From Candidatus Hadarchaeota archaeon (GTDB taxonomy: Archaea; Hadarchaeota; Hadarchaeia; Hadarchaeales; JAGGTB01), in assembly GCA_964384105.1 (NCBI GenBank), contig CAYLJV010000002.1, positions 32,001-96,000 of the forward strand: DNA of 64,000 bases. The letters run 5' to 3'. Below, piece by piece: positions 1-64,000 of the stretch. The notes under the pieces are model-generated. The model saw only the letters and a list, made by a program, of their open reading frames with translations. It was not told the DNA's origin and made no database searches. The position numbers were made by a program, and so were the translations under genes. Each line of letters starts with the position of its first letter. The stretch's first letter is position 1.

Positions 1-1351
1 GCCCACTCAATATTCCAATGAAAACGGCCTCTATTCCGAAACCGAGAGCTATCCCAAAGATGTAGGATATCGGAAGCAAGAATCCGTACGTCCCCAAAAT
101 CATCCCGTACATAGGCCACCTTGTGTCGCCGGCACCCCTGAGACCCCCTCGTATAACCCGGTCCACCGCGAATCCAAAGACGCCGATGGCATAGACCCAG
201 ATGAAGGTCCTGCTGAGTGAAATGACTTCGGGCTCGGTGACGAAGAACCCAGCTATAGGCCTAGCAAAAATGGCTATCACGACCCCAACCGACACCATCA
301 CGACAGCCGCAAGCTTCAGGGTATCCCAGCCGTACATCTCAGCCTCGTCCTCCATCCTAGCCCCCAGAGACTGACCCACGAGCGTGCTCGAGGCAGTAGC
401 AAAACCCCAGGCAGGCATCAACGCGAAGAACATCACTCTCTGACCGACCTGGTAAGCCGCCACGGCCCCGGTACCAAAAGTTGCCAGAATCCAAAGTAGA
501 GGAAACCTTCCCAGAACTCTGGCCAATCTCATTCCAAGCAGGGGGAGAGAAACTGTGAAAATCTGCTTTACCACATCGAAGTCCCACTGTTTTCCACCCA
601 ACTCGAATCTGACATCGTACCTATCGGATAGAAGCAATGCACCGAAGATCGCGGCGATTCCTACGTTGGTTATAGCTGTTCCGATTCCCGCACCCAGGAC
701 CCCGAGCTCGGGAAATGGTCCGATACCAAAGATCAGGAGCCAGTTCAGGATAATGTTTGAGGGTACTCCAACCGCACGGACGTACATAGGCCTTACAGTG
801 TCTCCGGCGCCGGCGAATCCACGGGCCGATATCAGAGAGAAGAAACGAAAGAACACGCCCAGCATCAAAACTTTCAGATAGGGCGCTCCCATCTCTATCA
901 CGTCCGGAGCCGCTCCCAGAATCCCTATCATCTCTTCGGCGTAAAACCAGGTAAACAACATCAGGGGAATGGACATAAGCACGGCGATCCAGGTGGATTG
1001 TTTTATAACGAAGTAAGCCTCGTCGTACTCCTCGGCCCCGAAGTGCTGAGAGACGAGGCTGAGCGTACCGCTGGAGAGTGCCAGAGCAAAAGCGAAGCCG
1101 ATGAAGTAGAACTGGAATCCGAAACCAACTGCCGCAACTCCCGCCGCCCCCGCGGCCATCCCAACCATGAGAAAGTCCGAGAGACGAAGGGTCACTCTCA
1201 GAGCCCCCGTAGTTATAACCGGCCAGGCTAGGTCCATCGCCTCTGTGCCTCGACGTTCATCAATCAGACCGATTCTAGAAAGAAATCTCGGGAGAGATTT
1301 CAAAACAGAATTATGATCCTCCTCACTCTGGGAATTATCGAAAGCCACCAT
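1..1351 (-). CDS. MATE family efflux transporter (3' end runs off the window)
   Basis: Not in the ORF track. Manual translation from ATG 1351 (GGTGA RBS upstream) gives MVAFD...DLAWPVITTGALRVTLRLSDFLMVG...AAVGFGFQF...LRGAGDTRWPMYG, which are MATE motifs. Confidence 0.9.
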   Translation of the reverse strand, partial: MVAFDNSQSEEDHNSVLKSLPRFLSRIGLIDERRGTEAMDLAWPVITTGALRVTLRLSDFLMVGMAAGAAGVAAVGFGFQFYFIGFAFALALSSGTLSLVSQHFGAEEYDEAYFVIKQSTWIAVLMSIPLMLFTWFYAEEMIGILGAAPDVIEMGAPYLKVLMLGVFFRFFSLISARGFAGAGDTVRPMYVRAVGVPSNIILNWLLIFGIGPFPELGVLGAGIGTAITNVGIAAIFGALLLSDRYDVRFELGGKQWDFDVVKQIFTVSLPLLGMRLARVLGRFPLLWILATFGTGAVAAYQVGQRVMFFALMPAWGFATASSTLVGQSLGARMEDEAEMYGWDTLKLAAVVMVSVGVVIAIFARPIAGFFVTEPEVISLSRTFIWVYAIGVFGFAVDRVIRGGLRGAGDTRWPMYGMILGTYGFLLPISYIFGIALGFGIEAVFIGILSG

Positions 1352-1727
1352 TATCACCAATTACAAACTTGTTAGCACAGTTTTCTCGTAAAAAAGTACC
1401 ATTTTAACCTTAAAGGTTAAGCCTTGACATTCTATTAGAACCGCCAATCACTTCTCTAAAAAGTGAAAATAGGCGTCATCTCTTGAAGATCTAAATTTGG
1501 CCTTTCTGAATAGGGTTATCGATTTGAAAAATACAAATTTTTCCCTTTGGACCATATAGGAGTAAATAAGAACTATTTTACTAATTTAAACGGTTTAAGA
1601 ACATTATTCTTGGTTATCAATAAATAAAGAGCTCCAATGGTTGTTAGAATTCAACTCGTAAACGGTAGTTAGAGATTTTTTAAATAACCCGACAAGGGAA
1701 AGTAAATCCAAACTGAGCTCAACGGAG

Positions 1728-3011
1728 GTGAAAATTATGAACAGAAAAATCAAAAAATTTGGTATGATATCATTGCTGCTAGTATTAATTATAGGAACCA
1801 GCCTTTTCACCAACTCACCAATAAATGCACAGGATAACAGAGTGCAACCACCTGACGGTGTATTCGAGAATCGAAACCTGAATAAACCAATACAAATCGA
1901 CGGCGATATAACCATAGAAGGGGATATCGGGCCTGACGGAAACGTGAACGGGAATGGGAATCTAACTATCGGAGGAAACGTCGAAGGAACGATTAGTATC
2001 AATGGAAACGTAAACATAGGTGGTTCAATCGAGCCCGGGGCAAATATTTCCCTCGAGACTCCAGGAACCACTTTGAACGTAGAAGCCGGAATGAATGGAG
2101 GAAACATTGAAGTAAGTGCAGGAAATGTCGAGATTAACATCGAAGAAAACTTAGAGGCCGGAAATATTTCTGCAACAGGTGAAAATTCCAGAGTAAATAT
2201 AGGTGATTCCATAGGTCCAAATTCCAGAATAGAGGGTATTGCCTCAGTTAACGTATCCAAAAACGCTTCGGGCGAAATTGATGTATCAGGTGAAATTTCG
2301 ATAGGTGAAAATCTGAAAGAAGAAGGTAGATTAGTATCGGAAGGTAACATCTCAATTGGCGGAGACTTAGAAGAAGAGGGATCAGTAACATTGGAAACTC
2401 CTGGAAAAACCTTGGAAATTGGAAGAACTTTGAGAGGAAGGGCAACGGTAACTGAGAACGCAAAAGTCTCAATTGGAGATATTCCAGCAGAATCTCCTGT
2501 CAACGTTTCAGTAAATGCTTCGCCTCTTGATGGAGTAGAAATCTCCGTTCAGAACTACATATCAGATCTAGATATAGATATTTCTAATCTTAAAGGAGAT
2601 GTTAACGTAGCGATAGAAAAACCGGAAGGAGAAGTCTACAACATTCAACAGATAGACGTAGAAACCGAGCAGACAACAATTTCCGAAGATGAAATAGAAG
2701 AAGCAAAAATTGTAGTCGATGTGGAAAAATCGTGGTTACAGGAACACGGAATAGAAGCTGAGACTGTCAGAGTTAATAGATTCTTAGAAGATGAAGGAGA
2801 ATGGAAAGAACTTCCAACGGAAGTAATAGGGGAAAACAGCACTCACGTGAAACTTGAAGCAGAAACTCCTGGATTCTCAACATTCTCGATTACTGGAGAA
2901 GCCAGTCCAGAAGAAGGCGCTGCAGAAGAATTACCATGGTTGTTAATCGGGGGAGTAGTAATCATAATTATAGTGATTATAATGGCAATTGTGGCAATTT
3001 CGAGAAGATAA
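1728..3011 (+). CDS. cell-surface protein: signal peptide, Gly/Asn/Ile beta-solenoid repeats, PGF-pre-PGF domain, C-terminal TM anchor
   Basis: N-terminal signal peptide; IxGxI/V repeats; AETPGFSTFSITG motif; hydrophobic tail ending RR. Confidence 0.8.
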   Translation: MKIMNRKIKKFGMISLLLVLIIGTSLFTNSPINAQDNRVQPPDGVFENRNLNKPIQIDGDITIEGDIGPDGNVNGNGNLTIGGNVEGTISINGNVNIGGSIEPGANISLETPGTTLNVEAGMNGGNIEVSAGNVEINIEENLEAGNISATGENSRVNIGDSIGPNSRIEGIASVNVSKNASGEIDVSGEISIGENLKEEGRLVSEGNISIGGDLEEEGSVTLETPGKTLEIGRTLRGRATVTENAKVSIGDIPAESPVNVSVNASPLDGVEISVQNYISDLDIDISNLKGDVNVAIEKPEGEVYNIQQIDVETEQTTISEDEIEEAKIVVDVEKSWLQEHGIEAETVRVNRFLEDEGEWKELPTEVIGENSTHVKLEAETPGFSTFSITGEASPEEGAAEELPWLLIGGVVIIIIVIIMAIVAISRR

Positions 3012-3300
3012 TTGCCAGTGCTACTCTATCAAACAAAACCACTAAATCTCTTTTTTTCTTTTTTATGAAAAATCGAATCTTAGGCTTTTAGTTAATATAG
3101 ACAAACAGAAAACACAAGGTATTTAAAGGAAATATAAAATTCAGTTAAATTTACTTTCAAAAATTAATTTCGGTAAAAAATGGTCTCTTTCAAATCCTGT
3201 TAACAGATATAGATTAGAAAATCTCTGGAATCTTTTTAAAAATCCCAATAAATTCCTAAACTAAAAGGTCGCTGTTTTAGAGATGATAAATATCACAAGA

Positions 3301-3603
3301 TTATCTGGTGTTAAAGTCTAGCATCTTGCCAGATTCTGGATCGATAAGGACCCAAAAGGATACTCCAACTGGTTCTTCGAGTCCCTTCACTCGAACGCAT
3401 TCTCTAAGGTCCCCAGGTTTCACCTCGACCTCCTCGAGGCTCCGCTCGTAGATCTTAGCAGATGTATTACTGGAATCGAAAAAATCTTCTAATGCGATAG
3501 GTTCCCCAACATCCTTCTTGAGAACTATCAAGCTCCTACCATCTTTCTCGAGGACTATCTCATAATCCTCGATTCTAAAGAAAACGGTAAACTGCTCCCC
3601 TCT
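3301..3603 (-). pseudogene. probable 5'-truncated hypothetical gene
   Basis: The frame stays open about 24 codons upstream of the TTG at 3531 (RGEQFTVFFRIEDYEIVLEKDGRS) up to a stop, with no canonical start; it lies about 40 bp from the repeated palindrome. Confidence 0.4.
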
Positions 3604-3642
3604 TTACTATGTCCTACTCATTCCTTTTATGGAATTCTCCAA

Positions 3643-3667
3643 TTTTTGTTACACCCATAACAAAAAA
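3643..3667. repeat. 25-bp palindromic site A, copy 1: TTTTTGTTACACCCATAACAAAAAA
   Basis: Exact reverse complement of 53352-53376; variant at 53529-53554. Confidence 0.9.
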
Positions 3668-3707
3668 TCCCGAAAACAAAAACTACCAAATCGAAGCAAT
3701 ATTTGCC

Positions 3708-3737
3708 GATTTAATATAGGTCACCTATAATTTGAGA
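3708..3737. repeat. 30-bp dif-like palindromic site B, copy 1: GATTTAATATAGGTCACCTATAATTTGAGA
   Basis: Exact reverse complement of 53442-53471. Confidence 0.9.
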
Positions 3738-3846
3738 ACGAATCCAAATCCATCGTAACCATTAATCAGTTCTAGGATTAGAAAAAACTCTCAACTGGTT
3801 TATATCCACAAAGAAATACCCGATGACAGATGGAGGTAGAAATAAT

Positions 3847-4806
3847 CTATAAATCCTTAACTAGACCTTCTCTAAGGTCCTTCTTCTGAATCCGAGTTCC
3901 ATCACCGACTATCGTGTCTATAATAATAGAATCTTCAATATCACAATTCTCGAAAATTATCGAATTTTCTATCTCGGAATTTTTAACCTTACTTCCCTTC
4001 AAAATAGTTACGTTATCACCTATATCTGAGTTTTCGACATCGCCCCATACTATATTTTCCTCTCTTATCTCCCTCTCGGCCCTCAGGTACCCAACGCGAG
4101 TTCCAACATCCACCCATTTACCCTCGAAGGGATAAGCGTAAACGTCATAGTTGTCAACAGTCCACTGGATGAACCTTCCCGGCTCGTCTAAATACTGTTC
4201 TCGTGGTATTCTACCCTCCCAGTAATCAACGTATCTATCAAAGACATTCAACATTTCTTCGGGAATGAAGTAACAAGCGGTCGAGGCCATTCTAGATTTG
4301 GGATTTTTAGGTTTTTCCTGGAAGTTGGAAATCATCTTGTCTTTCCCGAAGTCCACAATACCGTAGTTCTTTGCCTCTTCAAGGCTTTTCACGCGAAAGC
4401 ATGCGTTTGCGATACTTCCTTTTTCCCTTGCAAAATCTAGAAAATCTTGAATTTTGAAGGAGTAATAGTTGTCTCCACCAATTATCAGGTAATCCCCCGA
4501 CTCCCTTTCCTTGATCACATTCATCATGCCACCAACGGCTCCATACTTCTCCTCCTCAGCACTCTGTCGCTCTATAATAAGCTCGTATCTTTCACCTTCT
4601 TTCTCAGAGAGGTATTCTCCGAAGGAATCCTCAAACCGCTCGTTAGTGGTTACATATATCTTATCCGCATCTTCTATCTGCTCAAGTTCATCCAGAATAT
4701 AATCCAAGATAGGTTTACCACCTAAGGGCAGAAGCGGCTTTGCCTTCTTCTTGGTTATGGGCCAGAGTCGAGTCGCATATCCACCTGCAAGTATCAGTAC
4801 CTTCAT
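3847..4806 (-). CDS. NDP-sugar synthase / sugar-1-phosphate nucleotidyltransferase
   Basis: LAGGYATRL, KPLLP, EKP, WVDVG motifs; C-terminal left-handed beta-helix. Confidence 0.9.
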   Translation of the reverse strand: MKVLILAGGYATRLWPITKKKAKPLLPLGGKPILDYILDELEQIEDADKIYVTTNERFEDSFGEYLSEKEGERYELIIERQSAEEEKYGAVGGMMNVIKERESGDYLIIGGDNYYSFKIQDFLDFAREKGSIANACFRVKSLEEAKNYGIVDFGKDKMISNFQEKPKNPKSRMASTACYFIPEEMLNVFDRYVDYWEGRIPREQYLDEPGRFIQWTVDNYDVYAYPFEGKWVDVGTRVGYLRAEREIREENIVWGDVENSDIGDNVTILKGSKVKNSEIENSIIFENCDIEDSIIIDTIVGDGTRIQKKDLREGLVKDL

Positions 4807-4986
4807 TTTCGTACCTTTTTTATATTGGATTGGCCGTATTTCAGTTCTACCCCTTCAAAAGCCTGTTACGCTTAGTCGCCTGCGATATAAACAGCACTAC
4901 TGAAACCTAAAAGTCCGGATAGATTAATTAAACAATCCGCAGAAATAAGGTAACGATTATCGGAATAGGTTTTGAATGAAACTTGA

Positions 4987-6357
4987 TTGGTGTTAAAATT
5001 GGTTGATGTTGTAATTGTAGGAGCTGGACCCGCTGGGCTTTTTGCGGCAAAAGAACTTGCCGAGAACTCTCAGCTTTCCATAAAGATCATAGAAAAAGGC
5101 AAGTCCGTCCAGGAAAGAAAAAAGTCAATGGAAAAGTGGCAACTTCAGTCAGGGTCCAGAGGGGTTATGCAGGGAGTAGGGGGAATGTGTTTGCTCTCGA
5201 ATGGCACACTCAATCTCGATCCCAAAGTGGGAGGAAGACTGACAGACTATGTTGAAGAAGATAGAGCAAAGAACCTCATAGAAAAAGTAGATTCAGTATT
5301 TCAGGACTTCGGAGCGTCCTCTGAAATATATGGTGAACAGAGCGAGGAAACGGATGACCTATCCCGAAGAGCTAGCGCTGCGGACGTAAAATTCCTGCTG
5401 ATCAAACAAAGAAGAATAGGACTAGAGAATATTCCAAAGATCATCTCCTCCTTCAAGGACTATCTCGAGGAAAATGGTGTCGAGTTTAAGTTAGGTGTAA
5501 AGGTGAAAGAGATAGAAAAAGACGGTGTTATTCTAGAAAACGGGAAAAAAATAAAGTCAAAATATATTATAGCAGCACCTGGAAGGACCGGGGCCAACTG
5601 GCTTTTAGATCAAGCGGAAAAGCTGGGACTGACAATAAAGCACGGGGCCATAGACGTTGGAGTTCGAGTAGAAGTTCCATCTGTAGTCATGAGTCGACTC
5701 ATTAAGATAAGCCGTGATCCAAAATTCTACATCAGAACAAAAACCTTCGATGACCTAGTCCGGACATTTCAAATAAACCATCAAGGTTTCGTGGTGAAAG
5801 AGAGGTACGACGACGACATCGTCTGTGTGAACGGGCTCGCCCCGATATCGGAAAGATCAAAGAATGTGAACTTCGCATTACTCACCCAGATAACCCTGAC
5901 CGAACCGGTAACCGATACCACCGCATACGGAGAATCTATAGCTCGTCTCGCGACCACCATCGGAGGAGACCGTCCGGTCGTTCAGAGATTGGGAGATCTT
6001 AGAAGCGGTCGAAGGTCAACGGAATCGCGAATAAACCGATCAAACGTAGAACCGACCCTTAAAGACGTGACACCCGGAGACATCTCCATGGCCCTACCCA
6101 ACCGAATAGTCATAGGTCTGCACGAGGCACTCGAGCAACTAGATGAAATAATACCTGGAATCGCATCGAACTCCACCCTGCTCTACGCTCCCGAGATAAA
6201 GTTCTATGCTGGACAAGTTCAGGTCGACGGAGACATGAGAACGGAGCTAGAGAATCTTTATATCGCCGGGGACGGTGCGGGACCGGCCCACGACATAGTT
6301 AACGCGAGCGTAACTGGAATGATATCTGCTCAGAGCATTCTGAAAGAAACTGAGTAG
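4987..6357 (+). CDS. FAD-dependent oxidoreductase (COG2509-like), divergent
   Basis: VGAGPAGLFAA, APGR, DVGVRVEVP, LYAPEIKFY, LYIAGDGAG. Confidence 0.85.
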   Translation: MVLKLVDVVIVGAGPAGLFAAKELAENSQLSIKIIEKGKSVQERKKSMEKWQLQSGSRGVMQGVGGMCLLSNGTLNLDPKVGGRLTDYVEEDRAKNLIEKVDSVFQDFGASSEIYGEQSEETDDLSRRASAADVKFLLIKQRRIGLENIPKIISSFKDYLEENGVEFKLGVKVKEIEKDGVILENGKKIKSKYIIAAPGRTGANWLLDQAEKLGLTIKHGAIDVGVRVEVPSVVMSRLIKISRDPKFYIRTKTFDDLVRTFQINHQGFVVKERYDDDIVCVNGLAPISERSKNVNFALLTQITLTEPVTDTTAYGESIARLATTIGGDRPVVQRLGDLRSGRRSTESRINRSNVEPTLKDVTPGDISMALPNRIVIGLHEALEQLDEIIPGIASNSTLLYAPEIKFYAGQVQVDGDMRTELENLYIAGDGAGPAHDIVNASVTGMISAQSILKETE

Positions 6358-6417
6358 GTTAATTTTTTCTAAATTCAAAAAGAGGACTTCTTTTCTAGGA
6401 AAATCAAACTAAGACTT

Positions 6418-7005
6418 CTAGAACACGAAAAAAAGGAGAAAGCCAGTTAATCCCAACAGAACTGCACCTATCTTTGGCCTCCAGTTGAATATCTTTTTTC
6501 CGTCCAACGGCGGAATCGGCAGTAGATTGAAGAAGGCCAGCCAGAGGTTTATTATCACTCCAAAGTAACCGATCGATCCCAAAAGCCCTCCGAAGGTAGC
6601 GAGAGGATAAAAAAGCCCGGCTATCAGGAGGTTCGTGAGGGGACCTGAGACACTTATCCTACCGTTTTCCTCTACAGATATATTGCCGCCCTGAATCATG
6701 ACTGCACCAGGAGCGGCAAAGAGGAAGCTCCCGCTGGAAACTATCCCGATCAGAAGCGCCATCATCAAACCCTGCGGCCACATTCGAAAGAAGGACCTGT
6801 ACCCGTAGCTAATGGCGACTCGCTTGTGAGCCATCTCGTGGAAGAAGAAAGCGGTGGCAAGCGGGATAAAAACCGAAGCCAAGTTGGTCAGGATAGCCCC
6901 GGAACCCCTCCAGTTCGGACCTATGCCTGAAACGGCCACGGCCAGAACCACGATCGAGATCAGAATATCCCTTATCTCTACTTTATCGAACTTCATGGTG
7001 GTCAA
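6418..7005 (-). CDS. site-2 protease family (M50) metalloprotease
   Basis: HEMAH, GPLTN, NLLPIPPLDG; multiple TM helices. Confidence 0.9.
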   Translation of the reverse strand: MTTMKFDKVEIRDILISIVVLAVAVSGIGPNWRGSGAILTNLASVFIPLATAFFFHEMAHKRVAISYGYRSFFRMWPQGLMMALLIGIVSSGSFLFAAPGAVMIQGGNISVEENGRISVSGPLTNLLIAGLFYPLATFGGLLGSIGYFGVIINLWLAFFNLLPIPPLDGKKIFNWRPKIGAVLLGLTGFLLFFVF

Positions 7006-7144
7006 TTAATATCTCTTCTTTAATTAAAAACCCGAGACATTTTTTGAAAACCGTTCGATTATTCCAAAATTCGAGGGGAACAATATCAATCGGAAATAAA
7101 TTACTATATCCTCAAAAACAATAGAAAACCAGAGAGAAGCAAAA

Positions 7145-7543
7145 ATGAAAAAGTGGATTTTGATCTGCGCTCTCGGGGGAATCCTCATGATCGCAGGCTC
7201 GACGAGAGGCGATATATCTTTTTACAGAACTATTTTCGAACTCGCCTCGGACTACATAGGAGGTGGGTCCTCCCAAATATTTTCGATCATCCTACTCATA
7301 CTCGGACTAATGGCCGCAGGCGGCGGGTTTACCGTCCTTATCGGAACGGCGGTAATAGCGTCAGATCACAGGCTGACCGGAAAAGTAGTAGTGGCCCTAG
7401 GGGCAGGAATGGGGATAATTGGATTCTCTATATTCATGATTAAGGGAATTCTAACTGGAACTCTGGTTGAAGATTTTCTCTCCATATTAGGACCGGGTTT
7501 TCTAGGAATCATCCTCACTATAATTGCTCGATTGAAATTATAG
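7145..7543 (+). CDS. hypothetical 4-TM membrane protein
   Basis: Gly-rich hydrophobic helices. Confidence 0.7.
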   Translation: MKKWILICALGGILMIAGSTRGDISFYRTIFELASDYIGGGSSQIFSIILLILGLMAAGGGFTVLIGTAVIASDHRLTGKVVVALGAGMGIIGFSIFMIKGILTGTLVEDFLSILGPGFLGIILTIIARLKL

Positions 7544-7570
7544 AATTTAAAAATAAGAAATCGGGAGCGA

Positions 7571-8452
7571 TCAGATAACTCCCAGCAACTCGCCGACTTT
7601 ACTCAGAGACTCATCATCGACATCGAAATCCCATTCTTCAACCAGAATTTCTTCTAGAATATCCATGTCTTCTTCACTGGGGTCAATGGCGGAAATAAAT
7701 CGTTTGTATATGTCCGGAGTGACGTTGTAAACGTGGATGAGATCATCAATACCATACTCCATCTTCTTTACATCCCTAGGCGTGGCCATGCACTTCTGTG
7801 CCATCAGGGGACAGGTTATAGAATCTCTCTGAATTGAAAATTCGAAGAACTTCTGGCACATGGGGCAGTAATACTTGCCCATCGGACTATCGCCAAGTAT
7901 AGAAACCTCGTCAAATTCTATCTCCTGAGAAACACCTAACCTTTCAGCCAGCTTGGGAACCGCCTTCTTGAGTATAGAAAAAAGTTTTCCGCTCTCCCAA
8001 ATTTTCTCGGAGTCGGTCACGACAAACCGAACCTTCTCCTCGTTCACCCTCTGAGCAGTCTCACATCCGCTGGCTATTATTATGAAACTCTTCAGGGTCT
8101 GGAGCGGTTGCTCTCTGTACTGAACGTTCCAATCTTCCAAAAAGTCCAGATATATATCCACCCACTCATCTGCAATCTCCTCCAGATTACCACCGATCAA
8201 CTCCGACGCCAAACTCTGTGGAATCTTGGGATAAAAAAGACCGAACTTCTCTAGAGCTTCAGTAGATTCGGGAGAAATGACCTCGATCGGGATAGGTGTA
8301 TTCAGACATACTTTCGTCATGTAAGGACAGACCGGCTCATCAAGTTCGAAAAGCTTCTTACAAGTCACGCACCAGTATCTTCCCGAAGGGGACTCGCTAC
8401 CTTCGGGTAGGGATTTTACTTTCTCGATTATCTTCTCTCTAGTTTTAAACAT
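7571..8452 (-). CDS. hypothetical protein with two related Cys4 metal-binding motifs
   Basis: YWCVTC...VCPYMTKVC and YYCPMC...TCPLMAQKC; GGAGGTGA RBS. Confidence 0.8.
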   Translation of the reverse strand: MFKTREKIIEKVKSLPEGSESPSGRYWCVTCKKLFELDEPVCPYMTKVCLNTPIPIEVISPESTEALEKFGLFYPKIPQSLASELIGGNLEEIADEWVDIYLDFLEDWNVQYREQPLQTLKSFIIIASGCETAQRVNEEKVRFVVTDSEKIWESGKLFSILKKAVPKLAERLGVSQEIEFDEVSILGDSPMGKYYCPMCQKFFEFSIQRDSITCPLMAQKCMATPRDVKKMEYGIDDLIHVYNVTPDIYKRFISAIDPSEEDMDILEEILVEEWDFDVDDESLSKVGELLGVI

Positions 8453-8520
8453 TCAAAAATCACCTCCCACAACAATAAACTCTCCTGATGATTTAATCAG
8501 TCCAGTCTGTTGAAGTTTTC

Positions 8521-8661
8521 CTATTTTTCACCCTTCTGAAATCTCTTCATCATTCTCTCGGGCACTTTGGCTATGGATTCCTCCATAACATCCATCAGAG
8601 CTTCATTTATCTCGATATCTATGGTTACCTTGAGATGACCCTTCTTTTCTTCTTCAGCCAT
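8521..8661 (-). CDS. 46-aa small protein (not in ORF track)
   Basis: GGAGGTGA RBS, then ATG: MAEEEKKGHLKVTIDIEINEALMDVMEESIAKVPERMMKRFQKGEK*; overlaps the stop of the upstream gene. Confidence 0.75.
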   Translation of the reverse strand: MAEEEKKGHLKVTIDIEINEALMDVMEESIAKVPERMMKRFQKGEK

Positions 8662-8959
8662 TACAAATCACCTCCTTGCATCCGTTAGGGAGTTTATCCA
8701 AGATACTCGAAATGCCTCTCTGGGCCTGTTCCTCCGTCAAGGTTAGTTCAAGATCGAGAGTATAGTGGCGTTTTTCGATCCTGCCAGCCTTGACTTTAAA
8801 ACCGTGTATTGAACCCTCTTCCTCCTTCCTTTCGAGTTCCTTGTTCAGGAAGTAAGCCGTGAAGACCGGAATCGTCGGTTCGAAGGCCTTGAATGGCAGT
8901 TTTTTAAATGCACGCGATAAGCGCTCGAAAACCAAAGTATCAACTCCCCCTTTGTTCAA
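8654..8959 (-). CDS. hypothetical protein
   Basis: ORF translationally coupled to the 46-aa gene; true start may be a few codons downstream. Confidence 0.65.
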   Translation of the reverse strand: MNKGGVDTLVFERLSRAFKKLPFKAFEPTIPVFTAYFLNKELERKEEEGSIHGFKVKAGRIEKRHYTLDLELTLTEEQAQRGISSILDKLPNGCKEVICNG

Positions 8960-9079
8960 AATCTATAATTACGAGATAATAAAGCTTGGCTAATTTCAGA
9001 GAGAGTCGAAAAACCAAAGAATTAAACCTCGCACACAAAATAATAATCGGCCAGTGAAAAATAATTCTGAGAAGTCGAC

Positions 9080-9850
9080 TTGGAGAAAAATCTCATGGAC
9101 ATTGAAATCGAAAAACTGATAGAAATAAGCAAAAGTGCCGGAGAAATCCTCCTCAAAAACTATCGAAAAAGCAATCAGGTAAGGATGAAGGCAGATCAAA
9201 CACCGGTAACTTCGACTGACATTGAATCCGAAAATTTTCTGAGAAAGAAACTTGAAGAAATAGAGCCCTCGTTCTCTATTATCTCAGAAGAATCTCCAGA
9301 CCGATTGACAGACTCCCAGTTTTCCTGGATAGTTGACCCCCTAGACGGTACCTCCAACTATGTACATGGAATCCCCGTCTTCGCGACCATGTTAGCTCTC
9401 TGTAGGAAGGGAAGACCTATCATGAGCGTAGTGCACTTTCCGGTCCAAAAAGAGACATTCCACGCCGAAAAGGGAAAGGGCACATTCCGAGGAAAAAAGA
9501 GATTAGAGGTCTCGAAAGAGGGAATAGAAGGTGGCTTCGCGGTCTTCGGATCCAAGTTTAGAAGAGACGATGCATGGAGCTGCCTGGGTAAGACAAGAAA
9601 AGTATTTTCCAGAGTAAGAGCGCTCGGGTCGGCGGCGGCTAATTTCACAAAGGTCGCGGAAGGGGAAGCAGAAGCCTGTTTGGAGTTTGGGATATCTCCC
9701 TGGGATTTCATACCACCCGCTCTGATAGTGGAAGAAGCAGGGGGAACCGTCACTGATCTTCAAGGCGAGGAAATAGACACGAAAACCGAAAACGTCGTGG
9801 CCACTAACGGAAAAGAGCACTCAAATTTGATAGAGATATTGAACAAATGA
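9080..9850 (+). CDS. suhB: inositol monophosphatase family protein
   Basis: SEE, WIVDPLDGTSNY, RALGSAA, PWD motifs. Confidence 0.9.
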   Translation: MEKNLMDIEIEKLIEISKSAGEILLKNYRKSNQVRMKADQTPVTSTDIESENFLRKKLEEIEPSFSIISEESPDRLTDSQFSWIVDPLDGTSNYVHGIPVFATMLALCRKGRPIMSVVHFPVQKETFHAEKGKGTFRGKKRLEVSKEGIEGGFAVFGSKFRRDDAWSCLGKTRKVFSRVRALGSAAANFTKVAEGEAEACLEFGISPWDFIPPALIVEEAGGTVTDLQGEEIDTKTENVVATNGKEHSNLIEILNK

Positions 9851-9930
9851 CATCCTCCAATGAAAACTGTGGCAACTTGGAAGTACCAAAGACAATCAGA
9901 TTTGAAAAATCCCAAAAATCTGACTTTCGA

Positions 9931-11184
9931 TTATTCTCCTGATTTCTCCAATATCCGGCTTTCTAATAATTCGCAATAATCTCTGATTTCTGATGGGGAA
10001 AGGTTCGCGGTGACCACAGTCACTGAGACGTTCTTAACCCTCAAAGTGGCTATCCGAGTATAAGTAGAACCATCTTCAATATCTATTGCCTTCGAAGCCA
10101 CTATTTCATCTCCATAGCTGCGAAAATCGGTATTCTCAACTGTGGTATCATCATAGCTATCAAAATCATTCGACCAATGGGCGTGTGAGCGATAAAGAAC
10201 ATCTTGAGCGTCCTCTATCGAGGAACATACGAAGTCCATAAAGGTCGTAAGCTTGTCTTCTGTGGGATGCTCCCATAAGCGGAACGCAGCACTTTCAAAA
10301 GGAACACCATCAAATTCCGACTGTTCCTCCTCCCAGCCAGCTTCAGTATCTTCCACAAAATCATTGGGTACGTCTTCCGCAGTGAGCAGATCGGACGCCG
10401 GGTCAAGAGAAATCAGACTTTCTGTAACTGAAAATGTGGCTGTCTCAACAAGCTCTCCATCCAAGAAAAATCTTACTTCATAATCACCAGTAGGCCATCC
10501 TTCGTAAGGCTTAGTGTAACGGACACGACCTGGACCAGTATAAAAATCATTAATTGGAATAGGTTCGGAAATAACTTTTTGATCGTTATCTACATAATAA
10601 AGCTCGGTTTCTATCTCAGTGTCGGGGAGTGCGTTTGATATCTCACATGTAGCATAGAAAACCTCTGTATCAGGGTTGAACTCATTAACTACCTTCACAG
10701 GTCTTCCCTCATCGTCAAGCTCTTCAGCCATTGCTACGTCGCTGATGTTGGCTTCTTCTTCCGCTTCCACAGAAAATGTGGTCGTGTCAACATGTTCATC
10801 ATTCAGGAAGAACCTTACTTCGTAATCCCCAGCTGGCCACCATCCTTGATCAGGTTCATAGCTGAAAGATAGTGAACCGGATCCTCCCTCAACATCATCG
10901 CTTATGGTGGTAAACTGTTCATTTTCATTCAAGTAGTACCATTCAGTTTTTATCTCGGTGTCCGAAGGTACGTTCGACACTTCACATGTTGCATAGATCA
11001 CTTCGGTAGTAGTACTGAATTCTTCTACAACCTCCACCGGCCTGTAATCATTATCTACTTGTTCAGCCACCGCAGTATCGCTAAGGCTAGCGGTTGAAAA
11101 ATTGAAACTCCCCATTAGGGCAACAATTCCTACAATCGCAATAATTATTACTACTACTGTTACTAACAGATGCTTTTTCTTCAT
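9931..11184 (-). CDS. membrane-anchored acidic surface protein with two tandem Ig-like repeats
   Basis: N-terminal TM; duplicated domain ...YATCE(V/I)SN...WP(A/T)GDYEVRFFL...TFSV. Confidence 0.8.
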   Translation of the reverse strand: MKKKHLLVTVVVIIIAIVGIVALMGSFNFSTASLSDTAVAEQVDNDYRPVEVVEEFSTTTEVIYATCEVSNVPSDTEIKTEWYYLNENEQFTTISDDVEGGSGSLSFSYEPDQGWWPAGDYEVRFFLNDEHVDTTTFSVEAEEEANISDVAMAEELDDEGRPVKVVNEFNPDTEVFYATCEISNALPDTEIETELYYVDNDQKVISEPIPINDFYTGPGRVRYTKPYEGWPTGDYEVRFFLDGELVETATFSVTESLISLDPASDLLTAEDVPNDFVEDTEAGWEEEQSEFDGVPFESAAFRLWEHPTEDKLTTFMDFVCSSIEDAQDVLYRSHAHWSNDFDSYDDTTVENTDFRSYGDEIVASKAIDIEDGSTYTRIATLRVKNVSVTVVTANLSPSEIRDYCELLESRILEKSGE

Positions 11185-11277
11185 TTTGGCTTCGTTTCAA
11201 GTACGAAAATCGACTTAAAAATCTTTAATAAAACGAATAAGAATTCAAATTCTCATGGAAAAACGTGAAATTACCAT

Positions 11278-12438
11278 CTAGAGAGCTTCCTCGTAGATCA
11301 GCACGAGCCTCCTAGCAATTCTATCCCACCTGAACTCTCTAAGTTTCTTCTTTCCTCTCCTGCCCAGTCTTCTAATTAAGTTAGGATCATCGAGGGCGAA
11401 ATTATTTCCCCAGGCAAGCGGCTGGGGATTGGGCCTTGTCTTTATGCCATCGACAAAATTGTCTATGTTCTCTCCCAAACCACCAACGTTAGAAGCAACA
11501 ACCGCATTTCCGGCGGCCCACGCCTCAAACAAGACCAGACCAAATGGCTCATTCCTGCTGGGGATGCAGACAACGTCGCTGGCATTGAGAAGATCAACCT
11601 TCTCTTCCTCCGAAACATAACCAGTCATTCGAACCTTATCTGAAACCCCGAGGCCTCTGATCTTATTTTCGACGTACTCTTTCATTCCCCCTTTTCCAAC
11701 CATTAAGAAATTTGTATCTTCATTATAATCCAAGATATGAGGCATAGCCTCAACCAAAACATCGGGTCCCTTCTGGTACTCCATCCTACCAAGAAACATG
11801 ACCAGAGGGTCCGTCTCATCGAACCCGTACTCCTCCTTTATAGTACCAGGATCAATATCCTTCTCAAGATTTTGGGCAAAGCTTCCATTGGGAACCACGT
11901 GAACTTTTTCCGAGGGGAATTCATAGAGACTCTCCAACTCCTGCTTCATGGCTCCCGAAACGGTAACGACCTTGTCTGCGACAGAACCCGCCAACTTTTC
12001 CTTCTCAACTATATTCTTCGAAATGTCGCTAACTATCTCCCCGACTCTGCCATGCTCCGTTGAGTGAAAACTCATGATAGTCGGGTGCTCCTTGAGCCTT
12101 TCCAAAGCATCTACTACCATCCAGTCGTGACCATGAATAACGTCAAATCTTCCGTGTTTTCGCTCCTCTCTTTTCAAGTACTCTACCAACGACTTGCACA
12201 TTTTCTCCGAATGATCAAGTATACCCTCGCCGTGATCAAACTTGCATCTATGATAACAGACCCCATCGACCTCTTCGTACTCGGATTGATCGGTATCGGC
12301 CCTCGTAAAAACGTGGACCTCATGACTGTTTTCCGCAAGTCCCTCGGACATACCAGTAACGGCCTGAGCAAGCCCCCCTACTTTTATCGAGTGTAGGGAC
12401 TCCCAAGATAGCATTCCAATTTTCAGAGTTTCAACCAA
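11278..12438 (-). CDS. GT4 family glycosyltransferase
   Basis: VGGLA, HGHDW, GRMEYQKG, PSRNEPFGLVLFEA. Confidence 0.9.
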   Translation of the reverse strand: MVETLKIGMLSWESLHSIKVGGLAQAVTGMSEGLAENSHEVHVFTRADTDQSEYEEVDGVCYHRCKFDHGEGILDHSEKMCKSLVEYLKREERKHGRFDVIHGHDWMVVDALERLKEHPTIMSFHSTEHGRVGEIVSDISKNIVEKEKLAGSVADKVVTVSGAMKQELESLYEFPSEKVHVVPNGSFAQNLEKDIDPGTIKEEYGFDETDPLVMFLGRMEYQKGPDVLVEAMPHILDYNEDTNFLMVGKGGMKEYVENKIRGLGVSDKVRMTGYVSEEEKVDLLNASDVVCIPSRNEPFGLVLFEAWAAGNAVVASNVGGLGENIDNFVDGIKTRPNPQPLAWGNNFALDDPNLIRRLGRRGKKKLREFRWDRIARRLVLIYEEAL

Positions 12439-12527
12439 ATTAATTCCCTCTTAATATTATTCTCATCTAATTCTAATAACCGATAGGGAAGAAAGAAAAT
12501 CTTTTGAAAACTCCCTATTAAGAAAAA

Positions 12528-13010
12528 TTAATCTTTTTGATCTTCCCAGAAAGCCCTTACTACATCATCTCTCGTAACGAGGCCAAGTAGCTTTTTGTTC
12601 TCGTCGACAACTGGAACTCTGTTTATCTCATGTTTGTTCATTATCCTCGCGATCTCACCAAGTCCAGTCTTCGGAGAGGCCGTGAAAACTTTCTTGGTCA
12701 TCACGTTTTCGACCTTCTTGTTTCTTATCTCCTTGACTGCTTCAACTACATTCTTGAGATCGTAATCGTCAACCGCTAGGTCCAACGTCAGTGGTAAATG
12801 ATGTCTCAGTGGCGCCATCATATTCGGATGTTTCTCTCCAAGCTTTATGATATCGTGCTCGCTGATGATACCCACGACCTTCCCATTCTCATCCACTACC
12901 GGTGCACCACTTATACCATGCTCTGAGAAAGTTTTGGAAACCTTAAAAAGTTCGTCATCTGGTCTGAAGGTCACGACATTCCGGATCATAATCTCTTCTG
13001 CCACTGGCAT
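12528..13010 (-). CDS. CBS domain pair protein
   Basis: ISGAPVVD, INRVPVVD. Confidence 0.9.
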   Translation of the reverse strand: MPVAEEIMIRNVVTFRPDDELFKVSKTFSEHGISGAPVVDENGKVVGIISEHDIIKLGEKHPNMMAPLRHHLPLTLDLAVDDYDLKNVVEAVKEIRNKKVENVMTKKVFTASPKTGLGEIARIMNKHEINRVPVVDENKKLLGLVTRDDVVRAFWEDQKD

Positions 13011-13486
13011 TAGGTGCCACTCTCCATTATAGCTCTGATGACATCTGCACGAGCGACTATCCCCACTAACATTCCATCATCATTTACTACTGGGATATGA
13101 TTCACCTTTTTGAGTTCCATAGCCTCCGAAGCCACAGAAGCTTCATCTTCCGGATGGACAACAACAACATCTTTGGTCATTACATCCTTCACTTTTCCTT
13201 CTTGAACCTCCTTTAGGAATTCGCCGGCTTCTTTCATGTCTTTCTCGAAAGCCCATCTATCCCCATATCCAGGAAACCAAGTAAGAAGCTCCGTACTCAA
13301 TTCATCGTGATATTCAAGTACATCGAGCAAATCTGACTCGGAAACTATACCTAAAAGTGTCCCCTCGTCATCGACAACAGGACCGGCACTGATTTTGTTT
13401 TCCACAAAAGTTCTAGCCACAGAAGCGAGAGAATCATCAGGTTTGAAACTGATCACATCTTTAGTCATAATGTCTTTAACTAGCAA
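13010..13486 (-). CDS. CBS domain pair protein (tandem paralogue)
   Basis: ISAGPVVD, VNHIPVV; stop/start overlap with the next gene. Confidence 0.9.
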   Translation of the reverse strand: MLVKDIMTKDVISFKPDDSLASVARTFVENKISAGPVVDDEGTLLGIVSESDLLDVLEYHDELSTELLTWFPGYGDRWAFEKDMKEAGEFLKEVQEGKVKDVMTKDVVVVHPEDEASVASEAMELKKVNHIPVVNDDGMLVGIVARADVIRAIMESGT

Positions 13487-13621
13487 AAAATTCCCCAGTA
13501 CTAATTCGTTGCAATAGTCCTAAAAAGATTTTGAAACAAATCAGAACTAAACGGCTTTCGGTAATAAGAATTAAAAAACTTAAAGTTTATCTCATTGGCC
13601 TTAAACTCTGAAAACCGAATT

Positions 13622-14059
13622 TTACTCCTTAACGTATCTGATTCCTTCCGGTTCACTATACTTCATTTTGATAACAATAGTATTCGAAAGTCTATTAAAC
13701 AATCTTAGTTTCTCACCCGACATAGCTAGCCAACCGACTAAACAATCTATTGGAAGTATGAATGCCTTTCCAAAGCTTTCTACAGCAGCCTTCTCAAGAT
13801 CTATTTCATCACCTTTTCTGTCCGTCACCTTCAGGTTCAGTGCCATTTTACCTATGGACTGGCCGGTATAACCCTCGAGAAGGGTCCAATAAATAAACAG
13901 AACAACTCCGTCGATACCAAAACTCCACAAATTTGGTATACCAAAGCTCCAGAAGCTCAATGGTTTCAAAAATAAATTCAAAACAGCAGCAACGATAATA
14001 ACATCAATGAGCCAAGCCCAAAATCTACTGTCCCAAGAAGCTAAGTTAACAGTCCTCAT
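13622..14059 (-). CDS. RDD family membrane protein
   Basis: RFWAWLID, GQSIGK motifs. Confidence 0.85.
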   Translation of the reverse strand: MRTVNLASWDSRFWAWLIDVIIVAAVLNLFLKPLSFWSFGIPNLWSFGIDGVVLFIYWTLLEGYTGQSIGKMALNLKVTDRKGDEIDLEKAAVESFGKAFILPIDCLVGWLAMSGEKLRLFNRLSNTIVIKMKYSEPEGIRYVKE

Positions 14060-14284
14060 TGTAAAACCCGTATAGTGATCGATGGAATACCCTAAAATTC
14101 TTCCTAACTTTAATATGCATCAATTATAATCTCTGCTCTACCAGCTCGAAATACTTCAAAAAGAATTTCAAAAGCTTGAATATTCACTTAACCCACAATT
14201 TTTCTAATAACGGTGTTATTCATTAATAAAGAATGTTTTTAAAATACTTATCCGATAACTTGAAAGAACTAAGAGGGATTAAAA

Positions 14285-15790
14285 ATAGGAGAGAAAGTTA
14301 GTAAATCTGTTTCAGAAATAAATGAACGCATAAAGAACGGCGAGGCGGTAGTAGTAACCGCCGAAGAGATGGTCGAGATAGTAAGAGAGAAAGGAGAGGC
14401 TCAAGCGGCAAAGGACGTGGACGTCGTAACTACCGGCACTTTCGGAGCGATGTGCAGCTCTGGTGCTTGGCTTAATCTGGGTCATGCAGATCCACCAATC
14501 AAACTTAATCAGCTCTGGCTAAATGATGTGGAAGCTTATACCGGAGTCGCTGCAGTGGACGCATACATCGGTGCCACCAAGCTCAGCGAAGAGAAAGGCC
14601 TTGATTACGGAGGAGGAAACGTCATAGAAGATATAGTTCGAGGAAAAGAAATTGAAGTTAAAGGGAAGGGTTTCGTAACCGACTGCTATCCTCGAAGAAA
14701 TATAAAAACAACTTTAACTAAGAACGATTTCAATCAAGCAATTCTCCATAACCCGCGAAATGCCTACCAAAAATACAATGCCGCATCAAATTCTCAAGAG
14801 GAGGCTATTTACACTTACATGGGAACTCTCTTACCCAACTATAGTAACATCACTTTCTCTGGATCTGGGGTATTAAGTCCCCTTAATAACGATCCTAATT
14901 ACGAAACAATCGGGCCCGGAACGAGGATATTCCTTGGAGGTACCCAAGGCTACGTATGCTGGGAAGGAACACAACATAATCCAACCCAAGGATTTGGAAC
15001 TATAGCAGTCCAAGGAAACCTCAAAGAAATGAACTCCGATTATATCCGAGGAGCAAATATCAGAGGATATGGAGTCTCACTCTACGTGGGAATTGGAATT
15101 CCAATTCCTGTCCTAAATGAAAGGATCGCCAGAACCACAGGTATCGGAGATGAAGATATAATAACAGAAATCGTGGATTACGGTATCCCCAGCAGAAATA
15201 GACCCGGTCTCAAAAAAGTATCCTATGCCGAGCTGAAATCCGGGAGTGTAGAACTCGAAGGAGAAGAAAGGCCCGTTAGCCCTCTAAGTAGTATAAAACG
15301 AGCTAGAGAGATTTCGGAGAAGTTAAAAAAATGGATCAAAAAAGGCGATTTCCTAATTTCCACCCCCAACGAGAGACTATCCAGAAAAAGAAGGTTCAAG
15401 CCGATGAAACAGACCTCAAAAATGCCAACTGCAAAGAATTTGATGACCAAAGAAGTCATAACTGGAAGACCCGAAGACTCCATAAAACATGCAGCTAGAA
15501 TTCTCGCTGAGAAAGGAATAGATCACCTCCCAGTTGTAGATGAACAAAAGAAACTAGTAGGAATAGTTACGTCTTGGGATATCGCAGTTGCCGTAGGTAA
15601 AGGAAAGAAGAAACTCTCCGAAATATTAACTTCTGAAGTTATAACAGCAAAAGAAGACGAACCTGTGGATTCGATAGCCAGAAAACTTCAGAAACATAAG
15701 ATATCAGGAGTTCCTGTAGTGAACAGTAAAAAGCAATTAAAGGGAATGCTCTCGGGAGAGGACCTATCAAAGCTTATTGGGGAGAGATAA
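14285..15790 (+). CDS. L-aspartate semialdehyde sulfurtransferase (DUF39/COG1900 + CBS; MA1821/MJ0100-like, homocysteine synthesis)
   Basis: VDVVTTGTFGAMCSSGA, AAVDAYIGA, C-terminal CBS pair; the family-typical N-terminus EINERIKNGEAVVVTAEE lies upstream of ATG 14369, implying an ATA start at 14285. Confidence 0.9.
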   Translation: MGEKVSKSVSEINERIKNGEAVVVTAEEMVEIVREKGEAQAAKDVDVVTTGTFGAMCSSGAWLNLGHADPPIKLNQLWLNDVEAYTGVAAVDAYIGATKLSEEKGLDYGGGNVIEDIVRGKEIEVKGKGFVTDCYPRRNIKTTLTKNDFNQAILHNPRNAYQKYNAASNSQEEAIYTYMGTLLPNYSNITFSGSGVLSPLNNDPNYETIGPGTRIFLGGTQGYVCWEGTQHNPTQGFGTIAVQGNLKEMNSDYIRGANIRGYGVSLYVGIGIPIPVLNERIARTTGIGDEDIITEIVDYGIPSRNRPGLKKVSYAELKSGSVELEGEERPVSPLSSIKRAREISEKLKKWIKKGDFLISTPNERLSRKRRFKPMKQTSKMPTAKNLMTKEVITGRPEDSIKHAARILAEKGIDHLPVVDEQKKLVGIVTSWDIAVAVGKGKKKLSEILTSEVITAKEDEPVDSIARKLQKHKISGVPVVNSKKQLKGMLSGEDLSKLIGER

Positions 15791-16194
15791 TGAAGAAAAA
15801 AGTTCTATTAAAATACTCTAGAAACAAAGCGGAACGACCGATACTAGCAACCGTAATTAGAAGAACCGACATCCCCCTGAACATACTCCACGCTGACCTA
15901 AGCTCCGAAGGTGGAGAGATATTTATTGAAATGGATGGTCCAGAGGAAAATGTAGAGAAGGCTATAGAACTTCTAAGAGACAGCGGAGTAGAAGTTAAAG
16001 AGGTCAAACACGCCATCAGCCTCGACGAAGAATCTTGTGTTGAATGCGGTGCCTGCATCTCCCTCTGCCCAACAGAAGCTCTAAGACTCGAGGATGATTA
16101 CTCGATAGTACTAGAAGAAGATAAGTGCGTTTACTGCAAGGAATGCGTACCCGCCTGCCCCGTCAAGGCCCTGAAAGTAAAGGATCTAGGCTGA
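15790..16194 (+). CDS. NIL domain + 2x[4Fe-4S] ferredoxin (MA1822-like partner)
   Basis: LNILHA; CVECGACISLCP; CVYCKECVPACP. Confidence 0.9.
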   Translation: MKKKVLLKYSRNKAERPILATVIRRTDIPLNILHADLSSEGGEIFIEMDGPEENVEKAIELLRDSGVEVKEVKHAISLDEESCVECGACISLCPTEALRLEDDYSIVLEEDKCVYCKECVPACPVKALKVKDLG

Positions 16195-16200
16195 CCGAAA

Positions 16201-16959
16201 ATGCAGGAGAAAGAGTGGTCATACAAAGAAACTTTATTAAGAATCAAATCCGACAGCGAGAGATCGATTCAAGAAGCTATCAAAGCAACAATCGAAGCTA
16301 GAAAACATTTAGGGGTATTTATTTCAGAATTCCCAGAATTTAGAACCTCTTTAGAACCCCTGAATATGGAAAGGGAAGAATACCCAAAAATAATAGATTT
16401 AATGCTGAGAGCAGGAGAAATAGCCGAAATAGGACCCTTCGCTGCAGTTGCTGGAACGATTTCGCAGATAGCAGCTGAAAAGGGGATTCAAAAAGGCGCA
16501 GATAATATTCTAGTCGATAACGGCGGAGACATAGCACTAATAGGAAAAAAAGCATTTAAGGTGGGAATTTACGCAGGAGATTCCAAAATATCTGGTAGAT
16601 TACTACTATCAATAAAAGGCGAAGAACTTCCCGCGGGAATATGCACAAGTTCGAGTTCAGTAGGACATTCGATGAGTTTTGGAAATGCCGATGCAGTAGT
16701 TGTGATTTCGGATGAAGCCTCGATCTCTGACGCTGGTGCAACAAGCATAGCAAACGAAGTTACAGGAAAGAAAGTAGAATTTTCTGTAAAAAAAGGGTTA
16801 GATAGAGCCGATGACATCCCAGAGATAAGAGGATGCCTAATTATTAGAGGGGATTATGTAGGAACTGTGGGAAAACTACCCAATATAAATCTGCTAGACG
16901 GTGAAGAAAAAGCTGAACCACCAGAGCTAACCGGCTCAAATAGAACTCTAGTCAGATAA
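16201..16959 (+). CDS. UPF0280 ApbE-like protein (COG2122)
   Basis: GPFAAVAGTI, DNGGDI, GICTSS, GHSMSFG.ADAV. Confidence 0.9.
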   Translation: MQEKEWSYKETLLRIKSDSERSIQEAIKATIEARKHLGVFISEFPEFRTSLEPLNMEREEYPKIIDLMLRAGEIAEIGPFAAVAGTISQIAAEKGIQKGADNILVDNGGDIALIGKKAFKVGIYAGDSKISGRLLLSIKGEELPAGICTSSSSVGHSMSFGNADAVVVISDEASISDAGATSIANEVTGKKVEFSVKKGLDRADDIPEIRGCLIIRGDYVGTVGKLPNINLLDGEEKAEPPELTGSNRTLVR

Positions 16960-16980
16960 TATCCTTTTATCTCCTCAAAA

Positions 16981-17625
16981 TCAGAAACCGAAACCAGTGA
17001 ACCTTCCTTTACCCCTCAGAATATCCAAAAAAATGCCACTTTTAATCTCTCTGGAAACTTCCCTAACTTCGTAGCTCACATTATCCAAAAAGTTGACTTC
17101 TTTTTCGTATCCCTCAGTAGACTCTTCTACGTACCTCTCCTCTGTAACTGTTTTAACAGGAGGATCTACGTAGACATCTTCCCAACCGTAAAAGTTAGCA
17201 TCGGAAACTCCCACATCGGAAGGAGTAAGGTAAAGATACTCAGTACTATCTCTCTCTACATATATCGAGGTCCCGTAATTATCTTCATTTAATCCACCGC
17301 CAGTCATATAATTGTAATCTACTTGAATATCGAAAGTCCCTTCATTCCATTCCTCCAGGTTAGAAACCCATATCTCTATATCTCCCCCTATATCTCCTGT
17401 TCTATCGGACTCCATCTCGTAATCGAACGGCTTTTCATATCGAAATTCAACCATTTTTCCTACAAAAGGACTAGGAAAAGAAACGGTCCTCTCTACGAGC
17501 ACTTCATCTGTTACGGTGCGGTTATTTATCGTCACGGTTTCGTAAGTTACCGGTAACATTACGAAGATAGCGCCTATTATAACAGGAATTAATACGCCTA
17601 TAGCAAGAGATTTGGCCTCAACCAT
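16981..17625 (-). CDS. hypothetical membrane-anchored protein
   Basis: N-terminal TM, acidic domain. Confidence 0.7.
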   Translation of the reverse strand: MVEAKSLAIGVLIPVIIGAIFVMLPVTYETVTINNRTVTDEVLVERTVSFPSPFVGKMVEFRYEKPFDYEMESDRTGDIGGDIEIWVSNLEEWNEGTFDIQVDYNYMTGGGLNEDNYGTSIYVERDSTEYLYLTPSDVGVSDANFYGWEDVYVDPPVKTVTEERYVEESTEGYEKEVNFLDNVSYEVREVSREIKSGIFLDILRGKGRFTGFGF

Positions 17626-17726
17626 TAGATCACTGTAGTTAGTAAGGTGTTTTTAGTAAATAAATTCCTAAGAAAAAACCTAATTTCGAAAATTTTTCAT
17701 GTCCTGCTTTTTAAGTGAATTAATCT

Positions 17727-18029
17727 CTACCTTTCAAAAGCCTTGCTAGCGGCAAAGAGGCCCTGAAATCCACAGGTCCCTTCTACCACTTCGACCGTCT
17801 CCAATATCTCCTCCTCGGTAGCGCCCAATTCTCTTGCCCGCCTCGATAATGTCCTTACACCATCAATATCGCCGTTTCCAGCATCGAGAGCCATCGCTAT
17901 CAAAACCTTAGTTTTAGCTGTTAGCGCACCGTCGCTGAAGTTTTTCTTGTAGTTCTCAAGGAGATTGGAAGTATATTCGGGATCTTTCTCCTTCATTGTT
18001 TTCAAGAAATCAGGTACTTTTTCAGTAAT
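17727..18029 (-). CDS. carboxymuconolactone decarboxylase (CMD/AhpD-like) family protein
   Basis: GALTAKTKVLIAMAL, ARELGATEEEILE; AGGAGGTGA RBS points to ATT 18029 (track start 18005). Confidence 0.85.
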   Translation of the reverse strand: MTEKVPDFLKTMKEKDPEYTSNLLENYKKNFSDGALTAKTKVLIAMALDAGNGDIDGVRTLSRRARELGATEEEILETVEVVEGTCGFQGLFAASKAFER

Positions 18030-18155
18030 AGTAAATCACCTCCTATTTATCCTCATTAACCTAATCTATCCTTTAAAAGAACCAAGTCTTTAAAAAACAA
18101 AATTCTGTATTACTTTTATCTTTAAAATAGAGTAAATCAGCGACAAAATTAAAAA

Positions 18156-18677
18156 TTACATCAAATATCGATCCTTCTTCTTGTCCATATTCAAAAAAAC
18201 ATCTGCTTCCCTTACAAGTTCTTCTGCAGTAGACTTTCCGAAAGATATGATCTCAACCTGAATTCCTTTGGCTTGTAAGTGTTTAACGAGAGACACAAAA
18301 TCACCATCGCCGGAGACTAATACGACAACATCGATCTTGTCCGACATTCTTATCGCATCTATAGCGATACCCATGTCCCAGTCACCCTTCTTGGTCCCTC
18401 CGTAGAACTCCCTCAGTTCCTTTCTCTTAACTTTAAAGCCGATGTCCTCAATGGCCTCAAAAAAGTTTTCCTCATCAGGTGTGTGAGCTTCTATCACATA
18501 AGCTACCGCCCTAATAATTCTCCTGCCGTCTCTAGCAACTTTTAGAAGTTTTGCATAATCAACCTTAGAATCGTAGAGGTTTTTGGCAGAGTAATACATG
18601 TTCTGAACATCAACAAAGACTGCTACTCTTTGATCCCTAAATGAAGTTTTTCTAATAATACCACCTCTTCTAAACAA
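18156..18677 (-). CDS. NYN domain (LabA/DUF88) protein
   Basis: FVDVQN, KGDWDMGIAID, SGDGDF; the true start is probably ATT near 18656. Confidence 0.9.
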   Translation of the reverse strand: MFRRGGIIRKTSFRDQRVAVFVDVQNMYYSAKNLYDSKVDYAKLLKVARDGRRIIRAVAYVIEAHTPDEENFFEAIEDIGFKVKRKELREFYGGTKKGDWDMGIAIDAIRMSDKIDVVVLVSGDGDFVSLVKHLQAKGIQVEIISFGKSTAEELVREADVFLNMDKKKDRYLM

Positions 18678-18765
18678 ACTTGATTAAATATACTTAAAGA
18701 ATGAATCCATCTAAAAAAGAAATCTAATAAATTATAAGAAAATTTAACATTTTGAAGGGAATAAT

Positions 18766-19554
18766 TTACTTCGTCTTTTTCCCCATAAGCAGCCACTCAT
18801 CCGATAAGAAATATCTAAGAATAGGATAAAGAGGGTTCTTTTTTCTCGATCCATAGGACAAATACTTCTTATCCTCGATAATATCAAAGTCATTCTTTCT
18901 GCACAAATCTACAATCTTCGAGGTAGGAACTCCCCCGTTATCACCATTATGAATGTGAAAATCGCAATACTCTCTATCAATCCCATCCCCACCAGAATAA
19001 GGAGGTAGACCCAGTTCCAACCCCTCGTTCAGAAGATCACAAAACTTTATGTAAAATTTTACCCAACCGTTTTCCCTCTTTATCGGTTCGTGATCGATAT
19101 AAAGAACCCCGCCTTCCCTCAAAATCCGAGATATCTCTGAAATCGGCTCTGAAAAATTAGGAAGATGATGTAAAACAGAATATGAAGTTACAACATCAAA
19201 AGAACCTTCGGGAAAGGGAAGTTCAGAAGCCTTTCCTCTGACAAGACTCAGGTCATCTTCATTACAAGCATAGTTATCCCTAGCTCTCGAAAGCATTTCC
19301 CTCGAAAGGTCCACTCCCAATACTTCTCCAAATCGGGTTTGTAATTTTTTCAACATGTTTCCGGTCCCACAACCCACATCGAGAGCTCTCGCATCGGAAC
19401 TATCAATTTCTAAATAATTATTTACCTTATCCAAGTTTGACCTTATTCGCTTCTGCTCCCACTCGTTGTAAATCTCGTATTTATCGCTCTCGTAATTCTC
19501 GGCTTCCTTCTCGTGAGACCTAAGATTTTCCTTGACGACCTTAATTTTTGACAT
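18766..19554 (-). CDS. class I SAM-dependent methyltransferase
   Basis: ALDVGCGTG, GVDLS, LPFPEGSFD, ILREGG. Confidence 0.9.
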   Translation of the reverse strand: MSKIKVVKENLRSHEKEAENYESDKYEIYNEWEQKRIRSNLDKVNNYLEIDSSDARALDVGCGTGNMLKKLQTRFGEVLGVDLSREMLSRARDNYACNEDDLSLVRGKASELPFPEGSFDVVTSYSVLHHLPNFSEPISEISRILREGGVLYIDHEPIKRENGWVKFYIKFCDLLNEGLELGLPPYSGGDGIDREYCDFHIHNGDNGGVPTSKIVDLCRKNDFDIIEDKKYLSYGSRKKNPLYPILRYFLSDEWLLMGKKTK

Positions 19555-19639
19555 AAAATCATCGGGTAAAAAAACAAACTATTCTTTTAAAACTTGTGAA
19601 ATAGAAAGCACCAAAAATCAAAATGTATACTTTCCTAAC

Positions 19640-20386
19640 ATGACGATTATGAAAACTAAGAAAGTATTTATCGAAAACAAGGATGGAGAAAGAATTGCGG
19701 CAGTAATACACAATCCACTAAAAGAATCAAAAGCGACCATACTACTTCAGCATGGGCTTTATTCCAATAAGGAAGGAAGTTGGGAAAGAAGGGCAGATTA
19801 CTTCGCAAAAAATGGTTTCAAATCGGTGAGATTCGATAGAAGAGGATACGGTGAGTCTGATGGAGAGTTTCATGAATTCAATCTAACAACCGGGATAGAA
19901 GATTCGATTTCGGTGATGAACTTCCTAGAAGGTAAGGGGAATCAAAAATACGGGATTTTTGGTTCGAGTTTTGGTGGGCTAATAGCCATACATGCAGCTT
20001 CTAAAGATAAAAGAATAAAGACTCTAGCTTTGAGGGCCCCAGTCACTTATCATGAAAGTGTTTTTTCTAATTTAAAAGAAGAAATAGAGGAAAAAGGAAA
20101 AATAAAACCAGAAGAAATGCCAGGAGCATATATAAAAAAGAGCTTCTTCACAGATTTAGACTCATATGACACTGAAAAAGCCGCAAAAAACATAGAAGTA
20201 CCCACCATCATCTTTCACGGGGAAAATGATAGTGTCGTACCCATAGAAGGATCGAAGCGTTTCTATGAGTTGATAGACACCAAGAAAAAATTTGAAAAGT
20301 TTACTAAAGAAGGACACATATTCTCAGAAAGAAAAGATAAGGTTGCGCTAGAAAAATCGGCTAGATGGTTTTTGCAAAACCTATAG
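19640..20386 (+). CDS. alpha/beta hydrolase
   Basis: HG, DRRGYGES, GSSFGG nucleophile elbow, HGENDSVVP, GH. Confidence 0.9.
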   Translation: MTIMKTKKVFIENKDGERIAAVIHNPLKESKATILLQHGLYSNKEGSWERRADYFAKNGFKSVRFDRRGYGESDGEFHEFNLTTGIEDSISVMNFLEGKGNQKYGIFGSSFGGLIAIHAASKDKRIKTLALRAPVTYHESVFSNLKEEIEEKGKIKPEEMPGAYIKKSFFTDLDSYDTEKAAKNIEVPTIIFHGENDSVVPIEGSKRFYELIDTKKKFEKFTKEGHIFSERKDKVALEKSARWFLQNL

Positions 20387-20407
20387 GGTTTACACTGTTA
20401 GACCGAC

Positions 20408-20959
20408 CTAGTAATACCCTGGATGGTCTCTTTTTAGGAGTCGATCTAACTCTCTAGAAAGTTCTCTCCTGAGTTCCTCTTGTCTCTCGGATATATAGCT
20501 CAAGGGACTCTTAGAAGAATAGGGACCAATCGCCATCAAACTCGGTGAGTCTGCAGAACCGAAAGGTACCGGTTCTTTTTCCATAGCTTCTCCAACTATC
20601 TTCTTCCTAAATTCGAGAAGATCTTTTTTGAACTCATCCTTTGAATCGTAATCTTCCATTCTTGGAATGTTATTAAGAAAATCCTCCGTCTCTTCCTTAC
20701 TAAACTTTCTAAATCCAAAATCAGGGAGATTTTTAACTAACTGATCTTCCTCAACCTCCAACCTTGCACCGATCCCTACCGGGTTAGGAGTATAAATAGA
20801 ATCTATCTTAAGGAAAAATGCCTCGTCACCCTGGATTATATACGCTTCGTAGAAACTGTCTTTTTCAGGCGGGGAAAGCCAAAAGCTCCATCCCTTCGGA
20901 TCCTTCTGATAGCTCTTATAAAATTCCTTCATTACCTCTTTTGCTCTCTTCTTTTTCAT
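20408..20959 (-). CDS. hypothetical protein
   Basis: 183-aa ORF with GGAGGTG RBS. Confidence 0.7.
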   Translation of the reverse strand: MKKKRAKEVMKEFYKSYQKDPKGWSFWLSPPEKDSFYEAYIIQGDEAFFLKIDSIYTPNPVGIGARLEVEEDQLVKNLPDFGFRKFSKEETEDFLNNIPRMEDYDSKDEFKKDLLEFRKKIVGEAMEKEPVPFGSADSPSLMAIGPYSSKSPLSYISERQEELRRELSRELDRLLKRDHPGYY

Positions 20960-21143
20960 TCGGACACCTCCTAGATAACTAAAAATGCGTTTTCTTTCGA
21001 TTATTAGCCTAAGTATCTGCTAGTAAATAATACTTCAGTCACCTCATGTACTGCTGAAACAAATAATTATCTAAAGATCCATAAACCCATCTCAGATTCT
21101 GTTTAAAAGAATTTTAATATGATTAAAAAAATTTGGTTAGTAG

Positions 21144-21359
21144 GTGGAACAATTGGGCAAAAAAAGTATTTCAATATCTGAGAAACTATACAAAAAGATC
21201 AAAGACAGAGTCGAAGGAACAGGATTTGAGTCTGTAGAAGAATACGTAGATTACGTTCTGAGAGAAATTGTTACTGAAGACGAAGAAGAAGAAGAATTTT
21301 CTGAAGAAGACGAAGAAAAAGTCAGAGAAAGGCTCCGAGCACTCGGTTATATGGACTAA
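21144..21359 (+). CDS. CopG/ribbon-helix-helix protein with LRALGY tail
   Basis: SISISEKLY...GFESVEEYVDYVLRE. Confidence 0.85.
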   Translation: MEQLGKKSISISEKLYKKIKDRVEGTGFESVEEYVDYVLREIVTEDEEEEEFSEEDEEKVRERLRALGYMD

Positions 21360-21463
21360 AAAAGTGAAATCGCCAGACCTAAATCAACTTCCTACTTCTA
21401 TTTTACAGCAAAACTAATTATCATCTCCTGTTTTCATGTGAACAAGTTCTTAAGCAAAGTTTT

Positions 21464-21500
21464 TAATTACAAGTAATTAGATGTTAATTATAGATAATTA
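21464..21500. promoter_or_regulatory. four phased TAATTA repeats, candidate RHH operator
   Basis: TAATTA at 21464, 21474, 21485, 21495 (spacing 10/11/10). Confidence 0.5.
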
Positions 21501-21511
21501 AAGGTAGAAAA

Positions 21512-21739
21512 ATGGGAAAGAAAAAATCCAAGAAAACCAAATTCACCACAGTCTCTATTCCGGTCCCTCTGTTCGAAAAGGCCAAAAAACAGATTGAAGG
21601 AACCGGCTTCACTTCAGTCTCAAGCTATGTAGGCTATATACTTCGCGAAGTAATCGCCAAAAGTAAAGAAAAACCATTCACCGAAGAAAGTGAAAAAGAA
21701 ATCAGAGAAAAATTGAAAGCACTTGGTTATCTGGAGTGA
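21512..21739 (+). CDS. CopG/ribbon-helix-helix protein with LKALGY tail (paralogue)
   Basis: TTVSIPVPLF...GFTSVSSYVGYILRE. Confidence 0.85.
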   Translation: MGKKKSKKTKFTTVSIPVPLFEKAKKQIEGTGFTSVSSYVGYILREVIAKSKEKPFTEESEKEIREKLKALGYLE

Positions 21740-22560
21740 TAAACGTGAAAGAAGAGAAAAGATTAAATCATCTTGACGAACTAGAAAGTGAATCGGTCTT
21801 CATCATCAGAGAGGCCTACAAAAAATATGACAACCTGGGAATGCTTTGGTCGGCCGGAAAAGACTCTACAACGCTTGCTTACCTCGCAAAGAAGGCATTT
21901 TTAGGAAAAGTACCAATTCCTGCTATCTATATAGACACAGGATATCACTTCCAAGAAATGTACGATTTTAGAGATAAACTAGCGGAAAAATGGGGCTTGA
22001 ATTTGATAAATGCAAAAAATGAAGAAGCTGATGAGGAGGGAATCACACCTGAAGACAAGCTGGATTGCTGCGGAAAAAGAAAAACAAAGGCCTTAAAGGA
22101 CATAATAGCAAAACACGGATTCGATGCGCTATTAGTTGGAATAAGAAGAGATGAGCACGGCGTTCGGGCGAAAGAACGTACCTTCAGTCCACGAGACCGA
22201 GATTTCCAGTGGAATTACAAAGATCAACCTCCCGAATTATGGGACCAGTACAAATCAGAGAAGGAATCAGGACAGCACCTCAGAGTTCACCCACTACTTT
22301 CATGGACAGAGCTCGACGTATGGAAATATATACAGAGAGAAGACCTACCGGTCAATCCACTCTATTTCGCCAAGAATGGTAAAAGATTCAGATCTCTAGG
22401 ATGTAAACCTTGCACCGACCCCGTAGAAAGCGAAGTGAAAAGCGTTGAAGGTATGATAAAAGAGGTTAAAGAAAGCGAGATCGGTGAGAGAAGTGGGAGA
22501 GCTCAGGATAAAGAGGAGGCCCATGCTATGCAAAAGCTACGAAGTTTAGGCTACATGTGA
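21736..22560 (+). CDS. cysD: sulfate adenylyltransferase subunit 2
   Basis: LDELESESVFIIRE, WSAGKDS, GIRRDE, QPPELW, RVHPL, RFRSLGC. Confidence 0.92.
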   Translation: MINVKEEKRLNHLDELESESVFIIREAYKKYDNLGMLWSAGKDSTTLAYLAKKAFLGKVPIPAIYIDTGYHFQEMYDFRDKLAEKWGLNLINAKNEEADEEGITPEDKLDCCGKRKTKALKDIIAKHGFDALLVGIRRDEHGVRAKERTFSPRDRDFQWNYKDQPPELWDQYKSEKESGQHLRVHPLLSWTELDVWKYIQREDLPVNPLYFAKNGKRFRSLGCKPCTDPVESEVKSVEGMIKEVKESEIGERSGRAQDKEEAHAMQKLRSLGYM

Positions 22561-22582
22561 GTTCAATGAAAGTGATGTAAAG

Positions 22583-23809
22583 ATGGAAGATGAAGTTTTA
22601 AGATTTGTATTGGTTGGTCATGTAGACCATGGGAAAAGTACTCTCATAGGTAGGCTCTTCTACGATACAGACTCTCTACCCGCAGGCAAATATGAGGAGA
22701 TAAAGACGGCCTGTGAGGCAATGGGGAGAGATTTCGAATTTGGATACGTGATGGACCACTTGGAAGAAGAGAGAACCCAAGGCGTAACAATTGATACTGC
22801 TCAAACTTTCTTCGATACTGACAAGAGAAGCTATAACATAATAGATGCCCCCGGCCACGTGGAGTTTGTCAAAAACATGATAACAGGCGCCAGTCAGGCG
22901 GAAGCGGCTATCCTCATAGACGATGTTTCCGAAGGCGTTCAAGAACAAACGAGAAGACACGCCTATATTCTAAGCATGTTGGGGCTAGAACAAGTAATCG
23001 TCGTCCTGAATAAAATGGACCTAGTAGGTTATGATCGAGAAAAATTCGAAGATGTCAAGAAAAAATTACTTCATTTCCTGAACTCAATTGGAATCGAACC
23101 AACTTACGTAATTCCCATCTCTGCAAAAGAAGGAGACTTCGTAGCCAAAAGAATAGAAAATTTGGGCTGGTACGATGGGCCAACAGTTCTCGAAGCTCTC
23201 GACACCTTCAAGAAAAAGCCATCACCAACAGAAAAACCACTCAGACTACCCGTTCAGGACGTCTATAAGTTCAATGATACTCGTGCCGCTGTTGGAAAAG
23301 TAGAAAGTGGGATAATAAGAGAAGGAGACGAGATATTGGTAATGCCCGGAAATAGGAAAACAACCGTAAAAAAACTCGTCGAATACAACCGGGAACCCAC
23401 AGAAGCCATAGCTGGAAAAAGTATAGGTATCTCCACTTCGGATAAACTATTCCTAGATCGAGGAAATGTGATCTCCGATCCAGAGAACCCCCCCAGGATA
23501 ACTGACACCATCAAAGGTCACATATTTTGGATGGATGAAAAACCCTACGAGAATGGCGAAAGAATAAAATTCAAATGCTCAACACAAGAGGTCATGAGCG
23601 AGTTAGAAATAGAAGAAGTGCTAGACTCTTCGACCCTCGAAGTCGTTAGTGAAAACGGAGGCAATAGAATAGAAAACCGGCAAATAGCAAATGTTATCAT
23701 TAAGACCTCAAAGGCCGTGGTAATTGAGAACTTTAATAATATTCAAGGCCTTGGAAGGTTCGTTCTCGAAAGAAAAGACACCTGCGCAGGCGGGATAATA
23801 ACCGAGTAG
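22583..23809 (+). CDS. cysN: sulfate adenylyltransferase subunit 1 (GTPase)
   Basis: GHVDHGKSTLIGRL, QGVTID, DAPGH, NKMD; directly follows cysD. Confidence 0.9.
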   Translation: MEDEVLRFVLVGHVDHGKSTLIGRLFYDTDSLPAGKYEEIKTACEAMGRDFEFGYVMDHLEEERTQGVTIDTAQTFFDTDKRSYNIIDAPGHVEFVKNMITGASQAEAAILIDDVSEGVQEQTRRHAYILSMLGLEQVIVVLNKMDLVGYDREKFEDVKKKLLHFLNSIGIEPTYVIPISAKEGDFVAKRIENLGWYDGPTVLEALDTFKKKPSPTEKPLRLPVQDVYKFNDTRAAVGKVESGIIREGDEILVMPGNRKTTVKKLVEYNREPTEAIAGKSIGISTSDKLFLDRGNVISDPENPPRITDTIKGHIFWMDEKPYENGERIKFKCSTQEVMSELEIEEVLDSSTLEVVSENGGNRIENRQIANVIIKTSKAVVIENFNNIQGLGRFVLERKDTCAGGIITE

Positions 23810-23819
23810 GTGCTTAGAA

Positions 23820-24548
23820 ATGACCGTAGTATTTGCCATAGACGCCCTTGAATACAAAAAAGTCGAAGATTTTGATTGTAAAAACTTAAAGCAAACGACT
23901 TATGGTAAAACCGATATCTCCGAGTTTGATCAGCCTAGAACGATGGTTCTTTGGAGTTCATTTATGACCGGCGAAAACAAAGAAGACGAGATCCTAGCGA
24001 AAGGAGATAAGGAGATGTGGAACACCAAATTTTCAATAGAGGATACCTTCTTCTCGAGTTTCGGAGATCCAAAAATAATAGATCTCCCTGGCTTTTCATA
24101 CGATCGAGAACAGCATGAAAAAGAAAGAGAACTTCTGAAGAAATTTTTCGAAGAAACAAATGATAAAGATCAAAAGAAGGAGATAAGAAAAGAGTATAAC
24201 CAACATGGACTAAAACACCATAGAAAAATAAAAGAAGAATTTCTAGAGTCCCTAGAGGCCGACCATGACTTCTTGCTCGGATATTTCTCGGCCGCGGATG
24301 TCGTAGGCCATCTAAATTTTGGAAACAATACTCTCATGAAAATGATATACGAAGACCTCGACGATATCGCATTAGAAATAAAGAAAATAAGAGATGACCA
24401 CATACTTGTTCTCTCGGATCATGGAATGAAAGGAGTAGGTATGTTTGGAGACCACAGTGATTATGGTTTTTGGTCATTTAATAGCAAATGTGAATTAGAA
24501 ACCCCAAAATTAACAGATTTTGCTGATTTTCTAAAAAAATTAGACTAA
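23820..24548 (+). CDS. alkaline phosphatase superfamily protein
   Basis: AIDAL, WSSFMTG, DVVGH, LSDHG, GDH. Confidence 0.8.
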   Translation: MTVVFAIDALEYKKVEDFDCKNLKQTTYGKTDISEFDQPRTMVLWSSFMTGENKEDEILAKGDKEMWNTKFSIEDTFFSSFGDPKIIDLPGFSYDREQHEKERELLKKFFEETNDKDQKKEIRKEYNQHGLKHHRKIKEEFLESLEADHDFLLGYFSAADVVGHLNFGNNTLMKMIYEDLDDIALEIKKIRDDHILVLSDHGMKGVGMFGDHSDYGFWSFNSKCELETPKLTDFADFLKKLD

Positions 24549-24563
24549 AATTGTAGATAATAC

Positions 24564-24968
24564 TTAAAGAGACCTCACTTTTCTCTTAATCTTCTCAAAA
24601 GCATCTCCAGATTTTACCTCAGGGTTTATAGGATCCTCTATATCCCAATTTTTTATTTTATCCGAGGAAATCTGAAAGTTATCCACCAGATATCTCATGT
24701 GATCCTCTTCCATAACTACCACAGAATCTACCCTTTCCAAAACTCTTTCCTTTATTGGCTCTGGTTCCTTTTTAGCATGCATCGAAGCATCTTCGTTCTC
24801 TAAAAGAGACATAGCACTGTCAGAGATTCTGCTCGCCGGGTGTGTACCTGCCGAACTCACCCTTACTTTGGGCTTGTACTTTTTTGTCAAAGCCTCAGCC
24901 ACAGGACTCCGGAAGCTATTCCCTGTACACACGTAAAGAACTCTAATACTCTCACCTCCTTTCAACAT
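24564..24968 (-). CDS. low-molecular-weight phosphatase / arsenate reductase ArsC family
   Basis: VCTGNSFRS, SAGT, WDIEDP; internal AGGAGGTGA suggests an ATT start at 24947. Confidence 0.9.
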   Translation of the reverse strand: MLKGGESIRVLYVCTGNSFRSPVAEALTKKYKPKVRVSSAGTHPASRISDSAMSLLENEDASMHAKKEPEPIKERVLERVDSVVVMEEDHMRYLVDNFQISSDKIKNWDIEDPINPEVKSGDAFEKIKRKVRSL

Positions 24969-25006
24969 TAGTGGTCAAGATAAAATCCTTTCTCATCAAA
25001 TCTGAA

Positions 25007-25177
25007 CTAATTCCCCTTTCTCCACTCTATCTTTTCCTCAAGATCTTCGGCATGAGGTGGACATATCCAAGCAACTTCCTCACCTTTAATTTTCTTCTTA
25101 GTCAAGCGAAGCCTCCCTTTAGCCTTCTGAGAAAAAGTATTTTTACATCCTTTTATGTCACAAACTTTCTCACTCAA
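25007..25177 (-). CDS. 56-aa putative zinc-finger microprotein (not in ORF track)
   Basis: GGAGGTGA RBS, TTG start: MSEKVCDIKGCKN...AWICPPHAEDLEEKIEWRKGN*. Confidence 0.7.
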   Translation of the reverse strand: MSEKVCDIKGCKNTFSQKAKGRLRLTKKKIKGEEVAWICPPHAEDLEEKIEWRKGN

Positions 25178-25342
25178 AGTATCACCTCCAATACAAATTT
25201 AAGATCCTCTTAAGTATTCTCAGGAGTGGTTAAAACTTTCCTCAAATCGAAAAATTGAAACCAAAAATTAAAGAAAACTCAGGTTAGTTTAGAAAATACT
25301 TTTATATTTTGCAGAAAAGTGTGGAAAGGCGGGATGCTCTAG

Positions 25343-25603
25343 ATGATTAAAGTACACGAGATCGGTGGAACAAAAACAATGAAGTGCCCTCAATGTAACA
25401 GTTGGATGAAATACATTAGTTGTTGGGAGGAATCCTACTTCCTCTGCATGAAGTGCAACCAAGTAGAATTCGAAGTCAGGCAAACCCAAGAAAATGACTG
25501 TGAACTTTGCAGGCACTTTGGTAGCTGTAAAAACAAATGGGACATGGAAAATCTACATGGCTCACTTGCAACATGGTGCGAGGATTTTGAAATCGCTCAT
25601 TAA
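25343..25603 (+). CDS. Cys-rich zinc-ribbon protein
   Basis: CPQC, CMKC, CELCRHFGSC, WC. Confidence 0.65.
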   Translation: MIKVHEIGGTKTMKCPQCNSWMKYISCWEESYFLCMKCNQVEFEVRQTQENDCELCRHFGSCKNKWDMENLHGSLATWCEDFEIAH

Positions 25604-25670
25604 AACCGTTACCTAAAATATTATTCCAATAAACGGACAAATAGATTTGAAATAGTCCGAGGCTGGTCGA

Positions 25671-25877
25671 TTGGAAAACAGGAACGAGGAGCGATTATTT
25701 TCAATAAAAGCGTTGCTAATCCTGATAATCGGTGCCATTATTATTAGTTCAATTGCCCATATTCTCCCCGGAGAAACTATATCCGAAACCTACGGGTTCC
25801 TGATTAGATCAATTTTGCTTGTAGGATCGATTTTATTCATTCTCTTCGTAATCCACTATCTTTCAGGCGGGCTATAG
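25671..25877 (+). CDS. small 2-TM membrane protein
   Basis: Two hydrophobic helices. Confidence 0.6.
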   Translation: MENRNEERLFSIKALLILIIGAIIISSIAHILPGETISETYGFLIRSILLVGSILFILFVIHYLSGGL

Positions 25878-25909
25878 CTCATCCTTTTAAAACCGATATT
25901 TGGAGAAAG

Positions 25910-25983
25910 CGGGCCCGGAGGGACTCGAACCCCCGACCTACGGCTTAGAAGGCCGTCGCTCTATCCAGCTGAGCTACGGGCCC
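25910..25983 (-). tRNA. tRNA-Arg(TCT)
   Basis: GGGCCCG acceptor stem, ACGGC-CTTCTAA-GCCGT anticodon arm, GGTTCGAGTCC T-arm. Confidence 0.95.
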
Positions 25984-26165
25984 CGCAGGTAACCTAATAG
26001 CACACCCAAAGTTAAGTTTTAGCCTTTTCAAGTGCTCGCAAATTTTCGAGCAAGCACTAACAAAATTCGCAAACTTGAAATAAAAACTAGCAACCTACAA
26101 AAACGTACAATCCATGTCAATCATTCAATAATTTTAAGAAGTACTATTATTGCCCATTAATTGCA

Positions 26166-27086
26166 TTGGGAGACCCTAAAATGTTCCTAGAAGTCATCTT
26201 ACCGATCCTAGTACTACTCGTTGTAGGTCTAATAGGCAGAAAAATAAACCTGATTACACCCTGGATAGTAAAAGTTCTCAACAAAGTTGCGTTCTACATA
26301 GGGCTACCCGCCTTGGTCTTTTATTCGATATACTCGAGAACACTTGCAGAAATATTCTCTCCATTCCTGATTCTGGGGTTTTTTGCAACACTTTTCGCTA
26401 TGTTCGGAATAGGATGGATCACATTCAAAGGTGTAAAAGACAAAGCGAAAAAGAGCATATCTATAGCTCAATCCTATCATGGTAATCTCGGTTATATGGG
26501 ACTCCCGATAGTGACTATGGCGTTTGGAGATATAGCAGGAGCAAAGGCCAGTCTACTATTAGGGCTTGGCTCCACCACACAGATACCCCTAACTATAATC
26601 TTGTTAGTACATCTCAACAGTATAAGAACAGATACCTCCCATAAAATAGAACAGGTCGCCACCAATCCGATTTTAATAGCCCTCATTTTGGGCCTCATAT
26701 TCTCCTTTTTCAGCATACCTATAGCAGGCACTCTTGATAGTCTCCTCGCTTTCTTATCCGAAATGGCTCTTCCAATAGCGTTACTGGCAGTAGGAGCCTC
26801 TATAAGCATAGATAAACTAGGAGGGAAATTACGGTCTGTTTCCGGCGTAGTCGGTTCAAAACTAGTCCTAATGCCGTTCTTGGGATGTATTATACTTTCG
26901 ATACTAGGGGTGGGAGCAATGGACCTAAGAGCTGGCGTATTAATGCTGGGAATGCCTACAGCCGTATCTACATTCATATATGCGAAGGAACTAGGAGGGG
27001 ACCCAGAACTCGCCTCTCTCAGCGTTTCTATGACTACCGTGCTCTCTATAATTTCCATTTCAGTGTTACTGATAATCTTCGGCTGA
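26166..27086 (+). CDS. AEC (auxin efflux carrier) family transporter
   Basis: GLPALVF, GNLGYMGLP, NPIL, MPTA; about 10 TM helices. Confidence 0.9.
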   Translation: MGDPKMFLEVILPILVLLVVGLIGRKINLITPWIVKVLNKVAFYIGLPALVFYSIYSRTLAEIFSPFLILGFFATLFAMFGIGWITFKGVKDKAKKSISIAQSYHGNLGYMGLPIVTMAFGDIAGAKASLLLGLGSTTQIPLTIILLVHLNSIRTDTSHKIEQVATNPILIALILGLIFSFFSIPIAGTLDSLLAFLSEMALPIALLAVGASISIDKLGGKLRSVSGVVGSKLVLMPFLGCIILSILGVGAMDLRAGVLMLGMPTAVSTFIYAKELGGDPELASLSVSMTTVLSIISISVLLIIFG

Positions 27087-27163
27087 TCAAAACTAAAATT
27101 CAATTGTGGAAAAATCGAAAATCTTTAACTTATAGAAAAAGGGAGAATATTCAGGTGGTCCAA

Positions 27164-28522
27164 ATAGGAGAATTATTCGGCACCTTTGGAATAAGAAAAA
27201 TCGCAAATAAAGAACTATCACCAGAGCTCGCCTACGAGCTTGGACTGGCCCTAGCTACTCACCTTGGGGGAAATGGAAATGTAGCTGTAGGTTATGATCC
27301 CCGAACTAGTAGTGTTATGCTAGAACATGCAATTGTCAGTGGAATAAATTCTGGAGGTTGTGATGCAATTAGACTTGGAATGGTTCCGACTCCCGTACTT
27401 TCCTTCGGAACAAAGCATTTTTCCTGCGACGCTGGGATAATGATAACCGCTTCACATAACCCACCGGAATATAATGGAGTCAAATTTTGGGATGAAGATG
27501 GAGCCGGATTTGTTAGAGAACTCGAAGGAAAAATAGAGAAAATAGTCTCGGAAGGGGGTAAACCCGTAAGCTGGGATAAAATAGGAAACTCCGAAAAATT
27601 CAACGCCTTGGCACCTTACAAAGAAAAGATTATTGAAAGAGTCCCCGAGTTTGAGAAAAAACTGAAAGTAGTTTTGGACTGTGCAAACGGTGCAGGTTGT
27701 GTAATCTCACCGCATATCCTAAGAGAACTCGGATGCAAAGTGGTGACCTTAAATTCCCAACCCGATGGACACTTCCCCGGCCGTGCTCCCGAACCAACTC
27801 CCGAAAATATTCAAGATCTGTCAAAGGCCGTAGTCTCTATGGATGCAGACCTAGGTATTGCACATGACGGCGATGCAGATAGGACTATCATAGTTGATGA
27901 GAAGGGTGAAGTTCTGACAGGAGATAGGGTCTTCGCACTTGCGGCGATAAATTATCTTCAGGAGAAGAACAAGCCTAGAATAGTGACTCCTGTAGCTACT
28001 AGCTCCCTAATCGATGATGTAGCAAATAAACTGAACGGGAAAGTCGTGAGAACAAAAGTGGGAGAACCTGAACTCGTTAGAGAAATCAGAGACGGCGGAG
28101 GAGATATAGCAGGAGAGGAAAACGGAGGCGTTATCTACCCAGACTGGGCATTTTGTAGAGAAGGAATTATGACCGCCATCCAATTCATAGATTACATGGC
28201 AAGAACCGGAAAAACCGTATCCGAGTTAAATGAGACTCTTCCCCAATACTATCAATCGAAAAAGAAAGTAGAATGCCCAAACGATTTGAAAAAGACCGTT
28301 CTCAAGGATCTAGCAGAAAAACTGGATGATCACAATATCGACAAAACCGATGGGTTAAGAATAGTCTTCGAAGAGGGCTGGCTGTTACTGAGACCCTCCG
28401 GTACCGAGCCCATATTCAGATGTTTTTCAGAAGCAAAGTCTGAGGAAAAAGTAAAAGAACTATCAGAAAAAGGAATGAAACTCCTCAAAGAAAGCGTAAA
28501 AGAAGCGAAAAAGAAAAAATAG
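27164..28522 (+). CDS. glmM: phosphoglucosamine mutase / phosphomannomutase-phosphoglucomutase
   Basis: GELFGTFGIR, ITASHNPPEYNG, HDGDADR, GEENGG, RPSGTEP; start at ATA 27164 (or GTG 27155), not 26885. Confidence 0.85.
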   Translation: MGELFGTFGIRKIANKELSPELAYELGLALATHLGGNGNVAVGYDPRTSSVMLEHAIVSGINSGGCDAIRLGMVPTPVLSFGTKHFSCDAGIMITASHNPPEYNGVKFWDEDGAGFVRELEGKIEKIVSEGGKPVSWDKIGNSEKFNALAPYKEKIIERVPEFEKKLKVVLDCANGAGCVISPHILRELGCKVVTLNSQPDGHFPGRAPEPTPENIQDLSKAVVSMDADLGIAHDGDADRTIIVDEKGEVLTGDRVFALAAINYLQEKNKPRIVTPVATSSLIDDVANKLNGKVVRTKVGEPELVREIRDGGGDIAGEENGGVIYPDWAFCREGIMTAIQFIDYMARTGKTVSELNETLPQYYQSKKKVECPNDLKKTVLKDLAEKLDDHNIDKTDGLRIVFEEGWLLLRPSGTEPIFRCFSEAKSEEKVKELSEKGMKLLKESVKEAKKKK

Positions 28523-28524
28523 TA

Positions 28525-28965
28525 TCAGAGATCTTTTTCCGAAATAACTTCTATCCCATTTCTTCTAAGAAGCGCCGCAGTTACCCCCATCCCCTTCTCT
28601 TTCTCAGTAAAACTCTTAGGAAATTTAGAAGAACCACAAGAAGGACTTTCACTCTTCAAAATGGCCTTATTTATCCCGTATATCTCCGCTATTTTGAGAG
28701 TTTCTTCAGCACCCCTAACGAACTTCATAGTAACATCTCCCCACCCCCTCATAATCACCTTCCCCTCTCCGTCCAAAACCTTCTCTCCACCCTCTGGTAC
28801 TATGGAAGGATCTCTAGGAGTAGGGAGTCCTCCAAGCTGTTCGGGACAGACCGGAATAGCGCACTCTCCTTCCTTCTTCAGCATCTCGAGCAGTTTCTCA
28901 TTCCTATTATTTTCACTATCGTATCTACAATTGATGCCCATTAAACAAGCGCTAACTAGTATCAT
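28525..28965 (-). CDS. DUF523 / 2-thiouracil desulfurase (TudS-like)
   Basis: VSACLMG.CRYD, PVCPEQLGGLPTPR, SPSCG. Confidence 0.9.
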   Translation of the reverse strand: MILVSACLMGINCRYDSENNRNEKLLEMLKKEGECAIPVCPEQLGGLPTPRDPSIVPEGGEKVLDGEGKVIMRGWGDVTMKFVRGAEETLKIAEIYGINKAILKSESPSCGSSKFPKSFTEKEKGMGVTAALLRRNGIEVISEKDL

Positions 28966-29015
28966 TCAATTACAGTTTCCTCTTCATAAGTAAATAAAAG
29001 ATTACCAGTTAGATC

Positions 29016-29900
29016 CTATTTTTCTATCTCCATTACTCTACAAAACTTACACACTCTAGTAGCAGTTGGATAACCACAATTCTCACAATTTCGGATTCCT
29101 TCCTTATCTCTTCCCATTTTCTCCTCGATTCTTATAAACGACTTAGCAAAGTTCCGCAATATCCCAGGTTTATCTGAATCTAACTTATGTAACCATTCTT
29201 TCAGCTCGTTTGTTGGAGACTCAAGACTGAGCGGACATACTCCATGATAGTAAGGAAGGTCGTTAGTTTCAGCATAAACAAGACATTCCCGGTCCTTCAA
29301 AAAATAAAGAGGTTTGACCCTTGCAGCCATTTTATATTCTTCTATCTCCTCCAAAACAGGTTTCAATCCTCTGAAAGGAGTCAGATAAACATTTGCCAAG
29401 TTGTTAAAAGTAGAAGTGACTTGATCACTCAGATTATGCCCAGTACAAACGTAATCAAAGCCATTTTCGTAAGCGAACTTGTTCATTAAATATCTCTTAA
29501 TCATTCCACAAAGGCCACACGATTTACCTTTACGTTCATTATTAACTTCGGGAATGGTTTTTCCGTACTCTTCCTTCAGGTCAATAACGTTAAAATCCAG
29601 ATCGAGATAATCGCTTAACTGCTCACTTACTTCCAAAGACTCTTCTGAATAACTACCGATCCCAAGATCAATATGAAAGAGCTCGACATCTATACGATCG
29701 TAATGGGTTAACGTCTCCGCGCAGACACTCGAATCCTTTCCAGCAGATAAAGCTACTGCAATCTTCCCGCTAACCTCATATTTATCTAGAACTTTTCCTA
29801 CCTGGGCCAAAAAATATCTTCTGAAATGGTTGGCACAATATTTTTTATTCTTCCACTTAATTTCCACAACGGCCGATTCTTGACAGTTTGAACAATTCAT
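29016..29900 (-). CDS. tRNA 2-thiolation PP-loop ATPase (TtuA/Ncs6/TtcA family)
   Basis: N-terminal CxxC...CxxH, SAGKDS, CGLCG, TGHNL, CP, C-terminal CxxC/CxxC. Confidence 0.85.
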   Translation of the reverse strand: MNCSNCQESAVVEIKWKNKKYCANHFRRYFLAQVGKVLDKYEVSGKIAVALSAGKDSSVCAETLTHYDRIDVELFHIDLGIGSYSEESLEVSEQLSDYLDLDFNVIDLKEEYGKTIPEVNNERKGKSCGLCGMIKRYLMNKFAYENGFDYVCTGHNLSDQVTSTFNNLANVYLTPFRGLKPVLEEIEEYKMAARVKPLYFLKDRECLVYAETNDLPYYHGVCPLSLESPTNELKEWLHKLDSDKPGILRNFAKSFIRIEEKMGRDKEGIRNCENCGYPTATRVCKFCRVMEIEK

Positions 29901-29980
29901 ACCTCTTTCTAAACCTCGTAGTTTGAAAAATAGTATCAATACGTATATAATTACTATCTAATTTTTCCTACAGTGAAAGT

Positions 29981-31018
29981 TCAATACCCCGAGCGATTTG
30001 TATATTCACCAACAAAATTTACGTTTCTACCACATTTAGGGCATCTACTATCCTCTAGATTATACTCAGAGATCGAAAATCCATATCTGGAAACGAGAAG
30101 CTCCCCACACTCAGGACAGTATGTGTTATCTGCCTCGTGTCCTGGGACATTACCGATATAAACGTGTTTCAAACCCTCCTCCTTCGCTATTTTCAAAGCC
30201 ATCTCAAGGGTCTCAACCGGGGTGGAAGATTTATCAGACATTTTATAGGTTGGATGAAAACGACTAAAGTGAACGGGTACATAAGGGCTCACACTCTCAG
30301 CTATCCATCTACACATGTTTCTTATTTGGCTTGGATCATCATTCTCCTCTGGAATCACTAGATTGGTAATTTCTAAGTGGACACCGTTTTCTACAGCCCA
30401 CACACAGGTTTCTTTAACCGGTTCAACACTGGGGACCCCACAGATATTTTTATAAAATTCATCGTTGAAAGCTTTCAGATCAACATTCATGCCATCCAAA
30501 TAAGGCTTTAGTTCTTTCCAAGCGTCTAAATTCATGTAACCATTGGTAACGAAGACGTTGTAAAGACCACTCTCTTTGGCAAGTTTCGAGGTGTCCAAAG
30601 CGTACTCAAACCAAACCACCGGTTCAGCGTAAGTATACGCAATCCCCTGGCAGTTCGTTTCTTTTGCCATTTCAACTGCCCTTTCGGACCCTATTTCCTC
30701 AGTTCCTATTTCTTCTACACTCGCCTGCGAGATACCCCAATTTTGACAGTGTTTACACTCGAAATTACACCCGGCAGTACTCATAGAAAATGCTTTGCTT
30801 CCCGGATAAAAATGATACAGAGGTTTTTTCTCAATAGGGTCAGGATTTGCCGAGGTAGCCAATCCATAATTAATGGAATAGAGCTCACCATCAATGTTTT
30901 TTCTTGACCTGCAAAATCCTAAAGATCCAACTGAAATAATGCAATTGCGGTCACAGAGCAAACACTTCACATTATTTTCCCCAGGACCATTCTCCCAAAA
31001 TTTGGCTAATTTTCTCAT
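29981..31018 (-). CDS. amrS: AmmeMemoRadiSam system radical SAM enzyme
   Basis: DPIEKKPLYHF, CNFECKHCQN, HFSRFHP, YIGNV. Confidence 0.85.
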   Translation of the reverse strand: MRKLAKFWENGPGENNVKCLLCDRNCIISVGSLGFCRSRKNIDGELYSINYGLATSANPDPIEKKPLYHFYPGSKAFSMSTAGCNFECKHCQNWGISQASVEEIGTEEIGSERAVEMAKETNCQGIAYTYAEPVVWFEYALDTSKLAKESGLYNVFVTNGYMNLDAWKELKPYLDGMNVDLKAFNDEFYKNICGVPSVEPVKETCVWAVENGVHLEITNLVIPEENDDPSQIRNMCRWIAESVSPYVPVHFSRFHPTYKMSDKSSTPVETLEMALKIAKEEGLKHVYIGNVPGHEADNTYCPECGELLVSRYGFSISEYNLEDSRCPKCGRNVNFVGEYTNRSGY

Positions 31019-31095
31019 CTTAGTTATAAATAGAAACTTTTCAACACTTTAATCTTAACTTTCATAATCTTTCAAAGCTATATCCCAGAAAAATC

Positions 31096-31127
31096 TTAAG
31101 TAGCTTAATACATATTAAGTAACTTAA
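31096..31127. promoter_or_regulatory. double palindrome over the ribK promoter, candidate operator
   Basis: TTAAGTAGCTTAA-tacata-TTAAGTAACTTAA. Confidence 0.55.
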
Positions 31128-31147
31128 TAAAAGCGAAGGATCGAAAC

Positions 31148-32226
31148 ATGGCAGATGAAACCACACAAATACCAGTTAGAAAAGCGACTAGGCAAAAACT
31201 GAGGAATATAAGCACTAAGGGGGAAACCTACGACAAGCTGATTAACAAATTGATAACTATAAGAAAAAAGTTTGAAGATGAAGACATTGTCAGACGGTGG
31301 TTCGAGAATAATTTCGAAACCCTCGGTTTTACCGAAATAAAGGAAAATGAAAACTCAATTTCCTCAGATTACATCGGGATAAAAAACGGAACAAAAAAAA
31401 GGATAAAAATAGAACCGCTTTCGAGCAATTTCATTAAAAAAGGCCACGACTTCAAGGAAGTAGACCTCATAATCTGTATCCTAGCAGAAGAAAAACTTCC
31501 TATAGAAACAATAGAGATAACAGATATTTTATTCAAAAACGGAATTCCATCCATCAAAAGGAAAGACTACGAATACAAAGAAACTCTCCTTCTTTCAGAA
31601 TTACTCCAAATGAATGCAAACAGAAAACCTTGTAAAATAAATTTGGCGGAACTAGCTGAGAAGATTGAAATTAATGAGGAAGCAGTTTCCAACTTGCTTG
31701 CGGAACTTTCAAAAAAAGATCTAATCGAATTTCCCGAGGGTAAAGAAAAACAAATTTTGAAAATAACTGAAAAAGGTATCGAGCACTTAAAATCTCTTCG
31801 AGATAGAATAACCGAATCCCTAGAGAAATCACTTAAAGAACTGGAGATGGTAGGGACTTTAGTCTGTGGATTTGGAGAAGGTAGCTATTATGTAAAACAA
31901 GAGAAATATAGAAAACAATTCAGAGAAAAACTGGGATTTGATCCTTATCCCGGAACTCTGGATCTCAAGCTTAATAAAGAATCATTATTAATCAAAGAGA
32001 AGCTGGAAAAACTACAAGGAGAAAAAATAGAAGGATTTAAATCCGAAGAGAGAAGCTTCGGAGAAGTAGAATGCTTCCCTGCAAAGATAAACTCAGAAAA
32101 AGCAGCTATCGTTCTACCCTCTCGCACTCATCACGAAAAAGATGTAATAGAGATAATCTCACCTGTAAAAATTCGAGATAAATACAATTTAGAAGAGGGA
32201 GACGAAATTAAAGTCGAGGTCAAAAT

Positions 32227-32230
<4 letters not shown>
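31148..32230 (+). CDS. ribK: CTP-dependent riboflavin kinase/regulator (RbkR-like) with extra N-terminal RHH and nuclease-like domains
   Basis: GFGEGSYYV, LGFDPYPGTL, PSRTHH, EIISP; winged HTH ahead of the kinase domain. Confidence 0.85.
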
Positions 32231-33394
<1,164 letters not shown>

Positions 33395-33398
33395 AAAG

Positions 33399-33809
33399 AT
33401 GGTAAAATTAGGAATTTGTGCTTCTGAATTCCACTGGGACATAGTAGGTCAGATGTTAGAATATGCAAAAAGACACGCTGATTTCCTAGAAGTCGAAGTT
33501 GTAGAAGAGCTGATAGTTCCGGGAACATTTGAACTTCCATTCGCCGCAAAGAAACTGCTAAAAAACGATGAAATCGATGCTGTGGTAGCCCTGGGTGCAG
33601 TAATTGAAGGGGACACAGGACACCACGAAACCGTAATGTCACAGGCCTCGCGGAAAATCATGGATCTCTCGATAGAATCCGGGAAACCCGTTAGTTTAGG
33701 AATATCTGGGCCTGGAGAAACTCGGATGGAAGCCGAGGAAAGAATAAATGAGTACGCCAGACGCGCAGTAGAAGCTGCAGTGAAAACTGTCAAAGAAGTG
33801 AATAAATGA
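33399..33809 (+). CDS. ribH: 6,7-dimethyl-8-ribityllumazine synthase
   Basis: VPGTFELP, LGAVIEGDTGH, KPVSLGISGPG. Confidence 0.95.
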   Translation: MVKLGICASEFHWDIVGQMLEYAKRHADFLEVEVVEELIVPGTFELPFAAKKLLKNDEIDAVVALGAVIEGDTGHHETVMSQASRKIMDLSIESGKPVSLGISGPGETRMEAEERINEYARRAVEAAVKTVKEVNK

Positions 33810-34471
33810 TGAAAATTGGAATCTTTGCCTTGGGTTCGTACCATGAGCGGCACGGTCCTGCACTCCCGCCCGATACCGACGCCAAAATCGCTGAATACAT
33901 AGCAAAAAAGGTCGCGAAAAAAACTAAGGCAAACTTTCTTGGAACCTTAAAGTCAAGCTATGAACTAGCCGAGATAAAAACAGGAAAACACGACGAAATC
34001 GAAGACCTCACGGAAGAGCTGAAATCAGAAACCGAAAACGCCAAAACCAACGAGTTCACGAACATAGTTCTGATAAATGCTCACGGTGGCAATCAAGAAC
34101 TGGAAAAATTTATTCCAGAAATAGAGGAAGACCTGGGCGTGAGACTGAAGATGAACTCCACTATCTGCAATATCGAGGGTCCACATGCGGGAACTGGAGA
34201 GATTAGCATAGGAAAAATCATCGGAATTACCGACGAAAATAAAATTGAAGAGCAAAATCGGCTAGAAAAATATCCTGAGATCGGTTTTCATGGAATAAAA
34301 GAAGCCAGAAAAAAGTATCGATGGGCAGAAAAACACGCGCAGGAAGTAGAACAAGAAGAGATAAAAATCGATAACGCCACGGGGAAAAAACTCCTCAAGG
34401 AAGCGATAGAGAGCGGGATAAAATCCGTTGAGGAAATAAAAAAAGAACAAAAAAGTAGGTCTAGTCTTTAG
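33806..34471 (+). CDS. arfB: FAPy-monophosphate deformylase (creatininase family)
   Basis: GSYHERHGPALPPDTD, NAHGGN, HAGTGE; riboflavin operon context. Confidence 0.85.
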   Translation: MMKIGIFALGSYHERHGPALPPDTDAKIAEYIAKKVAKKTKANFLGTLKSSYELAEIKTGKHDEIEDLTEELKSETENAKTNEFTNIVLINAHGGNQELEKFIPEIEEDLGVRLKMNSTICNIEGPHAGTGEISIGKIIGITDENKIEEQNRLEKYPEIGFHGIKEARKKYRWAEKHAQEVEQEEIKIDNATGKKLLKEAIESGIKSVEEIKKEQKSRSSL

Positions 34472-34706
34472 ATTTCAAGTGGTCCAGATCTTCCCCAATT
34501 TCCACAAATGCCCAAGCCCAGATCAAAGCCTCGAAGCTCTCGATTAGATCATCGTTCTCAAAAAAGTGATCGGAGTCTTTTCTGTAGGATAAGGCGTTTT
34601 TCAAGATTCTTTCGCCTTCCTTATCCCCGGATCCTAACTTTGCAATTTTTTTATCCAGTTTATCGGACCATTTTTCTATTTCTCGCACTAGCTTATCTCT
34701 CAGCAT
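34461..34706 (-). CDS. DUF357 family protein
   Basis: SYRKDSDHFF...SFEALIWAW; coupled to dph5. Confidence 0.8.
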   Translation of the reverse strand: MLRDKLVREIEKWSDKLDKKIAKLGSGDKEGERILKNALSYRKDSDHFFENDDLIESFEALIWAWAFVEIGEDLDHLKSKD

Positions 34707-35484
34707 TTCTATCGATATCCTCCTTGCTAGCTCCTCCAAAAACCTCCAGGGCCTCCGCTTCTAGAAAATGAAGATTTCCGGGAACTATTAAAACGTGCGG
34801 GGGCGGACCGAAATCAAAGTCCTTTAAGTCCTGAGCTAGACCCGCTCGCACTAGTGAATCTGATTCACCGACCCTTGCAACAACAACGCAGAGTGTATCC
34901 TCAGCAAAAATTTCTCTATTTAACTTCTCCTCTAAATCGAACAGATATTTTATAGCTGAATCGGCCGTAAGGTACCTATCCTCCTCAAATTCTATATCAA
35001 GGAGAAACAATGTATGGAGGCCATGTTTTCTATTCTCCTCAAGAACCTCGTAAGGAGACTCAGATGGCTTCTCAGGAAGGGGGATAGTCGCAGTCCGTCC
35101 AAATTTATAGCTTTGAAGTCCGCAGAGCCCGGGAGCCGCACATTGTATAGAAGCTGCATGAACAACTTTAGTCTCGATATCCTTTTTCTTGGCTCTCAAC
35201 CTCAAATCCACATGAGTTGTCGCCACCATAGGGTCTCCTATAACTAAGAGAGCTACCTTGCTTTTTTCAGCTTCCTGCAATATTTCGTCTGAATTCTGCT
35301 CGATGTCCTCTCTCTTTAAAATCCGTATTGAATTTTCGATTAAATCTTCCATTTTTTTGATATCAAAGGAAGGAATCAGGCTTGTATACCTCTCCATGTA
35401 AACTCGATTTGCTTCCTTCGCCTCTCGAAGCCCTTCGAGGGAAATGCCCTCAGAACCCAGCCCTAATCCAATAAATGTCAGCAT
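34693..35484 (-). CDS. dph5: diphthine synthase
   Basis: FIGLGL, ERYTS, GDPMVATTH, GLQSYKFG, HTLFLLD, GPPPH. Confidence 0.95.
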   Translation of the reverse strand: MLTFIGLGLGSEGISLEGLREAKEANRVYMERYTSLIPSFDIKKMEDLIENSIRILKREDIEQNSDEILQEAEKSKVALLVIGDPMVATTHVDLRLRAKKKDIETKVVHAASIQCAAPGLCGLQSYKFGRTATIPLPEKPSESPYEVLEENRKHGLHTLFLLDIEFEEDRYLTADSAIKYLFDLEEKLNREIFAEDTLCVVVARVGESDSLVRAGLAQDLKDFDFGPPPHVLIVPGNLHFLEAEALEVFGGASKEDIDRNAER

Positions 35485-35564
35485 ACTAATCACAACAATC
35501 AAAAAATACGTATTCAGAGATTAAGAATTTAAGTTAAAGAAAAGAGTAGTTGGTTAGATGGTGC

Positions 35565-35641
35565 GGGCCCGTGGCTCAATCTGGCAGAGCAATCGGCTCT
35601 TAACCGATCGGTTGTGGGTTCAAATCCCACCGGGCCCGCCA
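35565..35641 (+). tRNA. tRNA-Lys(CTT)
   Basis: ATCGG-CTCTTAA-CCGAT anticodon arm; encoded CCA. Confidence 0.95.
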
Positions 35642-35738
35642 TTAAACTAATACCAAGAAAACTAGTCCTCCTTATTTTCTAACAAAAACAACGAATATTC
35701 TTTTATTCTAGACCTCGACTAACATAAACAGGTAAAAT

Positions 35739-36293
35739 ATGTCTGAAAAAGAGAAAAAAGAAGAAGAGATAGAGGAAGAAGCCGAAGAAACAGAAAAGAC
35801 GGAAGAAGAAGAGGAAGATGAAGAGGTATACGATCAAGAGTTATCTATGGGGGACATTGTAGCCGTCCCAATAATTCTGTGTCCTGAAGATCACGAACCC
35901 ATGGATATAAAGGGAGTCGAAGTAAGAGAAACCGAAGAGAAGAAATTATTCTTTAGATCAAGTACTGAAAAACACGAACATCTAAAATACGAATGTCCCG
36001 CATGCGGTAGATACTATTTCCATGACTTAGAAAGAACGAGAGAAGGATGCTTTATAGCAACTGCAGCTTATGGAACACCATTTGCTCAAGAGATCAATGT
36101 ACTTAGAAATTTCAGGGACTCATATCTAGTCCACAAGAATTGGGGAAGAAAACTGGTTTCCGTATATTACACGCTGTCACCACCAATAGCAGAGAAAATA
36201 AAAAAATCGGAACCACTAAAAAAGGCTGTCAGGACTTTTCTCACTCCAGTGGTGAAATTCTTCAAGAAGAAAGAAGAAAAAGCGAGAAAGTAA
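35739..36293 (+). CDS. acidic zinc-ribbon protein with CFI-box-CTERM domain
   Basis: CPEDH...CPAC; GCFIATAAYG...LRNFRD...YY..SPP. Confidence 0.8.
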   Translation: MSEKEKKEEEIEEEAEETEKTEEEEEDEEVYDQELSMGDIVAVPIILCPEDHEPMDIKGVEVRETEEKKLFFRSSTEKHEHLKYECPACGRYYFHDLERTREGCFIATAAYGTPFAQEINVLRNFRDSYLVHKNWGRKLVSVYYTLSPPIAEKIKKSEPLKKAVRTFLTPVVKFFKKKEEKARK

Positions 36294-36445
36294 TTTAATC
36301 CATCCTCTCCAAAAATCCCTGCGAATTTAGTTAAAATCTTTAAGGAGCTTAAAAGCAAAGGAAATTAGAGTCAGTTACGAAATAAAACATTAAGTAAAAA
36401 ATAAGAAAAACAATTTACATCTATTAGAAGTACTTATTCATCGGT

Positions 36446-36521
36446 AGCCCCGTGGTGTAGGGGTCAAGCATACGGGGTTTTGGTCCCCGCGACGGTGGTT
36501 CGAATCCGCCCGGGGCTACCA
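36446..36521 (+). tRNA. tRNA-Gln(TTG)
   Basis: AGCCCCG acceptor stem, CGGGG-TTTTGGT-CCCCG anticodon arm, CCA. Confidence 0.93.
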
Positions 36522-36644
36522 TATATCTGATCTATATCCGATCATCCACTCTTTTTTTATACGTAAGCTGAGAATATACGAAAGAAATTTTCTAGATAGT
36601 AAGTAAATTAAAAGCTAATGCACAATCTAAAATAGAAAAATCGA

Positions 36645-36720
36645 AGCCCCGTAGTGTAGTGGTCAATCATGCGAGGTTCTGGTCCTCGTGACGGTGGTTC
36701 GAATCCGCCCGGGGCTACCA
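36645..36720 (+). tRNA. tRNA-Gln(CTG)
   Basis: CGAGG-TTCTGGT-CCTCG anticodon arm, CCA. Confidence 0.93.
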
Positions 36721-36788
36721 CTAATTTCTGAATCATTACCAATAGACTAACTGTTTCACTTCAAACCAGACAAAAGCTTCAGAGAAGT

Positions 36789-37025
36789 TTACTCTACCAC
36801 TATTGCAGTATTAGAATCCACAACGCCATCGATCTCGCGAATTTCCTCTACCACAGTATTAGTAAGAGTAGACATATCATCAGCCTCGACGAAAACAACT
36901 ATATCGAACGGCCCGGTAACTATCCTAACATCTTTGACGCTACCTAGAGTTTTTATTTTATCGAAAACTTCTCTCACTTTTCCAATGGCCGAAGTCAATA
37001 ATATGTATGCCTCAACCAATTTCAT
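36789..37025 (-). CDS. stand-alone Lrp/AsnC ligand-binding (RAM) domain protein
   Basis: AYILL, VTGPFDIVV, IREIDGV. Confidence 0.85.
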   Translation of the reverse strand: MKLVEAYILLTSAIGKVREVFDKIKTLGSVKDVRIVTGPFDIVVFVEADDMSTLTNTVVEEIREIDGVVDSNTAIVVE

Positions 37026-37130
37026 TCCTCCAGCCCATATTTTTGTCTGCTACCCATATAACAGTATGGGAGTTAAATAATTTTAGAAAAATAAAGCCAA
37101 TTCTAAATAAAAAAATAAGCCAAAAATCAA

Positions 37131-37153
37131 AAGAAGGAATTTGATTCCTTCTT
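37131..37153 (-). terminator. hairpin followed by T-rich tract
   Basis: AAGAAGGAAT-TTG-ATTCCTTCTT, downstream of 37176-37367. Confidence 0.55.
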
Positions 37154-37175
37154 AGGTTGAGTTATTAATGTCGGA

Positions 37176-37367
37176 TTATATTTCCTTTATTTCTAGTTCC
37201 TTATTCAAAACCAGTTCAACCGACCTTACAACAGAACCGCCAGAACCAATAGCCTTAGCAGCCTGTCCCTCGGGGACAAAAACTGTAACTTTGTCTCCTT
37301 CTTCTTCAATATGGTCGATCTCTACATCCAACATTGTTTTCAGTTTCTCTAGGTCTTCTTCCTCCAT
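37176..37367 (-). CDS. single KH-domain protein (NusA-like KH)
   Basis: AAKAIGSGGSVVR (GxxG loop). Confidence 0.8.
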   Translation of the reverse strand: MEEEDLEKLKTMLDVEIDHIEEEGDKVTVFVPEGQAAKAIGSGGSVVRSVELVLNKELEIKEI

Positions 37368-37434
37368 TATAGTTCACTCCAGATTTTTTCCTCTTCACAT
37401 TTACATTTGCTACTTAAAAATATATAGACTAATT

Positions 37435-38136
37435 TCACCATTCAAAGCTTATATTATGCCAAGAATCGAATATTCCATCTTCAAAACGCGATTCCATGAT
37501 CTTTGTCAGGCCGGGAATATGACCTGCCCCAACTACACAAAGTATTTTTCCATTTCTTGTCTTTAACAATTCAGTTATTCTATCGGCCATGTATTGATCT
37601 CTCTCCGCTATCAAGACCTCATATGCCGTTTCAGAGAAGTCCCTGAAAGTAGTGATAAGTTCATCGACTACCTCTTCGGAGGTTAAATTTTCTATATCTA
37701 TCTCGTCTTTTGCAAGAAAGAAGGAAAAAATGACTCCAAAAATAATCTTCATCTTCTCCCAAAAACTCATCTTATCCAGCAATCTTTGAAGAGTGAAATT
37801 TATATCGCGATCTATAAGACTGATTTCTATATCATTATCCCCTGCTACGTCGACAGCTGTTAACATTTCCTCCCCAGGTATCATACCGGTCTGCTCACCT
37901 ATTTTCCTCTGAAAATATCTCAAAAATTTTGCAAATAGAACTGTGGAAGAAAACCCGGAAAAATCTTCTTTATCCTCCGATTCGCTAGTAAGTTGAACAT
38001 ATCTATCATAGCAGAGTTCAACACCAACCACTTCGGGACCCTGACTTTGTATAGTATTTCTAACCTCTACCATACTCTTGGGCAATATGTGAGCGACTCC
38101 AACTAGAATCAATCTATTTCCTATCTCTCTAATCAT
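37435..38136 (-). CDS. TraB/GumN family protein
   Basis: LVGVAH, VGVELC, PGEEM, IDRD, ERD, VVGAGH. Confidence 0.9.
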   Translation of the reverse strand: MIREIGNRLILVGVAHILPKSMVEVRNTIQSQGPEVVGVELCYDRYVQLTSESEDKEDFSGFSSTVLFAKFLRYFQRKIGEQTGMIPGEEMLTAVDVAGDNDIEISLIDRDINFTLQRLLDKMSFWEKMKIIFGVIFSFFLAKDEIDIENLTSEEVVDELITTFRDFSETAYEVLIAERDQYMADRITELLKTRNGKILCVVGAGHIPGLTKIMESRFEDGIFDSWHNISFEW

Positions 38137-38788
38137 CCGAGGACTTACCTACCTTGTAAATCAAAAGCAAGTTTTTACCAACTTTTTCACTTTTTTCGAA
38201 CTCTAAATCTATACCTTTAGAAATCTTTCCTGTACCTGTTCCCTCAACTAAGGTCCGAGCGTCCGTTCCACCTATGATTTTTGGACTTATAGCCACCCTA
38301 ATCTCATCGACCAGTCCCTGGCTCAACATGCTCCAGTTTAAAGTAGAACCCCCCTCAAGAAGAATCTTATTTAAACCGTGATCAACTAATTCTTCGACCA
38401 ATTTTTTTAAATCAACCCTATTTCTTCCTGCCACAATAACTTCTGCACCCAAGGATAGAAGACGAGCCACTGTGTCTTTTTCAGCACTCTCAGAAACAGC
38501 CAGAATAGTAGGAGCTGCATCATCTAAAACATTCGCATTCGAAGCGACTCTACCCTTACTGTCAATAACAATCCTAACGGGGTTTTTACCCGAAATCCTT
38601 CTAACAGTAAGACTAGGGTTATCCTGTATCACCGTACCAATTCCAACCATAACTCCATCAACTTCAGCTCTCAATCTATGAGTCCGGTCAAGATCTTCTT
38701 CACAGGATATTTTGCTATCTCCGTTTTTACTGGAAATCTTGCCGTCAAGGGTCATTGCCGCATTCAAAATAACGTAAGGCTTTTTCAT
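38129..38788 (-). CDS. arfC: 2,5-diamino-6-ribosylamino-4(3H)-pyrimidinone 5'-phosphate reductase
   Basis: AMTLDGKI, DNPSLTVR, EGGSTL, PKIIGG. Confidence 0.9.
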   Translation of the reverse strand: MKKPYVILNAAMTLDGKISSKNGDSKISCEEDLDRTHRLRAEVDGVMVGIGTVIQDNPSLTVRRISGKNPVRIVIDSKGRVASNANVLDDAAPTILAVSESAEKDTVARLLSLGAEVIVAGRNRVDLKKLVEELVDHGLNKILLEGGSTLNWSMLSQGLVDEIRVAISPKIIGGTDARTLVEGTGTGKISKGIDLEFEKSEKVGKNLLLIYKVGKSSDD

Positions 38789-38916
38789 CTCAATCTTGAT
38801 TTTAATTGAGGGTTAAAAACAATTATTATTAATTAAAGTCTATAAAAAGATAAGAAAATATCAAATCCTAAAAAAGCTTTAAGAATAGTTGTTATAATTC
38901 ACTAGGAGGTGTAATC

Positions 38917-39156
38917 ATGAAAGTTTCCGAATATTATGATATGCCGATATATAGCGACAAAGGACGCTATGTTGGCGAAGTCCAAGACGTAGTTCTAGAC
39001 TTAGACAAAGGAGAAGTTCTCGGTCTGGGGTTTGGAGAAAGAGAAGGAAAAGTCACCACAGTTCCATATGAAAACGTGATGGCAATTGGCGACATAATTC
39101 TCGTTAGAAGTGGCAGAAAAAAGCGCGTTGCTCCAAAAGAAGAAACCGAAGAGTAA
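38917..39156 (+). CDS. PRC-barrel domain protein
   Basis: [15 protein letters not shown]...[15 protein letters not shown]. Confidence 0.88.
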
Positions 39157-39163
39157 AGCTAAA

Positions 39164-39703
39164 ATGCTTACCGAATTTGAGGGAAAGAAACCCCAGATAC
39201 ACGAATCTGCCTTCATTCATCCTCAATCTACGATTATAGGTAACGTAGAGATAGGGGCAAATTCTAGTGTTTGGCCCGGAGCAATTCTCAGAGGCGATTT
39301 TGCGAAGGTAAAGATCGGCGAAAATACATGCATTCAGGACAATGCGGTGATAAATCCCGCAGATGTCTATTCAAATAAAAAAATAGAATACATACCAGTC
39401 GAAATCGGGGATAACGTAGTAATAGGGCCAAAAGCTCTAATTCATGGAGCTAGGGTTGCCGAAGAATGTATAATCGGAGCTGGTTCGATAGTTTTTGACG
39501 GAGCAGAGATAGAAAAACATTCTTTCGTGGGAATGGGGGCTGTTGTCCTAAAAAATACCAAAGTTTCGTCCAGGACAATCGTCGTAGGTATACCCGCAAG
39601 AACATTAAGAGAAATAGAAAAAAACGAGATAAAACACATACGAAGACAGACAGAAAACTACGTGAAGCTTGCCAAAAAGTACAAAAAAGAACTTAATATC
39701 TAG
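39164..39703 (+). CDS. gamma-carbonic anhydrase-like protein, two Zn-binding His positions replaced
   Basis: LRGD, IQDN, hexapeptide repeats, GIPA; VIN and IGP at expected His positions. Confidence 0.85.
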
Positions 39704-39871
39704 AGATAGATTTTCAAAAATTTTAATTTACTATTTAAAATGAGATTATTAGTCTAAGTTTGTTACTCACTTAATTTCTGTAAAACACAAACAACGATAG
39801 AAAGCTTTAAAAACACCATATTTAAATACCCGCTTTTAAATATTTAAATAAACGACTGAGGAGGAAATCTT

Positions 39872-40405
39872 ATGGTTGATGTAAAATACGAAATACAAAA
39901 TATTGTCCTGTCGGTCACCTATGAAGACACCGAATTCGATCTAGAGAGCCTTGCAAGCATGTTAGAAGGTGCACGTTACGATCCTGAAGTTTTTCCGGGA
40001 ATTGCTTATAAATCAATTGATCCAACAGCATCCTTCCTGATATTTGCTTCAGGCAAAATGAACTGCGTAGGAGCCAAGACCATGGAAGGAGCCAAAAAAG
40101 CTATCCAAAAACTAACAGACAAGTTGAGGAACTCCGATGTAGAAATAAAAAGTGATCCGGAAGTAAAGGTCCAGAACATGGTCGCTTCTTTCGACTTCAA
40201 CAGAGAATTTGACCTAGAAAAGATAGCGAGAGGATTCCGAAACACCGAATACGAACCGGAGGTCTTCCCCGGACTAGTGTTTAGGCTTGACGAACCAAAA
40301 GTAGTGGTTCTACTATTTGTCTCTGGAAAAGGAGTCTGTGCAGGTGCTAAAAGCCAAGAGGATATAGAGAGAGCTGCCGAAAGGATAACGGAAGTAATAG
40401 AGTAG
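39872..40405 (+). CDS. tbp: TATA-box binding protein
   Basis: Two repeats: QNIV/QNMV, Y(D/E)PEVFPG, F.SGK..C.GAK. Confidence 0.96.
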   Translation: MVDVKYEIQNIVLSVTYEDTEFDLESLASMLEGARYDPEVFPGIAYKSIDPTASFLIFASGKMNCVGAKTMEGAKKAIQKLTDKLRNSDVEIKSDPEVKVQNMVASFDFNREFDLEKIARGFRNTEYEPEVFPGLVFRLDEPKVVVLLFVSGKGVCAGAKSQEDIERAAERITEVIE

Positions 40406-40581
40406 CGAAAAAGACGAAGTGGACAAATATAAAATCAAAAATCGCCTAGGTAAAATCACTAGGCACCGTTTTTTCTTATTTTTTATTAAATTTCAAAGAA
40501 GCTTTAAGACGGATTTTATCAAAATAGAAAATTATCAGTTAAATCAGTTAACCCAGAAAAGAGTAAACTCAATGGGATAAG

Positions 40582-41718
40582 ATGGAAAATGTTGTTATAG
40601 TTAGATACGGGGAATTACCTCTGAAAAGTAAGCCCGTCAGAAGCAAGTTTAAAAAGAAACTAATAAGGAATATAAAATCCATTCTCGGAGAGATTCCTTC
40701 TAAGATAGAAACAGAAAGAGGGAGAATTTTCATAAAAACCCCTAGACCGGAGGAGGTCTCAAAGCTTTTGGCATACGTTCCGGGAATTGTCTCCTCGAGC
40801 CCAGCTAAAAAAACAAAATCCGAAGTAGAAGAAATCGTGGAACTTTCGAAGGGGATATTCAAAGAGAAATCCACAAAAAAGGGAAGTTTTGCAGTTAGAG
40901 CCCGGAGAACCGGTAATCACGAATTCAGTAGTCAAGATCTAAAACGAATCGTTGGATCTGAAATATTAAAAGAGAATCCCAATTTTAACGTGAATCTTGA
41001 CTCACCAGATTACGAACTCTATATAGAGGTCAGAGGAGAAAATGCTTACATATTTACCAAAAAAATAAGGGGAATAGGCGGACTACCAGCAGGGACCCAA
41101 GGGAAAGTATTAGTAATGTATTCAAAGCCAATTAACGCCCTAGTTAGTTCTTATTTAATGTTAAAAAGAGGAGCCACCGTTTATCCAGTCATTTTCAGTT
41201 CAAAAGAAAGGTATAGTAGTTCCAATGTACTCAAAAAAGCAGAAAATATATTAAAAATCCACCCTCGACTGGAGATCAGAACAGTCGAATACACACACTG
41301 CATGGAAAAAATATCCGAAAAGACAATAAGTGGAACAAGTTGGATAATCTCGCAGAAAATAATTTTTGAAATACTGGAAAAAATATCCGAAAAAATAGGG
41401 GCAAAAGCAATCATCTCCGATTCGGATATAGACCAAATAGCCTCTATCTCCCTCGATAATATCAGGATTATAGAGAAAGATATAGAAATACCCGTATTTT
41501 ACCCCTTGATAGGAATAAAAAAGAAAAAGATATCCGAAATCTCGGAAAAAATACTCGGAGAAAAAATATCGGAAAAGACACCAACCCCTTTCAAAATACC
41601 TTCCGATCTAAACAAAGTACACCCAGAAAAGATCCAAAAAGAAGAGAAGAAAATACCAAAAGAATCCTTGATTAAATCTTCCTTAAAATCGATAAAAATA
41701 CAAAGATTAAGGGGTTAA
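40582..41718 (+). CDS. ThiI-like protein (THUMP domain + degenerate PP-loop domain)
   Basis: IVRYGELPLKS, FAVRARR, GGLPAGTQGK, MLKRG; SGGxDS missing. Confidence 0.85.
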   Translation: MENVVIVRYGELPLKSKPVRSKFKKKLIRNIKSILGEIPSKIETERGRIFIKTPRPEEVSKLLAYVPGIVSSSPAKKTKSEVEEIVELSKGIFKEKSTKKGSFAVRARRTGNHEFSSQDLKRIVGSEILKENPNFNVNLDSPDYELYIEVRGENAYIFTKKIRGIGGLPAGTQGKVLVMYSKPINALVSSYLMLKRGATVYPVIFSSKERYSSSNVLKKAENILKIHPRLEIRTVEYTHCMEKISEKTISGTSWIISQKIIFEILEKISEKIGAKAIISDSDIDQIASISLDNIRIIEKDIEIPVFYPLIGIKKKKISEISEKILGEKISEKTPTPFKIPSDLNKVHPEKIQKEEKKIPKESLIKSSLKSIKIQRLRG

Positions 41719-41719
41719 A

Positions 41720-42997
41720 ATGGATCTGGAAATAAAAAAAGCCGAAAATATATCTGGAACTATCCAGCCTACTCCTTCAAAATTCTTTACTCAATTCTCA
41801 ACAGCGGTTTCTTTATTAGCAGAAGGAAAGAGTGTGATAAAATCTCCACTTGTGGCAGACGATACACGGTGCCTAGTGAAAGCCATAGAAACAATGGGTG
41901 CAACTACAAAAAGAAGCAAAAAAAGATGGTCAATATGGAGCGAAGGCTCTCCACCATATCCATCAGGCCAAGTACTAGATGCGAAAAAATCAATCACTAG
42001 TCTGAGTCTACTTACCTCCCTATCCGCACTAACTTCTCGGGTAATGGTAATCACCGGAAAGAGTCAGATAAGATCAAAACCAGTAACCCCGCTAATCAAT
42101 TGCCTACAGAAGATGGGAGTCGACGTTCATTCAACCAAAACCGACGACAGTCCCCCGATTATAATCTTTGAAAGTAAAATAAAGGGAGGAAAAATCTCAT
42201 TCGATAAAGATCTTGATCCAAGATTCTTCCCGGCATTTCTAATCTTAACACCACTTGCGGAGGAAGAAGTCGAAATAGATTGTATGCCAGACTTAACTGC
42301 TCCTAACCTGAAGATCGCTATTGAAATAATGAAAAAATGTGGAATAGATATTTCGATAGATGAGGAGAGTTTGAAAATTTCAAAGGGAGAATACACACCT
42401 CTGGAAGTCTCGACTCCATTAGACATGTTCTCAACCCTCCCCTATGTACTCGGAGCAGTCCTAACGAAATCGAGTATAACTATCTCAAAAATCGAAAAAA
42501 GCGTAGGCAAAAAAGAATTCAAAGATATTCTAGAAAAAATGGGCATCAAAACAGAGGAAAAAAGCAAATCCCTAAAAATCAACCCACCCGAAAAACTCGA
42601 AGGAAGTGAAATCGATCTTAAAAAATTTCCCGAGATCCTACCATTCGTTGCTACCTTGGCTTCTATAGCAGAGGGGAAAACGGAAATTTTGAACTGTGAA
42701 AGAGCAAGATACATGAAATCCGACAGAATATCAACAATAACCGAGGGATTACAAAAACTGAATGTCGATATAGAAGAAACTCAAGATGGGGTAATTGTAA
42801 AAGGCCCAGCAGAACTCAAAGGTGTGGAAGTCAACGGATACGAAGATGATGCAATCGTGGCCTCTCTCGCGATAGCCGGATTACAAGCAGAAGGAAGAAC
42901 CATCGTAAAGAACAGAGCAGAGACACTCAGAGAGTCCTATCCCGAATTTGTATCCACCTTCAAAAATCTCGGAGCCGAAATGAGATATAAATCTTGA
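41720..42997 (+). CDS. EPSP synthase (AroA)-like paralogue with degenerate active site
   Basis: PSK, SDRI, SYP.F and overall fold motifs retained; catalytic motifs altered. Confidence 0.8.
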   Translation: MDLEIKKAENISGTIQPTPSKFFTQFSTAVSLLAEGKSVIKSPLVADDTRCLVKAIETMGATTKRSKKRWSIWSEGSPPYPSGQVLDAKKSITSLSLLTSLSALTSRVMVITGKSQIRSKPVTPLINCLQKMGVDVHSTKTDDSPPIIIFESKIKGGKISFDKDLDPRFFPAFLILTPLAEEEVEIDCMPDLTAPNLKIAIEIMKKCGIDISIDEESLKISKGEYTPLEVSTPLDMFSTLPYVLGAVLTKSSITISKIEKSVGKKEFKDILEKMGIKTEEKSKSLKINPPEKLEGSEIDLKKFPEILPFVATLASIAEGKTEILNCERARYMKSDRISTITEGLQKLNVDIEETQDGVIVKGPAELKGVEVNGYEDDAIVASLAIAGLQAEGRTIVKNRAETLRESYPEFVSTFKNLGAEMRYKS

Positions 42998-43192
42998 GAA
43001 AAGAAAAACCAAAAATTCTAAAGAATAGCCAATATTCCAAAAAATCTACTTCAATAACTTTTTTATACGTACAGTCTTGACTACAGACGCGAAGCAAAGA
43101 AAGCGATGACCCTATATTTTGAAAGAATTCAAAATTTCTACAATATCATCATCCATTAAAGATCTAAAAAAATCAAAAGGAGGTGTTCAATA

Positions 43193-44884
43193 ATGGCAAT
43201 TGGAAATCAAGGAGGCCAACCAATCCTGGTTATGCCCAAAGACACTAAAAGAATCCGAGACAGAGATGCTCAGCAATCTAACATCCGTGCGGCCAGAGTC
43301 GTGAGCGAATCTGTAAGAACTACTCTAGGACCCCGTGGAATGGACAAAATGATGGTAAGCGGCATGGGAGACGTCGTAATAACTAACGACGGCGTGACGA
43401 TACTCGACGAAATGGATATCGAACATCCAGCCGCTAAGATGATCGTGGAAGTCGCCAACACTCAAGAAGAAGAGGTCGGAGACGGCACTACGAGCGCAGT
43501 AGTTCTCGCAGGCTCACTTCTGGAAAAGTCTCAAGAACTACTCGACCAAAGTATCCACTCCTCTATAATCGCATCTGGATTCAGGATGGCGGCTGAAAAA
43601 GCCAACGAAGTCCTGAACGATATCGCGATAGACGTGAGTTTCGAGGACAAAGAAATGCTGGAAAAGGTCGCTATGACTGCAATGACCGGAAAGAAAGCCG
43701 AAGGCGCAAAGAAAGAACTTGCAGAAATGGCCGTAGAGGCCGTTAAAGGAATAGCAGAAGAAACAGAAGACGGATACATAGTCGATACCGACTACATCGG
43801 AACAGAAACAAGAGAAGGCGGAAGCGTCGACGACTCGTACATGGTAAACGGTCTGATAATAAGCAAAGATCGTGTCCATTCTGGAATGCCAAAGAAAGTC
43901 GAGGACGCCAAAATCGCCCTGCTTAATACACCTATAGAAGTCAAAGAAACCGAAACCGACGCGGAAGTACAAGTAACCGATCCAGATCAGCTGAAAGCTT
44001 TCCTCGATCAGGAGGAAAAGACGATAAAGGGATACGTAGACAAAATCACCGAAACCGGAGCTAACGTGGTCCTATGTCAGAAAGGAATCGACGATTTGGC
44101 TCAGCACTACCTAGCCAAAGAAGGAGTATTAGCAGCTCGCAGAGTCAAGAAATCCGACATGGAAAAGCTAGCTAGAGCTACCGGTGGAGAAGTAGTAAGC
44201 AACATCGACGACCTGCAAGAAGCTGATCTAGGTAAAGCAGGAAACGTCGAAGAAAGAAAGGAAGGCGGTCAAGACATGATCTTCGTAGAAGACTGCAAAG
44301 ATCCCAAGGCCGTAAGTCTCATGGTCTGTGGAGGTACAGAACACGTAGTCGATGAAACCAAAAGAGCGATCGAAGATGCTATTCGAGTAGTAGCCACCAC
44401 GATTAAAGATGGACAAGTAGTTGCCGGTGGAGGATCATGCGAGATCGAACTGGCTAAACATCTTAGAGATTACGCAGACAGTGCAGGTGGAAGAGAAGCA
44501 CTAGCTATCAGAACCTTCGCCGACGCTCTAGAAAAGATACCGAGGACCCTAGCCGAAAACGCTGGACTAGATGTTATAGATGCTCTAGTTGATCTAAGGT
44601 CAGAACACGACAGCTCGAATAAAGCTGCTATGGGACTAGCCGTACATGACGGCGGAGTCGCAGATATGCTCGAAGAAGGTGTCGTCGAACCTGTCAGGGT
44701 AAAAACACAGGCAATTCAATCTGGCAGTGAAGCTGCAGAGATGATATTGAGAATCGACGACGTCATAGCTTCAAAGAAGACCGAAGAACCAGCCGGTGGA
44801 CCTGGTGGACCCGGCGGAGCTCCCGGCGGACCAGGAGGCGTCCCAGGTGGAATGCCTGGAGGAATGCCCCCAGGATTGATGTAA
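43193..44884 (+). CDS. thermosome (group II chaperonin) subunit
   Basis: [30 protein letters not shown]; GGP/GGM tail. Confidence 0.97.
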
Positions 44885-44891
44885 AATAAAC

Positions 44892-44935
44892 GGGCTTTAG
44901 ATTCTTTGAAGCCCTAATTTTTCTCTTTTTTATTT
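44892..44935 (+). terminator. hairpin plus T-tract after the thermosome gene
   Basis: GGGCTT...AAGCCC followed by T-rich runs. Confidence 0.55.
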
Positions 44936-44939
44936 GGGT

Positions 44940-46097
44940 CTATTTTTTTACTATCTGATTGTTTTTCACAGTGTTTGAAACGTAGCTGGACCCTTCTTCC
45001 ATACGGATGGCATCAAAACCAATTTCAGACAGCGTGTTGTTCGAGATGGTGTTATTTATTGAAAAATAGAGGGAAATGCCCACATGTAAATTCTCGATAG
45101 TATTGTTTTCTATCAAGTTACTGTCCGAATTGGAAAGGACGATCCCACCCCAATGTTTTAATCCGGTAATCCTATTTTTCCTAACTATGCTGTTCTCGGT
45201 GGCTTGCATAGTGATCTTTCTCAGTTTCTTCAATCCAGAAATCTCGATTTTATCGCTGTAACCTATCCTTACATGTTCCAAGTTATTAGCTTCCCCAATC
45301 TTCAGGTTGGAACAGTCTGCTATGATAAGTTCTCTAGCCTGAGTAGTGATGGTTTCGTCACTCATACCTTGGCAGTACAGAATTGGGTCTCCGTTGATGG
45401 TGTTATTTTTTATCGTGTGCGTGCAGTAATCTCGAGGTTCGGATTCTCTCGTTATAGTGTCAAGGAAGCAGTTGTCGAATCTATTGTTCAGTATCGAACA
45501 ATCCTCGGACCACCCCAAGGTTACACCCCAAGAATCATCCTTGAAAGTATTACCCTCTAAAATTACTCCCGAGGCCGGTCTTTCCCTGTCTTCAGCAGTT
45601 ATCGTTATTCCAATGTTTTTATTCTCTACAATAGTTCCCGAGATTTTGCAGTCATTTCCGAAAACGTAAATTCCTGTAGAAAATTTCTCGAACGGCCCAC
45701 TTACTGTAAATCCTCTTAGTGCAACGTTCTCCGCTCTTATGGAAAGAACATGACCTTCGGACTCAATAATAGTTTCCTCTGCACCCTCACTGGACCTGAT
45801 AACAAGATTAGGTTTCTCTATCTCCAAAGGATCTTCCCCAATAGAATAATCCCCGGGCATCACGACTATCTCGTTATTTTCCTGAGAATCAGCCTTCATC
45901 ACAGCATTCTCGATACTGTGAAAAGCGTTAATTCCGAAAGACAGCTCCGATGGAACTTCCTCAGAATCTATCCAGTCATTATCCACGTACAGGACATTAC
46001 CACTATATGAGTTCGACCAGACAAAAGTGTCTAGGTAGAAAAATGCCGAAACTACGACTGCAATCAGGGTCACAATTAGAAAAAACTTCCACCTCAA
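44940..46097 (-). CDS. membrane-anchored right-handed beta-helix (NosD/CASH-like) protein
   Basis: AFHSIENAV, V.PGDY, GFTV, repeated xxNNTI. Confidence 0.85.
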   Translation of the reverse strand: MRWKFFLIVTLIAVVVSAFFYLDTFVWSNSYSGNVLYVDNDWIDSEEVPSELSFGINAFHSIENAVMKADSQENNEIVVMPGDYSIGEDPLEIEKPNLVIRSSEGAEETIIESEGHVLSIRAENVALRGFTVSGPFEKFSTGIYVFGNDCKISGTIVENKNIGITITAEDRERPASGVILEGNTFKDDSWGVTLGWSEDCSILNNRFDNCFLDTITRESEPRDYCTHTIKNNTINGDPILYCQGMSDETITTQARELIIADCSNLKIGEANNLEHVRIGYSDKIEISGLKKLRKITMQATENSIVRKNRITGLKHWGGIVLSNSDSNLIENNTIENLHVGISLYFSINNTISNNTLSEIGFDAIRMEEGSSYVSNTVKNNQIVKK

Positions 46098-46229
46098 AAA
46101 AACTCCCCCATTTCAAAAAAGAGACGGATTTTGTTTTAAAAATGTTTTTAAAGGTTCTTTTTAAAAAATTAGATTTCGCCGTCGATACAAAGTTTATTAA
46201 TCGAGATAAAGACGGGAAAAACTGGGGGG

Positions 46230-47537
46230 TTGCAAATGAAATTATCCAATCGGAGACTACTGACCGCTGTAGTGGTCATCACTGTTGGAGTAGCGGTAGG
46301 AGCTGGGTATGCGGTCGATTCGCTTCTATTTTCCGGCGAAGAATCGAAGTACGCAAAATCCCAATTTATCACTTCAGAGCTCAAGAGGGAAGAAGACCCG
46401 GACGTTTCCGAGGACGACCTCTCAAAACTAGTTGAAGCCAACAACGAATTTGCCCTCGACCTGTATCACAAAATAGATAACGGGGATGGAAACCTATTCT
46501 ACTCTCCTTACAGCATATCCCTCGCACTGGCCATGACATACGCAGGGGCCGAGGGACAGACAGAACAACAGATGGCAGGCACTCTGAATTTTAGTCTTCC
46601 CGAGAAGAAACTTCACAGAGCATTCAACTACCTAGACCAGAGCCTGAGTGACCGAAACGATGAGAACTTCACCCTGAACGTGTCAAACTCGTTCTGGAGT
46701 CAGAAGAACTACCACTTCGAGGAAGAATATCTAGATACCTTGGCGGTGAACTATGGTGCTGGAATCAGGGTCCTAGACTTCTTGAACGAACCCGATTTGA
46801 GTCGAGAGACAATTAACAAATGGGTGGAGAATGAGACGGAGAACAAAATCAAGGACCTGTTACCGAAGGGGGCTGTAACCTCGAAAACTAGAGCGGTTAT
46901 CACTAACGCCATCTATTTCAACGCGTTTTGGAAACTGCCCTTCGAGGAGTCGGCCACCGAATTCAGAAATTTCACTCTCCTTAACGGGAAAGAAAAAGAC
47001 GTGGAGATGATGAGCCAGACAGAGGAGTTCAAGTACGCCCAGGACACCGACTATAAGGCTGTAGAACTTCCCTATCAGGGAAAAAGCAATATGTCGATGC
47101 TGGTAATTTTGCCTAACAGAACCCAGTTCGAAGAATTTGAGAATAAACTAAACATAGAACTATTAGAAGATATCATCGCAAAATTAGAACCCCGAGGAGT
47201 ATCCCTCAAGATACCAAAGTTCGAGTACGAGGCAAAGCTAGATTTGAAGGAAATTCTCAAAGAAATGGGAATGCCCTCAGCATTCAGTTCAAGTGCAAAC
47301 TTTTCTGGCATGACCGGGGATGAATCACTATTTATATCTAAATTCCTGCACAAGGCGTTCGTTTCCGTGGATGAAAAGGGGACGGAAGCCGCGGCAGCCA
47401 CGGCAGTAGGTTTTGAGGAAGAAGCAGTGACCCCACAAGTAGAAATGAACATTGATTCTCCATTCATATTTCTGATTAGAGATAATGAGACAGGTACCAT
47501 ACTGTTCGCGGGAAGGGTCACGAATCCAAGAGTTTGA
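46230..47537 (+). CDS. serpin (serine protease inhibitor), secreted or anchored
   Basis: NNEFALDLY, NLFYSPYSI, INKWV, NAIYF, DEKGTEAAAAT, PFIFLI. Confidence 0.95.
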   Translation: MQMKLSNRRLLTAVVVITVGVAVGAGYAVDSLLFSGEESKYAKSQFITSELKREEDPDVSEDDLSKLVEANNEFALDLYHKIDNGDGNLFYSPYSISLALAMTYAGAEGQTEQQMAGTLNFSLPEKKLHRAFNYLDQSLSDRNDENFTLNVSNSFWSQKNYHFEEEYLDTLAVNYGAGIRVLDFLNEPDLSRETINKWVENETENKIKDLLPKGAVTSKTRAVITNAIYFNAFWKLPFEESATEFRNFTLLNGKEKDVEMMSQTEEFKYAQDTDYKAVELPYQGKSNMSMLVILPNRTQFEEFENKLNIELLEDIIAKLEPRGVSLKIPKFEYEAKLDLKEILKEMGMPSAFSSSANFSGMTGDESLFISKFLHKAFVSVDEKGTEAAAATAVGFEEEAVTPQVEMNIDSPFIFLIRDNETGTILFAGRVTNPRV

Positions 47538-47610
47538 TTTATTTAGAATTTAATGACTATAGACTTCCGAATTGAATCCCCTGACTCGTCCAAGGAAGTT
47601 TATCTAAATC

Positions 47611-48036
47611 TTATAGAACTTGATCATCCAGATTATTTGACATTTTCCTTAACCTATAAACAGTTACGACCCAAACAACGATGATTATCGCCAAGACTAC
47701 GACTGACATGTACCCTCCGATAATGAAATCGAAGGAGTAAATGTAAGTATCCAATATGATAAAGACAATCGGGATAAGAATTGGAATAAAGAGAGTAACT
47801 ACTACTCCTTCCATAAGAATAATCCATTTATAATCAATTTCTGCAATCCACATAATTAACAAAACGAAAGCTCCCACAGCAAAGAAAGCCCATCCGATTA
47901 TCGTACCTCTTATTAGGTCTTCAGCAAGGTTAAACCATCTCATGCTTATAGCAATAAATAGAAAAAAAGCAACCACTCCAACAGTAAAAACCCTAATTCC
48001 AAGAGATGGATTATCTTGCTCAGAATTTTCTTTCAT
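47611..48036 (-). CDS. hypothetical 4-TM membrane protein
   Basis: Hydrophobic helices; GGAGG RBS. Confidence 0.7.
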   Translation of the reverse strand: MKENSEQDNPSLGIRVFTVGVVAFFLFIAISMRWFNLAEDLIRGTIIGWAFFAVGAFVLLIMWIAEIDYKWIILMEGVVVTLFIPILIPIVFIILDTYIYSFDFIIGGYMSVVVLAIIIVVWVVTVYRLRKMSNNLDDQVL

Positions 48037-48052
48037 CTAACTCCTCCTTGCT

Positions 48053-48334
48053 CTACCGCCCCTTTACGAAATAAACTACGAGAATTACTGTCAAAACAAC
48101 TATTCCCAGAGCCGCTATTTGTACAGTCCACCTTATAAAGAGATTATAGTGGATCCAATCCCCTGGAAGAGCAAGAAAACCGATAGCTGTCAAGATCAAA
48201 ATAAGTCCTATCACCAGTTTTAGCAAAGTATTCTCGCCGTTTTTCAACGTCCTGTAATTATTCTCAGACCCGGCCGACGGGGTGTATCCTTCGCCCTTCC
48301 TAATATTCTTCTCACGTCCTTGCGAAGGTCCTAT
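48053..48334 (-). CDS. hypothetical 2-TM protein
   Basis: Track start TTG 48247; GGAGG RBS points to in-frame ATA 48334. Confidence 0.55.
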   Translation of the reverse strand: MGPSQGREKNIRKGEGYTPSAGSENNYRTLKNGENTLLKLVIGLILILTAIGFLALPGDWIHYNLFIRWTVQIAALGIVVLTVILVVYFVKGR

Positions 48335-48360
48335 TTTAACCGCCTCCCCTAAACTCGTAG

Positions 48361-48585
48361 TTAGCCGTTATTCTCTCTGAGCTCATACCCGATTATCACC
48401 CAAACAAGAACCAGTAATATAAGCGGGCCAAACACTAAAAATGCAGCAAAAGAATCCGCATAGTGCCAAAGAAGAGAGTCCCAAGTCAAAATACTCAAAG
48501 TAATGACAAATACCGGTGGAAAACTAAACACTATCCCCTTCAAGATAGTAATTAGTTTGTCGTCATCTGAAGATTCTTCATTCAT
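48361..48585 (-). CDS. hypothetical 2-TM protein
   Basis: C-terminus VWVIIGYELR resembles VWVVTVYRLR of 47611-48036. Confidence 0.65.
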   Translation of the reverse strand: MNEESSDDDKLITILKGIVFSFPPVFVITLSILTWDSLLWHYADSFAAFLVFGPLILLVLVWVIIGYELRENNG

Positions 48586-48590
48586 TTTAA

Positions 48591-49061
48591 CTAAACCATC
48601 TCAAAAAGAATTTTGTATGAGATTCTTCCAGAGAAATAACCGAAGATAAAGAGAGGAATAACAGTGACAATCAACACAGATCCGGGACTCTCCGCAGGTA
48701 ACTGTCCTTTAATCAAAAATCCGAGTAAAAAAAATATAAAGAGACTAACCCATGTGATTTTTCCAGCCCATGATTCCGAGTTTTCTTTCTCACTTGGTGG
48801 AGAGAGATATGAGAATAAAATAAGAGTGAATGTAGTGGTAGCAAGGGTAATAAAAAAGGACAAAATTAGTGTAAATCCCGAATTTAACGCCTCACCAATC
48901 CAGTTCCACCAAGTCATTCCAGTGAGATAAACATCGATCCAAGAATAGCCATGTCCTCCTAGAAAGAAGAAAACGCCTGGAAAAATAAACACGAAGAGAT
49001 GAGATAACTGGATAGCTAATACAGAAAATTTAATGGAGTCTGACAGTCTCCTCATGACCAT
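48591..49061 (-). CDS. hypothetical 4-TM protein (paralogue of 49471-49962)
   Basis: YLTGMTWWNWI vs YLLYASWWGWL. Confidence 0.7.
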   Translation of the reverse strand: MVMRRLSDSIKFSVLAIQLSHLFVFIFPGVFFFLGGHGYSWIDVYLTGMTWWNWIGEALNSGFTLILSFFITLATTTFTLILFSYLSPPSEKENSESWAGKITWVSLFIFFLLGFLIKGQLPAESPGSVLIVTVIPLFIFGYFSGRISYKILFEMV

Positions 49062-49092
49062 CTTTCTTCGGTTAAAATTGGATTGTGCCCGA

Positions 49093-49129
49093 AGTATAAA
49101 TTAAGTCCCAGAATTGAAACCGAATTTAA
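49093..49129. repeat. 37-bp repeat at a divergent gene junction, copy 1
   Basis: AGTATAAATTAAGTCCCAGAATTGAAACCGAATTTAA; 33/37 identical to 52580-52616. Confidence 0.8.
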
Positions 49130-49165
49130 ATTTCTTGCCCCAGAGAGTTTTTTCCGAGTAAAACT

Positions 49166-49447
49166 ATGAGTTCTGCTTGTGAACAGGAAAAGAATACTAG
49201 GACTGATAGAAAGTATTCTACCCCTCAAAGCCTAAAATACAAAGAGGATACTGAGGGTAGGAGAAAACAAGAAAACGGAAGTCTGGCTAAGTACTGGTTG
49301 ATCTTAGCTGTTACTTTTCTAATAACATTCTTTTTTGCAAGTTTTGCCTCAGAGACTGGCTGGGCGAGGTGGGATTGGAGAACACTATTTTTCTGGCTAC
49401 TGCTTATAGGAGACTTGTCGGGCTTAAGTCTTCTCCTGTTTTTCTAG
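49166..49447 (+). CDS. hypothetical 2-TM protein
   Basis: Charged N-terminus, two hydrophobic segments. Confidence 0.6.
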   Translation: MSSACEQEKNTRTDRKYSTPQSLKYKEDTEGRRKQENGSLAKYWLILAVTFLITFFFASFASETGWARWDWRTLFFWLLLIGDLSGLSLLLFF

Positions 49448-49470
49448 CTCAGGAGGATTTTTGATGAAGT

Positions 49471-49962
49471 TTAGTCCACCGATGGAAATAAATCGTGATA
49501 GAGACTACCCCACAAAAAACACCAGAAGACAATATTCGGAATCCATACTAGAATAACTTTTGGTAGTCGAAAATCATAAGGTGACCCGATGACTAAAATC
49601 CCTATGAAATAATACGGTATTATGCTTAGTAAGGCCAGTAGTCCGCTCTTAAGTCTTCCATCGCTCAAAGGTATTTTTTTCCTCCAGTACGTTAAGATAG
49701 TAAGTATCGCAACAGTCATTAAGACCGGGAGTGCTAACGCTAGAAAATCCTGTAGGAAACTTCCAAAAGATACACCTTCGAATATTATTCTCTGGAGCCA
49801 CCCCCACCAGCTCGCGTAAAGAAGATAAAATTGTTTAGCTATACCATACTGGAACATACCGGTATCAAATTCTTCCAGTAACGGTCCAATAAATGCCGAT
49901 AGATAAGCCATTATAACAGTTGAAAACGCGAACAAGAGAGACTTAAAGCGTCTTCCAAGCAA
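49471..49962 (-). CDS. hypothetical 4-TM protein (paralogue of 48591-49061)
   Basis: Same length class and WWxW motif. Confidence 0.7.
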   Translation of the reverse strand: MLGRRFKSLLFAFSTVIMAYLSAFIGPLLEEFDTGMFQYGIAKQFYLLYASWWGWLQRIIFEGVSFGSFLQDFLALALPVLMTVAILTILTYWRKKIPLSDGRLKSGLLALLSIIPYYFIGILVIGSPYDFRLPKVILVWIPNIVFWCFLWGSLYHDLFPSVD

Positions 49963-50069
49963 CTTCCTACAAGACCCCTAACAAAATTTGTATTAGAAAA
50001 TATACTTAAATTAAGTCCAAAAACTTTAAAAAAGGTAGATTTTAGAAATCATTTATCGGGGGGAGCTCG

Positions 50070-51515
50070 ATTCGACGGAAATCATTACCGTTTCAACATA
50101 CGGCTATAGTTTTAATCTTCATCATAGTAGTCTCTTCGATCCCCATCCCGATAACAAAGGCATTACAGACGGCAGGGAACAGAGAGACCCCCGAAGAGGT
50201 AGCCAGACCTCTGATTACCCACGATATATTTCATATTACCGAAAATATTTTCGTTCCAAGTGGTCCGATAAGGTACAACATAACTGGCGGAATACGAGGT
50301 AACGATCCCGAGATAGCTCTCACGGAAGCTGGGAAAAAAGTGTCGGTAAGTCTCTTTTCATCAAGCCCACACGAGGGACCAATCGAAATCCCGGGTATAC
50401 TGGAGTTTATGCTAGTTGAGGTCGACCAGGTTGGCAATTTTATTAGGGTAGTAGATAGGAAAACGGAGAACGTGGAAAATCTTGGGAGTATGATATGGAG
50501 CACTAGACTGCCAGAAAATAAAGTGGCCAGATACAAATTAGGAGCGATCATTCGGGATGAAGATGGAGATATACGTGGTAAAATAGTATCAACGGTTAAA
50601 TCAATGATACTCGATCTAGATCTAACAGTCAACAAAAAGAGACTTCCCATTGGGGAAAAACTAGAATACAGTATTCACAATAATGGATCAGTCGAAGTTT
50701 CTTATGGATTCCCACCTCACAGAATCAGTTATTGGGAAAACGATGAGTGGATATATGCAAAATGGTTCCACCCTCTTGCAGATTCAGAATTACATAGTCT
50801 CAGATCCGGTAAAACTAGTACATATATCGTAAATTTATCCACTGACTCAATCTCAAATCGGTACTTTAAACTGCTCTACCCACACCTTGTCAATCCCGTT
50901 CCCTTGGGAAATTATAGAGTATCAGTAGGTATTACAGAAGCTGAAGACCAAACAAGTGGAGCACATAAGGATATTTCAATTAGGTTATCAGAGACTTTTG
51001 AGATAACAACTGAAGGCAGTCTTGAGCCAGAGATCATTTTAGATAAAGGGGAATTCCGACCTGGAGAGAATTTTAACTACGCTTTAGTAAATCGAGGAGC
51101 TGCCGAGCTAACTTTTACGAAAGACCCAGACCCCCACGTGATCCAGATGCCCCAGACTATCGAATACTGGAATATGAAAGAATGGGTGAAACCATATTGG
51201 TTGGAAGAATCAGATAAAGAGAACCTTCGAGTTCCTATTAACTATAGCTACAAGGGTCCCCACTACTACAATACAGGATTTGACAATTATAATCACAATA
51301 TCGATCTTTCTGAATTCCGTCCAGGTAAGTATAGACTTAAAATAGAGAACGTTTATGCATTGGGAACGAACGTATCCACCACTGTTATGAAAGAATTCAA
51401 TGTCGAGCCAAAAAATAGTTTATTCTCTAGATTATTAATCATCTTAGGGTTAATTATAGTCGGAAGCGGAATATTTGTCATAATTTTCAAATCTCGAAAT
51501 AAGACTAATCTTTAG
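50070..51515 (+). CDS. surface protein with two Ig-like repeats and C-terminal TM anchor
   Basis: The frame extends 90 codons above GTG 50340 and includes a signal peptide (RRKSLPFQHTAIVLIFIIVVSS...TKA) starting at ATT 50070 after GGGGGAG. Confidence 0.75.
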   Translation: MRRKSLPFQHTAIVLIFIIVVSSIPIPITKALQTAGNRETPEEVARPLITHDIFHITENIFVPSGPIRYNITGGIRGNDPEIALTEAGKKVSVSLFSSSPHEGPIEIPGILEFMLVEVDQVGNFIRVVDRKTENVENLGSMIWSTRLPENKVARYKLGAIIRDEDGDIRGKIVSTVKSMILDLDLTVNKKRLPIGEKLEYSIHNNGSVEVSYGFPPHRISYWENDEWIYAKWFHPLADSELHSLRSGKTSTYIVNLSTDSISNRYFKLLYPHLVNPVPLGNYRVSVGITEAEDQTSGAHKDISIRLSETFEITTEGSLEPEIILDKGEFRPGENFNYALVNRGAAELTFTKDPDPHVIQMPQTIEYWNMKEWVKPYWLEESDKENLRVPINYSYKGPHYYNTGFDNYNHNIDLSEFRPGKYRLKIENVYALGTNVSTTVMKEFNVEPKNSLFSRLLIILGLIIVGSGIFVIIFKSRNKTNL

Positions 51516-51673
51516 ACTCTTAGCAGTTGAAACACCCGTTGTGCATTCTATTCCCTTTTTACTATCACTTACAAGGGCCTTGTGCAAATCTCAATTTTTC
51601 AGTAATTACTAAAAGAATAGGAAGTTGCACAAAATATCTTGATCTACAAATAAAAAAACTAATTCTGGGAATT

Positions 51674-52540
51674 TCAATTCAAAGACTGGACAGTTACTGT
51701 TTCTTGAGGCAGATAAAGTTCTCCCTCTCCAGTGGCGATTACAAGTTTAGGTTCGTCTACCTCCTCAGGGCAAGAATGGGCTACTTCTATCGGTAACGAT
51801 TCTATATTTTCCATATAAATTGGGCGTCCATCCGTCTCCCTATCCCAAGGAGGACGTAGAGAGACTTCTATCTTTTCTGAGGATCTACCAGAAACTATAC
51901 CTAAGTCCCACCGGGGATAGTCAAGATAAACAGTGTGCTTTTCGGGTGTGTAAATACATGCATATAACCTCGGCGGGTCAGTATGTCTGGAGAACAAGAA
52001 ATCATTTTTAACTTCAAGTGTTCCTATGGGTATCGATTCCTCTCCACCTTCCCAAGCTCCTTCGAAACTGACTCTATCCTGAAAATCCAACTCGTAGGAT
52101 GGTTGCGATCCTATTACGTCGAAGGAAACAAAAGCTAGAATAATAATTAACAGAGAAACCAATATTCCTCGCTTCAATCCTTTGCTGATTTTTAATCCTC
52201 TCTGCCACTGATAACCCATTCCAATAAACAAGATCGAGGAGACTACAAGAGCCAAAAATACCGCGTTTGTTCCCAGACTAAAGGTATCAATAATATACCA
52301 AAGGAAGACGATGTAGGATAGCACTGATAACACGTAAAAGAACTTGTCCAGGATTCTCTTATTTATCAGATTACCAGAAACAAGAAAAGTAGGGAACGCT
52401 ATCAACAGAATTATCGATTTTATAGTCGGTGAAAGATCGGCTATTATCTCTCGACCAAAGTAAACAACAGCGACTACACCAAGAGCTATACCCACAATAT
52501 AAAGCAAATCGGAAGCATCAATATCGAAGTCAAGAGCCAA
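51674..52540 (-). CDS. hypothetical 5-TM membrane protein with extracellular domain
   Basis: GAGGAGG RBS; TM helices then acidic domain with two Cys. Confidence 0.75.
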   Translation of the reverse strand: MALDFDIDASDLLYIVGIALGVVAVVYFGREIIADLSPTIKSIILLIAFPTFLVSGNLINKRILDKFFYVLSVLSYIVFLWYIIDTFSLGTNAVFLALVVSSILFIGMGYQWQRGLKISKGLKRGILVSLLIIILAFVSFDVIGSQPSYELDFQDRVSFEGAWEGGEESIPIGTLEVKNDFLFSRHTDPPRLYACIYTPEKHTVYLDYPRWDLGIVSGRSSEKIEVSLRPPWDRETDGRPIYMENIESLPIEVAHSCPEEVDEPKLVIATGEGELYLPQETVTVQSLN

Positions 52541-52579
52541 TTTAGATACCTCCTCGATTTTTAATTAGACGGATATTGT

Positions 52580-52616
52580 AGTATAAATTAAGTTCCAGAA
52601 CTGAAACGAAATTTAA
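52580..52616. repeat. 37-bp repeat at a divergent gene junction, copy 2
   Basis: AGTATAAATTAAGTTCCAGAACTGAAACGAAATTTAA. Confidence 0.8.
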
Positions 52617-52643
52617 GTAACTTATACAAGATAGAATTTCACG

Positions 52644-53342
52644 ATGGGTATCCGAGGAAAAAAGTACTGGATAATTGCGATAATTGTATCATTAGTCGTA
52701 GGACTGGGAACTTACTCTATAGTCAACTCCCTCTCAGAGGAAGAATCGAGGGAACTATTCATAAAAGAGGGTGGAAAACAGGTCGAGCTGGAGAACGTAA
52801 AATACTCGGTCGAAAGAGTCGAGAACTTAATCAAAGAGCACGCCTACCGTTTGGAACTTCGAATTAAGAAGGAGTTCGAGGATATAGAAAATCTTCCCAA
52901 AACTCTGAACTTGAAAATATCGGAAAGCGTCTATCTAAGATCTCTCGAGAATTCGATACTCTACAGAGAAACCAACGAAAGAACAGTAGGTTCCCTGGAC
53001 TGGCTCTTCTCTCCGATCGCATCTGGAGCGGTTTTCGCCGCACTAGCAGCAATTAGACTTCGAAAGCCCGAGACACGAGGACAAGCCGCAACCCTACTTC
53101 TCGAAAATGGATGGGAACAGGCGAGAGTCCGGGACGTGGAATTGTTAGCAGCAATAATCAAGATGAAAAGATTCACTATCCCTGAACTTATGAGTCGTGT
53201 CGGAACTTCGAAGAGCACAACCTATCGGACCGTCAGAGAACTTGCCGAACTGGGTTTAATCGAAGAGACTGAGGAAGAGAAAACTCCTGACAGCGTAAGA
53301 GGAAAACCAAGTAAGGTTTACAGATACACAGAAACCGGTTAA
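52644..53342 (+). CDS. membrane-tethered winged-HTH protein
   Basis: N-terminal TM, second hydrophobic segment, FTIPELMSRVGTSKSTTYRTVRELAELGLIE...RGKPSKVYR. Confidence 0.75.
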   Translation: MGIRGKKYWIIAIIVSLVVGLGTYSIVNSLSEEESRELFIKEGGKQVELENVKYSVERVENLIKEHAYRLELRIKKEFEDIENLPKTLNLKISESVYLRSLENSILYRETNERTVGSLDWLFSPIASGAVFAALAAIRLRKPETRGQAATLLLENGWEQARVRDVELLAAIIKMKRFTIPELMSRVGTSKSTTYRTVRELAELGLIEETEEEKTPDSVRGKPSKVYRYTETG

Positions 53343-53351
53343 AATCAATTA

Positions 53352-53554
53352 TTTTTTGTTATGGGTGTAACAAAAAGCCGGGTTAGTAAAAAATATTGAT
53401 TTTGAAGAACTTTTTAAAAAGTTACAGTCAATTGAGTCCAGTCTCAAATTATAGGTGACCTATATTAAATCCCTAAATATTGATTTAATTTGGAATCAAA
53501 AGCTAATTCGGCGTTTTCTTTTACAAAATTTTTTGTTACGGGCATAACAAAAAA
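53352..53554. repeat. 203-bp composite site: palindrome A (53352-53376), dif-like core B (53442-53471), palindrome A' (53529-53554)
   Basis: A and B are exact inverted copies of 3643-3667 and 3708-3737; A and A' form terminal inverted repeats; extra palindrome AACTTTTTAAAAAGTT at 53408-53423. Confidence 0.85.
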
Positions 53555-53676
53555 CTCTCTCTAATCCTGTATTAATGTGTCAGCCACCACCAATAGGTTA
53601 TTTAAATTTTGTTTCCCGATCGAAACAAAGCCTAAATAGACTCTAACCTCATACCGTCTGGAAATGGAGACTTTTT

Positions 53677-54309
53677 ATGAAATTAAAAGATATTTTCCGG
53701 AAAAAATCCTTCAAATACCCGCTTATTGCGATTATAATACTCTTTTTCCTCTCAATAGTTCTCATAAACGCTAATTTTAACGCCACTAAGAGTAAAACAT
53801 CTATAAACACATCTAAAGAATCCTTTTCGGTTTCTGAATCTGAAATTGAAACGGATCTTAGAGAAAGAGTATTTCTTTATGTAGAAGACCAGTCACTCAA
53901 CGGAACTCTTGATAAAAATCTCCAAGAGTTTTTAAAAGAAACCAGTTCAGATGTCAAATCTTTCTTGAATTTAAAGGAGAGTTTTGGTGGTCCGACTATC
54001 GCTGTTAAAATACTTCGTGAGAAAATTGACTACATCCCACTTTATTCGATGGGTGAAATTGATGTCCTGTTCTTCTATTCCTCATCCGGTGAAACTTCTT
54101 ACTTCGAAAAATTCGTAAGAGAAGAATTTGGCGGGCCTAATGTGACAGTTATTTTTGAATCTTCTGACGGACCCCAAAAAATAGTTAGGGGAAAATTGAC
54201 TCTCAGGGACATCAGTTACGGGATCACGACACCAGGAGGATACAAAAACCGATTGGCGGAACAGATAGCGAGGAGAGTTTCAAACGAAATTAAAGAAATT
54301 TCTTTCTAG
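53677..54309 (+). CDS. hypothetical membrane-anchored protein
   Basis: N-terminal TM. Confidence 0.7.
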   Translation: MKLKDIFRKKSFKYPLIAIIILFFLSIVLINANFNATKSKTSINTSKESFSVSESEIETDLRERVFLYVEDQSLNGTLDKNLQEFLKETSSDVKSFLNLKESFGGPTIAVKILREKIDYIPLYSMGEIDVLFFYSSSGETSYFEKFVREEFGGPNVTVIFESSDGPQKIVRGKLTLRDISYGITTPGGYKNRLAEQIARRVSNEIKEISF

Positions 54310-54414
54310 TCCCTCAGTAATTAAATGGAGTACTTTTGCAGCTAACCTATGCCTGTAAAAAATACAAAATATCTCCCGATGAAATTTCATAGAAAAATTA
54401 ACTGATACACAAAA

Positions 54415-55236
54415 TCAACGAGATTCCCGGTAACCTTCCACACTCCCTTGCTTTATCTCCCTCGCGAATTCCCCAATATCAGACAAAGTACTCTCCGGAT
54501 CTTCCAAATTCCGTCCGTATATCCTGCCAAGAGCACTCCCAGTTATAACTCCATCAGCCCCAGCCGAAACAATTGCTCTGGCGTGCTCCCTTCGAGATAT
54601 TCCAAAGCCAGCCATCATTGGTATACCTGTACGGTCTCTCACCCTCTCGATCAGTTCAATTGTAGAACTCGGAAGAGAGTCCCTGGCCCCTGTAACTCCC
54701 TCAACATTTATAATGTAAATAAAGCCTGAGGCAGAATCAAGAATTTTATCCAACCGATTCTCCGAGGTATTCGGCGTTACCTGCAAGATAACATCTATAT
54801 CGTTCTTCCCCCCAGCATCCAACACTTCTTGGATTTCTTCAACCGGTAAATTGGGAATTATCACACCCTGAGCTCCGGCCTCACTTATATCCTCAAAAAA
54901 TTTCTCTAAACCATAGACATACGGTATGTTATAGTAAGTAGTGACTATCAATGGAACCTTCAAACCTTCAGCCCTCAACTTCCTTATTCCTTCAATGCAC
55001 CTCGCTGGCGTAATCCCATTCTTTAAGGCTCTCTCGCAAGCCGACTGAAAGACCGGTCCATCGGCTGTAGGATCGGAGAAAGGAATTCCAAATTCGATGA
55101 AGTCCGCCCCGTTTTCAACTAATTCCTTCACTTGTTTCAAAGAAAACTGTTCGCTTGGGTCTCCATAGTATATATGGGGCATATAGGCCCCTTCTCTCTT
55201 TTCTTTCAGATCCTCAAACCTTTCATCTATTCTCAT
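54415..55236 (-). CDS. trpA: tryptophan synthase alpha chain
   Basis: GDP, EFGIPFSDPTADGP, GVTG, GFGIS, ADGVITGS. Confidence 0.95.
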   Translation of the reverse strand: MRIDERFEDLKEKREGAYMPHIYYGDPSEQFSLKQVKELVENGADFIEFGIPFSDPTADGPVFQSACERALKNGITPARCIEGIRKLRAEGLKVPLIVTTYYNIPYVYGLEKFFEDISEAGAQGVIIPNLPVEEIQEVLDAGGKNDIDVILQVTPNTSENRLDKILDSASGFIYIINVEGVTGARDSLPSSTIELIERVRDRTGIPMMAGFGISRREHARAIVSAGADGVITGSALGRIYGRNLEDPESTLSDIGEFAREIKQGSVEGYRESR

Positions 55237-56428
55237 TTTTTACATACTCCAAAATCGTTTCCAAATCTTTCTCCCCTCTACCCGAGAAATTAAGCACGAC
55301 TATCTCATCCCTCTCGAACTCCTCCTGGTGGTTTATCATGTAGGCTACAGCATGAGCGGTTTCCAGAGCCGGAATCAGACCTTCAGACTTCGCCATGACT
55401 TTCACGGCTTCGAAGACCTCTTTATCGAACGCATAGCAGGCATTTATCCTGTCGATATCGTAGAGATGGGATAGCTCCGGACCCCTCGCCGGGTAGTTCA
55501 GGCCCGCACTTCTTGTCTTTGAGGGTTTTATCTGCCCGTTCTCATCTTGCAGAGTGTACATCAGAGCCCCGTGGATAACGCCCGGACTTCCCAGCTGGAA
55601 AGCCGCAGCACTGTTATCTGCGTCCAGGCTCTCCCCTCCACCCTCGACAAAGTAGAGTCTAACATCCTCGTCCACAAAAGGCCTAAAGGCACCCAGAGCA
55701 TTACTTCCACCACTACCACAGGCAACTATCGCATCGGGAAGCGTTCCCTCCCTCTCGAGAATCTGACTCTTTATCTCTTTCCCAATCACACTCTGGAAAC
55801 TGGCCACTATCTCCGGAAAAGGATGTGGCCCAACCGTCGAACCCATCAGATAATGGGTCGTGTTGGAACACGAGGCCCACTCTCTCAAAGTATCCGAAAC
55901 AGCGTCCTTCAAAACACCTCCACCAATATTTACGGGTCGTATATCAGCCCCAAGCAACTTCATTCTATCGACGTTCGAAGGTTGCCTCTTAATATCGTGA
56001 ACTCCCATGAAAACTTCGACTTCCAGATTGCAGACATTGCCTGCCATTGTACTCGCAACACCGTGCATCCCCGCCGCGGTCTCCGTTATCAATCGGGACT
56101 TACCCATCTCCTTGGCCAAAAGCGCCTGTCCCAGAGTGTTATTGAGTTTATGAGATCCACCGTACGTGATATCCTCACGTTTCAGATAGACCTTACATCC
56201 AATCTTCTCGCTGAATTTTTCGGCATGGTAAAGAGGTGTGGGTCTCCCACCAAAGTTCTTTAGTAAGTTCTGGTACTCCTTCTGAAATTTTGGGTCCGGA
56301 TAAAGTCTCTCGAACTTCTCTTCGAGTTCGAGGAGAGCCGGCATCAGCATTTCATTTACGTATCTTCCACCGAACCTGCCGAAACGACCCTTTTCATCAA
56401 CCGATCTTTCTAAGAGATTTTCTACCAC
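55223..56428 (-). CDS. trpB: tryptophan synthase beta chain (divergent)
   Basis: GRPTPL, LKRED...HKLNN, GPHPFP, EGLIPALETAHA, SGRG.KD. Confidence 0.93.
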   Translation of the reverse strand: MVENLLERSVDEKGRFGRFGGRYVNEMLMPALLELEEKFERLYPDPKFQKEYQNLLKNFGGRPTPLYHAEKFSEKIGCKVYLKREDITYGGSHKLNNTLGQALLAKEMGKSRLITETAAGMHGVASTMAGNVCNLEVEVFMGVHDIKRQPSNVDRMKLLGADIRPVNIGGGVLKDAVSDTLREWASCSNTTHYLMGSTVGPHPFPEIVASFQSVIGKEIKSQILEREGTLPDAIVACGSGGSNALGAFRPFVDEDVRLYFVEGGGESLDADNSAAAFQLGSPGVIHGALMYTLQDENGQIKPSKTRSAGLNYPARGPELSHLYDIDRINACYAFDKEVFEAVKVMAKSEGLIPALETAHAVAYMINHQEEFERDEIVVLNFSGRGEKDLETILEYVKNENR

Positions 56429-56430
56429 AA

Positions 56431-57081
56431 TTACCCACCTACCTCTCTTACAAATTCTTCCATAAGCTTATGATCTTTCTTACCAGGTTCAGATTCAACA
56501 CCACTAGAGACATCGACGGCGAAAGGTCGGACCTTTTCGATAGCCAAGCGGACGTTTGAAGGATTGAGACCACCTGCTAAGATTATCGGAACTTTCAGGT
56601 TATCCCTTATCATAGAACTAACTTCCCAATCATGTGTCTCTCCAGTTCCACCACCAGAACCCAGTTTGGTATCTAATAACAACCTGTCCGAAACAGCGGC
56701 AATATCTCTAGCCTCCGAGACCACCTCCGCGGACTCCTCAAAATCTTTAGATACATGAAAGACACCAATAACTTTGATTTTCTCGCGAATCTCCTCCATC
56801 TCTCGACCGTACATTCTATTATGTACCTGCAAAAAGTCTGGATTCAATTCATTCACCAGATCCTCTGCTTCATTTACATTTTCAGGAGTCGTAACTACTA
56901 CTCTCTCTACACCCTCCGGTACACTGTCAAACACCCTAGCCGCCTGTTCAACAGTAATATTCCTAGGAGTAGGGACGTTAACATTAACGACAACTCCTAC
57001 CATGTCCACCCCGATATCACAGGCCACCTTGGCATCCTCGGAGTTTGTAAATCCACATATCTTAGTTTTAACCACTTCCAT
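56431..57081 (-). CDS. trpF: phosphoribosylanthranilate isomerase
   Basis: KICG, GGTG.THDW, LAGGL, VDVSSGVE. Confidence 0.93.
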   Translation of the reverse strand: MEVVKTKICGFTNSEDAKVACDIGVDMVGVVVNVNVPTPRNITVEQAARVFDSVPEGVERVVVTTPENVNEAEDLVNELNPDFLQVHNRMYGREMEEIREKIKVIGVFHVSKDFEESAEVVSEARDIAAVSDRLLLDTKLGSGGGTGETHDWEVSSMIRDNLKVPIILAGGLNPSNVRLAIEKVRPFAVDVSSGVESEPGKKDHKLMEEFVREVGG

Positions 57082-57847
57082 CACCAAAAACAAGTTCACG
57101 AACCTTCCCCTCAACGTTATTGGACTTCATTATAGAAGTACCTACGAGAACAGCATCAGCCCCTGCCTCGAGGATCTTTTCAACATCCGCTCTATTCTTT
57201 ATACCACTCTCACTCAGAAGAACAGTATCCTCGGGAATATACCTGGAAATCCTCTCTGTTCTAGACAAGTCGATCTCCATAGTTCTCAGGTCCCTATTGT
57301 TTATGCCTATAATATCCGCATCAACAGAAGTTGCGAATTTTGCCTGATCTTTATCCCTGACTTCTACCAACGTCTCTAACTCAAGCTCCTTAGATTTATT
57401 AACAAATTTAGGAAGGGTGTCTCCCAAAACCTCAGTTATAAGTAAAACTGCATCGGCACCGTACTTCTTAGCTTGATAAAGCTGATATTCGTCTACAATG
57501 AAATCCTTTCGGAGGATTGGTACTTCAACTGTGTCATGAACCGTTCTCAGATATTCCAATTTACCCCTAAACCGATTGGATTCAGTTAATACCGAAATTC
57601 CTACAACTCCACCGTTGACCAAAGATATGGCAAGTCCATCAACCTCAAAATCGGACCTTATCAAACCCTCAGAAGGCGATGCGCGTTTAAGTTCCCCGAT
57701 CACCGGAGCATTTGACTCTTTCTTTATAGATTCGAGTAAACTTCTTTTCTCAAAATTTTCAAGATCCGGAAAGTCGATAGGATTAACTTTCTTCTCTCTC
57801 TCCACATCAGTACGGACATCTTCAACTATATCTTCCAGAATACTCAA
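57068..57847 (-). CDS. trpC: indole-3-glycerol phosphate synthase
   Basis: ELKRASPS, ISVLTE, PILRKDF, GINNRDL, SESGI. Confidence 0.95.
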   Translation of the reverse strand: MSILEDIVEDVRTDVEREKKVNPIDFPDLENFEKRSLLESIKKESNAPVIGELKRASPSEGLIRSDFEVDGLAISLVNGGVVGISVLTESNRFRGKLEYLRTVHDTVEVPILRKDFIVDEYQLYQAKKYGADAVLLITEVLGDTLPKFVNKSKELELETLVEVRDKDQAKFATSVDADIIGINNRDLRTMEIDLSRTERISRYIPEDTVLLSESGIKNRADVEKILEAGADAVLVGTSIMKSNNVEGKVRELVFGDGSG

Positions 57848-58899
57848 ATTGATTCCTCCAATTTTTCGATTTTAGTCATACTCCCACCACTGGCCCTCAC
57901 CAGTTGATCAAGTTTTTCATAAGCTCTACCGGAATCAACTGCTTCTCTAGCAATTTCTAAACCTTCTTCCAAATCCGTCGATTCGTCCCCAACAAAAATA
58001 GCGGCGGCGGCGTTCAACAGGGTTATATCTCTACAAGACCCACTCTCCCCATGCAATATCCTCAGCAGTATTCGAGCATTTTCCTTGGCATCCCCACCTG
58101 AAAGATCTTCTGGCTTTGCTTTGTGTATTCCCAAATCTCCAGGTTGAATACTGTAAGTCCTTATTTCATCGTCGATGAGCTCGGAAACTCGGGTCCTACC
58201 CAAAGTCGATATTTCATCAAGTCCATCCAACCCATTGAAAACCATAGCTCTCTCTGTCTCCAGTTTCTTCAATACCTCGGCTATCTTCTCTGTCAGAGAA
58301 TGATCGTATATGCCAACGGCTTGTGCTTTGGCTCCCGCCGGATTTGTCAGAGGACCCAAAAGATTGAAGACTGTCCTCAGCTTGATCTCTTTCCTCGGTC
58401 CAATGGCGTGCTTCATGGCTTTATGAAAAATTGGGGCGAACATAAAACCAATACCTATCCGCTCTATTGATTTTTCAACTTTGTCAGGGGCAAGCTCGAT
58501 ATTCACACCCAAAGCCTCGAGTACATCCGCGCTCCCAGATTTACTGGTGACAGAGCGATTGCCATGCTTCGCTATCGGGACGCCTGCACCTGCTGCCACG
58601 AACATCGCCGAAGTGCTTATATTAAACGTATTCAATCTGTCGCCCCCCGTTCCACAAGTGTCAACTAAAAACCCATCTACGTCGGGATGTATTCTAGTAG
58701 CAAACTTTTGCATCGCCCTGGCAAAGGATGCCATTTCAGTGGGTGTTTCACCCTTCATTCTCAAAGCGGCTAGAAGTGCCCCTATCTGAGCGGGAGTCGC
58801 TTCACCTGACATTATTTTTTCCATGACTCTCTCAGATTCATCTTCGGCAAGATCATCTCTCTCTATCAACTTGTTTATAGCCGTCTGTATAGTGCTCAA
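57844..58899 (-). CDS. trpD: anthranilate phosphoribosyltransferase
   Basis: DTCGTGGD, NIST, KHGNRS, GSADVLEALG, GLDE. Confidence 0.95.
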   Translation of the reverse strand: MSTIQTAINKLIERDDLAEDESERVMEKIMSGEATPAQIGALLAALRMKGETPTEMASFARAMQKFATRIHPDVDGFLVDTCGTGGDRLNTFNISTSAMFVAAGAGVPIAKHGNRSVTSKSGSADVLEALGVNIELAPDKVEKSIERIGIGFMFAPIFHKAMKHAIGPRKEIKLRTVFNLLGPLTNPAGAKAQAVGIYDHSLTEKIAEVLKKLETERAMVFNGLDGLDEISTLGRTRVSELIDDEIRTYSIQPGDLGIHKAKPEDLSGGDAKENARILLRILHGESGSCRDITLLNAAAAIFVGDESTDLEEGLEIAREAVDSGRAYEKLDQLVRASGGSMTKIEKLEESI

Positions 58900-59474
58900 T
58901 CTCCTCCAACCTCCAGAAAATTCTTTATAATTTTTTTTCCTTCCGAGGTCAAAATCGACTCGGGATGGAACTGTAAACCAAATAATGGGTAGTCTCTATG
59001 CTGTATCCCCATTATCTCCCCGCTGTCATCCAAGGTCCTAGAAGTAACCCGAAAACAGTCGGGAAGAGAAGAGCTATCGACTACAAGAGAATGATATCTA
59101 GTTGCTTCAAGAGGATTTGAAATATTTCTATAGAGAAAGCTTCCGTCATGCTCTATCATAGAGGTTTTACCATGCATTATCTCTCTGGCGTACGAAATCC
59201 TAGCGTCGAAGGCGTATGCTATGACCTGATGACCGAGGCAAACACCCAAAATAGGTATCTTAAGGCCAAGACTTCTCACTACTTCTAGAGAAATTCCTGA
59301 ATCCTCTGGCCTTCCCGGACCTGGAGAAATCACTATCCTGTCAGGATCTTCTTTTTCGATATCTTCTAAATTAGAATCATTTCGGAATACTACCGGATCT
59401 GCTCCTAACTCACCGACATATTGAACGAGATTATAGACAAAGGAATCAATATTATCAATTACAGCTACTTTCAA
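58896..59474 (-). CDS. trpG: anthranilate synthase component II
   Basis: IDNIDSF, SPGPG, GVCLGHQ, RYHSL, QFHPES. Confidence 0.95.
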   Translation of the reverse strand: MKVAVIDNIDSFVYNLVQYVGELGADPVVFRNDSNLEDIEKEDPDRIVISPGPGRPEDSGISLEVVRSLGLKIPILGVCLGHQVIAYAFDARISYAREIMHGKTSMIEHDGSFLYRNISNPLEATRYHSLVVDSSSLPDCFRVTSRTLDDSGEIMGIQHRDYPLFGLQFHPESILTSEGKKIIKNFLEVGGD

Positions 59475-60961
59475 CCGATACACCCTCCTGCCCTTAGCAA
59501 AGATCTCGCTTTACTCTCCGTTTCATGGTACTCTTTCTCGGGAACAGAATCTGCAACTATCCCTGCTCCAACTTGAATATGCGCTTCCTCACCGTCCGAA
59601 GTAAGAGTTCGAATAGCAATTGCAAAATCAGCATCACCGGTATAACTGAAGGAACCGACAGCACCTGAATAAATTCCCCTACAGGTTGGCTCAAGCTCTT
59701 GAATTATCTCCATCGCCCTAACCTTCGGGGCACCTGTTACAGTTCCTGCAGGAAAAACAGCACGAAAGGCATCAAATGCATCACACGTTTCCTTGATATC
59801 ACCGGTAACTGTGCTTACTATATGCTGGACATCTCCATATTTCTCTATCTCCATGAATTCGGGGGTCTCAACCGAGCCAAATTTAGAGACCTTGCCGATA
59901 TCGTTACGCCCTAAATCCACTAGCATAACATGCTCGGCTCTCTCCTTCTCGTCGGCCAGAAGTTCCGTTTCCATCGCCTTATCCGACTCATAGTCCTTTC
60001 CTCTAGACCTAGTTCCAGCGATTGGTCGGGTCATAACCTTCCCATCGTTTACTCTAACCAAAGACTCCGGACTTGACCCTACAACCTTCTGTTCCTGAAA
60101 ATCTAGGAAATACATATACGGCGAAGGATTGATCTCCCTGAGCTTTAAATAGAAATCACCCAAGGGCGGAGATGGGTCTAAGTCAATCCTTCTTGAGAGT
60201 ACGGTCTGAATAACTTCACCCTCCCGAATATAGTCCTTTATCTTGCCAACACCTTCTTCAAAACCCTCTTTTTCTAGATTAGATTCCAAATGAACAGTTC
60301 TCTCAGACTCAGTCGGATAATTCATTTTCTCCGAAAAAATTTCTTCAAGTCTTTCCTTAGCCTCCTGATGAAACTCCTCAAATTCTCTTTCCCTCGTTAG
60401 AAGGAGCAGGGAAGCATAATATGTCACATTCTTGAGGTGGTCAAAAACGATTACGATTGAAGGCAACATGAACTCCATAGTGGGGTGATCCAAATCATTC
60501 GCTTCGCTGGTTTCTATCCCAAAAAGAGAAGAAACATAATCGTAACTTATGTATCCAGTCACTCCGAGAATGTACCGGGGAACATTGAGACCCACAAAAT
60601 GCAACTCATCAAAAAGCATGGATTTTCTTAAGATTTCCAAACTGTCCGTCTCTTCATTATCCTCGCTTAAGGACAAATTTGCCTCTTTCACTAATTCTGG
60701 AGAACCGCTAATCTCTCTTTTCCCATTTCTGATCTTTAGATTCAGTAAAGGAAGAGCACCAATAACCGAATATCTAGAGCTATTTTTTGGACCGGTCAAA
60801 GACTCCAAGAGGTATGAAGGTTCATACTTCTCCCTTAACCCGAGATATGCCTTCGCAGGATCTTTGCAACCTTCTTCAGTTGCCACTAACGGAATTAAAC
60901 ACGGACGTCCCATCTCCTCAGCCAATGTTTTTGCATCTTCTTTACAGGGCATAATTTCCAT
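59471..60961 (-). CDS. trpE: anthranilate synthase component I
   Basis: LLES, NPSPYM, SSPE, PIAGT, EHVMLVDLGRND, GAPKVRAM. Confidence 0.95.
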   Translation of the reverse strand: MEIMPCKEDAKTLAEEMGRPCLIPLVATEEGCKDPAKAYLGLREKYEPSYLLESLTGPKNSSRYSVIGALPLLNLKIRNGKREISGSPELVKEANLSLSEDNEETDSLEILRKSMLFDELHFVGLNVPRYILGVTGYISYDYVSSLFGIETSEANDLDHPTMEFMLPSIVIVFDHLKNVTYYASLLLLTREREFEEFHQEAKERLEEIFSEKMNYPTESERTVHLESNLEKEGFEEGVGKIKDYIREGEVIQTVLSRRIDLDPSPPLGDFYLKLREINPSPYMYFLDFQEQKVVGSSPESLVRVNDGKVMTRPIAGTRSRGKDYESDKAMETELLADEKERAEHVMLVDLGRNDIGKVSKFGSVETPEFMEIEKYGDVQHIVSTVTGDIKETCDAFDAFRAVFPAGTVTGAPKVRAMEIIQELEPTCRGIYSGAVGSFSYTGDADFAIAIRTLTSDGEEAHIQVGAGIVADSVPEKEYHETESKARSLLRAGGCIG

Positions 60962-60998
60962 TAAGAAAACCTCAAAACTGTTAGTTTGATAAAAGCTT

Positions 60999-61034
60999 TG
61001 TACTATTTAAAACCTTGCAGTACAATAATGTACA
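60999..61034. promoter_or_regulatory. three TRP-box-like hexamers flanking the trpE TATA box
   Basis: TGTACT 60999, AGTACA 61019, TGTACA 61029; minus-strand TTTTAAATA at 61004-61012. Confidence 0.7.
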
Positions 61035-61050
61035 AAAAACTGGAGGAGAT

Positions 61051-61347
61051 TTAAATATCTAAATCCAATTTTTGGAATAACTCTTCGGGAGAAACACTTC
61101 GAACAAATATCTTTTTATTCCTAGATTTTTGTCCAGAAACTATCTCTATATCCCTGCCTATGATCTCTTGGAATTTTTCCAATAATTCTCTATTTGCTTT
61201 GCCTCGTCTAGGCTCAGAGACAACATAAACTTGCAATTGATTTCTCCAAGAGTCTACTTCACCAACTTCAAAACTTGTCGAACCGGTTGTAACCCTTAAA
61301 TCCAGTAGAATACCGTTATCTCTCTTTTCGAAAAAACTCCCAGACAT
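61051..61347 (-). CDS. DUF167 (UPF0235/YggU) family protein
   Basis: GKANRELL, IVSGQKSRNK. Confidence 0.85.
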   Translation of the reverse strand: MSGSFFEKRDNGILLDLRVTTGSTSFEVGEVDSWRNQLQVYVVSEPRRGKANRELLEKFQEIIGRDIEIVSGQKSRNKKIFVRSVSPEELFQKLDLDI

Positions 61348-61359
61348 TTAGACACAAAC

Positions 61360-62148
61360 TCAGTATACAATAACACTCTCAACGCTAGGCAATTCTCTCA
61401 ACTCCTCGATTATCGCGCCACTGACGGGTTCTCCCGTTATTATCGTTAACTTAGGCTGAGCGGCAAAATAAGGGTCATCCGCAACAGACTGTCTAATGCT
61501 CAGTTTATGGTTTGAGATAACATTAGTAACTTCACTTATTATACCAGATCTAGAAGCATCAGAGGGTATTATCTCAATAACTCCCAAGTTAAGTTGTTGA
61601 GCTACGGCTTTCAAGTAAGGAATTGGTCTCAAGTTAGAAAACAGCTCCCTTAAATCATCATCTTTGACTATAGTTTCAGCAGTTGCATCAACGGCTCTTC
61701 GGTCTACTCCAGCTTCTTTACCAATCTGAACAGCGGGAACTCGAATATCCCCACAAACAACGTCTCCATTTTCTTTGACTCTAAGACCGTATTTGTAAAG
61801 TACTCTAGCAACCTTGAGCTGTGCAGGATTTCCAGAAAATATTTTCTGTATTTTCCCCCACATACTTGGCTCACCCACCTTTTCCCTCTCCTCTGCAACA
61901 CTGCGAGAGATTACCAATCTCATAACATCTTCAGCGAAGTCTGGATCAAGTCCCTTTTCTTCCGCCAGTTCCCTCGTCTTCTCTATCACTTTCATTTCTC
62001 GTTTCCTGTCCCTAACCTTTTTACCGGATTTCTTCTTCGATTCGAGTATCTTTTCTACCACGGCCATCCTTCTCGACAGGACATCTAGCAATTCCTCGTT
62101 AATTTTGTCTATTTCAGCGCGTAGATCTCCTAAATCTCCATTATTCAT
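61360..62148 (-). CDS. chorismate mutase (AroQ) fused to a TrpY-like HTH-ACT regulator
   Basis: LRAEID...RR...K...RDRKRE; then MWGKIQKIF...AGVDRRAV...SIRQ...DP...PKLTIIT. Confidence 0.85.
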   Translation of the reverse strand: MNNGDLGDLRAEIDKINEELLDVLSRRMAVVEKILESKKKSGKKVRDRKREMKVIEKTRELAEEKGLDPDFAEDVMRLVISRSVAEEREKVGEPSMWGKIQKIFSGNPAQLKVARVLYKYGLRVKENGDVVCGDIRVPAVQIGKEAGVDRRAVDATAETIVKDDDLRELFSNLRPIPYLKAVAQQLNLGVIEIIPSDASRSGIISEVTNVISNHKLSIRQSVADDPYFAAQPKLTIITGEPVSGAIIEELRELPSVESVIVY

Positions 62149-63010
62149 TTTCTACTCTCGCTCCCATACTAGATGGTCTAGTTTTGATGACCTCTCCATT
62201 TTCGAGATCCCAACCATCCATTATTTTCTCTGTATTTTTAGCTCTGGTTATGGCTACGGTAGCCGGGCCAGTCCCGGTTAGGCCCGCGCCTTCCGCCCCA
62301 TTAGACAAGGCCTCCAAAGCCGGCTCTGGATCGTAACCAAGAACCGAAGAATAGAGAAGCCCGTTAACCGTCTGAGCACCATAAATATTTCCCTCGATAG
62401 CCTTTTCTTGAGCAACCTCAACCAAATCGCTAATGAGTTTAGTTCGTTGAACATCCACTTCTTTTGTGTAAGATCGCTCAGGAGGTAGGTATATAAGTAC
62501 AATTAGATCAGATGGCACCTCAAATCTTCTTAAAATTTCGTTCTTCTTGTTATCCGTAACAACTCCACCACCCAAATATGAGGCCGAAGCATCATCAAAA
62601 GCTCCCGTGATGGTAGTGCCGGCCTCGAAAGCTGCTTCTATTCCAACAGTAACCGCATCTAATGGATCAGGTTCTACACCTAAAGCGGAATAAGTCGCTA
62701 GAACGGTGGCATTTGCAGCAGCGCTACTACTTGAGAGACCTACCGCTATAGGAAGATCCGTCGTGGTTTCCACCCTTCCTCCATACTCATCCAATAAATC
62801 CAGCTTCTCAAGAACTTTCTTCACGGATATTTCGATCAACTCGGAATCCTCATCAGTGTCACCAACTTTACCCGAAATCTCTGAAGAATCCCGAATCAAC
62901 TCTACGGTTGACTGAACTCTAAGGTCAATTGCAAAAGCAGAACCTACCCCCGTAGAAATAGCATTTATTACAGTCGCAGAACCACATGCCGAGGCAATTC
63001 CTCTCTCCAT
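62141..63010 (-). CDS. aroK: archaeal shikimate kinase (GHMP family)
   Basis: TVINAI, GLSSSSAAANA, TITGAFDDA, GLTGTGP. Confidence 0.93.
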   Translation of the reverse strand: MERGIASACGSATVINAISTGVGSAFAIDLRVQSTVELIRDSSEISGKVGDTDEDSELIEISVKKVLEKLDLLDEYGGRVETTTDLPIAVGLSSSSAAANATVLATYSALGVEPDPLDAVTVGIEAAFEAGTTITGAFDDASASYLGGGVVTDNKKNEILRRFEVPSDLIVLIYLPPERSYTKEVDVQRTKLISDLVEVAQEKAIEGNIYGAQTVNGLLYSSVLGYDPEPALEALSNGAEGAGLTGTGPATVAITRAKNTEKIMDGWDLENGEVIKTRPSSMGARVENE

Positions 63011-63017
63011 ACCCCCC

Positions 63018-64000
63018 TCAACTCCTGAATCCAATATTATCAGGTTTTATCTTTCCTGACCTCAACATCATATCGGCCAGAACTATAGCAAGCATAGATT
63101 CTGCTACGGGAACCATCCTCGGACATATATTTGGATCATGACGGCCCTTCAATTCAATCTTCGTTTCCTCCATAGTCTCCAGGTCGACGGTTTTCTGAAG
63201 TTTAGAAATCGAAGACGGCGGCTTAACCGCTATCCTAACCACTATCTGCGCACCGGTGCTAATCCCTCCCAGAACTCCGCCAGCTCTATTTGTCTCTGGT
63301 TTGATCTCACCGTCCACTACCTTGAAACTATCGTTTACTTCCGACCCACGAGCTCTAGCTGATTCGAATCCTAAACCGAATTCTACTCCTTTAACGGCAC
63401 CCACCGACATCAGGGCATGAGCAATCTTAGCTTCAAGTTTATCAAATATCGGTTCACCCAGTCCAGAGGGTACGTTTTTAGCAACTATCTCTACGATCCC
63501 TCCAGTGCTGTCACCATCCTCCTTAGCCTCTAAAACAGCAGATTCCATTTCTTCTGCGACCTCTGGATCCGCACATCTCATCGGATTTTTACCCACATTG
63601 CGTTCTATTTCTTCAAAACTTACTTCCTTATCTAAACCAATTCCAGCGGCCTCTATCGTGTGAGCCAAAACTTTCACGTTACGAAGTGAAATCAATTTTT
63701 TTGCTATAGCTCCAGCTGCGACCCTTCCTACTGTTTCCCGTCCCGAAGCTCTAGAACCTCCTCGATAATCCACGTGGCTATATTTTAACCTATACGTCAA
63801 ATCGGCATGTCCAGGTCGTGGTTTAAACATCATATCTTCATAAGGTTTTGAATCCACATCTTTGTTCCAAACTAACATCTGAATCGGCGTGCCAATCGTC
63901 TTATCCTCAAAAACTCCCGAGAGTATTTCAACTTCGTCCCTTTCACTTCTTTTAGTCTCCACTTTGGATTTCCCAGGACGGCGACGGTCAAGGTCAGCCT
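63018..64000 (-). CDS. aroC: chorismate synthase (5' end beyond the window)
   Basis: RPGHAD, RASGRET, GLGEP.FD, GGISTG, GRHDP. Confidence 0.95.
   Translation of the reverse strand, partial: ADLDRRRPGKSKVETKRSERDEVEILSGVFEDKTIGTPIQMLVWNKDVDSKPYEDMMFKPRPGHADLTYRLKYSHVDYRGGSRASGRETVGRVAAGAIAKKLISLRNVKVLAHTIEAAGIGLDKEVSFEEIERNVGKNPMRCADPEVAEEMESAVLEAKEDGDSTGGIVEIVAKNVPSGLGEPIFDKLEAKIAHALMSVGAVKGVEFGLGFESARARGSEVNDSFKVVDGEIKPETNRAGGVLGGISTGAQIVVRIAVKPPSSISKLQKTVDLETMEETKIELKGRHDPNICPRMVPVAESMLAIVLADMMLRSGKIKPDNIGFRS

Follow-up and report, generated by a model that had tools for sequence, protein, structure and literature searches.

A short palindrome dispersed at transcription-unit edges in Hadarchaeota, a possible boundary or recombination site of small gene modules

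The stretch of DNA analysed here (64 kb, hereafter the window) is part of an ordinary archaeal chromosome of the Hadarchaeota and carries the trp operon, shikimate-pathway genes, the thermosome, TBP, riboflavin genes, a homocysteine-synthesis pair and four tRNAs. None of its 78 ORFs matches a recombinase family. A search of the window against Rfam at the gathering threshold recovered the four tRNAs only, with no E-value below 0.79 near either of the two loci described below, and BLASTN of positions 53340-53570 against plasmid and phage collections gave no match. Repeated sequences elsewhere in the window include two tRNA-Gln genes (36446-36521 and 36645-36720, anticodons TTG and CTG), which are 199 nt apart and 89% identical and whose stretches both end in CCA in the repeat listing, and TGGAAAAAATATCCGAAAA, present in three copies (two exact, one at 84%) between 41303 and 41576, within a ThiI-like ORF (40582-41718).

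Two loci of the window share a non-coding arrangement built from a short palindrome, A, and a longer block, B (Table 1). The right locus is preceded by a block of eight successive ORFs (47611-53342), none of which has a Pfam match at E<=1e-5 and several of which give weak membrane-protein hits; the last of them, the gene of a winged helix-turn-helix (wHTH) protein, brings the block directly to the left of the A copy named A1. In the same region, a 65-nt direct repeat (49093-49157 and 52580-52644; 75% identity overall, 89% over the first 37 nt) stands directly upstream of two plus-strand ORFs, namely a 93-aa ORF at 49166 and the wHTH gene at 52644, and may be a shared promoter or leader. At the left locus, A lies 111 nt upstream of a 76-aa ORF (3531..3301) and 180 nt downstream of the stop codon of an NTP-transferase gene; near this locus, a 427-aa ORF (1728-3011) contains a PGF-pre-PGF domain (NCBIfam TIGR04213, E=1e-27) and is likely a surface protein. 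The 49.7 kb that separate the two B blocks are housekeeping DNA and do not constitute a mobile element. Read in the local direction of transcription, both loci follow the same order, that is, the stop codon of the upstream gene, B, A, some 110-125 nt and the next start codon, to which the right locus adds A1. Moreover, no paralogy between the genes flanking the left and the right locus was detected by tBLASTx, the part in common being the B and A unit only.

Table 1. Positions of the palindromes, the repeated block and the associated genes (window coordinates, or coordinates within loci numbered L)
Feature	Position	Strand	Description
A, left copy	3643..3668 (motif 3643-3666)		Arms TTTTTGTTA/TAACAAAAA, plus-strand spacer CACCCA; terminal part of the left B+A unit
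A1	53351..53376 (motif 53353-53376)		Spacer TGGGTG; 10 nt after the wHTH gene stop codon
A2	53529..53554 (motif 53530-53553)		Spacer CGGGCA; 123 nt upstream of the ATG at 53677
B, left copy	3686..3737	-	30-nt block 3708-3737 identical to the right copy
B, right copy	53442..53493	+	Identical 30-nt block 53442-53471
Perfect 16-bp palindrome AACTTTTTAAAAAGTT	53408..53423		Within the A1-A2 interval; degenerate counterpart in the left unit
Left non-coding B+A unit	3643..3773	-	Strong homology to the right copy from B to A, weak about 35 nt past B
Neighbouring gene, 232-aa protein	52644..53342	+	C-terminal winged helix-turn-helix, TrmB/MarR-like; weak Lrs14/Sta1-like matches; stop abuts A1
Downstream 210-aa ORF	53677..54309	+	No family match; unrelated to the ORF downstream of the left unit
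186-aa protein family (P0001)	L050:3026-3586; L024:284-853; L116; L079:3-332		A at both gene ends (L024, L050)

Palindrome A has the form TTTTTGTTA-N6-TAACAAAAA and occurs exactly three times in the window, against 0.03 copies expected by chance; none of 100 shuffled sequences contained three or more, and no weaker copy with up to three mismatches is present in the window. The left A and A1 are exact reverse complements over 26 nt, and A2 is a spacer variant. In this respect the sequence-only reading that preceded our analysis was correct, as it was for the total span of 203 bp at the right locus and for the perfect 16-bp palindrome enclosed in it. B is a 52-nt inverted repeat conserved at 88% between the two loci, enclosing a 30-nt block that is identical, and inverted, in the two copies; this block in turn holds a 15-bp palindrome, TATAGGT-C-ACCTATA.

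When the reverse complement of the left locus is aligned with the right locus, B, a spacer and A prove to be a single non-coding unit, about 110-150 nt long, of which the window has two copies in inverted orientation. The homology begins weakly some 35 nt upstream of B, continues across a spacer that is conserved in part and carries a 17-nt indel, and ends at the outer edge of A, which is the copy at 3643 in the left locus and A2 (53530) in the right one. Since the two loci align as one unit from B to A, B and A together are a duplicated block; since the alignment ends at A2 on the right, it is A2 that is homologous by position to the left A, and not A1, even though A1 has the same spacer sequence as the left A. 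The right unit simply adjoins a further A, placed after the wHTH gene, and this gives the 53-kb locus its bracketed look. Consequently, the earlier claim that the spacers between the motifs are not conserved does not hold, and the view of motifs selected independently rather than left by a duplication has to be divided, as A is selected in its own right (see below) and the B and A unit is duplicated. The distances between A and B in the window are 17, 36 and 65 nt. At the left locus, a search for a decayed second A on the far side of B was negative (alignment score 14, below the shuffle mean of 15.1). B was likewise rejected as a small coding gene, as the 30-aa ORF on the right is reduced to 13 codons on the left and three of the four changed codons are non-synonymous. 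As B is palindromic and TATA-rich, our guess from its sequence is that it could be a promoter or operator segment.

To establish the distribution of A, genome contigs were scanned with a search that required exact arms, so that ascertainment is biased and the identity of the arms across copies is imposed by the search itself. At least 119 loci with A were recovered, at least 21 of them from seven Hadarchaeota MAGs; after removal of the overlapping duplicates L029 and L056, the Hadarchaeota set comprises at least 27 copies in at least 19 loci of seven genomes. Among the matches listed, 19 of the 27 Hadarchaeota copies carry the spacer CACCCA/TGGGTG, and the others have one- or two-base variants of it or the fully palindromic spacers CACGTG and CATATG. 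The 98 listed loci from other organisms, mostly A+T-rich bacteria, have one A each and in no case this spacer (0/98). According to base counts over the listed matches, the element consists of exact 9-bp arms, which adjoining T/A lengthens to about 10-11 bp each, and a 6-bp spacer, for a total of 24-28 bp, a geometry that falls within that of simple tyrosine-recombinase cores (inverted arms of about 9-13 bp, spacer of 6-8 bp). An error-tolerant regular expression retrieved, among the matches listed, 30 exact copies and one with a single error; a degenerate copy in L068 (near position 2101) is not among these.

Flanks of about 150 to 3000 nt were compared, with only some 300 nt available for 39 loci. 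The flanks of the listed Hadarchaeota copies are mutually unrelated, and no sequence resembling B was found in any of the 119 listed loci, including the flanks of all 27 Hadarchaeota copies. One of the loci, L055, is syntenic with the window beside the left site, its oxidoreductase gene showing 69-76% nucleotide identity. Between the orthologous loci L024 and L050, which derive from two species, three copies of A are identical save for a single difference in one copy, and the intergenic DNA around them has diverged; the retention of A in diverged surroundings indicates that it is under constraint and not drifting. A is an autonomous element conserved across Hadarchaeota genomes, located in intergenic DNA at the edges of transcription units. 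No description of it was found in the literature on Hadarchaeota palindromes and integrons, on the motif letters or on archaeal REP/RAYT systems.

Gene positions around A were taken from crude longest-ORF calls. On this basis, 12 of 30 copies among the matches listed lie no more than 30 nt from a stop codon, four lie between convergent and three between divergent ORFs. Other copies precede start codons by 40-120 nt and, where the sequence was read, stand just upstream of TATA-like boxes, and many are solitary, between housekeeping genes. The orientation of the spacer relative to the neighbouring or upstream gene is mixed, which makes a strand-specific RNA role unlikely, and a function exerted on the transcript from a fixed strand was rejected on this ground. 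As single-stranded DNA, A would fold into a hairpin of only -5.6 to -7.5 kcal/mol at 37 °C, and such weakness favours recognition as duplex DNA. Runs of five to six T accompany A on both strands. In 13 Hadarchaeota loci, Rfam identified one tRNA and nothing else. Genes for integrases, transposases or other recombinases were found neither in the nine loci whose flanks extend up to 3 kb nor in the window; ParB-type genes are absent from the locus flanks searched, and no homologue of the wHTH protein lies beside A in any other locus examined.

Several loci contain small accessory modules bracketed by copies of A. Specifically, a HEPN and MNT pair lies between two copies in L028; in L055, one A is followed by PIN and MazE/AbrB antitoxin genes, a second A, a Fic gene and a third A; in L068, the degenerate A precedes PIN and RHH antitoxin genes (the latter a weak match), an A and, about 400 nt further on, another. 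On the single contig of L095 and L096, two copies enclose a truncated vapB, a remnant, and 2 kb away a further A precedes vapB and the start of a PIN-like ORF, which was read by eye and has no family match. A CopG-type RHH ORF follows A in L025, and in both L024 and L050 a gene for a protein of 186/189 aa lies between two copies, with a third 63-82 nt beyond. Apart from short non-coding segments, the cargo thus comprises vapBC, HEPN-MNT, Fic and the 186-aa gene specific to the lineage, placed on both strands, and A, as pdif sites do, bounds discrete modules in different contexts. By hand count among the matches listed, A copies no more than 3 kb apart are co-oriented in eight of nine scorable adjacent pairs, the count omitting L050, as an orthologue of L024, and L068, where the spacer of one partner is symmetric; the only pair in the other arrangement is L095 and L096.

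The region beyond the 186/189-aa gene has a peculiar organisation of its own. In L024 (890-1110) and L050 (3640-3810), two inverted boxes, TCCAGTGGAAAC with a G-rich tail, flank an A+T-rich stretch, and the three copies of A are interleaved with them. The boxes presumably correspond to the type of archaeal origin recognition boxes (ORB), which they resemble, and the region may be a replication origin; it adjoins the TyrRS gene and lies two genes from a ParA/MinD-like ATPase gene.

The gene of the 186-aa protein is tightly flanked by A. According to the ORF calls in L024 and L050, A is 0-1 nt from its stop codon and 3-4 nt from its start; in L116, A lies 4 nt from the ATG of a gene of the same family, and in L079 an A with the CATATG spacer lies 1 nt after the stop codon of a distant homologue. 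Moreover, three over-extended homologues (P0017, P0018 and P0027) have N-terminal residues that would fit translation of an A-like element. None of the 28 family members is named; those with a source name, seven in all, are labelled hypothetical proteins of MSBL1 archaeon. The protein matches no Pfam or NCBIfam family and no Y1/HUH family; consequently, A does not belong to a RAYT system as this is defined. An AlphaFold model with a pLDDT of 93.8 found nothing in the PDB at E<=0.001; PaaX came closest, with a query-normalised TM-score of 0.41. Several small fold matches of the predicted structure, for example CutA and GhoS, look ferredoxin-like to judge from their names. In the ESM Atlas the model retrieves solely an unnamed archaeal cluster, with a score of 0.88.

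A further set of observations concerns the limits of homology between loci, which were determined by all-against-all BLASTN of the listed Hadarchaeota loci. Six pairs share A in different contexts (L024/L116, L050/L116, L055/L087, L055/L068, L084/L095 and L095/L096), and in all six, among the matches listed, the match ends 0-5 nt from the edge of A; for L055/L068 it should be borne in mind that L068 has a run of N near the homology. In the 60-nt flanks of A, 34-52 positions match on one side and 14-29 on the other. In three of the six pairs the spacer is inverted relative to the homologous flank. One of the six matches, a 115-nt segment shared by two contigs of one MAG (L084:63-176 and L095:432-546), is 90% identical and ends exactly at A in both; the two spacers differ solely by a swap of the central two bases (GG against CC), which, to judge from the letters, looks like a loop inversion within the palindrome.

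Taken together, these data lead us to propose, with a probability of roughly 40%, that A is a stand-alone, protein-recognised boundary or recombination site of the dif-module kind, and that A1-B-A2 is a non-coding module between two such sites. A would be a protein-binding site in duplex DNA, of the simple kind used by tyrosine recombinases, in which a short asymmetric spacer separates two inverted arms; modules would be exchanged, inserted or lost at it, as at the pdif sites of Acinetobacter dif modules. In the window, the right locus would represent a small non-coding module set between two A boundary sites; the same B cargo would be present again at the left locus, there with a single A. 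B would then be cargo and not the crossover core. The idea of a small non-autonomous element, one of those offered by the sequence-only reading, comes close to the comparative data, once the elements are taken to be bounded by copies of A. The inverted arms with a conserved asymmetric spacer, the tight family (three exact copies in the window and none with one to three mismatches), the bracketed cargo, the co-orientation of neighbours and the mosaic junctions fit a module-exchange site of the tyrosine-recombinase type. In addition, this proposal accommodates an autonomous, lineage-wide A, mostly with one spacer, whose listed copies elsewhere lack B; its position at gene edges; the end of homology at A both in the six listed pairs and in the window's own B unit; the retention of A between L024 and L050; and the weakness of its single-stranded hairpin.

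Several observations weigh against reading A as a recombination or boundary site. As no recombinase gene turned up in the window, nor in those nine loci whose flanks reach up to 3 kb, the mechanism operating at A is one that we infer. The spacer flips in three of six junctions are predicted by loop inversion of a palindrome and not by conservative recombination at a site with an asymmetric spacer; at the left B unit, A is present on just one side, and many copies are solitary between housekeeping genes. Runs of T on both strands are equally compatible with a bidirectional archaeal terminator, and the junctions may just reflect transcription-unit ends that tolerate rearrangement and are marked by A. 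Moreover, A matches the dif of P. abyssi at just 10-14 of 28 positions, not above the window background, and the scan that supplied the copies was biased by the exact arms it required and by the roughly 300-nt flanks of 39 loci.

The main alternative, which we regard as somewhat less likely, is that A serves as REP-like punctuation, in the form of a bidirectional terminator, an insulator or a promoter-proximal element read by a dedicated host protein, with the 186-aa protein as its partner and with no movement of modules. Size, palindromy and extragenic location agree with the REPs treated in the available part of PMC3733652, and the share of listed copies near stop codons or between convergent ORFs, together with the T5-6 runs on both strands, is in keeping with punctuation. 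The same holds for the 186-aa family, given the gene abutted by A at both ends in L024 and L050, the further copies at the L116 and L079 homologues, the N-termini of the three over-extended homologues and the 28 members whose named sources are all MSBL1 archaeon hypothetical proteins; furthermore, the orthologous copies of L024 and L050 are kept, and spacer flips would be harmless. Against it, the flanks of A lack the GTAG/CGTC tag, and the co-orientation of eight of nine listed neighbouring pairs is at odds with the inverted pairing of REPINs and BIMEs. The 186-aa protein has no Y1/HUH match, and its model no PDB match at E<=0.001. The exact joining of unrelated cargo at A in six of six listed pairs is left unexplained by punctuation itself.

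It is improbable that A is the operator of a global transcription factor, such as the wHTH protein of 52644-53342, controlling toxin-antitoxin and other accessory genes. A palindrome with a 6-bp spacer conserved across species would be appropriate for an operator, as would the several copies placed 40-120 nt upstream of start codons and just upstream of TATA-like boxes, and the wHTH gene ends 10 nt from A1. However, among the 30 listed copies four are between convergent ORFs and 12 directly follow stop codons, the neighbouring genes have no functional theme except for the toxin-antitoxin modules, and wHTH homologues are absent beside A in the other loci. In addition, an asymmetric yet conserved spacer and the lack of degenerate sites in the window are unlike typical regulons.

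Far less credible is the architecture originally suggested for the right locus, in which B would be a dif-like crossover core and the copies of A accessory sites of a synaptic complex of the res or cer/psi type, or a terminus organiser. B does have a perfect 15-bp palindrome, and by hand count its arm CTATATTAAAT agrees at 9 of 11 positions with the arm on the XerD side of the pdif sites tabulated in the available part of PMC13141974, which probably explains the dif-like impression gained at first; the accessible text of PMC2958812 has dif sites of Thermococcales flanked by inverted repeats, and that of PMC11840125 reports two XerA-binding sites in Thermoplasma. Nevertheless, when compared with the P. 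abyssi 28-mer, whose sequence was taken from PMC2958812, B agrees at 15 of 28 positions, and 287 positions of the window score as high or higher. The dyad of B is organised as 7-1-7, with a 1-bp centre, against the 11-6-11 arms and spacer of dif, and B occurs twice within 50 kb, against a single dif per chromosome. The two copies are inverted, 49.7 kb apart around housekeeping genes, and no recombinase gene is present nearby or elsewhere in the window. By its sequence, then, B is not detectably dif-like. As for the accessory role of A, all 27 listed copies elsewhere in Hadarchaeota stand without B, and the spacing from A to B varies within the window; a widespread occurrence of A without B is the very outcome that the proponent of the composite site had named as contradicting it.

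Least credible of all is a centromere-like (parS-type) or origin-associated binding site, for which speak the CACGTG-spacer form of A, which we take to resemble the 16-bp parS palindrome of bacteria, with about 14 of 16 positions alike, and the three copies interleaved with the two inverted ORB-like boxes of L024 and L050, two genes from the ParA/MinD-like ATPase gene, but against which stand the spread of copies over many contigs beside unrelated genes, with no ParB-like gene seen, the deviation of the common CACCCA form from parS at its centre and the window itself, where three copies of A coexist with no full ORB-like box (four hits, each with one mismatch and without the G-rich tail).

If A is indeed a site of recombination or a boundary, no earlier case of a short, dispersed site of module exchange would have been described for an archaeal chromosome, and A would explain how accessory genes, toxin-antitoxin genes among them, come to lie between housekeeping genes in these small genomes. 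Its 24-bp duplex would in addition offer a means of identifying the protein that recognises it, in a phylum of which, to our knowledge, there are no cultured representatives. Should A prove to be a terminator, an insulator or a REP-like element instead, it would still constitute a cis-element of the whole lineage, and one with a candidate partner protein of unknown fold. One may go further and imagine a cassette system of the Hadarchaeota, in which toxin-antitoxin pairs, Fic, the lineage-specific gene with the ferredoxin-like fold and non-coding segments such as the B unit of the window are joined at Xer-type A sites and shuffled by a host recombinase, possibly XerA or a protein of a new family; we advance this only tentatively, and consider it unlikely as a whole.

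Among known systems, the likeness to res and cer/psi sites is superficial, being confined to a central dyad with flanking repeats; A and B have no fixed spacing and no genes for a resolvase or accessory proteins, and A is distributed independently through the genome. The Xer/dif systems of the archaea P. abyssi and T. kodakarensis share with A the 11-6-11 architecture and A+T-rich arms, and in Thermococcales the dif site has flanking inverted repeats, as far as the available part of PMC2958812 describes it. Archaeal dif is, however, unique in each chromosome, whereas A is multi-copy and B occurs twice, and neither rises above the window background in similarity to P. abyssi dif.

REPs are extragenic palindromes of 20-40 bp, mostly downstream of genes, and a single gene flanked by the repeats belongs to the system (PMC3733652, from the portion available). 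A is similar in its size, its extragenic location and the one repeat-flanked gene, that of the 186-aa protein. Unlike A, whose flanks show only T/A next to the arms, REPs have the GTAG/CGTC tag and form inverted dimers; the RAYT protein is a Y1 (HUH) transposase, whereas the A-flanked protein has no Y1/HUH signature. REPs have been described in bacteria, and the studies retrieved for REP/RAYT systems in archaea are, to judge from titles and abstracts, all bacterial.

The attC sites of integrons are structured single-strand sites of about 55-140 nt with R and L boxes, accompanied by an IntI gene, and their cassettes lie in one orientation. Integron cassettes resemble the A modules in being compact ORFs bounded by a repeated palindrome of recombination type, with toxin-antitoxin pairs common and non-coding cassettes also existing. 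On the other hand, attC is longer and more structured than A, which is 24-28 bp long and has no Rfam match; no IntI gene lies by A, the copies of A are dispersed and not gathered in a single array, and their cargo is of mixed orientation. Integrons have been reported in Hadarchaeota (PMC9668308), and the one Hadarchaeota attC that Ghaly et al. assayed for recombination (primer, Data S10), which is about 90 nt long and G+C-rich, is unrelated to A. The arms of A do not occur in the supplement text of the same paper in the form obtained (about 141,000 characters, possibly incomplete).

The system that A recalls most directly is that of the pdif modules of Acinetobacter, where, according to the available part of PMC13141974, sites of 11-6-11 structure delimit modules, toxin-antitoxin pairs among others, and must have matching spacers to recombine. 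Both kinds of site are short, their inverted arms measuring about 11 bp and their spacer 6 bp, and in both, small accessory modules, often toxin-antitoxin pairs, are found between sites in varying contexts with the junction at the site. The identity of the spacer, which matters for pdif recombination in the sections of PMC13141974 at our disposal, finds a parallel in the conserved spacer of A. The two sequences are unrelated, and pdif sites have two distinct arms and alternate in inverse orientation, whereas A has like arms and neighbours co-oriented in eight of nine pairs among the matches listed. The Acinetobacter system is bacterial and plasmid-borne, with XerCD experimentally shown, whereas A resides in an archaeal chromosome, with no recombinase gene found in the window or the flanks searched. 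If the cassette system outlined above were confirmed, it would represent an archaeal chromosomal counterpart of Acinetobacter dif modules and of integrons, operating through a much simpler site.
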